From NCBI GenBank assembly GCA_025558095.1, contig JAIVFI010000012.1, positions 496,001 to 560,000 of the forward strand: a DNA stretch of 64,000 nucleotides, in the 5' to 3' direction. The notes under the pieces were generated by a model, which saw only the letters and a list, made by a program, of their open reading frames with translations, made no database searches and was not told where the DNA came from. The translations under genes were made by a program, and so were the position numbers. Source of the DNA: Hyaloraphidium curvatum SAG 235-1. Taxonomy: Eukaryota; Fungi; Monoblepharomycota. Numbering within the stretch: position 1 is the first letter of the stretch; the number at the start of each line of letters is the position of its first letter. Positions 1 through 64,000 of this stretch are shown here, piece by piece.

Positions 1-833
1 TTGAAGAGGCGCACCGGCGGGCAGTCAGCAGCGTTTAGAGCCAATGCGCCGCGCAGCTGCCTGCTCCATTCGCGCCCTTTCGCACCAGAAAGCGCACGCG
101 GTTGGTCGCTTGTTGTTTGGCGGGGTGCGTCCACGCGAGCGACGCGTCCCATGTTTGACGTGCGCCGCCGTTAAGTGTCATGTTTCTGCGCCCAGAGCCA
201 GAGAGCCACGCGGTCCTACGGCACGTTTTTCAAGCGGCACACGTGAGGCACACGCTGTCGTAGGCCCGCGGTCGCGTCTTCAGCACGCGACGCGTTGTTT
301 GCCCACTAACAGACGCGGCGCCCCCCGGAGAAGAGCCTAGCCGCCCTGCAGGGCCAGCGCAAGCCTCTTGAGGCCAATGGGCTCCTCAAGCGCTTTTGCG
401 GCGTCGCCTGCCACGCTTGGGGCACCGGTTTTGCAGCCGGTCCCGTCTGCGCGTCCCCGGGTGCCCAACCCGCACACCGCGCCGGCGCCGCGCTAGAGGG
501 CAGGAGCCCTAAAGCACGACGACCCCAGACACTGCTGCTCCGCTGCTCGCGGCCCAAAGAGCGCGCGCGAGCAGCGGGGTGGGCAGGGGTGTTTGGAATT
601 TGACTTGTCATCGCAAGGGAATGGACAACGGGTCAACGTGAAACTGTCCCTCTCCCCATCCCGTCCATCTGAGTTCTGACCCGGTTCAGACCACTGGGGC
701 TACGTCTTCCCCACGCCCCATAGCCACTCCAACAAGTTGGCCGGATCACCAACATACAATCCTGGTCCCTCCTCCAATACTGGACTTTCTACTGGTGACT
801 GCTGGAATGAAGGCTACAAGCTTTCTATAGCTC

Positions 834-2884
834 CTAGGGAGTGCTGGTGTTCTTCACACTGGTGCTAAGGACTATGCCTGCAGCCACTGTCTCGCCTGCT
901 GCCCTCAGCGTTATTCTCCCCAAATCCTTTGAAGCCCTAAACTCCTCAAGGCACACGTCCCTTTCCGTTGCCAGCTCAACAACTGCACTAGCTTTTGAAG
1001 GCAAACGGCGTGGATTGAGCTGCTCCACCTCCCCAGTGCGCGGATTCTGCAGTTGCCTTATCTTCCTCAGCATAACCTCGCACGATGCACTGAGGCAGTG
1101 TAGGACCAGCTGACGTAATGCAGAATCAAGCAACAATGGTGCTCCACTTGCTCCGAACACCTACTTTGGAGCCCGGGATGAGTGGCATTTTCATGTCGAA
1201 TGTCACGATCTGAGCATCAAAGTGCTTGGTGATGGGTATAGGGGCGTCGACTGGGCACAGTGCATCAATTGCTCTGCAAAGGTATGAGTTAGAATAAAAG
1301 AGAAGAGCAGACACTGGAAGCCCGTTTACCCCAGATTGTTCAAGTCAAAACTCCCTTGCAACGATACCGACACAGGCTGGCGAGCTTGTGCCGCAGGAAC
1401 TGCTTCACCGTGGAGTTCAATGCCTGCATGAAAGCTGTTAGCAACACACGATTTACTGCAATGCAGCAAGAAGAAAACTCACCTTTGCAAGTGCCCGTGT
1501 CTCCTCCTGGAAGCATCAGAACCCTGTCACCAATCTGAATGCGTCCAGATGCGAGAATCCCGTGCAACGTGAACCCAGAAGGCCCGCCCTTGCCGAAATT
1601 GTGCACGATAATTCGCATTGGGCTGCCTGCAGATGAGGCTGGTATCGTAGATGAATCTGGGAACGACGGTGTCAATGACCGGCCCAGTTCCTCAGCAGAT
1701 GCTGCATCCAACCTATTGTCTCCAACAGAGTTTTCCCGGCGTACCAGGGGCACAGCTCCGACCTCTCCGACAGGTTGGTACCCAGCAGTCCACTGCAGGG
1801 GATGAAGGACACTTTCTTGAACCCTGTCTGGTCCAGAAAAGGCTGGAGCTTGGCAACAATTGAGTCGAAGCGACCCTTATCCCATCCAACCTAAGGTTCT
1901 GTTGGTCCAAAGTGCCCACGTTCCGTGCCACAGACCCACATTATCCATTTTGTTCACTGGTACAAAGGTCAATTGAGGGCGCGAAATGCAACATCCATGG
2001 GCCCCACCGCATGTCACAATCTCCTGAACCCCAAGACTCCGCACCAATACGACATGTTCTTGCGTCGTGCCACCGTCAAAGCCAGACTCAAACTCGCCAG
2101 GAGTGGCATCGACCACTAGGCATGCAACATCAGCCTGATCCGCACCAACATGTCAGACATGCGGAGACAGCAGAGCACTTCAATTCACCATGACGGCGCC
2201 TCCAATCAGTTTGGGTATACTTCATATCGAATGGGGCGTATGCGGCGCAGCGCGATCTAGCTGGTGGAACACAGAACGCCCCCGACTGACCACCCACAAG
2301 TCCCTATGGCCAGGTGCATCGAGCAAAACCACATGCCGACTTTCCGTTTCGAAGTGCTGTCCAGCAACGTCCATCGTCACTCCACGCTTGCGTTCCTCGG
2401 CATCCTCGTCCATAGCCCAGGCGTACGCAAAAGACCCCTTCCCAGCATTCGCGGCGTCCCGCTGGTGCTTTCGCAGGGTGCTGTCCGAAACTTCCCCGAG
2501 CTTGTGTAGCCAGTGTCCAACCAACGTGCTCTTGCCGGCGTCCACGTGTCCGACGACGATCAAGTGGATGGTTGGTTTCGACGGAGCGAGTTGCGCATTG
2601 GCTCCCCGCGGGGCTGTGGAGGCCGGCAGGGGAGCGTTCTCGTCCGAGACAGCTTTAGCGCTGGCATCTTTCACGCGCGGAGAAGCTGGAGACTGCTTCG
2701 CCGGGGCCGGAGTCTGCTTGGCCGCGGGTTGCTTCGGTTGCGCTGGCTTCTTCGGAGGCGCCGGCGGCTTGGCAGCGGGCTTCGGGGCCGGCTTCGCCGG
2801 CGCGTAGCGCTTCCCGTCCTCCCCATAATCCTCATACTCGTCATAGAATTCATCATCTTCGAAATCCTCGTAGCTGCGGGGCAT
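834..2884 (-). CDS. HBS1: HBS1-like translational GTPase (eRF3/EF1A family), about 9 exons
   Basis: Motifs [26 protein letters not shown] and NKMD; C-terminal [18 protein letters not shown]. Exons join in frame across short GT-AG introns. The N-terminus is acidic and Pro/Lys-rich. Confidence 0.88.
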
Positions 2885-2950
2885 CTTTCAAATGGGAGAC
2901 TGATGAAATGTCCGCGCGTCGGAATCTGAAACCTTTCAGAGCGCCAAACA

Positions 2951-3993
2951 ATGTTCGCGGATTTGAATGTGCCGTGGCCTACGGGGCCTGCCGTCGGTTC
3001 TAGTCCGGAATCGGACCAAGCAGCAAAGAGGATCGTCGATGTATTGGCGGATTGTGCGGTTCCTTGGCTGTTTCAGCGAGACGGCCCCTGACGCCGCCCC
3101 TCACCAGTCGGGTACGGCATCGTGGCCCTGAACTACACGATCGAGGGTCGCCTACCGCAGACCCTGGTGGGCGTTGGCGATTAGCATTCGGCAACCTTCC
3201 CTTACCCCCCCGTGAACGAGGCTAATCCGATCAAGCCGGTGAACGGCGAGAGCGCGAAGCGTCCATTCCAGCTTGACTCGCTGGCTACCCAAAAGCCGGA
3301 CAGCGCCGCCAGGAGACCTCGTATCTATCAGCTCTCACGCCTGACGGTTGTTAGCGAGGACCTGAGTCACACGCACGGATTCGTGGGTTGGGTCGCCGCC
3401 ATTACAGATTGCCTGTCACCGACCGCCGCTGCAGAACAACAACGCAGCATTCTCGCAGTTCGACATACTGTCGATACAGCCGCAAACGGAGAAGATGTTC
3501 CAGCAGGCATGCTCGACCCTCGAGGTGGACATCATCACCCTGGACATGACCAGCCGCTTGCCGTTCAACCTGAAGCACACCACGGTCGGGCTCGCCATCG
3601 CCCGGGGGGTCCATTTTGAGATCACGTATTCGTCGAGCCTCCGGGACGCCAACGCAAGGCGTTACCTGCTGTCGAATGCCGCGAACTTGGTGCGGGTGAC
3701 CCGCGGAAAGAACATCATCGTCAGCTCGCAAGCCCAAAAGGCTCTGGAGGTGCGGGGACCGTACGACGTCGCGAATTTGTGCACCTTGTTCGGCATGAAT
3801 CAAGCGCTTGGGAAGCAGGCGATCAGCACGAATGCGCGGAGCGTAGTGCTGCATGCACGTGGGGCACCTTTTCGCCAAGGGAGCCGGGGACCGCGACCTA
3901 ACCGGCCAAAACCTACTCAAATGACCGGTAGACACGAGACGTAACACTTACAAGGGAGCGGTTTCAATCTCCGGGAGTGACATGGACACGTGA
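2951..3993 (+). CDS. RPP1: RNase P/MRP subunit p30 (Rpp1/RPP30), multi-exon
   Basis: Starts MFADLNVPW; contains QLSRLTVV, GVHFEITYS, NIIVSSQA and RGPYDVANL. The spliced end reads TRRNTYKGAV...TGA. Confidence 0.9.
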
Positions 3994-4111
3994 ATCATCC
4001 ACGCTAAAACGATCTGCTGACCAAAGAAGGAGACATGACATTGCATCACGAAAGGTACGAAACTGCCCGTTATACACACTCCATGCCGCTAGTTGAACAT
4101 GGTTCACGAAA

Positions 4112-5546
4112 TCAGGATGCCCCGGCCGGATCTTCCAGCAACGACGGCTCGTTCGCATCATCGAGACTCTCCTGTGCCTTCGCAGCCGCCTGGATGTGTG
4201 TGTTCATGAAAACCTGTCGCAGGGCTGGAATCAGTTTTGGGCGGGCACGGAATGCGCGAGACCAACCTCTTCGTGCTTCTTAAGGAGATCGAGGGAGCCC
4301 TTCTCGGCCCTCTCTTTCGGCTTGTCCGAGGCTCGGTAGCCCCAGAATCCGCCCTTGTACTCGTTCTCGTTGACCCGGTAGAAGCAAGAATGCACCGACA
4401 GAGCGTGCCGAACCGCGTTCTTCCAGTTGTTGTTCTTCTGCGCTCGGAAGTAGGCGTGGTTCCTGGCGATCTGCTCGTAGATTTGCGACACGAGGAGGTA
4501 CTGCTTCCCCGAAGACGCAAACGCAGCAACGATCAGGTTGGCCCAGGACACGTTCGGCCGCTGCAGCTCCTCCGGCGAGAGCACTTCCGCGTTTTCGGCT
4601 TCCGCGCCTTCCTCGAACTTCGCGCCGTGCACGTCGGCAGACCCGAAGGATTGCGGGACGTCCCTGGTGGGAGCGGGACTAATCAGCAGAGGCTCAAAGT
4701 CGAGGCGAGGTCTCGGCGAGGAACCAACGGTGCGGGCATGTTGGGTCTTCTTCGCTTCAAGGAAATCTCCTCGTAGGTCTCCGCGGAAGCTCTCTTGGGA
4801 AGGAAGTGCGGGGGCGGAGGGCTCTCCAAAGGGAACTGGAATCTCAGCAGCTTGCCGTCGATCTCGATGACGTCCCCGTTCTCCAGTATCGTGGGTGGGC
4901 ACCGCCGGGTCTCGACGTGCCCGTTCACCCGACAGCTGTTGACGCCCAGGCACTGCAGCTGGAATACCTGGAGGTCCGGTGCGTATTGAATGACGACGTG
5001 CTTCTTGGATATTCGGCGTTCCTCTGCTCCCAGGTCGACGTGCGCCGTCGGTCCCCTCCCGATGACCACTTCGTCATTGTAGTCCCCGTAGAAGTCGACC
5101 GCGAAAAGCTGCTGCAGAGCAGGATCTTTGAGTGCCAACCACACAATCCCGCAGCCAATGCCCACTGTCTCTTCGCTCTCCATCTGCGGGACATCCGGGT
5201 AGCCATGGATGGCAGAGGCAAGGATGTCCAACCCGTTGTCAGCCTGTCCGTCGTCCCCGTAGCCTGCAAAACTCTCTCGTGAGCATTCTATGATCCAGAA
5301 TGCCGCCAGCGACCGCGGCTGCAACCGGCAATCCCACTGGAAGCGGACTGCTCCTGTTCGTCGTCCCCCCCGTTGACGGTCGGCGTCGCGACTTCTTGGC
5401 GGGTCTGGAGCGGCGTGCATGAGTCTGACCTGCCGCAATCTGAGGCTCAAAAGAAACGCACGTCCTCTGCCGCGGTCGTCATTGGGAAGGGTTTGTGGGG
5501 AAGCGTGGTCGCGTCGACGGGCGCGAGAGCGTGCTGGCCGGCTCAT
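4112..5546 (-). CDS. FHA + forkhead transcription factor (Fkh/Fhl1-like); 5' end uncertain
   Basis: FHA domain (VVIGRG...ISKKH...LGVNSCRVNG...LENGDVIEI) followed by a forkhead domain (RPNVSWANLI...IYEQI...WKNAVRHALSVHSCF...KGGFW). Confidence 0.82.
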
Positions 5547-6269
5547 CACGGCCAGCTCATCGGTCGAAAATGTCGCTCGTTCGCCTCTTCGCCGGCTCAC
5601 GGCGACTTTCAAGGAGCTACATCGCCGCTTCCAAGCAGCCAGTCGCACCTGCTGGCGGCACAAAGGACCGTGGCGCAGACGAGCTTCCGGAGGCTGCTTC
5701 AGTGACTTGGTCATCCGCCGAACGCGCCGCTCAGGCGGAAAAGGACCAGAGAGGCAGCCCGGTCGATCAGCCAGCAGAAGCCGGTGGGTCAATCGCTAGA
5801 ACGAAGAAGGTTAGTAACTTGTGTCCAAGTCAACGCCGCCCAGCAGGCCAGGGGCACCGGACCCGAGATCACGTCGGATGATACACTCCTCGACGCTGCT
5901 CGCAAGATCGGTGGCCGGGTGGTGGGAGCTTTGGGCGGTGAGAAGGTCCTCGATGCCTACGTGGGTAGTAGATCGGTGAGGTTGGAGATCACGCTTCTTC
6001 CTAAGCCTCAAACTAGGCCGCAAGCGCAAAGAAGGGGCTGGACGCCGGAGAGGTTGGCACGGAGGACGGATTGAAGGAGCGTGATGTGCTTCCCAAGTCG
6101 GAGAAGCATGACAACTGAGGAGCCAGTCTGACCGTCTCAAAGCTAGCAAGGGAGGCAGCGCCGGGGGAACGGGCTTAGACTTCCGAAGCGCAAGCTAGAG
6201 TCAGTGTCCGTTCGCGCACCAATGTAGAGTCACAGCGGTGCCAGCTAGCAGGCAACGAAAGAACAGATG

Positions 6270-8690
6270 CTACCATTTGCCCTTCCCTTTGGACTTCTTC
6301 TTCGCTGGCGGCGGAGCTTTCTTTGCCGGAGCAGGTTCCGCCTTCGGCGACGCAGCCGCCTCCGCAGCGGTTTCTCCGGCTTCCTCGGTATCTCTGGGAT
6401 GAACAACCAATCGATCAGTTGGGATGGATGAAACGAAAGACATCTCGCGGGCCCACTTTCGTTGCTCGAGACCGGCGATCCGGGCTGATCCGGTGGACCC
6501 GGAACCCGCCCCCGCATAGCTGGAAGAGCCGCCCTGGGGCCCGCGCAGCATCTGCATCTTCTTCTTGCCCTTGCGTGCATACGTCGAGCGTTGCTGCTTG
6601 GGCAGCCACCGCTCGGGATCCGGCTGGACGGCGGGATCGTGGTTCTTCGGCAGCTTAACCTTGCGCTTGCGCTTCTTCGGTGCCTTCGCCGCGTCCGTAG
6701 CGCCCGCCTGCGGTGCCTTTGCACCGGCACGGGCGCCTTTCTGCGCCCGCACTGACGCATTTTCGAGGGCGTCCACATCGACCTTGGAAGAATCCTTCTC
6801 CACCGCGGTGTCCGGAAGCAGAGAGTCGAACCGGGCCGCCTTTGCGGGGTCGAGCTTCGAGTAGATCGCAACGAGGCCGGCGATTGCCTGGACATCGCTT
6901 GGATCCCGCGCGTGCAAGAGCTCCAGGTCTTTGGCCGCGTCCTCAAGCCGACCACACTTTGTCTTGAGGTCCGCAAGCATTCGAAGCGAGAGTCCAAGTT
7001 CCTTCGAGGGTTGGTTAGCCCTCGGAAACGGGCCGCAGCTCCGGCGAGCACACACCTGCCCGTCCTTCAGGCTCGCCACTTCTTCCATCAGCGCAAGCGC
7101 CTTGTCCGGCTGGTCCTGCTTCTCGTAGAGAAGCACAAGGAGCTTCATCAAGCCAGGCAGCAGAGCTTTGTCCGAGGCGCTCCGGCTGTCGCTGACGAGC
7201 GCCTGCAACGACTCGAGTGCCCCGGAGAAGTCGCTCTGTTCAACCAGGGCTTGGCAGAGAGAAAGCCGCAAACGAAGAGACTTCGGCCTCTTGGCGACGG
7301 CTTCCCTCAGCGCCTCCAGGGTCTTTTGGGGCTTGCGGTCCAGGACAGACAGGCCAACCGCGGCGGCGGCGGCGAGATCGTCTTCGCCGTACTTGCTAGC
7401 CAGCTGCTGCACCTTGGACTTCGCTTCAGCTGGTTTGTTTGTCCACAGGCTGACGAGGGCGTCGTCGACATCCACGGGCCGCCGCTGGTACGCGGCCATC
7501 TTGGCCAGGGCAGGCTCCGTGAGCGCGCTCTTGAACCGCTTCGCCGACCCCAGGAGGTCATTGTGCGGCCCCCGAGACGATAGCGCGTTGGCACTAGCGA
7601 TTGCAGTGAGGAGCGGGTCCGTGACTCTGCGAAATCGGCTGGCATTCAGTGCCAGTCCAGTCCACAACGAGCAGCACACCCACTTGGCCCGCAGAATGTC
7701 GTGCGACAACTCTGCTGCCTCCGCAGAACGACCTTGCTTCTGATACACGTAGGACAGCTCAATGGCGATGGTTGCCAGATCCTGCTGGAGCTGCTCGTCG
7801 GCGTCGGAAGATCCCTCGTCCTGGAGCGCCTTCCGACCGATGCTCCGCGCAACTTCCAGCCACGACACAGCGCGATCCCAATCACCGAGACCGGCAAAAT
7901 AGCAGCCCAGGTTGTACGCGGTTTCGTAGCTGAGCTGGAGAGAGGCGCGGTCCGGCATGCGGAGACCCTCCAGCGCATCACCAGGGGCCTTGTCGCCGGC
8001 CAGTAGAAGGCCGGCGACAGCGGCGAGGTGGTTCGTGAGGTACTCGCTCGACTCTTGGTCGTGCTGGACAGCAAAACTGTTGTAAGGCGGGCCGGGCCTG
8101 ATCCAGCACGAAGGCGTGACGCACCGCCGGAACCTGCTGCACGAGCCCCTTGGTAATCTCCATCGCCGTTTTGTAGTCTTCCGCTTTGTAGGCCTGTTGT
8201 CGAACGCGTCACACTCGGACGGGCACAGACGCCGGGACAAAGGCCCACCACTTGGGCACGGAGCTGCTCCATCTTCAGCTTGGCAGGGCCATCGTCGCCC
8301 GCAGCGGTGGACGCATCAATCACCGCCATCGCCTCCTCGTGCTTGTTGAGCCTGTAGAGGCAGTAGGCTTCCTCGAACGCGGCCTGGGCCCGCAGGTCCT
8401 TGGGGAAGGAGCCCAGCAGCGCGATTGCGTCGCCGAACTTGTCGGCGCGCACCAGCGCCACCAGCTTTGCAGCGAGCGCATCCGCATCGCCCGGCGCGAC
8501 CTTGAGGACTGCGACGCGTCAGCGCGTCGAGCGGCGGGCCGGGAGATCACGCACTCTTGTCCGCGGTGCGCACCACGCGGTCGCCGTCGTCCGCCTGCGC
8601 CGCGCGAAGCAGCTCGTCAAACAGTGGCGGAAGCGGGTCGACGGCCTCGGCGGGATTGGCCGCGGCGGCGGGCTTGGCGCGTCGCGACAT
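6270..8690 (-). CDS. SRP72: Signal recognition particle subunit SRP72
   Basis: TPR region (FEEAYCLYRLNK, YETAYNLGC) and the C-terminal RNA-binding signature KKRKRKVKLPKNHDPAVQPDPERWLP. Confidence 0.93.
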
Positions 8691-9063
8691 TGAGGACACA
8701 GAGGACCGCGCGCGCGTCACCCGCGACCACTCGTCCGCTCCCACCCCGGTCGCTGCCAGCTGCCGCGCGGCCTGCCAGGCGGGCCCGCACGTTCCTATGG
8801 GTCGCCCGCCTATAGCAAGGGCGGCGTCCGCCTAGACATTCTCCGCCGACCTTCGCCCGGATCCGACGCGGACCCTGCTATCCTGTCTCCGTCAGACCCG
8901 TCTCGCCTACCCTCCCTTCCCTCCACGCCGCACACGGATAGCTGGCAAATAGTTGTCGATCGGACTCTCCCCGGACCTCTCATTGCCCGCCGCTGGACGT
9001 TCCCTGCATCGCCTATCTTGACATTCCCGGACTGCCTCACGTCACATTCGCTGGACCCGAATC

Positions 9064-9936
9064 ATGAAGTACCTTGAGGTCGAAGCCCTCGAGGCCTTGA
9101 ACAGCCTTCTTTCGCACATTGAGACAAGCGACTCGGTCATTTCTGGCCGAGTGGAGGCCTACTCATGTTCGTGGACCGCGCGAGGCGCCTTTCGTAGTCT
9201 GACATTCCTGGTCCAGGCAAGAGCACGAACATCGACCGCAAGCTGAAGAAGGCAATCGACTCGCGCTACACCGAGGATATGACCCCGGCGACCGCGCGCG
9301 AGGGCTCGCCCGACCCGCACCCGCCGTCCCCCGTGTCTCCCGAGATCGGGCCGACGAGCCTGGACGTCATTGTGTCGCCGTTTGGCCCGCTCTACGAGTC
9401 CACCTCGCGGAAGACTCTTTTCTACCTGCTGGCAACGCTGAACGCGGCCTACTCGAACGACTATGACTTCAGGTGGGTGGAGCGCCGTCATTATTCGGAC
9501 ACGGGTCTGACATTGTGGCAGCGACGTGAAGCCGGATAGCTTTGCCAAGCTCCTGCACTCGAATCTCGCTCGCGCACGCTTGGCTTCGAACCTCGCGCAG
9601 GGCAAGGGGTCTACGTCTGCAAACGTGTCGGACCTGGTGTGGTCCGCCATTGACGAGACGATCAACGTGGCCGAGTGCGACGTGTACGAGTTCCGCCCCG
9701 AGGAGGAGGGCACGGATCCGTACGGGGACGAGGCCGTGCTGTGGAGCTTCCACTATTTCTTCTTCAACCGCAAGATGAAGCGGATAGTGTACCTCACGGC
9801 CCGTGCGATATCGCCTATGGATCGGGAACATGCTTCGGGCACTCCCGAGACCAGCGCGTTTGACTGGGACGACATGGACGACGTCAGGAGCGCCGACGCA
9901 CCCAATCTGAACTTAAAGCGCGCCAGGGTCGCTTGA
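9064..9936 (+). CDS. MAF1: RNA polymerase III repressor Maf1, 3 exons
   Basis: MKYLE...GRVEAYSCK, RKTLFYLLATLNAAY..DYDF and LWSFHYFFFNRKMKRIVY. Confidence 0.95.
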
Positions 9937-10005
9937 ATCGTCTGCAGTCTCGGTCGGTACGGTTTGGTTGTGACAATGATCATTCTTGTTTGTTTCATCT
10001 GGGAA

Positions 10006-11597
10006 TCATATATGCGTAGTTGGAGTACTGAATGGAAACGCCACATCAACCATGCTGGAGGTCGTGTATACCGTCGTCCCCTCCGACTCCTCCAGCAGCT
10101 GCCGAAGTGAGGCGTCACCCGAAACTGCAGCAGACTCGGCCAGGGTCTCGCGGACGCGGCACACGAAGTCCGAAAGTCCCAGCAGCTAGGAGCGCGTGTT
10201 GAGTGTCGCAGAACGTCTCACTCTCCGCCCAACGTACCTTGGACTTGAGATCGGCGCACTTTCTCCGGTACAGAGCCACGTGCGCGTTGGCGTGGTCCCT
10301 GCATGCCTGAAGCTCAGCCGCGTGATCTTCCCGCTGTCGCTCCGACGCCTCTTCGAGCTCGAGGGCTTGCTTTTCGGCGTCCGACCGCTTGTGGATCTCG
10401 GCCTCGTACAGGTCGCTCAGCTCTTGCAGCTGGGCACTCAGCTCGGCCACATGACGCTTGCTTTCGGCTTCCGTTGCGAGCGAGGCCCGCCGAAGGTCGC
10501 GTTCAAGGTCGGCCATGCTCTCCTTCTGCTCTTCCCGGTCCTAAGAGCGCGCGCTCGGATCACGGGGGAACCCGACGGCTTCCGGCGACGCACCTTCTGT
10601 GCCTGGGCACTTTGCAGTGCCAGGTCCAGCTCCATGATGCGCCGCATGCGCTGTTCGCTCTCCTCTGCCAAGAGCCTGTTCTCACCCTCCAGCACGGACA
10701 TCTGTTCCTTGGCCGCGGCGTTCGTCTGCCGGAGCGAGTCTACGTTCCTCTGAGGCGATTGCTCGAGTCGCCCAGAAAGAAACAGGCCCTCCTGCCACCA
10801 ACCTGAAGCTCGCTGATCATCTCGTCGCGGAAGTCGATCTCGTGGTCTGCAAACTCCCTCAGGTCCGCGAGCTGCTTCTGGAGCATGTCCTTGACCGAGT
10901 CGTTCATGACCGTCTCCGCTTCCACCATCGGCGTCTTGGCAGCCGACCGCGGCGTCCGCACGGTGAATGGCGAGCCCAGCTTGTTCATCGGAGTGCGCAG
11001 GGCGTGGAGATGCGCGAGCCGTGCCGCACGGGCGGGCGCAGGCGTCTCCGTGATTCCGGCCGGCCTGCGGGCGCCCCTCGGCGACGCCCACGGGTCGAAC
11101 TGCGGGAAACCGAACGAAACGTCCCCCTGCTTGGCATGTTCGGCAGCGTCGGGCGCCAGCGTCTGGGTGGACTCGGTGCCCCTCGTGCGCGCCAGCACGT
11201 CGGGCCTCTCCGCCTCCTTTTCCCGCCATGCGTCTTCCACGCCCAGCTCGTCATCGTCGAGCGAACCCGCGCCCGACGCGACGTCCTGCGGGAACACGGC
11301 GATCGAGTTGTCCGGCTCGACGTCCGAAAGGTCCTCGCCCGCGAAGGGGTCGTCCAAAACGAGGTGCGACGGCTGCTCGAGAAGCTCGGGCGGCGTGGAG
11401 GCGGGAGGCCTCTCGCGCGGAGGCGACGGACGGCGGAGCGGCGCGTCGCGGTGCGTGGGGGGCAGGAGCGCGGTCCGCCGCGGTGCGGGAGTCGGCTCCT
11501 CCGCCTCGGGGCGCAACCCGCCGCGCCAGAGCTTCTTGACCGTCGCCGGGAACGCCCCGGGCAGCGTGGCCGGCGACGCGGGAATGGAGGAGGCCAT
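10006..11597 (-). CDS. Uncharacterised protein with a disordered N-terminus and coiled-coil C-terminus, multi-exon
   Basis: Host-like codon usage and heptad-rich exons (LQKQLADLREF, LSAQLQELSDLYE) joined by GT-AG introns. Confidence 0.6.
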
Positions 11598-11822
11598 CTT
11601 GAATTCGGAGAGGATGTCTCTACTCCTGCTCCATCCTAACACTCGAGGCTCTGGACAGCCCTGCGAACCAAGTAGAGATCAACAGTATCAAACACATCGC
11701 GACCAATCTTTTTTCATTCAAAAGGAGCGCTAATCGGGGGTACAAGAGGTATTGGAGAGGATCAATGCTACGAATAAGGAATCGAGGAATGGAACCAAGG
11801 TGGCGGTCTGAATGACGAAGGA

Positions 11823-13907
11823 TCACATGACCAAGTTGGAAAAGGCGTACTCGATATCGAGCAGGTTGGTGGTGCTGCTGCGCTTGTGGCCGGGAGCGCG
11901 CCCGGGGAACGGCGCCTCGAGCGGAGTGTACTTGGCGGCGTCGTCCGGCTCGCCCATGACCACCTGCAGCTTCTCTTCCGAGTCGTTGCCGCGCGGGGAA
12001 AAGACCACGCGCATCGATCGGCAGAGGTAGAGCCGCCGGCGCGCCGGGCTGGCAAAGTGCAGGTGAATGGCGTAGCGCAGCGGGGGCTTCTTGCCCGCGC
12101 CGGGGCTGAAGGTCGCCGCGCCGTCCGCGGCCTTGGGAACCGCGTACGACTTTTGCCGGAGGAAGGTCTTGGTGCCGGGAGGCATGTCTCGGAAATCGTA
12201 CTGCACGAGGAAGACCTTGATGGCCGTCAGGGAGGGGTTCTTGATGATCTGGATGGAGAGCGCTTAGGATTTTCGACGACGATTGCTCTCGCGGCATCGA
12301 CTCACGATCTGCAGCTGGCCTTTCATCGGAATCCGGTAGCCACAGTGCTCGGCCCCATCCTCCCGCGACATCCGGCTCTCGCGCTGCGCAACCTTCCGCC
12401 CTGCCTCCGTCAGGCCGTCCGCAAAGTCCGAGTTGATGGTGTCCAGGTCGATCACACCAACGTAGGGCGTGATGCTGCGGTCCTGGCCCGGCAGCTCGTA
12501 AAAGTACGCGGGGAAGTTGACGTTGACGTGCGGCGGGCACTTCAGGTGCGGCGGGCACTTGCTGTAGGTTCCGATGACGCCGATCTGGCACTCAAAGACG
12601 ACGGGATGCGAGGGTAGCGCAGACATGCGCCCGGTGAGGAGCGACTCCTCGTACGACCCCACGAGCGTGCCGAAAGGTTCCGAGTTGTAGCCGCCCGCCA
12701 TGGTGGGGGACAGCGGCCACGGCGGGGTCCCCGGAATTGTCCACAGGCGACCGCTGCTCCTCCTGCGCTGCACACCGAACGACTCGGATTCCCGCCGGAA
12801 GCTCCTGAAGCTGGTTGTAGAGAGGCCGTCGCCCGGGACGTCCGGCTCCGGCGACGACAGCGAGGTCGAAAGCCGGCTCAGCGGCTGGCGACCGCGTGAG
12901 CCGAGAGAAAGCCGCGACGGGCTCCGCAGGGGCGCCTCCTCAGGCGAGGCCGACAGGGAAGTCCGTGGGATCGGCATCGGGGAGGAGGCGCGAGGGGGCG
13001 ACAGCGGGATCGAAGGCGGCGATGGGGAGGGTGATGCAAAGAGCGGGGACGGCCGCGGCGGCACGGGGTCCGCGTCGTAGGGGTCGATGTACGAGATTTT
13101 GACCACCTCTGCCGCGGGTTCCGGCGGCGACGGGGCCTCGATGCTCTCGACGCCCCTCGGGTCCGCACCCGCGTCCCACGGCACGCCGGGAACGCTCCAG
13201 GAAGCCTTCAAAGCGGCGTCCGCCAGGTTCCGGGGGTTGGTGTCGAACAGCACGGAAAGGCTCAATTTGCCCAGGCCCGGCACGATGCCCGGTTTGAACC
13301 GGTATGCGCGCAGCTTGCTCGCCACGCTGAACGTCGGGGACGAAGGAAAGCCGACGGACCCGGCAAAGACGTCGTCCGGCCCGATCCTGCCCGGCAGGGC
13401 ATGCGACCCGGGCGACCACACCCGGTAGCCGAGGTCCAGGTCCGCTGCGGCGTGCAGCGGCAGCAGCCGCACGAAGCTGTACAGCGACTGCGTCAGCAGG
13501 ATGAGCTCGCTCCTGTCGACTGCCGCGTGGTGTGCGGCGGACGGGCTCTCTGTGAAGGTGAGCGCCCAGCGCTCGAAGAGGACGGGTGCGGAAGGAGGCA
13601 TGAGCGAGATGTCGATGTAGATGGGCACTGCGGGGTGGACGCCATGGGTGAGGTCGGACGACGGCGAGGAGGGCAGCCGATCCCCACCCGCGAGCTTCCA
13701 GAAGGGGAGCTTGCCGTCGAAGAGGGCGGCCATGTCCGCGACAGCGTCGTCGGGCGAGGGCGGCACGCGGGCGCGGCGGATCACGTCCGCAATCTTGCGC
13801 GTCCACTCGAAGAAGACGGCGACGGCGCCGAGCACCGGCGAGGCGGCGCCCTGGGGGGGTTCCCGGGGAGGAGGGGGGGACACGCGGGGCGGGTTCGGTC
13901 GCAGCAT
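11823..13907 (-). CDS. Atos/FAM214-like protein (DUF4210 plus conserved C-terminal domain)
   Basis: LVGSYEESLLTGRMS, PYVGVIDL, GYRIPMKGQLQI, YDFRDMPPGTKTFLRQK and LRYAIHLHF...LYL...RVVF. Confidence 0.85.
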
Positions 13908-14115
13908 GGCGGAATCCCGCTAGCCGCGGCGCGCGGAGGGCGCCCGGGGCATGCGAGGCACGCCGCGGTCGGAGGGCCGGCCGGAAGAAAACCGGCCGGA
14001 ATAAATGCTGCGGCGGGCACTGTTTCGCGGGAGGGTTGCCGCGGCGGGTTGATCACTCCCCACAGCGATCTCCCCACTGGCCGTCCGACCTCCTTCCGTT
14101 GAGGCAGCGGCCGCG

Positions 14116-14835
14116 ATGGTGCTCGTGCTCGCGATCGGCGATCTGCACATCCCGGCGCGCGCGACCGACCTGCCGCCGAAGTTCAAGAAGCTGCTCGTGC
14201 CGGGTGCGTGGGCCGCGCACGCGCCCGCCCCCGCTGACGCGCCGCAGGCAAGATCCAGTCGGTGCTGTGCACAGGAAACTTGACGGCGCGCGAGACGCTG
14301 GACTTCCTGCGCCACGTGGCGCCCGACGTGTGCGCCGTGCGCGGCGACTTGGACGAGCTGCCGCTGGACCTGCCCGCGACGCGCACAGTGGTCCACGGCC
14401 CGCTGCGCTTCGGCGTCGTGCACGGCCACCAGGTCGTGCCGTGCGGCGACCACGAGGCGCTGGCCGCGCTGGCGCGCCAGATGGACGTGGACGTGCTCGT
14501 GGCCGGCGGCACGCACGCCTTCTCGGCCTACGAGTACGAGGGCCGCTTCTTCGTGAACCCGGGCTCGGCAACGGGCGCATACATCCACCAGCAGCCGGAC
14601 AATGCCGCCGCGGGGGGCGGCACCGCGGGGCTGGGCGCCGACGGCATGTCGCCGACGCCGAGCTTCGTGCTCATGGACCTGCAGGGCCCGGCCATCGTCA
14701 TGTACGTGTACCAGCTGATCAACGGGGAGCTCAAGATCGGTGGGCGTGTACCACGCGTCCGCTGTGGCCCAGATCCGCTGACACCCGCCCCCTGCCGCAG
14801 AGAAAGTGGACTGGACGCTCCGATCACGCGAATGA
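14116..14835 (+). CDS. VPS29: Retromer subunit Vps29, 3 exons
   Basis: [32 protein letters not shown] and [11 protein letters not shown]. Confidence 0.95.
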
Positions 14836-14959
14836 GGGGTCGCACGGACGGGTTGCGCACGGCTACGGACCGCTATCCGCCTCGGGACAGAGGCAATATA
14901 CCCGGAAAATCATGTACGGTCGGGCCAATACCGCGGTCGATTGTGGGTCGCGGTACAGG

Positions 14960-16867
14960 CTAGTCCCAATACTTGATCGTGCCGTCCCAACTGCACGTCG
15001 CGACCTTGGACGTCTCCTGCGGGTGCCACTCGACATCCATGACCACGCCGTCGTGTGCCTTGACCTTTCTGTTTGATCGGGGCGAGCGTCAGCCCCGGTG
15101 CCGGCCCCTCAGCGGCGCGCAACCCACTTGAGGACGCGGCACGTCTTCCAGTCCCAGAACCACACCTTGCCCTCCGAGTCCCCGCTGGCGATGAACCGCC
15201 CGTCGGCGGAGAAGTTGGGCTGGCACGCGTAGCCCGCGACGAGGTGGCCCGCGAAGCGCTTCTTGCGGTTGAGCCGGAAGCGGTCCTTGGCGCTGTACAC
15301 GACGATCTGGTTGTCGAGGGACTGGAAAGCGATGTATTTTTCTGCGGGAAAAACGCGGCGTCAGTTTCCGGCGGCCGCGGCCCGGCACGGAAGACCCACT
15401 GCTGGGGTGGAGGGCGGCGGCGGGCATGCTGTGCATGCTGGGCTCGGCGACGTACTTGATCACGACCGGGATGTCGTACTCCCAGACGCGCATCGTCTTG
15501 TCGTCCGACGTGCTGACGAAGCGGCGGTTCTCGTCGACAAAGGTGATGGTGTTGACCGCGCCCAGGTGCTGGTCGTACTCCTGCACGATGTCGCCCGTGT
15601 TGGTGTCGAACTGGTAGATCTTCTTGTCGGCGCAGCCGGCCAGGAAGATGTTCTGCTTGTCCGCGTCGGGGTTGAAGCGGACGACGTACTGTCTCGAAGC
15701 GTTAGCATCCGATAGAAGGCGTGCGACGAGGCAACCCACCGGGATCTTGAAGTTCGCCGAGAAGCGCGATATGCACTTGCCCGTCTCCGTGTCCCACAGC
15801 TTGGTCCACTTATCGTAGCTGGCCGTGAGGAACCGCGTGCCGTCGTTGTTGAAGGAAATGTCCCGCACCCCCTTGGAGTGCCCGATGAAGGTCCGCAGGA
15901 CCTGGCGCTGGTGGTAGCAGTCCCACAGCTTCACCTTGCCGTCCATGCTGCAGCTCAGCAGCATGTGACCGCTCTTTGGGAAGAAGCGGATGGCGTTGAC
16001 ACCCTTGGTGTGCCCGGTCCTGCCAACACACGGGTGAGCGGTAAAGGGGAACCGACCGCAGAGTGGCACCCACCAAGTGTGTATGACGCGCTTGGGCAGA
16101 AAGCACTCCTGCTGCCCCGGCTCGCCCGACAGGTCGATCCCCAGGTCCTGCGGCACATGCATGTACGTTCGCCCCTGGTAGTCACGCTCCTCCCGCCCGT
16201 GGAACGTCGTCCGCTCCCCGCCCTCCTCGTCGTCGCTCTCGTCCTTCAGCCCCTTCTTCATCGCGGCCGACGCCGCCGCGGCTGCCTCGGCCGCGGCCTG
16301 CTCCTCGGCCGTCAGCCCGTCCTGGGGCAGGCCAATGTCCTCCTCGCCCTCGAAACCCGCCCAGGGCCCGGCAAAGCCCTCCACATTGTCCGCGGTGCCG
16401 CGCTCCTTGCGCTTCAGCGCGCGCGGGTTCGACAGGCCCTTGTCGAACACGTCTGCGCCGTTTGTCGCGGCGGCCCGCGCCACGTCGCCCACGTAGGCGG
16501 CGCGGCCGGTCTCGAGCGCCGACGGGTCCAGGGCGTACTTGAACGAGCGGAACGTGCGCTCCTGCGCCTTGAACAGGTCGTCGTTCATTGTGGCCTCCTG
16601 GAACGAGCCCAGCCAGTGGTTCTTGCCGGGGTCGACCGGCGCGCGGTGCGGGTGCTGCGGGCCGAGCACCGGCCGCGCCAGGTCGGCGTACGGCAGGTTG
16701 TGCGACAGCTGGCGGTCCTGCGCGGCGGCCAGCGGGCCGTGCGCGGCGATGTCCGTGATCGACACGTCGGGCGCCGCCGTCACGCGGAACTTCTTCAGCG
16801 CCGGGCCGTCGGCCGCGCCATCCGAGTCCGCGCCCGAGTCCGAGCCGTATGCCGCGAGGCCCTCCAT
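14960..16867 (-). CDS. CDC40: Pre-mRNA splicing factor Cdc40/Prp17 (WD40)
   Basis: [48 protein letters not shown]; ends IKYWD-stop. Confidence 0.95.
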
Positions 16868-17032
16868 TCTCTGGTTGCCTCCACAGGCCCCTCCTCCTCT
16901 TCCGAGGCACGAGTGTTGTCTTTACTGGATGCAGAACAGAACAGACCGGGCAATTCCCTTGCCACACAGCAACCTCCACGCCGCAAAGCGGAGCCTCCCG
17001 GCAGCCTCCCTCATACCCGCCGAGACGCCGAG

Positions 17033-19020
17033 ATGGGCGTCGGCGAGCAGAATGGCGCCCGCGTGCGCGCGTTCGCCGACTCGTTCTTCGTGCGTGCCGC
17101 GCCGCCCCCACCCGCCCCCCGCTGAGCGCGTCGCAGGGCCCCGACGACAAGGGCCAGGACGTGCTCATCCAGCGCATGCGCGCAGGCAAGCACACGTGCG
17201 AGGAGGTGCTGGCCGTGCTGCAGCAGCGGTGGGCCCAGACGCCCCAAACGGGCCCTACTCCCGCTCATCCCCAACACCCCGGCCAGCGCGACGATCGAGG
17301 AGGACTACGCGCGCAAGCTGCGGAAGCTGTCGAACCTGATCATGGGGCGCGAGGAATCCGGGTGCGCCGGCCCGTTTGGCGCCCCCGTGCCCCCGGGCCT
17401 TACCGTCTCCCTCCCGCCGACGCCCCGGCAGGACGCTCAAGGACTCGCTCGAGGTCGTCAGGAAGGAGCTGGAGGCCACGTCGCGGCAGCGCCTGTCGCT
17501 GTGCGAGACGATGCGGCAGGACCTGGAGAAGAAGCTGGCGGAGCTGATCGTGGGGCAGGCCACGGTCCGCAAGCAGTACCAGACAATCTCGGAAAAGAAC
17601 ATCAAGAACAAGGTGACACAGTCGGCGGTCGTGCTGAAGGCGCGGGAGAGATACGAGGCGCGGTGCCTGGAGCTGCAGCAGCTCATGTCGTCCAGGACCG
17701 GCCTGCCGCCAAAGGAGATTGAAAAGGTCCGCGTCAAGATCGAGGCGGGCCAGGCCGCGGCGAAAAAGGCGGACACGGAGTACCAGCAGGCCGTCGCGAA
17801 GCTCAAGGAGCTGCACACGAAGTGGGAGCAGGAGTGGCGGAACGCGTGCGAGGTGCGGGGTGCTGGGCACGTCGCCCCTGCGGCCTCTGAATCCTGTTCG
17901 CTTTTCAGCAATTCGAGCGGCTGGAGAACGACCGCCTCAACTTCATGCGGGAAAAGCTCTGGGACTACGCCAACATGTACAGCAGCGTCTGCGTGGCGGA
18001 GGACGAGGGCTGCGAGCGGATCCGGGTGTCGCTCGAGAAGCTCAACACCCAGTCCGACATCCAGAGCTTCATCGACAGCAACGCCACGGGCTCGACGGTT
18101 CCCGGTACGGCAAGCCCTTGATTAGTGCTATCTGCCTCCCACTGACCCGCCCCGTCCGCAGCGCCGCTGGGCTACATCAACTTCTATACCCGCACCTCCA
18201 CACCTTACGAGCGGATGGACTCCTTCTCCTCCAACGTCTCGACGCAGCCGTCCGTGCCGAATCTTTCGGCGCAGCTGTCTGCGCTCGAGCTGCAGGGCGG
18301 CGCGCCCCCGGGCCCGGGGATGCCGCGCGGCCGGGAAGGCAGCGCAGACAGCCTGGGCAACCGCCCCACCCAGCCTGCCGCCGCCCCGCCCCCCGCCGCC
18401 TCCTCCTCGAGGACGGACTACAAGATCCCCGTGGGATCGGACCTCCCCCCCGCCGCCGCCCCCGCGGACGCCGGGCCGGCGGGCGGCCAGCTCCCCCGCA
18501 AAACCTCGGTCCGCCGCGCCGCCTCGGTCAAGGCGCCCGGCTCGGCGTCGACCGCCGCCTCGGCGGTGCAGACGCCCGCCGCGGCCTACGGCGGCGCGGG
18601 GCCGCAGCAGGACGCGGCGTCGGAGCTGCAGGACTTTGAGGGCGAGGAGGACATGTACTTTGACTACGACCCGTTCGACCTGTCGCTTAAGAAGCCCATC
18701 ATCTGCTGGGGTGGGCCGCCTCTCTTCGCCGCCCGCAAGCTGGCCTCGCTGACGGAGCACGCCCCCGCAGTACGAGTCAATTACGAATACCATCCGCAGG
18801 CAAAGGAGGAGCTGCACATCCGCAAGGGCATGACCATACCGGTGATACAGCAGCAGGAGGACGGCTGGTGGGAGGGCGAGGTGGAGGAAGCGGACGGGCG
18901 GCGGAGAAGGGGGCTCTTCCCGAGCAATGTGGGTTCCATTTTGCTCCTACCGTGATGGCCTTATGACGAGTCCTTCCGCAGTTTGCGAGCATAATTCCCG
19001 CGCCATCCGTGGCGTTGTAG
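17033..19020 (+). CDS. F-BAR + SH3 protein (Hof1/Cdc15/PSTPIP-like)
   Basis: N-terminal F-BAR (FADSFF..GQDVLIQRM, IEEDYARKLRKL) and C-terminal SH3 (EELHIRKG...DGWWEG...GLFPSN). Confidence 0.85.
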
Positions 19021-19180
19021 GCTTTCCCTCTGGGCGGGGCGCAGCGAACATATCCTTCCACCATGTACAAACTCATCATCTTGGACAATTGAATGGATTT
19101 AGCGTATCGTCGGCCGGAGGGGGCGGGGAGCTGGGAATCACACAATGAAATTCCCAACCCATCTACATCGCGCCCGCGTT

Positions 19181-21265
19181 CTAGTGGTGCGTCGTCGAGG
19201 CGGCCTCGCCGGTCTGGTGTGGTCGGTGGTCCTCGGGCCTGGCACAAGGATGATCAGATCGAGAGGCAAGCTTTAACGCGAAACTTACTTCATCGCCGGG
19301 AACAGCAGAACCTCCTTGAGGTTGTACGAATCCGTCAGCATCATACAGATGCGGTCCACCCCGCAACCCCATCCTCCCGTCGGCGGCAGCCCGTACTCCA
19401 GGCTGGTACAGAAGTTCTCGTCGATCATCTGCGCCTCGTCGTCCCCGGCGTCCTTGTCCTTGGCCTGCTGCGCGAACCGCTCGCGCTGCACGAAGGGGTC
19501 GTTGAGCTCCGTGTAGGCGTTGCAGATCTCCTTGGTCGCGACGAAGAGCTCGAAGCGCTCGCAGAGACCGGCATGAGTGCGGTGGTACTTGGCCAGGGGA
19601 GACATGAACATTGGGTGGTCGGTGATGAAGGTCGGGGAGATGCATTGGACCTCGAGGTACTCTCCGACGAGCTTGTCAAGAAGCCGGGCCGCCGTCCGGG
19701 GCGCCGAGCAGTCGACCTTGTTCTTGACACACAGCTCGTCGAGTTGCTGCAAACGGTCAGGCTCGGCCGAGAAGACAGGCTGCAGTCCCGATTCCCACCT
19801 TCCTAAAGTCGTCGCTCGCGAGCTCCTCCTCCGTTCTCGGGAACTTGACCTTGAGGATCTTCTCCAGCTCGTCCAGCATGCTGATTCTCCGGAACGGCGG
19901 CGTAAAGTCCAGGTCCATCGCCGGGCCCTCGGGGCCGGCCGGGTGATACGTGACCTTGTAGCCCCCGGTGATGTACTTGACCATGCCCGAAATCATGGCC
20001 TCGGTGATGTCCATGAGGTCGTTCACGTCAGCATACGCCATGTAGAACTCGCAGGTCGTGAATTCCGGGTTGTGGGTCAGGTCGATGCCCTCGTTCCGGA
20101 ACTGCCGGCCGACCTCGTAGACGCGGTCGAGGCCGCCGACGACGAGCATCTTCAGGTAGAGTTCCGGGGCAACCCGCATGTACAGGTCCATCTTCAGCTC
20201 GTTGTGGTGAGTGATGAAGGGCTTGGCGGTTGCGCCGCCAGGGATCATGTTCATCATCGGCGTCTCGACCTGCGGAATCGCCCATCAATGCTCGTGCCAC
20301 GAACGTCCCGCACACGGACCCGACCTCCATGAAGCCGAGGTTGTCAAGGAACCGCCGGATGTAGTTGACGACCTTTGACCGCGTGATGAACTTGTTTCGC
20401 ACGTCCGGGTTCATGATCAGGTCCAGATACCGCTGTCGGTAGCGCTGCTCCTGGTCCTTGAACCCGTAGTTTGCCTTGGGCAGCATGTGGAGGCAGGGAG
20501 AAAGGAGCTGGATCGTCTTGGGCAGGATGGAAAGCTCGCCGCGCTTCGACTTCCCCGGGTGCCCCTCGATCCCGACGATGTCGCCTCTCCGGAGGATCTC
20601 GTGCTGCGCCTGGTAGTCTCCCTCGGCATGGTCTGCCTGGCCCAGCACCTGGATCTTCACACCCTCGCCGTGCAGATCGTAGAACTTCAGCTTCTGCCCC
20701 GAGGACCGCATGTTGTGCAGCCTGCCCGCGACGCGGACCACGTCCTGCGAGTGCTCCCCGTCCTTGAGCGCCGAGTACTTGGCGATGTAGTCCTTGAGGG
20801 AAATGGAGACGTCGAACTTGTGCGGGTACGGGTTGGGCGCCATGGTGCTCTTCAACTTGAGGATGGCCTTGGAGCGGTTCTCAAAGTACATCCTCGGGTC
20901 CAGCTCCTCCTCGTTCTCCATGTCCGTCTTGGCAGCACCTTCCTTGGCGGGCTTCTCCGGCGCCGAGGTTGCGGCCTGCCAGGGCCCGGGTCAAATCGGC
21001 TGTCCCACCGAGGTGGCCGAAGAGCTCACCGCCTCCTTCTTGGCGGCCTTGGCCGCGTCCTTCTCGCGCTGCTTCATCCTCTTCTTCAGCTCGCTGGTCG
21101 TGGTGCCTCAGAATCAGGATTCGCTCGGGCGTTGGACTGCTCGCGACCCGACCTCTTCGACACCATCTCTCCGGTCTCCGGATCCTTGAGCAAGTTAACG
21201 CCATCCCCCTTGGCATCGCCCGAAACGCTCATCGCGGCGACGCCGTTCGTTACGGCGGGGTCCAT
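19181..21265 (-). CDS. KRS1: Lysyl-tRNA synthetase (class II)
   Basis: [45 protein letters not shown] and [10 protein letters not shown]. Confidence 0.97.
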
Positions 21266-21509
21266 GCCGCGTCTAGGGACAGGCAGGCGACTGTGCCACG
21301 GGAACTTGTTTTCTTTCAGCGTCGATTCCGCGGACCGCCCGGCACGAGGCTCACAGGTCGAGCGAGGAGCGGAAACGCGTGCGAGGCAACCGAGGCGAAT
21401 AGATTCACCCGGCGGGCACCAATCAGCATGAGCAGCCCGAATCGGGCTCTCGGACCGGCGGGGTGTTGCAGCTCGGCGGGAGCGGGACGGGCGCGCGATC
21501 GATTCGAAT

Positions 21510-22532
21510 CTACACCAGGGCGACGTGCACACCAAGTACAGCTAGACCGTAAGACAACGCTGCCGAAATGCCATTCAGCCTGCCTGTCGCTGGGCTGGGC
21601 CTGTCGTTCACGACGAGCATCGGCGCGGCCTTGGTCTTGAGTGCAAGACACTCCGACGATCGGTCGCCGTGCACCCCACATATGGTTTCCGCGATGAAGT
21701 CCGCGTGATAAGAGACTTTTGTAAATGCAGCATGCGGCAAGCTGCAGTCACCCGCGCCCCAGCTCACGAGGCCGATGAGATATCGCCTTTCCCCATGTTC
21801 GACGAAGCTGGGCCCGCCGCTGTCTCCAAAGCAAGCGGTCGTCTGAGGAGGGTGATCGAATGACTCGCACAACTGGCCAGCGCCTGGGTCCCTCTGCAAC
21901 GCAAGGGTGCATTCGTGTGTAACGTTTCCCGGGGCACAGCCGAGGTAGAACGGCCCTCCTTGAACACCGGGCACCTCCAGGGCATTCATAGGCGTCGTCC
22001 CGTCCATGGAGACCACGTCGTTGTTCTGCCCGAATCCGCAAGTCGTCGAATGAACCCCGATGTCGTCCAAATGATCCGCTGCGTCCATGTTCAGCAGCAT
22101 CTGCGGTTCCTCCAGCGGACTGGCGCTCCGCACGAAAGCAATGTCGTTCTTCGGCACCTTGTCGTCGGTGCGGTAGAAGTTGGGATGAACGTACGTGGCC
22201 GCGGCCGGCTCCAAGACGGAGGTGCGGTTCACGCTCCTCACAATTGTGACGTTGCCCCGCCCGGCGAGGCAGTGGGCCGCCGTAACAATCAGGTCCCTGG
22301 TAATTGCAGTGCCACTGCACGCCATTGCTCCCGCCCGCCCCTTTGCCGGAGCGGTCAGGAGCAGAACGACGCCCAGCGAGGCCGGTGCCGTCGCGGACAC
22401 GGGGCCTCGCAGGTCCGCCGGCCACCCCGCCGCCGCTCCCGCGAACGCCAAAAGGGCGAGCAGCGCGAACGGCGATTTCCATGCGCCGAAGGCATCTCTT
22501 CTCCGCCGTCCCCGTGGCATGTTCACGGTCAT
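21510..22532 (-). CDS. Secreted S1 (trypsin-fold) serine protease with a hydrophobic, possibly GPI-anchor, C-terminus; intronless
   Basis: Signal-like FALLALLAFAGAAA; catalytic triad motifs TAAHC, NDIA and GDSGGP; GLVSWG. Confidence 0.88.
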   Translation of the reverse strand: MTVNMPRGRRRRDAFGAWKSPFALLALLAFAGAAAGWPADLRGPVSATAPASLGVVLLLTAPAKGRAGAMACSGTAITRDLIVTAAHCLAGRGNVTIVRSVNRTSVLEPAAATYVHPNFYRTDDKVPKNDIAFVRSASPLEEPQMLLNMDAADHLDDIGVHSTTCGFGQNNDVVSMDGTTPMNALEVPGVQGGPFYLGCAPGNVTHECTLALQRDPGAGQLCESFDHPPQTTACFGDSGGPSFVEHGERRYLIGLVSWGAGDCSLPHAAFTKVSYHADFIAETICGVHGDRSSECLALKTKAAPMLVVNDRPSPATGRLNGISAALSYGLAVLGVHVALV

Positions 22533-22694
22533 GGTGGACCTGGAGCTTGGCGGGGGATCTGAAAGCACACAAAGGGTCCTCGGGGGACTCATCCCCTACA
22601 CCCCTCGCTGCACGGGCTGGACATATCTATGCCCCCTCTACACCCTACTGCAATTGCTTCAACAGGACAGCAGCTGAACGTAACTCGATGCCAT

Positions 22695-24155
22695 TTAGGC
22701 AGCGATTCCGAGACGCCTGTACACGTCGGCTACCAGGTACAAGCTCCCGCAAAGCACACAGAGCGGCCTGTTTTGCTTGAAGGTGGCCATGGCACGGAGG
22801 CACGCATCCAGGTCCTCGTAGGCGGTCCCGCGCAGCGTTGGTGACACCATCTTTGCCGCCAGCGTAATCTCCGCAGGCGGCGTGTACTTGACCCACGGCA
22901 TCCCTTCCGGAGTAGCAAAGGGCGCGCTGAGGAGCATGTCGTGGGGTCGCAGAAGGGTGCCGAGGATGGCGCCGAGGTCCTTTCCCTGCGTGACACCCAT
23001 CACCCACACAACCCGGCCGTCCGCCTGGCCGCCCGACTGAGCGGCCCGTTCGTCGAGCACCTCGTCGACATACCCCCGCAAAGCTTCGCACGCCTGCTCG
23101 TTGTGCGCTCCGTCAACGAGGACCACGCCGATCTCGGGGTGGTCGATCCACTCCAGACGACCGGGCCAGCGAGTCCGCGAGATGCCGAGCACCACGTCCT
23201 CCGCGGTGAGCTGGAGCCGCGAGTCACTGCTGGCGAGGCCATGGCAATGAACGACCTCGAGGGCCTTGATTGCCGTCGCGACGTTCTCGAGCTGCACGTC
23301 GCCCGGCAGGGGCATCGTAAACTCGACCGGCTCGTCCATGAACGTGTACCTCGCCCGTTTGGGCCGCGGAATGCCCGAAGGTCCCAAAAGATCCGCTACA
23401 TCGGCGTCCTGGACCCATACCGGCAGATCCTGAACCTGAATCACCTCCTCCGCGCCGACCTTCTTGGCGGCCTCGAGCACGACGTCCACGACCTTCTGCC
23501 CACCGAAAAACTGGGGTCCCAGCACGACAGGCTTCCCCGGCTTGATGATCCCGGCCTTTTCGCCCGCGATGAGCTCGACGGTGTTGCCCAGCTGCGCCAT
23601 GTGGTCCATGCCGATGGCCGTAATGACAGAGACCAGGGGGTCGACCACGTTGGTCGCGTCCAAGCGGCCGCCCAGCCCGACTTCGACCACCGCCACATCG
23701 ACACGCTCGTCGGCAAAGCATTCGAACGCCGTGGAGGCGAGGAGCTCGAACTCGGTGCAGCCGGCACCGATCGCCGCGTCCGCGTCTCGCACCTTCGCCG
23801 CCGCGCGGTCAAACGCGGCGCGCGGCACCGGCCGGCCGCCGATGCGCACCGAGTCGGCGGGATGCAGAAGAAAGGGCGAGTTGAACCGGCCCACGCGCGT
23901 CGGGGAAGGCGTGTGCTCTCGCGACAGGACCGCGGACACAAAGGCAGTCACCGACCCCTTGCCGTTCGTGCCGGCCACATGAACGACCGGGTATCGCAGG
24001 TGCGGAGCCTGCAGCGCCTGAAGCAGCCGCTGGATGCGGCCCAACGAAAGGTCCATCGGTTTCTCGGAACTCGAAACTTGAGATCGGCGGGCGGCCAACT
24101 GCCGCAGCGCCTGCCTCGCGACCAGTTCTGCCGCTTCGGCGAAATCTGATCGCAT
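22695..24155 (-). CDS. Dihydrofolate/folylpolyglutamate synthase (FolC family, Fol3-like); intronless
   Basis: HVAGTNGKGS, EVGLGGRLDATN, IAGEKAGIIK, WPGRLE, DGAHN and GSLYLV. Confidence 0.92.
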   Translation of the reverse strand: MRSDFAEAAELVARQALRQLAARRSQVSSSEKPMDLSLGRIQRLLQALQAPHLRYPVVHVAGTNGKGSVTAFVSAVLSREHTPSPTRVGRFNSPFLLHPADSVRIGGRPVPRAAFDRAAAKVRDADAAIGAGCTEFELLASTAFECFADERVDVAVVEVGLGGRLDATNVVDPLVSVITAIGMDHMAQLGNTVELIAGEKAGIIKPGKPVVLGPQFFGGQKVVDVVLEAAKKVGAEEVIQVQDLPVWVQDADVADLLGPSGIPRPKRARYTFMDEPVEFTMPLPGDVQLENVATAIKALEVVHCHGLASSDSRLQLTAEDVVLGISRTRWPGRLEWIDHPEIGVVLVDGAHNEQACEALRGYVDEVLDERAAQSGGQADGRVVWVMGVTQGKDLGAILGTLLRPHDMLLSAPFATPEGMPWVKYTPPAEITLAAKMVSPTLRGTAYEDLDACLRAMATFKQNRPLCVLCGSLYLVADVYRRLGIAA

Positions 24156-24299
24156 TGGCAAATCTCTTTTTCGAATCTTTACATGAACAGCTCGCGCGGA
24201 TGGCAAACCAAAAGAAAGGCACGGTCCGTCCGATGGCAATGAAGTTCAGCTTCCTCCCGCGCGAATGGCAACTCGATCCCGACCGTGAACTCAGCAGCT

Positions 24300-25725
24300 T
24301 CAGCAGCGCCCGCCACCGCCACCCCACCCACGGAACATGCGACCCCAGCCGTGACCATTGCCGCGGCAGCCCCACCCGCGCCCGGGGTGGTGCGAGGTCC
24401 ACTGGTTGCGCTTCAGAAGAGCGCTGACCACCTGACGAAGAAGGCATGAGCGCATGCCTGCCACGACGAGCCAGCAAACACCCACCCTCTGGATGTCGTT
24501 GTCGAACCTGTTGAGCAGCACCTCGTTGATCCTGTCGTCGTTGAAGCCCATGGCCCGGAGGTGCTCCATCTTCTTGGCCCTGTCCTCCTGCCTCGTGCCG
24601 AGGTTGGCGAACCCGATCTTGCCGTGCACGTGGGTCTCGTCGGCACGCTCGTAGCACTTGGGGCACAGGTCGTAGTCGGGGCAGTGGTTGCACTTGTACC
24701 GCGAGCCGGCGATGCCCGTGCGGTTGCACCCGTCGCACACGATTTTGGGCCAGAAGTTGTGGTACGACGCGATGGAGGTGAAGGAGTGCGCCGGGTCGTG
24801 GATCTCGGCGCGCTTGCCGTGGCAGTCGCTGCAGAGGTCGTAGTCTTGACGTCCCGAGGCGTCAGGGAGGAGTCCTCGAACATGACAGGGCATGCACTCA
24901 CTGCTGCACACGTCGCACCGGTGCCTCGTGCCGGTGAAGTTGCTCCTCAGGCACCCGTCGCACACGACGCCGTACCAGGCGGCGCCCTCGGAGGCGGCGG
25001 GGCCGGCCGAGGACTCGCCCTCCTTGCGGTCGTCCATGACGGGCTCCACGGGCATTCCGTCCTCACCCTGGACCGTGAGGCCCCAGTTGCGCGACGAGAG
25101 CATGCCCGAGAGGTCGCCGACGAGGCGGGGGATGTGCTCGCGGGGCGCCGACTCGAGCGCGACCAGAAGCTGGTCGACGAGGGGCTGCACCGCGGAAAGG
25201 AAGAGAGGGTAGGTGTCCTCGTACTGAGGAGGCTGCTCGACGGGCTCAGGGGTGGGAGCCGGCGGGGGAGCGGGGGCGGGGGCGCGCTGGGCGGCGGCAC
25301 CGGTCGGGGACGCGGGCCCGTCGATGGACTGCGGCACAGAGGCGACGATTAGGACGAGGGGAGACATGGGCGAGCAACAGCAGGCACCCCACCATCTTCT
25401 CGACGCCCTCGCGGACGGCGCTCTCGACCAGGACGTAAGCGTCCTGTGCTTGCGTGGCCTGCGGCCCGCCGGCGACGGCGACCTCGAGGCGCACGCTCCT
25501 GCCGTCCTTCCTGGCCTGCGCGACCAGCTCGCGGTACTCGGGCTCCGAGTCCAGCGTGATGCGGTCGCCGTCCTCGTCGACGTACGACGCCACGATCTGC
25601 GCGGCCGCCGGCATGTCGAACAGGCCGCGGATGCGGGCTGCGAGGTCGGCCCACGACGGCGGCGCGGCGATGCGGCGCAGCAGGCCGTTGTGCGCGACCT
25701 TGAAGGCGACGGGCTGCGGCTCCAT
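24300..25725 (-). CDS. PB1-ZZ-ZZ-UBA protein (NBR1/p62-like selective autophagy receptor)
   Basis: PB1 acidic motif YVDEDGDRITL; two ZZ fingers (VVCDGC...RHRCDVC..YDLC and IVCDGC...RYKCNHCPDYDLC); UBA motif LRAMGF. Confidence 0.85.
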
Positions 25726-26457
25726 GGCGGCGGGGTGGGCGGCGGGCGATGTTCCGTCTGCTGCGTCCGCCGCCCCGGATCAGCGATGTCACAGCACGCT
25801 CTGCGGGGCGCGCTCACCTGGCAGCCGATTAGCGAAGGCTGCTGGAGGTGCAAAGGTTTAGTGTCGGTGGTTGCGCATTGGGATTCTCCGCAGGCAGCAG
25901 CAGCGCCGAATCGCGGAGTCTCTGGAAGGTGCAACGCAAGGGGCGACGCAAGCTTCACCAGCCGCCAACTTGCCCCGCCGCCCGCCACAATCGAGGCTCG
26001 TCTGACGGCTCTCGATCCGTCTAGAAGGCAAGTCTCTGTAGCGCGAATCACCTCGAGCGGACATCAAGAGCTGTCGGGTGGGTGTTTTCGCTCCGTTGGA
26101 CTAGCGTTCTCTTTTGGCGAATGGACGCCTCGTTCACTCGTTCAGCGATGCTCGATGAACAAGGCCGGGTCAATATGTCTTGGATGCGATGCTGCTCTTC
26201 AGTGGCTTGGCTTGCTGTTGTGCCTTGAGGCCGACGGAGCGAGTTTGGAGATGGGATGGGCTTCGCGGGCCTAAAAAGTAGGAGTTAAGGGGTAATGGCT
26301 AAAAAAGAGCGGCACCACGATGCAGCTTTCTGACCATCGAATCGAATACCTAGTTACCTGGGCCATCTTCAATCCAAGCTACGAGCTGGAAGCTCGCATG
26401 AGGAAGCCTTGAGCGCGTTGCGCCGTGTGTGAATCCAATCAACCAACCAAATCCCCC

Positions 26458-28666
26458 CAACTGCCGCCGAATTCGGCATGCTCGAGTGCCAAGATGGGCC
26501 GATTTGACAAACGCGGACTCGACACTGGAGAACAGCAGGTCTCGCTGTCGCAGTTCACGAAGCGGAAGTACCGGGATTCGGACGCCGAGGAGGATGCGAC
26601 TGCCTCGGGGACCTCGACCGTCGCCACAGCGGCATCGGCGGCCTCCAAGGCAGAGAGCTCCGGGCGCACGGCCGTCAGCACGGGGAAGAAGCGCACTTCT
26701 GACGGCGGAGCCAAAACAAAGGCCAAGACGGTCACGGGGCTGAATGCGAGCGTCGCGACTCCCGACGACCAGAGAACCTTGGACATTCACCTCGTGAAGA
26801 AACCCTCCGTCACTCCGTCGCACGTGAAGGAGGCGGAAGAAGATGGCGTGTTTCATGCTCCGAAGGACGGCATGCACGAGCTCTTGGAATGGGGCCTCCT
26901 GCGCCCGATTCCTGCCGACATCGTCAGGGCGGCGACGGTTACGCTCTTCGTAATCTCGTTCTTCTGCGGCGGAGGTGTCGGCGATCACGGATTCATGATG
27001 GGATTGCGCGAAGTGCTTCGGGCCAGGAATCCGGGAATCCGAGTGGTATTCTTGCTGGCCGTGGAAGGAGACAGGCAGACCGCCGAGCAGGCAGCTCGAT
27101 CCTGGTTTAAGGTGCGCACAACGCTGGCTCCCTGTACCTGACGTGCCTGACACGATTTGCAGAGCACCGGAGAGGAGATCCTCGTGTCGGCGACGAACCT
27201 CGATGCCACCTTCGCGCCGACCTACCACCAGAACCCGCAGTTCATCAGAAAGCTTCTGCATTTGCACGGGTACAACAAGAGGCGCGACAAAATTGTCCTC
27301 CTTACGACGCCACCGTGTCAGAACGCCTCGGGCGCCGGAGCGCGCAAGGAGCAGTCGAACCTGGACGGACTCTCATACACGGCCGCAACATACGTTGAGC
27401 TGCTGCGCAAGCTGGAGGTCTACGTCAACGCGGTGGTGTACGAGAACGTTCCGGGTCTGCGGACCAAGTGGGATGGGAACCAGGCGTCTTACATCCTCTC
27501 AAAGGTCGCTCGGGACCTAATGGATTTAGGATTCGCCATGCGCTTCTCCAGTGCAGTCGAAGCTGCCAACTACGGCGCCCCTCAGTTTCGCCCGCGGCTC
27601 ATTCTTCTGGGATTTCGCGGACTCGTCATGTCCCGGGCTCCCGCCTTCACGCACACGGAAGACAGCGGCTTCAACACGCTGAAGCTGCACGACGTTGTCG
27701 CAGACAATCTCTTCGATCGCCCAGACTGTCTCTTGCTTCCTTTTCGAGGCCCGAGCCCAGAGGATGCCGAGGCAGCGTTCAAAGCAAAGGCGGCGACAGT
27801 TCTGAAAACGAAGTACCCCAAGGTCATCGTGCCAACCGCGGATCGCTTTGCGACGGAGCTGTTGCCCACCGCCAGGGCAACATACCCGGCTTTCATCCAC
27901 AACCCCGTCCTGGAAACATGCAAGGAGGCGCGGGACGCCGTCAGAGACTGGCCCTCTCGCCCGTGCGACGAGCGGACGCACGAGGCCTTCTACTCGCGGT
28001 TCGAGTGCTTCGGCGGAACCAACGAGGATTGCATGTTTGCTCAGTGGGGTGACGAAGCTTACGAGTTCTGCCGCTACCTCGAGCGCGGCGCACCGGACGG
28101 CTTCCTGCGAACGCTCACAGTGACCGAGTTTGCGCGCACCCAGGGATTCCCCGCCGCCTACCTGAACCCAGAGTGGACTCTTGCCCAAGCATACCGGATC
28201 ATCGGCAACGCCGTGAACGTGGATATGGCCAGCGCGATCGGGCGCAGCGTTGCGGAGGCGGTCATCTGCACCCTCGCGCGCGAGACTGGCGACGAAACGC
28301 ACCGTTGCATGGCTTGCGAACCCCTCCTACCGCGTCTCCGCCACATCGATCTGGGCTTTGCCGGCGAGCTCGAGCCTTTCGACCCGTCGCGCGCGGCTGC
28401 GACGTCCACCCCTTACCGCTTCATCGAGGGCGAGGATCAGATGCCGGTCTGGCTCAACCAAGCCAAGAGCAAGCTTGACAAGGAGGCCGCCGCGGTTCCG
28501 CCCAAAGTGGGCTTCATCGTGCCCAAGTCGTATCCCTTCTGAACTCTTCTGTCACGGTGTTTGGTCTTTTGTCTCACGGTCACGGTGATTGATGTTCGTT
28601 AGCTCTTGATGTTGATCTTCTTTTCCCTTCTTCGTCCATTTCTCCAATGTATTGTTGGCGATCGCA
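26458..28666 (+). repeat. Diverged duplicated unit A (MTase gene plus flanks); inverted partner at 51762-53966
   Basis: Both copies share 5' flank CAACT(C)GCCGCCGAATTC..GGCATG and 3' flank TTCTGAACTCTT..CACGGTCACGG..TTAGCTC..GTTGGCGATCGCA. Confidence 0.75.
26494..28542 (+). CDS. C5 cytosine DNA methyltransferase, compact prokaryotic-like architecture (copy 1); intron 27112-27162
   Basis: Motifs in canonical order: I FCGGGVG, II AVE, IV PPCQ, VI YENV, VIII QFRPR, IX RTLTVTEFARTQGFP, X IGNAV. Confidence 0.9.
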
Positions 28667-28829
28667 ATTGATTTGGGAGACGCTTTTCCCTTCAACGCTT
28701 TGTTTCCGCGGCGGGCGGCGGGGGATCGGAACGACTAGATCGATCCGACCCGAACGTTGCCGCGGGCCTCCTGCTCCATCGCGCTCGATTAAACACTTTA
28801 CGCTCGTCCAGGGGGGTTTTTTGGTCGAA

Positions 28830-29756
28830 ATGGCCTCGCCTTCCGCCCCCAAGAGCCGGCGGGCAGCCCCACCGATGCCGCCGAAACAGACCCGTTACAG
28901 GGTCGTGGACACCCTCATTGTCGTCTCATTGACGATGGCAATGTATCTTTCCTGGCAACTGAGCTCGGACCCGGGACTGGGCAGCATGTTCCTCGACGCG
29001 ATGTGCGACGGGGGCCGCAGCTTCGAATGTGCGGCCAACATGACGGGGACAAAGGTGGCCATCCGGGGGCTGAAATCGGAAGATGCGGACCGTCTGTTCG
29101 ATATCAAGACGTCGCCGGGAGTTGCCGACCACCAGCTCTACGGTGGGTGGCACTGGGTACCTGCCTTTGGGCCGTTCCTGATGAGGTCTCCATTTCGAAC
29201 GTCGGCTCCCTGCAATGGCAAACAGACCCCCCGCAGAGCATCATCGACCTCCACGGAAACTTCCTCTTCCCCTACATGGGCGCCCAGCTCCGCAAGAACC
29301 TCATCGCGCGGTTCCTGATGATGCCCTGGTACCCCAAGGAGACGCGGGAGCGCCGCGTCTTTGCCGTCACCGAGGCCAAGGACCCCAAGTCCGAGCTGAT
29401 CGGCATCGTCGGCGTGTACGGGTACTACGACCGCAAGAACCCGTCCAAGGAGGTGCACTACGAGCTGCACCCGAACTACTGGCGGCGAGGTTGGTTTCCC
29501 CCGTTCCCCTGGAACGTCGCGATACATCTGACCGACTCCGACAGGCTACATGACCGAGGCCCTTTCCCTCGTGATCTCGCACGTCTTTGGCCTCCCGCAC
29601 CCCGTGGATTCCGTGACGGCGCGGACGTTTGCCGAGAACGTCGCCTCCGTGAAGCTCCTCAAGAAGCTGGGCTTCACCTACGACAAGATCGAGGACGGCA
29701 TGCAGGTGTACCGGCTCGGGAAGGAGAACTGGTTGAAGACGCAGAAGAAGGGCTGA
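28830..29756 (+). CDS. GNAT acetyltransferase (RimJ/RimL-like) with an N-terminal transmembrane segment, 3 exons
   Basis: ELIGIVG, EVHYELHPNYWRRGYMTEAL and ENVASVKLLKKLGF; hydrophobic TLIVVSLTMAMYLSW. Confidence 0.85.
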
Positions 29757-29980
29757 GCGGAGGACGGGATGGGGCTCGGACGGATCTGCGTAATGGGAGC
29801 ACTCTGGCACCATGGTTTATTGTAGTGTTGAGGCAGCCGGGTATCCCGCCGATACAAAAGCAATACCAGACGCAGACTGAGGCGCTCCGGGCTCTAAAGA
29901 CTGTGATTGCGACGAAACACCCCCCAAAAGCAAAGCAGAAGCAGTCGATCGATAACGTAGAAAGCTGCAATAGTCGATCA

Positions 29981-32217
29981 TCATTTGGCGTCCGTTCCGT
30001 TGCCGGCAGCGGAGGCGTCGGAGGCGACGTCCACCGTGGCGGCAGGCGCCGTGACAAGAGGACCGGTCGCGGCAGGCACCGTGGCGGCGGGCACCGTGGC
30101 AGCAGGCACCGGGGCGTCCTCGGCAGGCAGCTGCACCGAGAGCCTGTTGCCGCTCTTCTCCTTCCCGCCCTTCATCGACGACGCCCTCGGCCCCGACACC
30201 GTCGTGGCCGGCACGGGCGCCGGCGCGGGAGCCTGCGACGACGCCTCGCTCTCCTCCTCACCGTCCTCGTCCCCGTCCGGCCCGGCAAAGCTGTTCCTGT
30301 ACGCCGAAGGATCCGGCACGAACACGAGCGGCGGCGCGGGGTAGTACCCCGGCGGCGCGTTGACCTTCTTCATCCCCTCGTCGCCGGCGACGTAGTACCC
30401 GCCGTCGGGCCCGACAAAGATGGGCTGCTGCGCGGCCATGAGCACCGGCATGTGCGGGAGGAAGTTGCCGTAGGCGTCCCACGAGCCCGTCAGCGGACGC
30501 GCGGGGGCGCCGGCGCCGCCGGAGGTGGGGACGAACATGCTTCGGGGGCGGGGGGCGACGGCGGCCGCGGCGGGGGCGGCGGGGAACGAGTTGCGGTTGC
30601 CGGGGACGGCGAGGTTGGCCGCCGATACCGCCGTTGCGACATCCTCCTCCTGCACCGTCGAAAGGGGCCGGTTGCTGCGGGCTCCCTGCGAGGCCATTGA
30701 GGTGCGCGTGCCCGGGGGTGCGCCGCCGATCGCCAGGTACGGCACGCCGCCGTACGAGACCGAGTACATCGAGACGGGGCGTCCGTTGGGGTCGCCGTCG
30801 GCACCGGGAGGGACAAAGATTGGGATGCCGGGGTAGCCGTAGGGCATGGCGACGGAGGTCGGCCGTTGGACCGATGCGGCGGCTGCGGCTGCTGCTGCAG
30901 CGGCACCTGCTCCGCATGACGGTGTCAGCTTGTGCAAAGAGGGCTGTCGTTGAGGGGAACCCACCATCGGCGCCGTTCTCCCCCTTTTCCTTGATCCCCG
31001 ACACGCCATCGGTGCTCTTCTCGCCGTTGACCTCGACCCTGTCCGCATCGTCCACCTTCTTCTTCTTGCTGTTGCGGTAGAGCAGGTACCCGAGCAGGCC
31101 GAGCACCAGCAGGCCCAGTAGCACCATGCCGATGATGAAGCCGGCCTGGGCGCCCGAGGTGAGGCCGTTGAACCAGGAGGTCGGCGGGGGCGGGACGCCG
31201 GTGTTGGTGGGCGTCGAGGTCGCGGTCGAGGTGGCGGTGGCAACCGTCGTCGTCGTGGTGGGTGGAGGCGGGCGGGGCACACCGGGACCGGTCCACATGC
31301 AGCGCCTGGTAATCGAGGGAAGGAGAGGTGTCAGATGATCGCGGTTCCACGCAGGACCAGAGAATCACCCACCTGATCAGGCACGTGGTCCTGTTTACGA
31401 GCTCGAGCCCGTCGCATCCGCTGTTTCCCGTGACGAGGTACTTGCCGAACGCGCCCTGCTCGCGCTCGCCGTCCGGGCGCAGGAAGCCGCAGAACTGGGG
31501 CTCCGAGTCGTTGGCGACGAGCCTGATGTCCTCGAACGTGATGCTGCGGAAGAAGGACTGGTTCGCCCTGCCGGCCCACTCGACGGCCAGCTGGGCCCAG
31601 CGCTGCTCCTGGCCGAGCAGCTGCATCTCGTAGCCGACGCTGCACGGCGTGCCATCGCCGAAGGCGGTGGGCAGGCACGGCAGCGGCTGGCCGATGGCGT
31701 CGAAGCGCTCGATGGTCTGGCGCCAGATGCTGCGGTTGGGGCCGTCGGAGCCGACGAACCACAGTTTCATGCGCAGACGGTCGCCGGGGTTCGCGTCCAT
31801 GAAGGGCCCGCCGCGGCAGCCCTGGTATGCGGTCAGGCTGGTGTTGAGGTTGACGTACTCGGACGACGAGGCCCAGCCGCGGTACGGCGAGCCCTGTGCG
31901 GGCTGGCCGGGGGCACACGACGGGCCGAACGTCGCCACGGACTGCAGCACGCCGTTGCCGATGGGCAGGAAGTTTGTCGTGACGTCCGGCGGGCCGGGCT
32001 GCAGGCCGGCCCACAAGAAGTACGAGCCCGCGTTTGCGGGGTCGGGCACCGGCGGCACCTCGGGCACGACCAGCGACGCCTCGACGCGGCGCCAGATGTT
32101 GTCCGGGAACAGTAGCTGCTGCGAGAACGCCCACTGGATCACGTTGGCCGGCGCCTGCGCGGCTGCCCCGAGCGGGCCCGCCAAAAGCACCGCGACCGCC
32201 GCCAGCCGTCTCAGCAT
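29981..32217 (-). CDS. Type I membrane protein: signal peptide, beta-rich ectodomain, Thr-rich stalk, TM helix, Pro/Ala-rich tail
   Basis: MLRRLAAVAVLLAG; FLWAGLQP..VLQSVATFG; TTTTTVATATST; AGFIIGMVLLGLLVLGLLGYLLY followed by RNSKKKK. Confidence 0.72.
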
Positions 32218-32662
32218 GCTCGATCGCGGGGAGCGCGGGGGCCCGCGGGGGCCGTCGCTCGCGCGCCGCATGGGGATGGCGCGCGGGCCGCAAGGCGGGC
32301 GGTGACTCGGTGCCGCAGTCCGCGCGTCGGGCGGCAGTCCGACGCCCCGGGCCGCCGAGCAGGCGACGCCAAAAGAGGGCCCGCGAGCGGACGAGGCGCG
32401 ATGGCCGCGTCTGCCGGGGTGGGAGGCCGTCCGCGGATGTCGGGGGATCAGTCAGTCAGGCAAAGAGCAACGGGGCTGGAGACCTTCCGCGTTCGCTTCC
32501 GACGCCACGGCCACACACACTGTTCGACCTAAATACATGGATTAACTGATGGGATATGTACGGATCACCACGATTGGATGTCGTGGGGCCCGGATGGATC
32601 GCGAGCGGCACTGGCCGCCACCACCCCTCCGCCGCAACTGGATGCCTTGGGCCGGGGACGGA

Positions 32663-34070
32663 TCACGCGCGGCACTGGCCGCCGCGGCACCTCCTCCCCG
32701 AAGGGCACACGGTGCCACAAGCACCGCAACTGGTGGCATTGTTGAGAAGGTTTGTGCACGTCCCGCTGCACAGGAAGGCAGGCAAGCACGTGCACACCCC
32801 CGCCTGGCACGTCGTGGGGAAAGCGCAGCGTGCGTTACAGGTGCCGCAGTTTTCGTTGTCGATCTGGAGCTCCCTGCAGCGATTCCCGCAGACGCTGGTT
32901 CCCGTAGGGCATTGGCAAGAGCCGTTGACGCAGGTCGCTCCGCTGGGGCACGTCGTGTTGCAGTTTCCACAGGCCCTGAGAAGTCAATGATTAAGAGCAA
33001 TGCCAACAGCCAGGCATCCGCAGAGGTGGCCCACCTTTCCGAGGAAGTAAGGTTGAAGCACCCCCGGCCAGGGCACAGCGTCCTGCCCGGGCTGTTGCAG
33101 GTGCAAGCGCCGTTGATGCACCTCGACCCGTCGGGACATTTGGTTCCGCATGCTCCACAGTTGTTCTCGCTCGTGGTGAGGTTGGCGCAGCCGCGAGGGC
33201 ATTGGGTCAGGCCCGAGGGGCAGGTGCACACTCCGCCGACGCAGCGCGAGTTGCCGGGGCACTAAACGAAGGCGTCAGGACGCCGTTCCTGTCCTTCCCT
33301 TCCTTTCTCCTCTCACCGTGGTGTTGCAGTTCCCGCACGCCCTCTCGGAGCTGGTAAGGTTGAAACATCCCCTCCGTGGGCACAGGGTCCGCCCAGGGAC
33401 GTTGCACACGCAGGCGCCGTTCAGGCACCTCGACCCCTCGGGGCAGCGATTTCCGCATGCCCCACAATGCTGGTTGCTCCGGGTGGCGTTCACACACGAG
33501 CGGGAACAGTAGAGGAGGCCCGCGTTGCGGCACGCGCAGGTGCCGTTGGAGCACCTGCTTATGCCCGACGGGCAGTTTGCATTGCAGCGCCCGCAATGGT
33601 TGTTGTTGCTGGTCGTGTTGACGCACTGCCTGCCGCACGCGGTGAGGCCGGCGGTCGAGCAGACGCAGGTGCCGTTGACGCAGTTGGAGGTGGCGGGGCA
33701 CTAAATGGGGCGCACAAGACATCGGTGAAGTGTGTCGAGCGACAATAGATTGGTGCCGGAGGGAAAAGAGCCCGAAAGATAGGAGCGGCCGGTCAGGGGG
33801 ATGCCGCAAGAGTGCTTGCCCCGACAGACCCACCACGCGGCCGCACGCCCCGCATGCGACGCGGTCGGCGCACGTGTCCCTGAACACGCCCCCGCAGCGG
33901 CGCACGCTGCACGGCGCGCGAGCTTCGAGGCGGAGCGCGAAGGGGACGGGGGAAACGTCCAGGTCGTCCAGCGCGACCTCCTCGGCGGAGGCGGGGCGGA
34001 CGCCGGCGGAGGCGAGCGCGGAGAAGAGGCACGCAGCCGCGACGGCGAGGAAGAAAGAGTGGCCGCGCAT
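32663..34070 (-). CDS. Secreted Cys-rich repeat protein (STIG1-like CGxCGxxC repeats), multi-exon
   Basis: Signal peptide MRGHSFFLAVAAACLFSALASA; repeated NCGACG..CP.G..C..G.C.C units. Confidence 0.8.
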
Positions 34071-34950
34071 CGTCGCCAGGGAGCGCTCAATGGGTTGGTG
34101 AGTCGAGGGGAATCTGTTTGCGAGTGGGTGGCTGTGCGGGTTGCCGCGATGAGGCGGAGTTTGCGGCACCCACCCCTGAGGTCCGTTCGAGAGGGGGTTC
34201 TGCAAATCTAGAGCAGCTGCCGTGGTCCAATCTCGATCATCTCTGATGACCCAATAGTCCCCATACCTGACAGATTGCTTCCAAGGTGGGACAATGCCGT
34301 AATGTGCAGAGAGCCTGCGGACGGCCGGCGATTCGGCGGGGAAGCGGAGCGGCAGACAACCCACAAATGGGTTACGCCGCCTGCCGTCCACCGCACCTTT
34401 GCGCCACATATCCCGTTCCATTCTGGTCAGAACGTTGCGTTCGTGTCTCGAGGGTCGCCGCTGAGCGAAGTCAAAGGCCCCGCTCCCGTGGAGGGAAAAC
34501 GAGGATGAAGGTCCATAGGCCACGCCCGAATGGGTTATCATCATGAAGGAGATCTTGATGAAAGAAGCTTTGTGTCTGAATCGGCGCTCTTCGGAAGCCA
34601 TACAACTGTACTAAAGCGCAAGGTCCAGGAAGGCAGCTTCGGGCACGTCCGCACCGGTCCTTCTTTCGCATCACCGCAAAGAGCAGTTGCATGCAGTTGG
34701 GCCTGGGGTCATGCGCCGGCAAGCGGAGGTGGTGTGGCGAGTGCGGGTCGCATACGGAGTAGCTTCTCTCCGCACCGGCCACGACCGGCCGCAGGCGGAG
34801 CAACGACTCTCCGCTCCGCACCCCTGTACGCAAGCAGATATCTTCCGCTCCGTCCCGTTTTTACAACAACAAAACGAAGCGACAGAGAGCAGTAAGGACG
34901 CATGGGAATGCGAGGCCAAGGATCACTCACCTCGTACTTTGCACAGAAAG

Positions 34951-36979
34951 ATGCACCCCGCCGCGCAGTTCGCCGCCGCCCTCGTGCTCGGCGCCATCTT
35001 CGCGGCCACCACTGCCGATGCCCAAAGCAGCTTCGTCTACTGTCCCCGCCCGCCCTTCAACGCCGTCCTCAACGCCTCCGCTTTCACCCCCTGCGCATCG
35101 GGCCGCTGGAACTACAGCGAGTTCCAATGCCGCACGACCTTCTTCCCGGCCAGCTACGATCCTGCCGACCCCGATCCCAAGGTCAAGGGGGCCTTCCAGA
35201 CTTCCCTCGAGCGCCGCGCCGTCTACGGGACCCCCCGTACCATCATCTTCTTGATCTCAGGCGGGCCCGGCGGGGCTTCGGGCCTCCATGCACTGGCCAC
35301 TTCCAAGATCGTCAAGAGGGCGTTCATCACCGACTACGTGGTCGTGATTCCGGCTCTGCGCGGTACCCAGGATACCGACTACGTGCAGCAATGGGCCGGT
35401 GGGTTCCCATGCCTTCCTCCCCTCCGATCGCCGCAAGCTGACGGCAATCCGTCGATCCAGGCTTTCCCGGCAACCTGTCTACGACCGTGAATGCGGAGCG
35501 GCGGGCGTACCAGTCTTTCAACCCCACCAATACGGCGATCGACATCATCACGACGGCTAAGGCGTACAAGAGCGAGTTCCCCGCCGCCAAGCTGGTTGCC
35601 GCCGGCTTTTCGTTCGGCACCTTCCAGCTCCAGCGCGTGATGCAGCTCGAGCCGGCGCTCTTCGAAGCGGTGCTGCTTGACGGTGCTGCAGCCGCGGTCA
35701 ACGACACCAACCAGTTCGCGCAGCAATCCCTGGCTCTGACGGACCTTACAAAGCTTGTGGGCGACAACTGTGCCCGTTCGTCCTTCTGCTCCGCCCGATC
35801 GCTGCCCACGGACGATATCGTGCGCTTCGTCGACAGCGTGCGCAATGGGACACAGGCCTCGCCGTGCCTCACGGCCCTGGTCTCGCAGGTTGCTCCGGGC
35901 GCCCCGCCGTCCCAGGTTCTGGCATCCATCGTGTACTCGCTCGTCCTGTTCAACTCCGCCAAGATTCCGGTGCAGCTCACGGTCGCCAATACTTCGGATC
36001 CCGAGGTCTGTATCAGCACCAGTACGCTGTTACGATACTTGACAATTAGCTGGTACCGTCACAGGTCGTCAACCAGTTCATCGACGCCCTCCTTACAACC
36101 GCCGCAATGGAAGCCCCCGCGGACTGGATCCCCATCAACAGCCGCTCGATCCCGTGGTCCTTGCTCAACCAGCTGGCGCAGTGCACGTCGGCGGCGCAGC
36201 TAGGGAACTTTGCCACGGCCGCGAGGCCCTTTGCGCTCGTGCTGGGCCAGATCGGAGGGATCGGCGGCGGCTTGATTGCTCCCACGTCGCCCATCGGCAA
36301 CATCTACACCACCGCTTTGTTCGGTCTCCTTTCTGAAGGCCGCAACCCGCGCGTGCCCGTCGACACCGTGCGGGCGGCCAACCGGGCGAGCGCATTTGCC
36401 ATCCCCGAATCCGCTTTCCAGGGCGAGACTTTGCTTCTGAACGAGATCGCATCCATGAACCCGGCCGCCTGGGCGCCCTCGTGCTACTCGGACCGCGCTC
36501 CGACGAATGTCTCCGCAAACGTGCATTTCTTGTGCGGCGAGCTCGATGCGGGCACTCCCTTCGCCAGCAACCGCAGGGCGTACAACGATCTCTCCGTCGC
36601 GCCCGGTTTCCGCAAGACCATCTCGGTGCACGCCAACAAGGAACACATGGTGCTCGGGTTCGGACAGTCGCAGTGCGTGATTCCGTTTCTCCGCGGATTC
36701 TTCCTGGGCAACGCGACGGCCGCGGCCGAGTACGACACATGCCTGGCTGCCGAAAATGCCGCTTCGATCGACTGGGAACTAGCTGCTTTGGCTACGGTTG
36801 CCGGAAGTAGCCCGTGGCAGGGGATGCCGGCAGCTCCGATCTCGACCCGCAGTGCAACGACCGCAAGCGCCACGGTGTCGCCGACGCCCACAAGCCGCCC
36901 GTCGAGCGCTGATGCTCCATCCGAGGAAGCTTGGATGGCGCTGGCTGCGATCGCTGCCGGCGCCGTCGCCATGCTTTGA
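34951..36979 (+). CDS. Secreted alpha/beta hydrolase with a GPI-like tail, 3 exons
   Basis: Signal peptide; ISGGPGG; nucleophile elbow GFSFG; GELDAGTP (Asp) and KEHMV (His); Ser/Thr linker then a hydrophobic end. Confidence 0.82.
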
Positions 36980-37152
36980 GTTGGTCGGCCGGAATGAAGA
37001 AAACTTAGAATGTTGCATCCAAAATAGCCGTACGAGAGTGTGTAGACGTTGGATCCTCTTGTTTACGCCTGGGCGAGGGGGGGCGCGGGGAAACGCAAGG
37101 CCGCACCGATCAGTCCCGATCAGCGGACCCCGCCCGCGCGTCGCCGCAACCC

Positions 37153-39045
37153 ATGGAGGAGAAACAGCGCAAGCGTTCAGTAGTCGCCAGGGCGTGCGAC
37201 CGATGCATTTCCGGGCGGAGAAAGTGCGACGGCGCGTCGCCGTGCTCGCGCTGCTCGGCGGGAGGCAGGGAGTGCGCCTATACGCGCGAGCGCCGCCCGC
37301 CGGGCCCGAAGCCCGGGAGGCTGCGGGAATTGGAAGAGCGCGTCAGGGCGCTGACAGACCGCCGGACTGCGGGCCCCGATAAGGCGGCGGGGCCGAATGG
37401 AGACAATCTGGGCGCCCCGGGGCCCTCTGCATTGACTGCAGGCCTCCTCGACCTTGCTACCTTACCGCTCGGGATCTCCGCAGAGGTCGTGTTCCGCCTC
37501 GCCGACCTGCACGGTGCCGCGCTGGGACACCTCGCACCACTGGTTCCGCAATCGCCTCGTTCGGCAACGTGCGCTCCGGCCCTGGTTCTCGCTCGTGCTG
37601 CCGTGGTGGCGCGCTTTCTCGGCTACAAACACACCGTCGGACGCGATCTCTGTGCCGCGGCCAAGAAGCTGCTGATGCCAATCGTCGTTCGAGAGTCTGC
37701 CGCGCCGCCGGACTTGGATACTGTAGAAGCTTTACTCCACCTCGGTGTCTATTGCGCCGTTTCAGACGACCCGGAGCAACTGCTATTGTCGCACCGCTTC
37801 CTGCTTTGGGCGGTCTCCCTTGCCAAGGAGCTCGGCCTGCACGACGAGATACCGGATCTGAACACAGCGGAACCGCGGGCTGACCTCGTGCGTCGGCGGG
37901 CCGTGTTTTGGGCCATAGCCTCGACGGAGCGGGCCATGGCGTTCATGGACTGGTACAGTCCGTCGTTCAGAGACGCGGACGTACGCGCGGGACTCCCAGA
38001 TTGTGACGAGGACGGTCAGGTGGCACTCGAGCTGCTCCCGCAGCCTCCGTCGCCCCTACAGGCGCTCGACTTTTCCCATGTCGAGCTTGCAGTTGCCCTG
38101 CCAGCTTCTTTGTCTCCTTCAGCGCGCGGGATCGCCTTCTATAGCACGATCGGTCAGCTGTCGGAGCTGTCGAAGGAAGCGTCCTCAGTCTTCCAGTCGA
38201 CGGGCGAGGCCATTGTTCCTCCGGAACTCGCCGAGCGCCGCCGTCGGGCGCGGAACCTCCTTCGCAGCCTCCACGGGCCGGATCTCGGGCCCGCTGCGGA
38301 TGTGGCTTACCACGGGACCGTCGCCGTGTCACTTGGCCCCCGTGGTGACTTGCAGGCATTTTTCTCGCTGCAAAAGATTGGCGAAGGGTTTCGGGACCGC
38401 ACGGACACGGCAAAACTCGAGGCCGGAGCGAGGGTGGCGGAGTGGTTCCTGCTCCCCTACCGACAGCTGCATGGCAGTGCTCCGCCCGACGTCGAAGCCA
38501 CCGTCGGCGAAGCCCGCGAGTTCAGGACCCATTGCGCCGCCCTGATCGGGGCTCTCGAATGCCTGGCCGCGTTCCCCGAGCCGATCGGCCCTCTGCATGC
38601 GTGGACGTCGCTCATCTGCGGATTCTTCGACGTCGCGTGTTTCGTCATGGTGCAGGCAGTGGACCCGGCAGAGGCTGCATTGGCGGGAAGCAGGGTGCAG
38701 CGCACGATCGCCGCGCTCGAGATTGTCTTGGCGGGAGGCACCATGCCGTTCGCGGATAACCTCCTCCGCGGACTCAAGTACCTTTGGGAGTGGGCCCTCC
38801 TGCCACCGGAGGGGAAGCCCGCCGCCGTGTGGCTCAAGGACCCGGATGCGGCCCCGCGTGCGGCCATATGGGCAGCCTTAGCGTTGGAGCGCACCGCGGG
38901 GCAGCGCTTTGCCCTAGACGAAGCCGCAGAGAAATTGGATCCCTGGCTCCCTCCCATCATGCCTGGTGGAGCTCTTGCGGATCATCTCGGGGGCCTGCTT
39001 GGGGTCGACGGTCTTGGACACGGTGGAGGACTGCAGTTTGCGTAG
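37153..39045 (+). CDS. Zn2Cys6 fungal transcription factor; intronless
   Basis: ACDRCISGRRKCDGASPCSRCSAGGRECAY, and a middle-homology-like region LAKELGLH..RRRAVFW. Confidence 0.92.
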   Translation: MEEKQRKRSVVARACDRCISGRRKCDGASPCSRCSAGGRECAYTRERRPPGPKPGRLRELEERVRALTDRRTAGPDKAAGPNGDNLGAPGPSALTAGLLDLATLPLGISAEVVFRLADLHGAALGHLAPLVPQSPRSATCAPALVLARAAVVARFLGYKHTVGRDLCAAAKKLLMPIVVRESAAPPDLDTVEALLHLGVYCAVSDDPEQLLLSHRFLLWAVSLAKELGLHDEIPDLNTAEPRADLVRRRAVFWAIASTERAMAFMDWYSPSFRDADVRAGLPDCDEDGQVALELLPQPPSPLQALDFSHVELAVALPASLSPSARGIAFYSTIGQLSELSKEASSVFQSTGEAIVPPELAERRRRARNLLRSLHGPDLGPAADVAYHGTVAVSLGPRGDLQAFFSLQKIGEGFRDRTDTAKLEAGARVAEWFLLPYRQLHGSAPPDVEATVGEAREFRTHCAALIGALECLAAFPEPIGPLHAWTSLICGFFDVACFVMVQAVDPAEAALAGSRVQRTIAALEIVLAGGTMPFADNLLRGLKYLWEWALLPPEGKPAAVWLKDPDAAPRAAIWAALALERTAGQRFALDEAAEKLDPWLPPIMPGGALADHLGGLLGVDGLGHGGGLQFA

Positions 39046-39229
39046 ATCCCGCGACGTCTTCGCGAAAGAAACCCCAGTTGTACATCCAGCTCCATCAATG
39101 TGAAGTGCAAGAGCATCCATGAGCAATCGTGCCTGCTGAAAGGCTAGCCGATCGCGTCCAAGTTCTGCGCTGGAATTGGTCGATGCACCACGTCACGGAG
39201 TTTCAACCCCACACTCTGTCGCCACAACA

Positions 39230-40644
39230 ATGCTCCCACGGGCACCCGCAGCGCGGCCCCTGGCTGCCCTCTTTCTTTCTGCGGGGCGGCTGCAGCCTCC
39301 CGCGGCCCCTATGCCCACCTCGCGTCTCCTCTGGACGCGCGTTACCGTCCCTCCGCCCAGCGCTCGCCCGCTTCCTGCGCGCCCTCATCGCGCCGTTTCC
39401 TTCCTCCATTATTTTCCCCGCAATCTTTCCCCTGTTGAGAATGCGATTGCGCGCCCGTTAGCCTCCTCGGCGCGAGCTATGTCGTCGGTGGCGGCGCCAC
39501 CCCCGCCCCACCACCGCTCCCGCCCCCACCCCGCGCTGGGCCTCTTCGCCGGCATTTTCGTCGCCGGTCTCGCGTTTGGCTTCAACCAGAAGCCTGTGCT
39601 GGCCGAGGTCAAGGCCGATCCCGCTCCGCCCCCGCCGCAGAGGCGGAAGAGCCTGGACAAGATCCCGGTGGAGGGCGAACTGCACATCTCGGAGCGCGTG
39701 GGGCGCGTGGAAAGGGTGTGATACACATGCAGACGCCCGTCTGATTATTGATCTGACTGGCCTTCCGTTCACAGGTGTTCAGGACGCTCGAGTTCATCCT
39801 CCGCACCACAATCGCCGTCCCCGCCCTGCTCCTCTTCTTCCTCGTCGTCGCCGTCCCCCTCGCCGTCCTCAACATCGGCCGCAAATCCGACACCTTCTCC
39901 CTCGTCGGCCCGCTCTTCTACCGCGTCATGCGCCCCATCATGGGCATCTCGGTGGCGATCAAGGGCGCGGAGCACCTCGACGGCGCGCGGCCGTGCGTGG
40001 TCCTGTGCGCGCCGCACCAGAGCTCCATGGACGTGTACATCGCGGCGAGCTTCGTGCCGGGGGGGTCGGCGGCGATCGGGAAGAAGGAGCTGGCGTATAT
40101 TCCGATCTTCAACATCTTCCGTGGGCTCCCTGCACGCGACGTTGCGGCTGCCTCGGATGCTGATCCCCATGTTCGCCCCAGTCTGGCTGTCGCCGGTGGT
40201 TCTTATTGACCGCGCCAACACCAAGAACGCCCTGGAGGCGCTGGCCGAGGCCAGCAAGACGGTGGCGCAGGAACGCCTCCGCCTGATCCTCTTCCCCGAG
40301 GGCACCGTGGGTCCCCATGCCCGCCGCCGCCGATCGCCCGAACTCACACCGGCCCCCGACAGCGGACGCGCGTGCTCGGCCCGCGCTTGCTCCCGCTCAA
40401 GAAGGGCGGCTTCCGCATGGCGCTCGACAACGGCCTGCCGATCGTGCCCGTCGTGATCTCCAACACCGCCGACGCGTTCTACCCGCTGAGGTGGTGGTGG
40501 AAGGGCGGCGAGGTCGAGGTGAGGGTGCTGGACCCGGTGCGGACCGAGGGGCTGGGCGCGGACGACCTGGAGGCGCTGATGGAGGACGTGCGGGGGCGTA
40601 TGCTGACGGAGATGGAGGACATGGAGCGGCGGCGGCGGAAGTGA
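39230..40644 (+). CDS. SLC1: 1-acyl-sn-glycerol-3-phosphate acyltransferase (Slc1-like); start uncertain (39230 or 39479)
   Basis: PHQSSMD (HX4D), GKKEL, LIDR, FPEGTR and LPLKKGGF..PIVPVV. Confidence 0.85.
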
Positions 40645-40830
40645 GCCGCGGACCCGGCAGGCGCCCGCTATCTATTCGTCCGTTGTTTCTGCTTCGAAAA
40701 AGAGCGGCCTCGCAGGGGCTCAGCGGCGATCGGTGCCCACGGAGTTTGAGTATGGGGGTCCTTTGTTGACTGCCCAAGCCGTGACGCTTCTCGATCGAGT
40801 CCGCCACTGGTCCCCCCGGCCCGAGCAACG

Positions 40831-42192
40831 ATGCCAGGCCTAGCTTTAGCGGCTGTGTACGCAGCCACGCTGGCAGCGGCGGTGCTCGCTGCGCCGTTCC
40901 TGCTCGATGCGCTGTTCCGCGTGGGGTACGAGCGGGGCGTCCTGCCCGCCGCGACGCCCGACGCCGCGCACCGCGCGATGTTTTCGGCGCTGATGGTCCT
41001 TCTTCCCGCGCTTGCGATGGCGCTCGCGGGCCGCATCGGCGGGCCGCCGGTGGCTGAGAGGGAAACCGAGGGCGAGAAGCGGCCCGCCGTGCACGAGGCG
41101 GCGGCGCCCCCCGCGGCAGTCGAGGCGCCCGAGCAGCCCTCGGCCGAGGACCAGGCTGAGGAGGACGCCTCGGCGGACGCCTTTGCGTCGCAGTACACGT
41201 CGCTCATCCCCGCGCTGCTGCAGCGCTTCTTTGCGCTGGTCAACTCCGACCCGGCATCGGACCCCTCCTCCCCCTGGACGCTGACGCGGAGCATCGACGA
41301 CGGCATGCGCATCAGCGTGTACCAGAACGCCCAGGCGGACCTGTCGTTCAAGCTCGTCGCCGACCTGGACGTCGACGCCGGCGACGCCTTCGAGGCCCTC
41401 GCCGACTCGGGCGCCCGCGCCTCGTGGGACGACATGACCGCCGAATCCTACGTGGTACAGGTGCTCGACACCTGGACCCGCATCGTGTACCTGCGCACCC
41501 GCCCCGTGTTCCCCGTCTCGGCCCGCGACATGGTCTCGCTCTCGCACATAACCAGGCTGGGCTCGCCCGGCGAGCCGCCCACCTACGTCAACGTCACCTG
41601 CTCCGTGGACCATCCCTCGCTCCCACCGTCGGCATCGGTGGTCCGCATGAAGGCCGGCTGCGCGGGGCAGCTGGTCCGCCCGCTTCTGGACCCGGACACC
41701 GGCGAGCCGATCCCGGGCAAGTGCAGGGTGGTGCAGCTGGTGGACGGCGACCTGGGCGGATCGGTGCCGTCGTGGCTCGTGAGCAAGGTGGCGGGGTCGA
41801 CGATCCCGGGCAGCCTGAGGAAGCTCAACAAGCATCTGGTGGAGGCGGTGGCCTTGCGGAAGGGCGCGCCGAGGCCGCAATCGTTCGTGGACAACGGGTT
41901 CGTCGTGCCCGAGAGGAAGAAGAAGCATCTGGAGGGAGAAAGGGGGGGCGAGGCGGCGGCGGAGGGGCCGGCTGCGGCGGCCAAGGCCAACGGCGAGGCC
42001 AACGGGCACCTGCACAACGGCACGGCGGGCGGACACCGTAAGATGTCGCAGGGCGAGAAGAAGGCACCGCCGCAGCAGGCGTTCGACCTGGGCGCGCTGG
42101 ACCAGTTCAACGAGCTGCTTCCGACCCTCGGGTTCGGGGCCGCGGCGATCACGGTCGCGGCCATCGTCGCCAGACGCGCCATGGAGGCGTGA
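40831..42192 (+). CDS. START-domain lipid-transfer protein with N- and C-terminal hydrophobic segments; intronless
   Basis: RASWDD, RPVFPVSARDMV, SVDHPSLP..VVRM and DLGGSVPSWLV. Confidence 0.85.
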   Translation: MPGLALAAVYAATLAAAVLAAPFLLDALFRVGYERGVLPAATPDAAHRAMFSALMVLLPALAMALAGRIGGPPVAERETEGEKRPAVHEAAAPPAAVEAPEQPSAEDQAEEDASADAFASQYTSLIPALLQRFFALVNSDPASDPSSPWTLTRSIDDGMRISVYQNAQADLSFKLVADLDVDAGDAFEALADSGARASWDDMTAESYVVQVLDTWTRIVYLRTRPVFPVSARDMVSLSHITRLGSPGEPPTYVNVTCSVDHPSLPPSASVVRMKAGCAGQLVRPLLDPDTGEPIPGKCRVVQLVDGDLGGSVPSWLVSKVAGSTIPGSLRKLNKHLVEAVALRKGAPRPQSFVDNGFVVPERKKKHLEGERGGEAAAEGPAAAAKANGEANGHLHNGTAGGHRKMSQGEKKAPPQQAFDLGALDQFNELLPTLGFGAAAITVAAIVARRAMEA

Positions 42193-42299
42193 TCCGCTCG
42201 GCATGTGCGCCTGATCTATCTATGTCTCATTTAGATGTAAATAGCTTTATCTGAGAATTCTCCTCTCTAGGTCTACTCTTGCCTTCTAAGTCTTTTGCG

Positions 42300-43318
42300 T
42301 CAAAGCGACCCCTGGATCACCACCCTCCCCCTCCCAGTGACGGGGACAACGTCGCCGTCAGCAACAAGCAGCATCGCTGCCCGGTTGTTCACGCCCTTCG
42401 TCGCCTCCCCCTGCAGCGTCATCCGGACCTCGACCATCCCATCGCCGGCGGGCAACACGCCGCCCTCGACGCTGCACTGTTCTCTCACTTTTTGCTCGGT
42501 CTTGAACTCGACGTAGTAACCCACAACCGAATTTGGCGCCACGGGTATCCTGCGCGGGTTGCGCGGGTCCGCCCCCGCGTTGGGGAACGACGCGTAGACG
42601 TGCTCGAAGAAGGGGTACGAGCGCTTGCGCGCCGTGACGTGGCCGAACCCGTCCGTGTCGGTGAAGCGGGCGGTCCAGGTCGTGGGGGGGAGGCGGCGCG
42701 CCGAGGGGGGGATGTACGCGTCCGCCGGGGTTTCCGCGCGAAGGAGGAAGGAGAAGGCGGGATCGGACGCGAAGGGGCTGCTGACGACGGTCAGCAATCC
42801 GGGCTCGAACTGCAGCAGATCCGCGAGACCCACGAAGGCGCCGTCCAGCCCCCCTCGATGAGCTCCTCGGGGCACCTGCTCGGTCTCCATCCGTCTGGCA
42901 ACATGTCTACGAACACGAATCCTAGAACGACGCCTGCAATGATGTCCCCTTTCCGAAACGACTCGGCCGGGTGCTCCGGTCCTCGCCTCTCCTCAAACGT
43001 GATCACAGAGTGGTTCGCGTAGTAGGCCCTCCCGACCATCGCCGCGACCGTGGTGCAACGCAGCACGTCCCCCGGGCCCGGCAGCTTCCTCCCGCCCCTG
43101 AACGCGGGCGCAAAGAGCAGCTTCGCGTCCCGCGACAGGCTGATGGCCTTGACGGGGCGCCCGTTTTCGGCTCCGCGGCGGATGACGCGGAGGAAGTGGT
43201 CCGTCGTTCCGCGGAGGGCTTCCCGGTAGAGCATCTCCAGGTAATCGTGGGCCAGGTTTGTCACGTCGATCGGCGCCGGCTCAAAGACGTGGGAAACGGT
43301 CCGGAAGTCGGCCGCCAT
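42300..43318 (-). CDS. Putative double-hotdog thioesterase-like protein, split by a frameshift in a G6 run at about 42850
   Basis: Two overlapping ORFs join if one G is added. The second half has RFTDTDGFGHV, similar to the hotdog DxDxxGHV motif. Confidence 0.5.
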
Positions 43319-43489
43319 CCTGGCGAAGGGCAGTCCAGAAAAGGATCCGCTCGACCGGAGCGCGAGATCGGTAGTCACTTTCGGTCGCTGCCGACACGAT
43401 GATCGACGTGACTTTTGCGGTCGCGCCGCGTCCCGCGTCCCGATCACGTCCGTCCGCCCCTAGGGCTCTTTGAAGGCGGCTGCGGGACA

Positions 43490-46400
43490 ATGGGAGACCT
43501 GCGTAGCCAGTTGCTCACTTCTACGGAGGCGGAGGACAACGAGGTGTCGGGTAGGCTCGACCTGCTGAAGGAGCTTGAACGTCCGCTGACGCCTGGGTCA
43601 AGTGAACCAGCGCGCATTGATTGACAAGATCCTGGCCCGCTACAGCTCGGACTATACCGTCTTCCGGGAGCTTATCCAGAACGCGAATGACGCGGGGGCA
43701 AGCGAGGTCGAAGTCGTTTTCACCACGGCCCCTATTTCCGCCCCGGCGGCACCGGAACCGGCGTCGCGAAAGGAGATCTCCCCCGCCAAAGACAAGGACG
43801 GGTTCTCCTTCGCGAGCTGGTTCCTCAACCGCGCTTCCAAGGTCGCCGAAAAGGTGCAGACCACCCTGAAGGAGGTTGCGCAGGCGCCGAAGCCGACGCG
43901 GGAGGTCACGGGCATCACCATCTCCAACAATGGGCAGGCGTTCTCGAAGGACGACTGGTCCCGGATCCGGAAGATTGCCGAGGGGAACCCTGACGAGGGC
44001 AAGATCGGAATGTTCGGCGTGGGCTTTTACTCGGTGTTTGCTGTGACGGAGATGCCCCTGATCTCCTCGGGGGACACGTGCATGCTCTTCTATTGGCGCG
44101 GCGATCAGTTGTACACGAAAAAGGCACCGCTCGGTGCTGATGCCCGGAGCGATCGGACTACTTTCGATCTGAAGCTTAGGGATCCGGACACGCTGCCGTC
44201 GGTTCCGGAACTGGCGCGCTTCATCGCGACCTCGATCGGGTTCACGGCCAACCTGCGGCGGATCGTCGTCCGGATCGACGACCAGGAAGTGATCACGGTT
44301 TCGAAGCGGGAGGGAGCAACGGGCTCGAAGGAGCTCAATGTCAGCTCATCGTGGACCAAGCGTTCGCCCGAGGGGCTGTTCAGTGTGACCGGGGTGTCGC
44401 TCAGGAACGTGCAGATGGAAACGGAGATTGTTCCGTACCGACCTCCGCCTGAACCTGCGGCGGTGCAGCCGGGTGCGTTATCGCCGGCCCCGGCGTCGGA
44501 TCCGCGGCCGCAGCCGCAGAAGAGCTCGCTCTTTTTTCGGCTCGCGACTCTGAACCTGGCCGTGGCGCTCCCGCGGCAGCTGGCGACGGAGATGGAGCGC
44601 ACGACCAAGAAGCGCCCCCCGTCCAAGACGCAGATCACGTTGCTATACGCCAACGCCGACGAGCTCGGCTCGTCGCTTGACGGGCCGGCGGCGGGGCGCA
44701 CCAACTCCATCTTCGCGGACCTCATCGCGACGCCGTCAAACCAGGGATCCGTCATCATCGGCTTTCGGACACAGCAGACCACCGGCTGCTCCGCTTCTAT
44801 GGCCGCCGCCTTTATCCCTACCGTCGAGCGCGAATCGCTGGACTTTGTCGACCGTGCGCTCGCCATCTGGAACAAGGAGCTCCTGAGCATGTGCGGGCTG
44901 CTGGCGCGGCTCATTTTCGAGGACGATCTGGGTTCGGTCAAGATGATCTGGCAGCCGCGGCCGCCAAAGATCGTCCCGGGCGAATCGCTGGCCGATGTGC
45001 CCATGGACGAGGCCGACAAGGAAGCACTTTTGTTCGCCGTCCGCCGCAACATCCACGCGTTGAGGAGCTTCGGCTTTCTTGCGCCCTCGACGCCGCATCA
45101 GACGGTGGGGAGGATTGTCGGGCAGGACTTCTTCAATTCGGCCGGCTCGGCCATCCCGATGGTGACCACCCGGGGGGTGGTTACGACCCGGCAGGCCCGT
45201 CTCATCCCTACGAGTGGGAAGCCGGACGTCCCCACCCTGCTAACGCTGTGTAAGCTGACGCCGCTGGTGCCGGTGGAGCTGTACAACGGTGCCAAGGCCG
45301 AGTTCGAGGCGCTCCGGCGGCTTGGCATCATCGACGATATCCGATTTGAGGACGTTGCGACCGAGGTGGACTCGAGGGTGTTTTCCGAGGCCGAGGTCGA
45401 GGCGCTCATGATGTGGTGGATATCCATGTCGGGCTCGCGGGAGCGGGAGAAGTGGACAGAGAGGATCTGGGGCCGGCTCAAGTTCTCTCCCGCGCCGGGC
45501 GGCGACGGCAAGAAGGCTCCGCGACAATGGCGCAACCTGCGCTTCTTCGTCAACCCCACGAGAATCGCGCCGGAGTTGGTGGAATCCATGGACACTGCGC
45601 TCCCGTTTTCCGTTTCGAAGGGCTTCCCCGTTGCCCAGCTCACCGAGCAGTTTGGGCTTGTGGAGGTGCCGCTGCTCCACTGGATTACTGCAGTCGCGGC
45701 CAACGAGCAGTTCGAGAAGGATCCGGCTTACGCAGAGCGCATCCTCGCTGTCGTCTCTAGGGTCTTCTCCACCCCGAGTGCCGTGTCGGCCGAGGATCGG
45801 CGCAAGATTGTGCAGCTGCTCCAGGAGAAGCGATGCTGTCCGACTAAAGCCGGAATGCAGAAGCCACCGGATTCCTATTTGCCCAAGGTGACCCTGTTCG
45901 ACGATCTTCCCACTCTGCAGCTCTCGAATCCCAGATCACTGTCGGACGCTTTCTGCCGGGAGATTGGTCTGCGCGACCACGTTGAGGTCGGCCTGGTGCT
46001 CTCCCGCGTGTCGCAGCTGGGCTTCAACCACGAGTCCCTCGTGCGGTACCTCGCTGCGACGCAGCTCACAGACATTGAGCGTTCGCGCCTGAGCCAGACG
46101 CGCCTGTTTCCGCGCGAGGGAGCTGATCCGAGCGCCGAAGGCCTTTGGAGGCCCGTGGACCTTTACTTCCCCGTGGACGTCCCCGGCATGACGGTGCAGA
46201 CCCACGAGTTCGGGCTGCCGCTTCTGGTATGGACCAAGAACAAGCTTCGCCTGGCGAGCGACGAGGGGAAGCTGCTCCAGGCCCTCGGCGTTCGGACTGC
46301 CATCCCTCTCGCGGACTGGCTTGCCCTTGCTTCGGATCCGAAGTGTGATTTGGATCGACGGAAGAAGCTCATTCGATACCTCTTGGAGCGACGCGACTCG

Positions 46401-48774
46401 ATCTACTTGGACTACGATGGAGGCAGAATCGCGGCTCAGTTTCTGCCCGCTACGCTTCCCGTAAAGGACGGCAAGACGGAAGAGGTGCAATGCTCGCCGC
46501 GGGAATGCTACGCGGATCCCGCATGCTGGATTCTCTCCTTTCCCGTTCTGGATCCCGACTTTCGCAGCTCTGCGGGCAAGCTCGGTGTTGCGGAGAAGCC
46601 GCCGGTGGGCGCCGCGCTGCAGCGTCTCCTGGCTTCGCCTCCGACGGACAAGGAGTGGGCCACGCGACTGTTTGCGTACTTTGCGACCCGTTTGCCCGAG
46701 ATTCCCGTCGGCGATTTCAAGGCCCTGGCGACCAAGAAGTTCATTCCTGTCTTTTCGCCACAGCGGAAGCCGGAGCTCATGGAACCCGGTGAGGTGTACT
46801 TGTCGGCACCTGATGAGTGCGTGTCTTCTCTTGTCGCGCCACGCGTGTCCATGCGTAACCCATTTTCTTCCTTTCCTCCAGGGCTGCGTATGGCGACCTC
46901 GATCTCGCTGTGGTCGACTTCGGCTTGGCCGGAAACTCCTTCTTGAAAGCGTGCGGCGTGGCCGATAAACCCTCTCCCCAGGAGTTGGCTCGCAGGGTGC
47001 TGCGCGACCCCGGGTCGTTCTTGGCCAAGGTCGGTCCGAAAGCATACCTGTCGCTGCTTCGTCAGCTGTCGGTGCTGCCGATCGACAACCAGCTGACCAA
47101 GGAGATGCGCACGAAAGCCTGGCTTCTGGCCTTGAAGAACGAGGCACGGGATGGGGTTGGGGTGCCATTGGACGACGAAACGGACATGGGCCGCGACGCT
47201 TCTTGGACCCTTGCGAGGGCGGATTCGATCTACCTCATCGACGATCCCGTCCTTTTCCAAACATTCCTTCCGCTCTCGTCTCCGCAGGAAACCATCCTCG
47301 AGCAGTTCTACGAGAGGCTCGGCTCGAGGTGGATTTCACGGGAAGTGTCTGAGGATTGGCAAATCGTCGGGGCGATCCGGACGACCCCGCAGGCGGAGAA
47401 GCTGCAGAAACTGCTGCACCAGCGGGCGCCTTTGCTGCTCTACGACGTCGGCAGGGCAGGCGGCCCGACCAGGGACTCATTGACGAACGACCTGCGGAAC
47501 CTGCAGGACATGTTGAATGGCCTCAACGTCGGGGAGGTCGACCAGATCAGCATCAAGCGAACGTTCCAGAGGACGGTGGTCAAGGTGACGCCGACGACGA
47601 GCTCGATCGCCCAGGACCGGTACCAGAAACGCTGGCTGCTGGTCACGGCAAACTACGACTTTTTCGACGTGAGCCAGGCCATTGGCAAGCTCCTCTTCAA
47701 GCACCCGCGCCTCCAGGACTCGCTGCTGCTTTCCACCCTGCTGAGCTCCTCGTTGCTCAACCTGAAGCGGAAGGGGTTCCCGGTCGACCGGCTGCTCAAC
47801 AACGAGGTCGCGCAGGCGCAGAAGATTGCGGTCGCCGCTTTGCCGCCGCCTCCTCCGGCGGTCGCTCCTGCGGCATCTTCGAACCTGGCAGCGGCGGGTG
47901 GCGACAGTGCCGACGGTTCCGGGGCCGTCGTCTCTCGCACGCCGTCTCCGGCCGCGGACGATACCGAGGTCCTGTCGAACTGGTTCGAGGATCTCGGTCG
48001 GTGGTTCACCGGCAACGAACCCAAGAAGCCGGCCGCCGCGGGAACCCCGGCCCCGCCGCCGGAGAGGATGCCCGGCGGCTTTGCCGAGGCCGGCGGCGCG
48101 CACAAGCCCGTGGAGCACGCCGATCCCCGGCAGACGGCCCGCCTGAAGAACGAGCTCCGGGCAGCGATCGAGTCGTCGCGGCCCGTCAGCGAGAGCAACT
48201 TCAGGGCGACGATCCCGGAGCGGCCACAGACTGCTGCTCCCGCGATACCGGAGGATCACTGCCGCGTGCTGCTCGACTCGGACCTGCGGAGAGTTGGCAC
48301 CGTGCAGGGTTTCGCCCTCTTTGCCGAGAAAGGGCCCGGGGAATCGGACGTGCAGCGGCTCGTGTCGTCGGGCACCGCGGACGCCTTTGCGGCCGTCATT
48401 GGCGATCTGGCGAGGGAGGTGTTTGCTTTCCCCAACCTCGGCGCCGTCAACATCTGGTGGGATGCTCGGGGTTCCACGATCGGTTGGTTTGCCTGAGCGA
48501 TGCTTCTGCTCTCCTACTGACCTGTTCGTCCAATGCAGCATTCAACCGCAACCGCACCATCTTCGTCAACCTACGCTTCTTTGCCGATCTCCACCACAAG
48601 AAGGCCACGATACCCGATACCTACGCCTACTGGTTCACGACAATGTGCCACGAGCTCGCGCACCACTTTATCGAGGCGCACGACGCCCGCCACGGCTACT
48701 ATACGGAGTGCCTCACGCAAACGTATCTGCCGAAGCTGGTGCCCGTCGTGGCATCGAAGGGCACCGGCATTTGA
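43490..48774 (+). CDS. Large GHKL/HATPase (sacsin-like, DUF3684-type) protein with a C-terminal HExxH motif, 4 exons
   Basis: VNQRALIDKILARYS, RELIQNANDA, NNGQAF, KIGMFGVGFYSVF; C-terminal AFNRNRTIFVNLRFF..CHELAHHFIEAH. Confidence 0.88.
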
Positions 48775-48914
48775 GGACTGCAAGACATGGACGGACTGCT
48801 GCACGGTCGTTGTTGTCATAGATGATGTATTTCAGTTAGACTCAGACATGAAGCGCAAAGATCTCCATCTACACCGATTCCGCCACCGCCAGTCTTGCCC
48901 AAGCGAATACGAGT

Positions 48915-50294
48915 TCACTGCCTCCTGACGGGCGTGCCAAAGGGCGTCGGGTACCCCTCGTTGTCCGCCGAATGGAACGACGCCGCCGAGTCCGGCACAG
49001 GCGACCCCGGCGCCGCCCTTTCGGCCTCGCGCGCCGCCAGCGCCGCGTCCCTCACGAACCGCGCCAGCTGGTCCAGGCTACCCGCCGCCTCCCTCGCGTG
49101 CTCGGGGTTGAACTTGACCAGGTACCCGTTGGCCGCCGCCGGCGCCTCGAGCAGCTGGATCGGACGCTGCTGCTCGCTGCTGGCGCGCAGCACGGCGTCG
49201 TACTCCCTCATCGCCGGCGCCACGTGGCGCAGGGAGCCGGCCGACGCCGGGCGACGGATCATCGAGGCCCGCACGGCCGCCAGCCTGGGCTCGGTCGAAA
49301 GCGCGGTGTTGCGCGCCTGCACCTCCATCGCGAGCACCCAGCCCCCGGCGGCCTTGGTCGCGTTGCCGTCGTTGTTGGTCGGCAGCCTCGTGATGACGAA
49401 GGGGAGGATCTTGGGCGGCTGGCGCCGGAAGTGCCTGCCGATCTCGTTCTCCTCGATCCGCTGGGGCGGGTGGCGCGAGGCCAGCCTGATCTCGAGCGCC
49501 TCCTGCAGGCTCTTGGACCACTGGAACCACTTGGGCAGGACCTGCGTGAGCAGCCCGCGCACGGCGCTCTCGGAGAAGCGGTCCGGGAAGGCCGGAGGCA
49601 GGATTACGTCGGAGCTCATGACGATCCAGCGGTTGAACACGCCGGCGTGCGGGCCCAGGTCGACGAGGACGAACTCGCAGCGTTTGGCGCGGGCGACTTC
49701 GAGCACGCGCCGGCGGAAGGAGACGAGCTGCGCGGGGGCGGCGAGGCGGCCGCTGCCGTCGATGTCGCTTTCCTCGAGGTTGGGGAGGAAGACGCTGCCG
49801 GCGATCAGGAAGAGGTTGTCTTCCAGGCCCGGGAGGTGCTCATTCGACACCGTATAGCAATAGTCAGCCGGTAGGAGCGCAGGGGTCTCGCCGGTAAAGT
49901 CCGGCTCGAGCAGCGAGTAGAGGTTGCACCTGGGCAGGTCCAGCCCGTGGTCCGCCGCCACCGTCTCGGCGTGCAGCCTGACGAACTTGACGTCGGTCGG
50001 GGCGTCCATCCCCTGCTTGAAGTTCTCGGACCGCGAGATGGCCACGTTGTCCAGCGGCAGCTGCTCCGGCGGGACGAGCGAGGGCAGCAGCGCCGTGGTG
50101 AGGTTGGTCTGCGGGTCGGCGTCGACGAGGAGGGTCTTGTGGCCCTGCAGGGCGAGCGCGGCGCCGAGGTTCAGCGTGAGCGTTGTCTTGCCGACGCCGC
50201 CCTTGTACATGTACGACGAAACAATGATGGGGTCCGTGCGGGCCGTGGAGACGGAGAGGGCGCCGAGGCGGGAGGCGAGCTCGTCGGCAGACAT
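48915..50294 (-). CDS. ParA/Soj/MinD-family ATPase, bacterial type; intronless
   Basis: Deviant Walker [21 protein letters not shown], and Walker B FVLVDLGP. Confidence 0.88.
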
Positions 50295-50637
50295 CGCGAG
50301 GGGTGGGCGGAACGGTGAGAGACAGAAAGCCCGACAGAGCTTTTATGTGCCCGCTCCGCAAGGTTGCCGCGGATCCGGAAGGAAGGAAAGTGATGGGGGG
50401 AGACACCGTGTAGGACCCTGGCTTTTGTAGACAGACCCCGCAAGGTCCCAGTTCCGCAAGCTCGCTCTCTCAACCCGCCCAAACGGCTTCCATCCCAGCG
50501 GCTGACCATTGCAGCTGATCAGAAATCCACGGATTACTCTCAAGCTCGGTGGATTGGCATGGATTCGCTTCGCTGCGGCGAGGAAGCGGGTGGCCCGGCC
50601 CGGAACGGCTGATTGATCGCTACGATGCCATCAGCTT

Positions 50638-50675
50638 CCATCGCAATCCAAGAGGCGCCCATCGCAATCCAAGAG
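50638..50675. repeat. 17-bp perfect direct repeat CCATCGCAATCCAAGAG x2 with 21-bp period
   Basis: Read directly: copies at 50638-50654 and 50659-50675. Confidence 0.85.
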
Positions 50676-50813
50676 ATGGAAGAAGGAAGCAGTTCATAGG
50701 CAGACAGAGGCTGTACAATGGCTCAGTAGCTGTTTCATACGGCATGCGGCGTGAGCGGCGTCCCAGTGCCCATGGTAAGGGCGGTCCACCGCGCCCCGGC
50801 GCCCAACCCATCG

Positions 50814-51659
50814 TCATCGCTTCGGTGCCGCTGGCCTGCCATTGGACGAGCCCGTCCTCCGTTTTGTCCGGTCCCCGCCTGGGCGGTCCGCGGCCTCCTG
50901 CCCCGCCGCGCCGCCCCCTTTGCGCTGCGGCGACGACGCCATGAACACCAGCGCGCCGTCCTCCTCCTCCTCCTCCTCCTCCTCCTCCTCCTCGTCGTCG
51001 TCCGTCTCTTCCCGCATCGGCGGGGTGGCGGCCGGCGGCGGCGCCCTGCCCGCCTTTCCCCTGGGCGTCTCGTCCACGGCCGTCAGCGCGGCCAGCGCGC
51101 CCCCCGAGCCGGCTCGCGACCGCCGCACGTTGGCGAAGCCGGCCAGCGGCACTGCGGAAGGGTTTGCATTGGCCTTGGGAGACCTGCGGCCGGCCTGCGC
51201 CGGCTGCCCCCTGCCGGGGGTCGGCGGCCTGGCCGGCCTCGCGGACGGCGGCTCGTCGTCGCCCACGGGCGACGCCTTGAACTGGCTGACGATGTCCTCC
51301 CACGTCTTGAGGGCGCCCGACGAGCGCCGCCGCCTGACGGAGGGGAAGTCGGGCAGCGGCGCGGCGAGGTCGGTGTCCGCGTCCGCCGCCGCGAGCACCG
51401 CGTAGCTGCGCGTGCGCGTGCGGCGGCGGGCCGGCGGCACGTGCGGCTCCATCGCATCGGCACACGCGACAAGCCGCGCCCGCACGCGCGGCAGCAGCGA
51501 GTCCTTCGCCAGCGTCGTCGCGCGCCGCAGCAGCGAGAGCAGCGCGACCGGCGGGAAAAACACCGCCGACGCTAGGAACCCCGCTGCAGCGGAGAGGAAG
51601 TACGCCGGCAGCAGCGACAGCGTGAGCACGGGCAGCACGAGCCGCGAGAGCGGCGGCAT
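50814..51659 (-). CDS. Uncharacterised protein with hydrophobic N-terminal helices and a low-complexity poly-Glu C-terminus
   Basis: 281-aa ORF with host-like codon bias; no family recognised. Confidence 0.5.
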   Translation of the reverse strand: MPPLSRLVLPVLTLSLLPAYFLSAAAGFLASAVFFPPVALLSLLRRATTLAKDSLLPRVRARLVACADAMEPHVPPARRRTRTRSYAVLAAADADTDLAAPLPDFPSVRRRRSSGALKTWEDIVSQFKASPVGDDEPPSARPARPPTPGRGQPAQAGRRSPKANANPSAVPLAGFANVRRSRAGSGGALAALTAVDETPRGKAGRAPPPAATPPMREETDDDEEEEEEEEEEEDGALVFMASSPQRKGGGAAGQEAADRPGGDRTKRRTGSSNGRPAAPKR

Positions 51660-51761
51660 CGTGGCCCCGGAGCTCCGATGGTGGTGGCGAACCCCTGGCC
51701 TGTCCGATCACATGAAAAGGCGCCCGCCGGCCACACCTCGCATCTCTTTTCTTTTGGTGAA

Positions 51762-53966
51762 TGCGATCGCCAACGATATAGTGAAGACAGACAAAGAGAA
51801 GGAAGAAGACACTAGCACTAGCACCAGGAGCTAAAAGTCACAAACGCCGTGACCGTGGTTCAAGAGGACCATCCCTTTCACCATGATAAAGAGTTCAGAA
51901 ACGGTACGAGTACGACCTCGGTATCACGTAGGCCGCCTCGGGCGGTTCCTCCGCATCGTCGTCGTCGAGGTTGCTCCTGAGGTGATCAAGCCACGCCGGA
52001 ATCGGATCCTCGCCCTCGATGCAGCGGAAAGGCGAAGAAGTCGCAGCCGGTCGCTTCTCGTCGTAAGGCACCAGCTTCACCGACCCCAGATCAATGTTGC
52101 GAAGGCGCGGGACCAGGGGGAAGCAAGCGCTGCAGCTGTGCTTTTTGTCCCCGCGTTCGCGTGCGAGGGTGCAGATGACCGCCTCCGCAACGCTGCGACC
52201 GAACGCGCGGGCCATTTCCCGAGGGATGGCGTTGGCAAGCATGCGATACGCCTGAGAAAGACACAGCGCGGGGTTCAGAAGGGCAGCGTCGTACCCTTGG
52301 GTGCGGGCAAACTCGTCCACGGTAAGCGTCCGCAGGAAACCGTCCGGGGCGCCGCGCTCGAGGTATCGGCAGAAGTCGTAGGCTCTTTGACGGCCCCATT
52401 GCTTGCTCATGCAATCTTCGTTGGTTCCGCGGACGCACTCGATCTTCGAGTAGTAGGCGTCGTGCGTCCGCTTGTCGCATGGGAGAGAGGGCCATTCTTT
52501 GACGGCGTTTCGGGCTGCCTTGCACGTCTCCAGGACCGCCGAGTGCATGAACACTGGGTAGGTTGCCCTGGAGGTCGGCACCAGCTCCGTCGCGAAGCGC
52601 TCCTCGGTAGGCACGATGACCTTGGCATACATCGTGTCCAGGCGTGCTGCCGCCGTTTCCTGGAACTCTGCCTCGACTTCCTCGGCCTTGGGGCCCCGGA
52701 AAGGAAGCAAAAGACAATCCCGACGTTGAAAAAGCTTGTCCGCGACGATGTCGTGCAGCTTCAACTTGTTGAAGCCGCTCTCTGCAGTGTGGGTGAAAGG
52801 CGGTGCGCGAGACATGACGACTCCGCGAAAAGCCAAAAGGAAGAGCCGGCGACGATCTTGATTTCCCCCATAGTTGGCAGTGTGGAAATCCTCAGAGTAG
52901 CGTACCGCGAACTTCTGCCGCAACAGATCCCAGACGATTTTGGTGAGGATGAAGCAGTTTTCGTACCCATCCCATTTCGTCCTCAGTCCGGGGACGTTCT
53001 CGTATACGAGAACGTTGACGTAGATATCCAGCTTATCCAGAAGCTCGACATATGCGCCGGCCGTATACGAGAGCGCGTCAAGGTCCGACTCATCCTTGCG
53101 GTGACCGGCACCCGAGGCATTCTGACATGGCGGTGTGGTAAGAAAGGCAATCTTGTCGCGCTCCTTGTCGTATCCGTGCGAGAGCAGGAGCCGTTGCATG
53201 AACTGCGGGTTCTGGCTGTATTCTCGAGCGAAGGTGGGATCGAGGTTCGCTGCAGACACGACAATCTCTTGCCCAGTGCTCTATAGAAAAGCGTTGGGCA
53301 TGTCCAGAGGGTAGCGGTACTTGGGATCACGCACCTGGAACCATGAACGAGCAGCTTGCTGGGCGGTCTGCATGTCTCCTTCCGCGGCAAAGAGGAAAAA
53401 GAGACGGATTTCCGATTTCCTGGACCCGAGTCCTTCGAGTAGGCCCATCATGAAACCGTGGCTGCCAATTCCTGCACCGTCGAAGAGTGAGAGGAAGAAC
53501 AGCGTGGGGGTCCAGGTCTTGACGAGGTGTCGAGGAATCGCAAGCGGCCGCAGCAGACCCCATTCCAGGAGCACGTGCATTCCGTCTCTCGGCGCATAGA
53601 AACTGCCATCTCTCTGCGCGTCCCGAATGTGAGAGGGAATGACGCTGGGTAGCATGACGACGAGGTGAGTGTCCGAGTTCCTGGCTCCGCCGTAGTCGCG
53701 CCGCTTGTGCCTTGCCCTGCGCCGTCAATTCTTCCCATGCTGCTGAATGCCGTACGTCGGGAGCTCTCCGGCTCGATGGCAGCCGATGTGGCTGCTGCGG
53801 CGGTCCTCTTCGCGGAGCGTCCCCTTGCGTCCGAATGGCCCGGCTTCTGCTTCACCCATTGCGCCAGCGAGCCCTGTCGCCCTCCTGTGACCGGTCCGCG
53901 GGGGTCGATTTTGCCCATCAGGGCCGCCGACCATGCCGGATGCGGCAGGAATTCGGCGGCGAGTTG
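51762..53966 (-). repeat. Diverged duplicated unit B (inverted partner of 26458-28666)
   Basis: The reverse complement shares the CDS, intron position and both flank motifs with unit A. Confidence 0.75.
51895..53918 (-). CDS. C5 cytosine DNA methyltransferase (copy 2); intron 53281-53334; frameshift near 53675, with in-frame ATG at 53655
   Basis: Motifs FDGAGIG, PPCQ, YENV, QDRRR, RTLTVDEFARTQGY and LANAI. Colinear with copy 1, with the intron at the same position. Confidence 0.85.
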
Positions 53967-54101
53967 TTGTCGTGACGCGGATCGAAAAATACTTTGCTAT
54001 CCGGCCTCTCATTCATCCATGCAATGTGCCACCAGCAAGCGATATCAGACAAAGCAACAATAAACCCCCGTCCCATGACTGCACGCCCCACACAACGCCG
54101 T

Positions 54102-57095
54102 TTACCCGAACAGCGCATCCGAGATGGCCCCAAACCATCCCCGCTTCCTCTCCGCCGGTGCCGGCTCCGGCGCAGCTAATCCGTCCGCGATCGCAGGCTC
54201 CTGTTCTGCCGAGGATGCCGCAGGAGTAGCGGAGGGAGGGAAGGCGGCCGCGGGGGGCGTTCGGGGGGAGGGAATCGGGTCGATCGGCGCCAGCCGCGGG
54301 AGGCGGTCCAGCGGATCGTCTTCCGCCGCAGGAGGTTGCTCGGGAGCCGCGTCCTCCGTCGGCAGATCGGGAGCGGGATCCGAGTCCTCGGCTGCAGCTC
54401 CGGCTTCCGCGTCCGTGCCCTCCTGCGGCGAATCAACCGCTAGAGCCACTTCCGCCGCTTCAGCACCCTCGCCCTCCTCGACCTTGCCATCCGCAGGCGA
54501 TCCCGCTTCTCCAATCCCCGTCTCCTCGCCTGCTTCCTCTCCTTCCTGCGAAGCTCCCGGCTCCGCTGGCTGCGCATCCCCGTCCGATCGCCCGCCGTCG
54601 GTCTCCTCGGCCCCCTCGGCCGGCCCACTCCCGGCCTCTGCACCCATCTCGCTCCCTCGCTCCTCCGCCTGCACTTGCCCAGCACCTTCCCGCTCCCCAT
54701 TCACCTCCACAGCAGCCTGGTCCGCATCGTGCGCGCTCCGCTCGACGCTCGCCACCGCCGTCGCCCTCGCCAGCTCCCCCCACGACACCGCCCCGCGGCT
54801 GCGGGACGGTCCCGATCCGTCCGGCATGTCCACGGGGGTGTTGGGCGGCGTCGGCGGGGGGAAGTTCTCGGGATCGGGGGACGGAAGGAGGGAGGGCGCG
54901 GAGGGAGGGGCGAGGGAGGCTTCCGGTTCGGCCGTCGGGCTCGGCGCGGCGGGACCTGCGTCCACGGGTTCTTGTGCGACGGCCTCCGGTTCCGGCTCCG
55001 GTTCCGGCTCCTGTTCGGCTTCCTGCGCGGATTCCGGGGCCGCACCGCCCGCCTGCTCGTCAGCAGTCACCAGCGTCTCGTCGGCGCTCCCATCCTCGTC
55101 CGCCTTTGCCGCCGCCGCCACACCGCCTGCACCTTCCCCGGGTTCCTCGGCCGCCGCGCCCTGCCCGCCCGGATCCAACCACGCAACCTGCCCCGCCTTC
55201 TTCTTCTTCCCCTTGACCTTTCCCGCCGCCTGCAGCGACCTCGCCCGCGTCGCCTCCATCTCCGCCGTGTAGCTCGCCGCCACCGCCGGGTCCGCCAAGC
55301 GGAGCGACACCGTCCACGCGGGCCCGTTCCGCGCGATCGCCGCCACCCCGGCGGCCTCGGCGGCCTCGAGCATCGCCCCCGGCCGCGCGAACCCGTGCTT
55401 CCACCCCGCAAACTCGGGAGCCCGCAGCGCGGCCTCGACCGCGCGCAGGGGGACGCCCGTGCCCGTCGCCGACAGCGAGACGAGCATGCGCACGAGGGGG
55501 AGCCATTTCTCGGGCACGCCGCGCGGGCGGAGGAGCGAGGAGCGGGCGTCGGGGAGGCGGACGGCGGCGTCGAGGGTGCGGGGCGAGAACTGCGAGGTGC
55601 GGTCCAGGGGGGGGAGGTCCGCGGGTTCGAGGAGGACGGCGCCGCGGGCGCGCGCGGATTCGAGGTAGCTGTAGGCGCTCTCGAAGCCGAGCTGGTGCGA
55701 TTCGATCTGCAGTGGGCGGTGGGTGAGGCACTCGACGGATGGGGGCAACGAACGAACCAACCTCGAGGGAGGCGGCCAGCTTGCGCAATTTGAGCTTCTC
55801 CCCCGAGTTGGCAAAGGACAGCGACCAGTCCGCCAGCTTCCGCAGCACGGGCCAGTACGCCGTCTCGAACGCCTCCAGCAGCGGCACCACCGCCGCCACG
55901 TCCGCCGCCCTCCTCTGCGCGTTGGCGGCCAGTACCAGGTTCCCCGCCTCGGAGAGGCAGCACGCGTCCGCCTGCGGATCCCAATGCACCAGGCCCGTGC
56001 GCACGGCGAGGTCGAGGCACGGTTCCGGGTCGAGGCCGCACCGCCGGCACGCGCTGTGCAGCAGCGCGGTGCGGACAAAGGGGGCCTTGCCGCTCTGGCC
56101 GAGGCGGCGGAGTTCCCGGAGGAGGGGGACGAGCTTCTCGGGCGGGGGGATCGGGGAGGCCGGGAGGTCGGCGGCGGAGGGGGAGGCGTCGGCGGGTTGC
56201 GCCGACGGCGCGTCCGGGCTCGACGGGGAAAAGGAAAGGTCCGAGTACTCGAACACGGGGTCTGCCGCCTCGGTCGAAGATTCGACGAGGGCGGCGGGCG
56301 CCGGCGGCGCAGGAGTCTGCAGAAATTGCTGCTGGAAAAAGGCCGGCGACGGCGTGGCGGGCAGAGAAAGCGCATCCGTCCGCAGCCTGTCGCCGGGCGG
56401 CGGCGTCGGGGGTACCAGTACGGGCGTCGAGGATGGCGGGGTCCGCTCGACGAGGAGGTCGCTCCACAGCATGTGCTCCCTCACGGCGTGGATCAGGACC
56501 GGCGATACCTTGGCCGGGTGGATCAGGACCACGTCGTAGTGGGCGAATTCGAGGAAGTTCAGGATCTGCTTGTGAGGTGAGTTCGTTTGGATGACGTGTC
56601 AGCGTCGGAACCTCCACCCGCCTTTGAGAAGTCGCGATCTCCTGAAATCAAGAAGATGGTGTGCGGCGACCTCCAGAAATAGACCAGCTTGAGCATCTCG
56701 CCGAGGATCGCAATGTCGGACGCGCTTGGCTTCCCGCTCGAGACGGAGCAGAGCACGACACCGGACTCTTCAAGCTCGAGCTTGATAGAGGCCGGAACGC
56801 GGTCCAGGTTCGCAATGATGATGATCTGAAGAGAGCATCGAAGCCGGAGGTCCGCGTCAAGGCAGCCCCGAGTAAGACGCCCGACACCTCCCACGTTCGT
56901 CAGCACGACGTTCCGGTCCCGCGCCAGATCCTTGATCCTCCTGACCACCTCGTACCCCCGCGTCTGGGCCCCGCACGGGCAGTTCTCCAGGTCCCAGAAA
57001 ACGGTGCCCCGGCGAGGTTCCGGTCCCGCAGGAGCCGCGGGGCCCGCGGAACCGAAGCTCGCCGCGTGGCCGGGGAAGTCGGCCACCCGAGCCAT
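54102..57095 (-). CDS. NYN-domain (PIN-like) RNase with winged-helix/LOTUS-like repeats and an acidic tail (MARF1-like architecture)
   Basis: TVFWDLENCP, KPSASDIAI, FLISGDRDFS..L and YDVVLIHP. Helical repeats LVPLLREL...LDLAVRTGLV and WLPLVRML...MLEAAEAAGV. Confidence 0.82.
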
Positions 57096-57755
57096 TCTCC
57101 CGGGAGCGACCCGCAAGCCTCGGCCGAGGCGGTGGAAGAGGTCTTTGATTTGTACACGCACAGGCGCCCAACACGACCCGGGGGATCAGCGTGAAGGCTC
57201 TGCGGGATCGATGTTTGGGCGGGTTGTCGCGCGCGCAGAGATGCGGTTCGCCACCTCGACTACTCCACGAATCGCAGGCAATCTCGGTCTATTTCTCGCA
57301 AGGATATCGTCTGGATTCATTTTCATTCGTGTCGCGGCTGGGCGGGGAGCTTCGGGCCGCGGAGACGCTCGGAATGGGCGTTGCTCGACCTGGCTTGCGC
57401 TGCACGATGCTAGTGGTCCAGCTAGGAGGACAGCACAGCAGGCACCTCCGCAGCGGTTACAGGGGCACTCTCATGGGTTGCCGTCCAGGATGCCCGCGTG
57501 GGGACGCTCGGTCGCGGTCACCGTGGACGCCGTCGTCGGCTGTCTCACAGGGACGACACGGCACGCGGCGTAGCTGTCGGGCGAGCAGTGATTAGCAAAT
57601 CCATGAATGAAAATCGACTGAATTGCATGGGTTGCGTTCTCTTGGGGGAGCACCTCGGGTGAATCATCACTCGACGCGCCGCGACATCAAAACACTCCAC
57701 AAGCCCCGCAAAGGAACGCGCGCAACCCAAGCAGGAAAAGCGCGGCCACGCGGCG

Positions 57756-60700
57756 ATGGCGTGCGCCCTGCCGAGCTGCAACCAGAAAGGCGCAAACACG
57801 TGCGGAACTTGCCGGAAGGTTTTCTACTGTTGGGTCTCCGTCCCTGTCGGCGACGTGTTCCATTAGCTGACCCCGGTGTCCCGCTTGCTGACCTCGACGC
57901 TTTCACGGTCGTGGTCACGACCGCCGCCCTCTTCACCGCTCGTCGGGATCCAGGCACGCGGGAGCACCAAATCGATGACTGGCCGCGCCACAAGCTCAAT
58001 TGCGTCGCACCGGTTCCTCGCAAGACCGGCACTGATGGCTATCCGGCCGAGGAGCTCGTGGTTCTCTTCCCGAAGCTCGACGAGGCAGGCTCCAACTTCA
58101 TGGACGTGTTGCCCCCGAACAAGGCCCGGAACCCCACGCACCTTCCGCTGCTCTTCCGCAGCGTGCTGGAGAGGGAGCAGCTCGCCCTCAAGGGCAAGGC
58201 GATCGTCGACCGGGCGACCTTCAAGCGGCAGTTCTCCGCTTTGACCTCCAACCTCTTCGACAGCTTCCCGGAGAAGCTGTGGGAAAACGTGCTGATTGCC
58301 GGCGGCAGCGTGCTTGCGGCCCTTCTGCCGCTCGACAACGGTTTCGCAAACCGGAGGTGGGCAGACCAAGCGCTTGCGTGCCGGAGAGGACAACCGATCG
58401 AGCGCATTGACTGATGTTGCTTTCAGGCCCCCTCTCACTGCCTCCCGCTACTATCACTACGACTTCCGTCCCCTCGGCTGGTCGGAGAAGCGCAAGTCGA
58501 TGCAGGATTTCATGCTGACGTGCCGGTGGCCGAGCGGCGACGTCGACATCTTCCTATACGGGCTCAAGGGGCAGCAGGCGACCTCCAAGATGATCGAGAT
58601 CTTCACCTTCCTCAAGAGCCGCTTCGTGGAGCTCTCTGGATCGAGCGAAGGCTCCGACTGCGTCTTCATAAAGACAGAGAATACGGTGACCATGGAGACG
58701 GGCAGCCCGCGGCGGAAAATCCAGGTCATCCTGCGCGAGTACAAATCGAAGGAAGAGGCCCTCAACGAGTTTGATCTGGACTGCGTCTGCGTGGGATACG
58801 ACGGGCGGGAGGTGCTCGCGACGCCGAGGTCCGTTACTTTGCTTTTTGGTGGAGTGATCCTCCATCTGACATTGTCTCCGTTCCACAGGGCTTTGAAGGC
58901 AATCTCGACCAGGGTCAACGTCGTGGACCTCTCCATCCGCGGAACCGCCTACGAATCTCGACTGCTGAAGTAGTGGGTCCGCATATCTCGATCGAGTTGC
59001 TTGCCTGGCTCACTCCGTGTTCTCGCAGCGCCGAGCGCGGATTTGCGGTTGCAATCCCCGGGCTCGATCTGTCCATGGTGGACAAGGGCCACCTCGTGCT
59101 CAAGCGGGAGCCGACGTACTGGAACAAGGACGAGGACGCGCTCACGAGCGATTCCTGGGACAGGTGGACGGAAGCGGAGAACCTGCTGCGGCTTCTCCTG
59201 GGCGACGCCATCGCCACCTCGGAGGGCTATATCGAGTTTCCGTTCCCCGGACGCATGAGACGCGCGCACGGCATGGAGGAGCGCATTGATTCTTGGTCGC
59301 TGCGGCTTTTCGACAACTACCCGGGAACCCGGCGCGGAGTTCGCGACTGGCCTGCAACGATGAAGCTCTCCGAGTTCCGTGCCGCCAAGGGCCCGTTTGC
59401 GATTTCCTGGAAGGAGGGCTCGATGCCCCGCCAGCCCCTGCCGTTCGACAAGTGGTCCGAGGGCTGCTTCAAGGGCAGCACGCGGCCTCTGACCTACAAG
59501 GAGTCGTGGAGGGAGAGGTTCGCCGCGCGGTCCAAGGACAAGAAGGAGGAGGCAGCCAAGCCAGCTTCCGCGGATCAGGCCGCCGAACCGCCCAAGCCCG
59601 CACGTGCGCCGACTCCGGACATCCCGGCCCCCGTCATTAGCCCGCGCGTGCTCGCAGCCGAGGCCTGGGTGGTGGCCTTCAAGACGCTGCTTCCCGAGGT
59701 GCGCGAGGCGTCGTCCGAGGCGGTCGCGGAGCTCTACCGGCGCCTCCACCCGTCGTCCGCTCTACCGGCCGTGAACTTGGCGTGGGAGAAGCTGGAAGAA
59801 TTCAAGGATTCCGAAGGAGGAGTTTCGCGAACTACACAGCGCGAGCCCGTGAAGCCCGTTGCCGCGGCTCGATCGATCGCGCCTTCGCGGCGCCGCGGGA
59901 CCGAACCGCGCGTCTGGCTTGCGAACCGCGTTTTCCGCGAGCTCAAAGAGCACGACGAGTCGCTGCTGAAGAAGCTGCAGGAGATCTTTGAGGACTCGCG
60001 CGGGATTTGGCAGGCTGGGAAGAAGGTCGCGGACGGCGTCTTCGAAGGCCGCCTGTCCGATCGCGCCAGGTTCTTTTTCCTCCAGCTGGACTCGGCTCCT
60101 CCGAGCTTCCTCGTGACTGCCGTGACGCTGACGCACAAGGGGATCAACAAGCTCATTACGCACAGCATGGAGCTGGCAAAGAAGGTTAGGGAGGCACCTG
60201 GGACCGCGATCGCCGAGGGACGTTCGGAGATGGACGCCGAGATCGCCGAGCATGCAAGGTTGACGCTGTCGGTGATGCGCTCGTTCCGGGAGGACGCCGG
60301 CAAGGTTTCGTGGTTCCTTCCTCGGCTCCATCTGGGCAACCTCGAGATGATCGTCGAGATCGGGCGGGACGGGACCGCCGTGCCTCTGCTTACGGAACAG
60401 GAGATGGAAGCTTTGGATATGGCATTGAAGCAGGGCTGTGTCGTTGTCGTCAAGGGCTCGGCGGGCAACGGGAAGACCACGGTGCTTGGCGAAATCGCAG
60501 CACAGGTCGACGGCTCGCTGCTATGTCTTCCGTCCGAGAGGCACAAGGCGCAGGTCTTGCGTACGTACCCGACCGTCAGGGCACTCACCGTGCGTGAACG
60601 TCTCGAGGAGATCTGGCCTCGGGATTGGCGGCGCGGTGGGCAGTTGTAGTTCAGCATTGCAGACTTTTCAGCTGACTCCTGAACCCAGTGACTTTCGCCG

Positions 60701-62373
60701 ACTTCATCGAGGCCAAGAAAGCCAAGCTCGAAAAATCCCCTGAGAGCTCGGTCAAGGCTGGCAAAGGCGCCAAGAAGCCGAAGGACAAAGCGTTGGACCC
60801 CCTTGCCGCATGGCGCGATCGCTTCTCCGACCCAGACTACTTTGCGTTCAAGGTTTGCGCTGCACCGCCTTTCGATGGAGATCGCTCATTGAGCGCGCTG
60901 CTCGTGAAGGCTTCGTCGGGACGCAAGGCCGAAGAGGACCTTTGGAACCACCTCGTCGAACAGTTTTCGAGCGGGCCTGCGGACGAGGTCAAGCGGAAGT
61001 TTGCTCCGACCTTGATCGATGAAGGGCAGTCCATGACGTCGACCGAGCTCAAGATCCTCGCGTTGGCCAGCGGATCGCCTCAGAATTGTGTCGTGGGAAT
61101 GGACTCGAAGCAGTCTGTTGGGAACGAGAGTGCAGGCCGCCGTGCCGCCGTCAAGAGCGCCATCTTCGCCGCCCTCCAGGCCGCGAACTACAGGAACCAA
61201 ATGGAGACGCACACCGTCGCGCTCACCGTCAACTTCCGCTGCCCCGTGGGCGTTCTGCGCGCTTTGCGAGGGATCATCGAGCGTTGGCTGAAGCCCTTCA
61301 AGGTTCTTGGTGTCGCGTCATCGCATGTTGATCCGCTGATCGTTCAATGCCCAGGACTTTGACGACTTCGCCGTCGACACCGTGGTTCGCTCCTCTCTCT
61401 GGGACTCGCCCCCGGTGTTTGTCACAACGAGCCTCGCGACGGTCAAGCAGTTGCTGGCTCGTCTTGCTATGCCAACCGTGGTCCTGCAGCCCGACGATCG
61501 CAAGGTTTCGGCCGACATGGACAGCCTCGGCCTCGTTCTGTCGATGTCTGGTTCGTGTAGCCAGCTGTCCTCTGTCGCGGACAGCGCTAACCGACATGCT
61601 GACCTAATCCCATAGAATGCCGGGGCCTCGAGTTCGACGAGCTCATTGTGCTTTCGAGTCCGCTCTCGGCCGGCACGATCAAGAGCTTCAAGGAAGCTGC
61701 GACGAACCTGCAGTCCGAGTCGTGGCGCAGCAACTCCGTGGAGGCACAGGCCGTCAAGGATACGCTGACGACTCTGATCGTGATGCTCACGCGGGCGAGG
61801 TTCGGAGTGATCTGGTTCGAGAAGGACCTGCATCATCCGCTCCTGGACGATCTCCGCGCGGGGGACGAGCCGTGCATCAGGGTCATCGAATCCGAATCCG
61901 ACGTCAACGATGCCGCCGCCCTCTTGTCCAAGGCGAGGAAGGACACCGTCGAAGACGACTCGAGCGCGAGCGGCTCCAGGTCGCTGACGAGCATGTTCTC
62001 TCGGGTCATGGAGGTGATCGTGGACTCGGTCGACGATTTCAAGCCGATCGACGGCCCCTGCGTGCAGGCAAAGAAACTAACTGATCGCATTCTCGACGTC
62101 GACTCCTCCGCCAAAGCCGGCGTCGGAAAAGCCCTCGATTCGCTTCCGGGCGCGGTTCTCGCCGCGCAGCTGCTCCGCGAGCCCACGGACAAGGACAAGC
62201 TTGCGATCCCGTTCTTCGGCGAGGTCCTCGGTGGCGCCTTCCTTGCGGCCATGGAAGCTCTGGATCCGCAACCGCCATCCGAGCCGTACACGCGCGTGGT
62301 CCGGGGGTGCGCTGATCTCTGCACCCGGCTCGGCCGTGCGGGGCAGGCGTCGCGGTTCGCGGCCAAGATCTGA
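57756..62373 (+). CDS. MYND zinc finger - nucleotidyltransferase-like domain - SF1 (UvrD/TRANK1-like) helicase fusion protein, about 8 exons
   Basis: Spliced N-terminus MACALPSCNQKGANTCGTCRKVFYC|TREHQIDDWPRHKLNC. NTase-like motifs LIAGGSV...SGDVDIF...FDLDC...RLLKYAERGF. Helicase motifs GSAGNGKTT, IDEGQ, GMDSKQ, LTVNFR, RGLEFD and MLTRAR. Confidence 0.8.
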
Positions 62374-62506
62374 TGGTCTTTGTTGTTATCTCACATTTTG
62401 AACGCAATGGGATCAAGTCCTCAATCGAACGGGCTTCCACGTGAAAGAAGGAAGGCGGAGCTCGGGTCATCATTGACCCGGGCGGACTTGGGACTCACCT
62501 TTCCAG

Positions 62507-62895
62507 CGAAAGCGTGCTCGTTTCCCGCCAACACCAGCGTCCCAAACCATGGAGAATCTTTCCGTGCCCTCTGCCCCGTCCCCCACTTCGGCAGAATGTT
62601 CCGTCAGCTGCACAGGCCTCGCGACAACGTTGTTCGGATCGAGAGGGACGGAAAGATCCCCAGGGGCAAGATCGGGATCCGAGGCAGCGGGACTGTCACC
62701 ATGAGCGTTCACTTTTTCCGCCCCCCGACCCCCGGGTCCCGGTTCATCCTTATGGACATGGAGAGCAGCATGATGCAGGGAATTGCTGACCACGCGATTT
62801 ACCTATTCGACGCCGGGATTGCACGTCAGATTCAGCACATGTGGGCTGTCCAGAACCCGGAGGACGAGGCCGCGGGCATCAAGCCCAAGCTCTGA
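62507..62895 (+). CDS. Possible additional terminal exon of the helicase fusion gene, or a small separate gene
   Basis: Open frame with coding-like codons. Donor GTGCGG at 62336 and acceptor TTTCCAG at 62506 are phase-compatible. Confidence 0.35.
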
Positions 62896-63175
62896 TACAG
62901 GGCTGTGGTTAGGCCGTCTCTTGTAAGAGACGCCTCTCGGGCACGGCAGAGGACGATGGATTGTTGACTCGGACGTCACGCTCTAGGAGAGACACAGATT
63001 GCTTGCCATTTGTGCTAGAATTGCCATAGAATGAGACCATAGAATCAGTATGGAATCTCGCTCAGTGTCTGGACCCCGGATGGCATAGAGGCCATCGGGC
63101 TTTTTCGCAGAGCTTCGAACTTCCTCAGCAAGTAAACGAACAAGTCGCAATCTATTGATAGAGCTGGGCTGGAAG

Positions 63176-64000
63176 TCACTTGCTGCCGCCGAACCACGAC
63201 ATGGTCCACTCGTACCCTGCGAGCAGAGCGTCAAGCAAGTCGACAAGATCAGCGCCAGAGATCACTCACAAGTCCGACCCTGCTTCTCGGCGTCCGCAAG
63301 GGCCTTCTTGAACTTTTCCTCCACCGTCGGGTCGTCGAAAAGCTTCTTGCCCTGCGCCACGGCGTCATCGTAGGCCTTGCGGGCGCGCGCTACGAGCTCC
63401 TTCGAGTCGAGGTTGATGGACTTGGCGAATGCATCCAGCTGCTCGCTGCCCTCGGCCAGCAGCGAGGAAATCTTGCCGTCGAGGTCGCCGGCAGAGAGCA
63501 GCTCGTTGACCTTTTCCTTGCCGGACTTGAGCGCGGCGGCAATCTTGTCGTCTGTTGGGCGCGGGGCGGTGAGCGGTCGATCATTGTGCGACGTGGTGGC
63601 CCCTACCGATGTCGAGGCTGCCGAGGAACTCCTTGACCTTGGCCGTGCCGTCCTCAAACAGTGCAACGGCCTTCTCATCTGCGCAAGCGTCGCCATTTGA
63701 GCGGTGGCGGCAGTCCTAGCCCCTCAACTCCAACGCACCGAGATCGGTCTTGTCCAGCAACTCCTGAGCCTTGCCCTTTGCCGCCTGAAGCGCTGCCACG
63801 GCCTTTTCATCTAGATCCGTAGAGTCAAGCACCTAGGGGGCCCGATTGAGCACACGCCCGCATCCGCAGGACTGCTTGCACACCTGCTTGACGTCGGCAT
63901 CGACTTGCTTTTTGTTTACGTAGTAGTAGTAGCCTGCGCCTGCGGCGATTGCGAGAACGGCGATCCGGCCGGCTCCTCCGCCCCCGCCGCCGCTCTGCGA
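63176..64000 (-). CDS. Partial gene (5' end outside the window): N-terminal TM segment plus amphipathic helical repeats (LEA/apolipoprotein-like)
   Basis: IAVLAIAAGAGYYYYVNKK followed by repeated (T/G)DLD(D/E/G)K-type units; spliced end GYEWTMSWFGGSK-stop. Confidence 0.6.

What the first reader, a model, noticed from the sequence alone, without database searches (positions are those of the whole stretch)
57756..62895. MYND-nucleotidyltransferase-SF1 helicase fusion: candidate nucleic-acid sensing or RNA-tailing enzyme
Seen: the ORF track splits this gene into about six pieces and misses exon 1. Splicing 57829-57953 rebuilds a complete MYND finger. It is followed by a domain with GGS (about 58301), DVD (about 58540), FDLDC and RxxKYxxRGF, then a linker, then a full SF1 helicase motif series starting with Walker A at about 60455. 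Known: GG/GS...DxD is the Pol-beta-superfamily NTase signature, and I recognise this subtype from uncharacterised fungal ankyrin-repeat proteins. The helicase motif LVLSMSECRGLEFD resembles TRANK1/LBA1-type UvrD helicases. Inference: I know of no described protein combining all three domains. A helicase could gate a nucleotidyltransferase that tails RNA or makes a signalling nucleotide, by analogy with OAS/cGAS-type immune sensors.
Basis: partly seen in the sequence, partly recalled or inferred. Interest (0 to 1): 0.85.

Follow-up and report, generated by a model that had tools for sequence, protein, structure and literature searches.

The report
Fungal MYND–Gad2 nucleotidyltransferase–RelE-like–UvrD helicase fusion
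One spliced gene of the chytrid-like fungus Hyaloraphidium curvatum joins a zinc finger, a nucleotide-adding enzyme domain of the family of the phage anti-defence protein Gad2, a probable toxin-type RNase fold and a UvrD-type helicase; this combination is undescribed and rare, and it may give clues to how Gad2-type enzymes work.

Summary
Window 57756-62373 (+) is one 8-exon, 1378-codon gene with seven GT-AG introns. It ends at 62373, not 62895. The public model (KAI9024784.1, 860 aa) stops in retained intron 5.

Domains, in order:
- MYND finger (Pfam 35.4 bits).
- A low-complexity linker.
- A helical tail.

The fusion is real. Exon 5 alone carries both the end of the NTase module and the Walker A motif. 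An AT-rich metagenomic ortholog (L013) has MYND, Gad2 and helicase in the same order with a single intron.

The parts look shuffled. Sibling proteins are MYND-Gad2-RING, and paralogs in the same genome are IQ/TPR + RelE-like + helicase.

Function is inferred only. I favour RNA or nucleic-acid 3'-end nucleotidylation coupled to unwinding (TRAMP-like logic) in surveillance or conflict; a signalling NTase is less likely. No transcript data could be obtained. I rate it a new variant of known kinds, of moderate to high interest.

The parts
57756..57828 (+). Exon 1: start codon and first half of the MYND finger (first four Cys ligands)
   Evidence: Direct reading; splice table; identical to the N-terminus of public model P0094
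57829..57953 (+). Intron 1 (125 nt, GT..AG), splits the MYND finger
   Evidence: the junction is used in P0094, which scores zf-MYND at 35.4 bits
57954..58356 (+). Exon 2: second half of MYND, then the N-terminal part of the Gad2-type NTase module, including AGGS (GGS at 58301-58309)
   Evidence: In the model a strand, then G-G-S, then a helix
58427..58828 (+). Exon 3: catalytic core of the NTase. DVD at 58539-58547, RKIQVILREYKS, FDLDC at 58770-58784
   Evidence: phrog_1614 nucleotidyltransferase E 6.9e-5 over this part
58889..58972 (+). Exon 4: NVVDLSIRGTAYESRLLK-Y, first part of the family's R-x-x-KY-x-x-RGF block
   Evidence: The donor was chosen at 58972, as in P0094 and as the family consensus requires
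59029..59476 (+). Exon 5, first part: C-terminal half of the Gad2-type module (AERGFAVAIPGLD... to about residue 470)
   Evidence: (hits P0099-P0133 cover query residues 1-190)
59477..59899 (+). Exon 5, middle: low-complexity K/E/A/P-rich linker
   Evidence: Direct reading. Low pLDDT in the ortholog model
59900..60202 (+). Exon 5: RelE/ParE-looking block (RVWLANRVFRELKE ... VFEGRLSDRARFFF ... VTAVTLTHKG)
   Evidence: Conserved in orthologs and in paralogs P0096-98. Beta-alpha-alpha-beta4 topology in model m441d9e770ce5. Nearest named atlas clusters are ParE_like, YhaV and RelE/StbE at 0.85-0.87. There is no significant sequence match
60344..60635 (+). Exon 5, end: start of the SF1A helicase. 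Walker A GSAGNGKTT at 60455-60481, and motif Ia
60636..60688 (+). Intron 5 (53 nt, GTGGGC..CAG). The public model reads into it and stops at 60647-60649
   Evidence: The junction RDWRR|V|TFADF matches KDWRRVVFADF in P0098 and SKRVTFGEF in P0095
60689..61302 (+). Exon 6: helicase motif II LIDEGQS (DEGQ at 61018-61029), motif III GMDSKQSVG, motif IV NFRCP (61231-61245)
   Evidence: alignment. Weak Pfam UvrD-helicase match on this exon, over the cut-off on the ortholog
61355..61550 (+). Exon 7: start of helicase domain 2A (DFDDFAVDT ... LVLSMS)
61616..62373 (+). Exon 8: motif V CRGLEFDEL (61618-), motif VI VMLTRARFG (61780-61806), C-terminal helical domain, stop TGA at 62371-62373
   Evidence: (aligns to residue 1074 of the 1075-aa ortholog)
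62380..62895 (+). It has only a weak resemblance to the C-terminal domain of acyl-CoA thioesterases
   Evidence: 4HBT_3C E 0.012-0.013, below the cut-off. It is not among the genome's 4HBT_3C matches. Orthologs end before it

Best explanation
Window 57756-62373 is a single nuclear gene of Hyaloraphidium curvatum encoding a 1378-residue protein. Its parts, in order, are:
- MYND zinc finger (partner recruitment).
- A catalytically intact Gad2-family Pol-beta nucleotidyltransferase, shaped like the head and neck of class-II CCA-adding enzymes and poly(A) polymerase.
- A flexible linker.
- A RelE/ParE-like fold.
- A UvrD/Rep-like SF1A helicase.
- A helical tail.

Shown: the gene structure, the domain identities, the intact motifs, and conservation of the whole architecture in a distant organism.

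Inferred: it works as a nucleic-acid end-processing machine. The 3'-5' SF1A motor engages and unwinds an RNA (or DNA) 3' end. The tethered NTase adds untemplated nucleotides to that end. The RelE-like module binds or cuts RNA. MYND docks the enzyme on a partner. This is one-polypeptide logic like the TRAMP complex (zinc knuckle + Trf4 NTase + Mtr4 helicase). Its modules are shuffled among conflict-type proteins (MYND-Gad2-RING siblings, IQ/TPR-RelE-helicase paralogs, giant-virus and phage Gad2 homologs), so the likely setting is RNA surveillance or defence against genetic parasites.

The confidence given (0.45) is for the whole statement including the inferred mechanism. For the anatomy alone (one gene with these domains) I would put it at about 0.9.
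For: Gene model:
- Eight exons, all introns GT-AG, 4137 nt open.
- Exons 1-5 are identical to the public model P0094 = KAI9024784.1.
- The remaining junctions and the C-terminus are fixed by alignment to orthologs and paralogs.

Fusion is real:
- Exon 5 is one uninterrupted ORF holding the NTase C-terminal half, the RelE-like block and Walker A.
- Metagenomic contig L013 encodes MYND + Gad2 (Pfam) and then a 1075-aa single ORF with the rest of Gad2 and the whole helicase, separated only by a 59-nt GT-AG intron. Identity to the window protein is 42%, 36% and 33% across its length. L009 shows the same arrangement.

NTase:
- AlphaFold model pLDDT 90, pTM 0.91.
- Nearly all listed Foldseek PDB hits are Pol-beta NTases.
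- phrog_1614 'nucleotidyltransferase' E 6.9e-5.
- Motif carboxylates are conserved in 97-99% of members.
- The atlas labels the family PF26128 Gad2, by features 0.95 and by shape TM 0.63-0.70.

Helicase:
- Motifs I-VI are intact.
- Ortholog Pfam hits: SLFN-g3_helicase, AAA_30, AAA_19, ResIII and UvrD-helicase, all over their cut-offs.

Shuffling:
- Siblings are MYND-Gad2-RING, HMG-Gad2-RING and Gad2-RING.
- Paralogs are IQ/TPR + RelE-like + helicase.
- 83 giant-virus structural matches at E <= 1e-3.
Against: - There is no transcript evidence.
- The public annotation ends the protein at 860 aa.
- Nothing here shows catalysis, a substrate or a biological role. A shared fold does not give a function.
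- Foldseek E-values to solved NTases are weak (best 2.9e-3).
- The helicase fold was modelled on the ortholog, not on the window protein, at only pLDDT 69.
- The RelE-like call rests on topology and language-model neighbours under 0.9.
- RING partners in sibling proteins could instead point to a protein-directed role for the NTase.
Confidence: 0.45

Rival explanations
1. Signalling NTase. The helicase senses foreign nucleic acid and switches on the NTase, which makes a linear or cyclic oligonucleotide second messenger. The RelE-like or another protein is the effector.
For: CdnC, OAS1, cGAS and DncV appear among the Foldseek hits at E 0.006-0.07. The family is named after a phage anti-defence protein. 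The domain shuffling resembles that of immune systems.
Confidence: 0.15
2. The NTase domain modifies a protein or small molecule (AMPylation or nucleotidylylation), or acts as a nucleotide-binding regulator. The helicase-like module is then an ATP-driven scaffold, and MYND, RING, BTB and ANK partners across the family point to protein targets.
Against: The best structural neighbours all extend RNA 3' ends. The many invariant Arg and Lys residues (R255, R262, R293, R310, R317, K320, R324) fit a polyanionic substrate. The fusion partner here is a nucleic-acid motor with intact motifs.
Confidence: 0.15
3. Two genes rather than one. The MYND-NTase protein ends at about 860 aa, as in the public annotation, and the helicase part is a separate transcript or a decayed remnant.
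For: Public model KAI9024784.1 stops at 60647-60649. No RNA data were obtainable.
Against: That model would carry Walker A without motifs II-VI. Intron 5 has consensus GT..CTGAC..AG, and its removal restores RDWRR-V-TFADF, which matches paralogs and orthologs residue for residue. Exons 6-8 are open, conserved and motif-complete. The ortholog has the junction inside a single 1075-aa ORF.
Confidence: 0.04
4. A catalytically dead, purely structural fusion (a pseudo-enzyme used as an adaptor).
For: Functionally uncharacterised eukaryotic Gad2 homologs could in principle be scaffolds. Phage Gad2 itself has FDFT in place of FDxD.
Against: In the window protein and its ortholog every NTase and helicase signature residue is present, at about 40% overall identity, which implies purifying selection on them.
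Confidence: 0.06

Closest known systems
Phage Gad2 (Gabija anti-defence 2; SPbetaL7 WIT28108.1; Pfam PF26128)
   Same: Same Pfam family label for the orthologs, paralogs and siblings. The motif blocks are collinear: IAGG[AS], DVDI[FY], Q-x-[IV]...S..E.[IL]..FD..C..[FY]D, R-x-x-KY. Both match phrog_1614 NTase over overlapping profile positions. Both are predicted NTases.
   Different: The direct sequence statistics are weak: hhalign E 0.014 with probability 3%, BLASTP 0.075, and my HMM does not score above shuffles. Phage Gad2 is a 400-aa stand-alone protein that counteracts a defence system containing a UvrD-like helicase. Here the NTase is covalently fused to a UvrD-like helicase in a eukaryote. 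The mechanism of Gad2 is itself unknown.
Class-II CCA-adding and A-adding enzymes, bacterial poly(A) polymerase I, TENT5/FAM46
   Different: No significant sequence similarity (no PDB sequence hit at E <= 10; no PolyA_pol Pfam hit). The C-terminal half differs. There are no tRNA-binding body or tail domains.
TRAMP complex (Air1/2 zinc knuckles + Trf4/5 NTase + Mtr4 helicase)
   Different: TRAMP is three separate proteins. Its helicase is SF2 (Ski2-like), not SF1A. Its NTase belongs to a different family. MYND is a protein-binding finger, not an RNA-binding one.
H. curvatum paralogs P0096 and P0098 (1816 and 1847 aa; IQ/TPR + RelE-like + UvrD-like helicase)
   Same: The RelE-like block, helicase and C-terminal tail are shared at 33-42% identity, with identical motif wording.
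   Different: Their N-terminal 1000+ residues are protein-binding repeats rather than MYND + NTase.
MYND-Gad2-RING proteins of uncultured eukaryotes (P0113, P0115, P0126)
   Same: Same N-terminal MYND and the closest NTase subfamily (phmmer E 1e-73 to 1e-76, 35-40% identity).
   Different: They end in a C3HC4 RING finger instead of the RelE-like + helicase module, and they are about 600-700 aa long.
Schlafen 11/13-type proteins (N-terminal RNase + C-terminal SF1 helicase)
   Different: The nuclease fold is different (Schlafen core versus RelE-like). Schlafens have no NTase and no MYND. UvrD/Rep are closer structural matches than SLFN11.

Membership tests
Pol-beta nucleotidyltransferase superfamily | h-G-[GS] turn between a strand and a helix, followed by D-x-D at the start of the next strand | tested here: met
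   AGGS (P0094 140-143) follows strand 137-140 and starts helix 142-148. D197-V-D199 opens strand 198-203. These residues are conserved in 91/91, 93/96 and 95/96 members.
Pol-beta nucleotidyltransferase superfamily | A further conserved carboxylate completing the metal site | tested here: inconclusive
   D275 and D277 (FDLDC) are conserved in 101/102 and 100/102 members.
Pol-beta nucleotidyltransferase superfamily | Alpha/beta NTase fold | tested here: met
Pfam PF26128 (Gad2) | Match to the family HMM | tested here: inconclusive
   PF26128 is not in the local Pfam copy, so the window protein could not be scanned directly. Precomputed hits exist for the ortholog's N-terminal gene, for the genome's own paralog P0001 and for about 90 homologs. 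The window domain matches those members at phmmer E 1e-16 to 1e-90. Its nearest atlas clusters are 85-96% PF26128 (score 0.95, TM 0.63-0.70).
Pfam PF26128 (Gad2) | Homology to the founding phage protein Gad2 | tested here: inconclusive
   Four collinear motif blocks are visible, and both proteins hit phrog_1614. The direct statistics are not significant. That the Pfam name refers to Gabija anti-defence 2 is my inference.
Pfam PF26128 (Gad2) | Anti-Gabija activity | not testable with these tools
   This is a genetic phenotype in Bacillus phage. It is not expected for a fungal protein.
zf-MYND (PF01753) | HMM score over the gathering cut-off, and eight Zn ligands in C4-C2HC-like spacing | tested here: met
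   35.4 bits against 22.7 on P0094. The ligands are C3, C8, C16, C19, C25, H29, H36 and C40. The ortholog scores 35.1 bits. The split halves alone score below the cut-off.
SF1A UvrD/Rep-like helicases | Motifs I, Ia, II (DExQ), III, IV (N[FY]R), V ([KR]GLE[FY]), VI (TRA) | tested here: met
   GSAGNGKTT, LCLPSE..AQVL, LIDEGQS, GMDSKQSVG, NFRCP, CRGLEFDEL and VMLTRARFG are all present and aligned with orthologs and paralogs.
SF1A UvrD/Rep-like helicases | Two RecA-like domains with UvrD/Rep-type topology | tested here: met
SF1A UvrD/Rep-like helicases | Pfam UvrD-helicase / AAA_19 over the cut-off | tested here: inconclusive
   On the window exons these are below the cut-off (11.2-14.8 bits). 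On ortholog P0095 UvrD-helicase scores 23.1 against 23 and AAA_19 26.6 against 25.1, and on paralog P0098 UvrD-helicase scores 34.1.
RelE/ParE toxin fold | Beta-alpha-alpha-beta-beta-beta topology and similarity to solved RelE/ParE/YoeB | tested here: inconclusive
   The topology is present in the model (E26-30, H31-40, H42-53, E63-96; pLDDT 55-75). The nearest named atlas clusters are ParE_like 0.87 and YhaV, ParE and RelE/StbE at 0.85, which count as leads only. There is no Pfam hit and no PDB sequence hit.
TRANK1/LBA1-type helicases | Sequence relationship to TRANK1 | not tested
cGAS/OAS/CD-NTase signalling enzymes | Closest structural neighbours are cGAS/DncV-like, with a matching lid and spine helix | tested here: not met

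The most novel reading that the evidence does not exclude
The covalent pairing of a Gad2-type NTase with a UvrD-like helicase reflects a shared substrate. Gad2-type enzymes would nucleotidylate the very 3' ends (or nucleotides) that UvrD-like motors load on or sense. The fungal protein would then be a eukaryotic immune or surveillance effector assembled from a 'defence' motor (as in Gabija GajB) and an 'anti-defence' enzyme. It would also reveal how phage Gad2 disarms Gabija.
Probability: 0.12. Interest if true: 0.85.

Novelty: new variant of a known kind. Interest (0 to 1): 0.6.

Why it matters
Gad2 is a genetically proven phage counter-defence protein whose enzymology is still unknown. Its eukaryotic and giant-virus relatives, hundreds of ANK-, BTB-, TPR- and RING-linked proteins, have never been studied.

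This gene is a natural fusion that names a likely working partner for such an NTase: a UvrD-type motor plus a RelE-like fold. A partner of the same helicase class sits in the system that Gad2 attacks. That gives a concrete biochemical hypothesis, 3'-end nucleotidylation coupled to translocation, which can be tested with one recombinant protein.

It also corrects a truncated public gene model. It adds a case to the growing list of prokaryote-type conflict modules (RelE fold, Gad2 NTase) embedded in early-diverging fungi.

Tried and rejected
2. First call for intron 5. I initially placed it at 60561-60688 (GTACGT donor). I rejected this when ortholog P0095 showed that RTYPTVRALTVRERLEEI is coding. 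The correct intron is 60636-60688.
3. Extending the gene to 62895 through a further intron. Rejected because orthologs end with the window's stop at 62373, and the downstream ORF has only a sub-threshold thioesterase match.
4. Local Pfam, NCBIfam and PDB sequence searches of the NTase module gave nothing. PF26128 is absent from the local library.
5. tblastn of the NTase core against 50,697 phage records found no match.
7. Direct statistical link to phage Gad2. hhalign, BLASTP and my own HMM were all non-significant. Only the shared PHROG hit and the motif order support the link.
8. The RelE-like block against Pfam and PDB sequences gave nothing.
9. Word-indexed searches for more helicase relatives returned only 3-4 proteins each, so TRANK1 could not be compared.
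10. The joined spliced protein was never built, searched or folded. Exons were searched by reference, and full-length reasoning used the public model P0094 and the ortholog proteins by id.

Full report
**Origin**

The window is G000 contig 12, 496001-560000, in a 31.9-Mb assembly of 55 contigs. Proteins identical to its products are NCBI entries of Hyaloraphidium curvatum. The contig lengths given for those records (786,496; 849,464; 816,567) equal those of G000 C12, C9 and C11. The organism is therefore H. curvatum, an early-diverging fungus of the Monoblepharidomycetes.

**Gene model**

Reading the + strand and tabulating splice sites gives eight exons:
- 57756-57828
- 57954-58356
- 58427-58828
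- 58889-58972
- 59029-60635
- 60689-61302
- 61355-61550
- 61616-62373

There are seven GT-AG introns of 52-125 nt, each with a CTGAC-, CTGAT- or CTCAC-like branch site. The total is 4137 nt, that is 1378 codons plus TGA.

Exons 1-5 are exactly those of the public model P0094 = KAI9024784.1. That model reads into intron 5 and stops at 60647-60649, giving an 860-aa 'hypothetical protein' that has a Walker A motif but no other helicase motif.

My first guess for intron 5 (60561-60688) was wrong. Ortholog P0095 shows that RTYPTVRALTVRERLEEI is coding. The true intron is 60636-60688, which joins RDWRR-V-TFADF. This matches KDWRRVVFADF in paralog P0098.

Junctions 6/7 and 7/8 and the C-terminus are fixed in the same way. 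Exon 8 aligns to residue 1074 of the 1075-aa ortholog ORF.

The ORF at 62380-62895 has only a sub-threshold match to a thioesterase C-terminal domain. It is not among the genome's many real copies of that domain.

Exons were searched by reference. Full-length arguments use P0094 and the ortholog proteins by id.

**The observation**

- GGS at 58301-58309
- DVD at 58539-58547
- FDLDC at 58770-58784
- RLLKYAERGF across intron 4
- Walker A at 60455-60481
- LVLSMS|ECRGLEFD across intron 7

The MYND finger rebuilt by removing 57829-57953 scores 35.4 bits against a cut-off of 22.7.

**The middle domain**

Local Pfam sees nothing. A paralog in the genome (C3; L002, equal to P0001, TPR + this domain) led to 93 homologs that all carry PF26128 in precomputed annotation. 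Many also carry ANK, TPR or BTB_2, and they come mostly from fungi.

PF26128 is missing from the local library. The ESM Atlas tables (Pfam 38.1) name it 'Gad2'.

A 106-sequence alignment (A1) shows these residues conserved:
- G141 in 91/91
- D197 in 93/96 and D199 in 95/96
- D275 in 101/102 and D277 in 100/102
- a string of near-invariant Arg and Lys residues, and the KY..RGF block

AlphaFold on A1 gives pLDDT 90 and pTM 0.91, with strand, then GGS, then helix, then a DVD strand.

BFVD returns 83 matches at E <= 1e-3. The best are ANK, BTB and VWFA proteins of giant viruses, with Fadolivirus at 7.5e-22. The atlas shape search adds haptophyte BTB_2-Gad2 proteins, Nucleocytoviricota, a Uroviricota cluster and bacterial poly(A) polymerase I.

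**Link to phage Gad2**

Gad2 is a 400-aa protein of Bacillus phage SPbetaL7. It is needed to overcome Gabija, and AlphaFold predicted it to be an NTase. Later reviews still give no mechanism.

I fetched it (OQ921347.1 109563-110765, annotated 'Gad2'). It shows the same four blocks in the same order as the window protein:
- IIAGGAI
- DVDIYF
- LQMIHFKFFSDAESIFNTFDFTVCMGAFD
- RVQKYTDKEY

The direct statistics are not significant:
- hhalign E 0.014, probability 3%
- BLASTP 0.075
- my HMM does not score above shuffles

However, Gad2 and the window domain both match the phage family phrog_1614 'nucleotidyltransferase' over overlapping profile positions. The E-values are 8.2e-6 for Gad2, 6.9e-5 for the window domain and 4.1e-7 for sibling P0072. 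I treat the relationship as probable and distant. That the Pfam name refers to this protein is my inference.

**The helicase and what lies before it**

Alignment A2 shows motif I, Ia, II (LIDEGQS), III (GMDSKQSVG), IV (NFRCP), V (CRGLEFDEL) and VI (VMLTRARFG). This is UvrD/Rep (SF1A) wording.

On the window's exons, Pfam is sub-threshold. On ortholog P0095 the following pass their cut-offs: SLFN-g3_helicase, AAA_30, AAA_19, ResIII and UvrD-helicase.

Upstream of Walker A lies a block conserved in all relatives (RVW..R.F.EL ... QKKV..VFEGRL...RFFF ... VT.V.L.HKG). In the model it folds as beta-alpha-alpha followed by four strands.

For that block, the nearest named clusters by language-model features are ParE_like (0.87), and YhaV, ParE_toxin and RelE/StbE (0.85). 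These scores count as leads only. Pfam and PDB sequence searches find nothing.

Other agents of this scan reported a RelE fold in the paralogs. I could test that only partly.

**Is the fusion real and conserved?**

Exon 5 is one open frame carrying the last roughly 150 residues of the Gad2 module, the linker, the RelE-like block and Walker A. No splice decision can therefore separate the NTase from the helicase.

In a search of 1.84 billion cluster representatives, only the window's own protein and one other cluster (P0095) span both parts.

P0095 and its relatives lie on AT-rich metagenomic contigs:
- L013 (5405 bp) encodes MYND + Gad2 (Pfam hits), then a 59-nt GT-AG intron, then one 1075-aa ORF with the rest of Gad2, the RelE-like block, the full helicase and the same C-terminus.
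- Identity to the window protein is 42% over the N-terminal 310 aa, 36% over the exon 5 region matched in P0095 and 33% over the tail.
- L009 shows the same junction. L014 carries a related helicase, P0151, but its upstream gene has no Pfam hit.

The architecture is thus under selection in at least two very divergent eukaryotes, and it is rare.

**Evolutionary context**

The closest NTase siblings are MYND-Gad2-RING (P0113, P0115, P0126), HMG-Gad2-RING (P0072) and Gad2-RING (P0107, P0122, P0129).

The RelE-like + helicase + tail module occurs in three more H. curvatum genes with long IQ/TPR N-termini.

The gene therefore looks like a recombination of an MYND-Gad2 head with a RelE-helicase body.

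GC content (about 0.60-0.64) matches the flanks, and the gene has ordinary introns. It is therefore a resident gene rather than a recent viral insertion.

**Mechanism (inferred)**

The NTase and helicase signature residues are all intact, so both are probably active.

The best structural neighbours add nucleotides to RNA 3' ends without a template. SF1A motors load on 3' single-stranded tails and move 3'-5'. RelE-type folds bind or cut RNA.

I therefore favour a machine that unwinds or strips a nucleic acid and nucleotidylates its 3' end, recruited by MYND to a partner. This is functionally like TRAMP in a single chain. The likely setting is RNA surveillance or genetic conflict, given the company its modules keep.

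A protein-directed role is suggested by the RING siblings. The two-gene reading is very unlikely.

**Limits**

- There are no expression data.
- There is no activity data.
- The helicase fold was modelled on an ortholog at moderate confidence.
- The RelE-like fold and the Gad2 link are not statistically secured.
- TRANK1 was not compared.
- The literature searches cover open-access text only.

Noticed in passing
window 56559-57161 (-): The upstream neighbour on the opposite strand is a NYN-domain (RNase-fold) protein (Pfam NYN E 4.8e-8, 34.1 bits). It is transcribed divergently, and about 600 bp separate the end of its ORF at 57161 from the MYND gene's ATG. Possible co-regulation of two RNA-directed proteins was not examined.
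   Followed up: partly
window 62380-62895 (+): A 171-codon ORF directly after the gene's stop has a sub-threshold match to the C-terminal hotdog domain of acyl-CoA thioesterase II (E 0.012) and ends in ...KPKL, which resembles a peroxisomal signal. It is not detected in the genome-wide scan, which finds 22 matches to that family, 19 of them over its cut-off. It may be a decayed fragment or a chance ORF in the 3' UTR.
   Followed up: partly
window 60636-60688: The public protein KAI9024784.1 (860 aa) retains intron 5 and ends at 60647-60649. The database entry therefore lacks about 520 residues, including helicase motifs II-VI.
   Followed up: yes
L002 (G000 C3:457830-461132): The only other Gad2-family gene found in this genome is a TPR + Gad2 protein (P0001, 811 aa). 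Its NTase motifs read AGGA rather than AGGS, with DVD and FDVD retained.
   Followed up: partly
L010, L011, L012 (G000 C9:712500-722499, C11:316000-325999, C12:581000-590999): Three paralogous giant genes share the RelE-like block, helicase and tail. One lies only about 24 kb beyond this window on the same contig.
   Followed up: partly
window 54500-56500: A very GC-rich stretch (0.71-0.75) carries overlapping ORFs of 266-516 codons on both strands, made of low-complexity Ala/Gly/Arg/Pro sequence. The ORF lists here are unreliable.
   Followed up: no
L013 5031-5348: The ortholog's contig is AT-rich with Asn runs and STISTIS... repeats downstream. The source organism of the orthologs (ENA ERZ27280226 and ERZ27280272, Logan SRR30952583) was not identified.
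   Followed up: no
L016 (OQ921347.1 109563-110765): Phage Gad2 has FDFT where the eukaryotic family has the near-invariant FDxD. The second carboxylate of that block is therefore not universal in the wider family.
   Followed up: no
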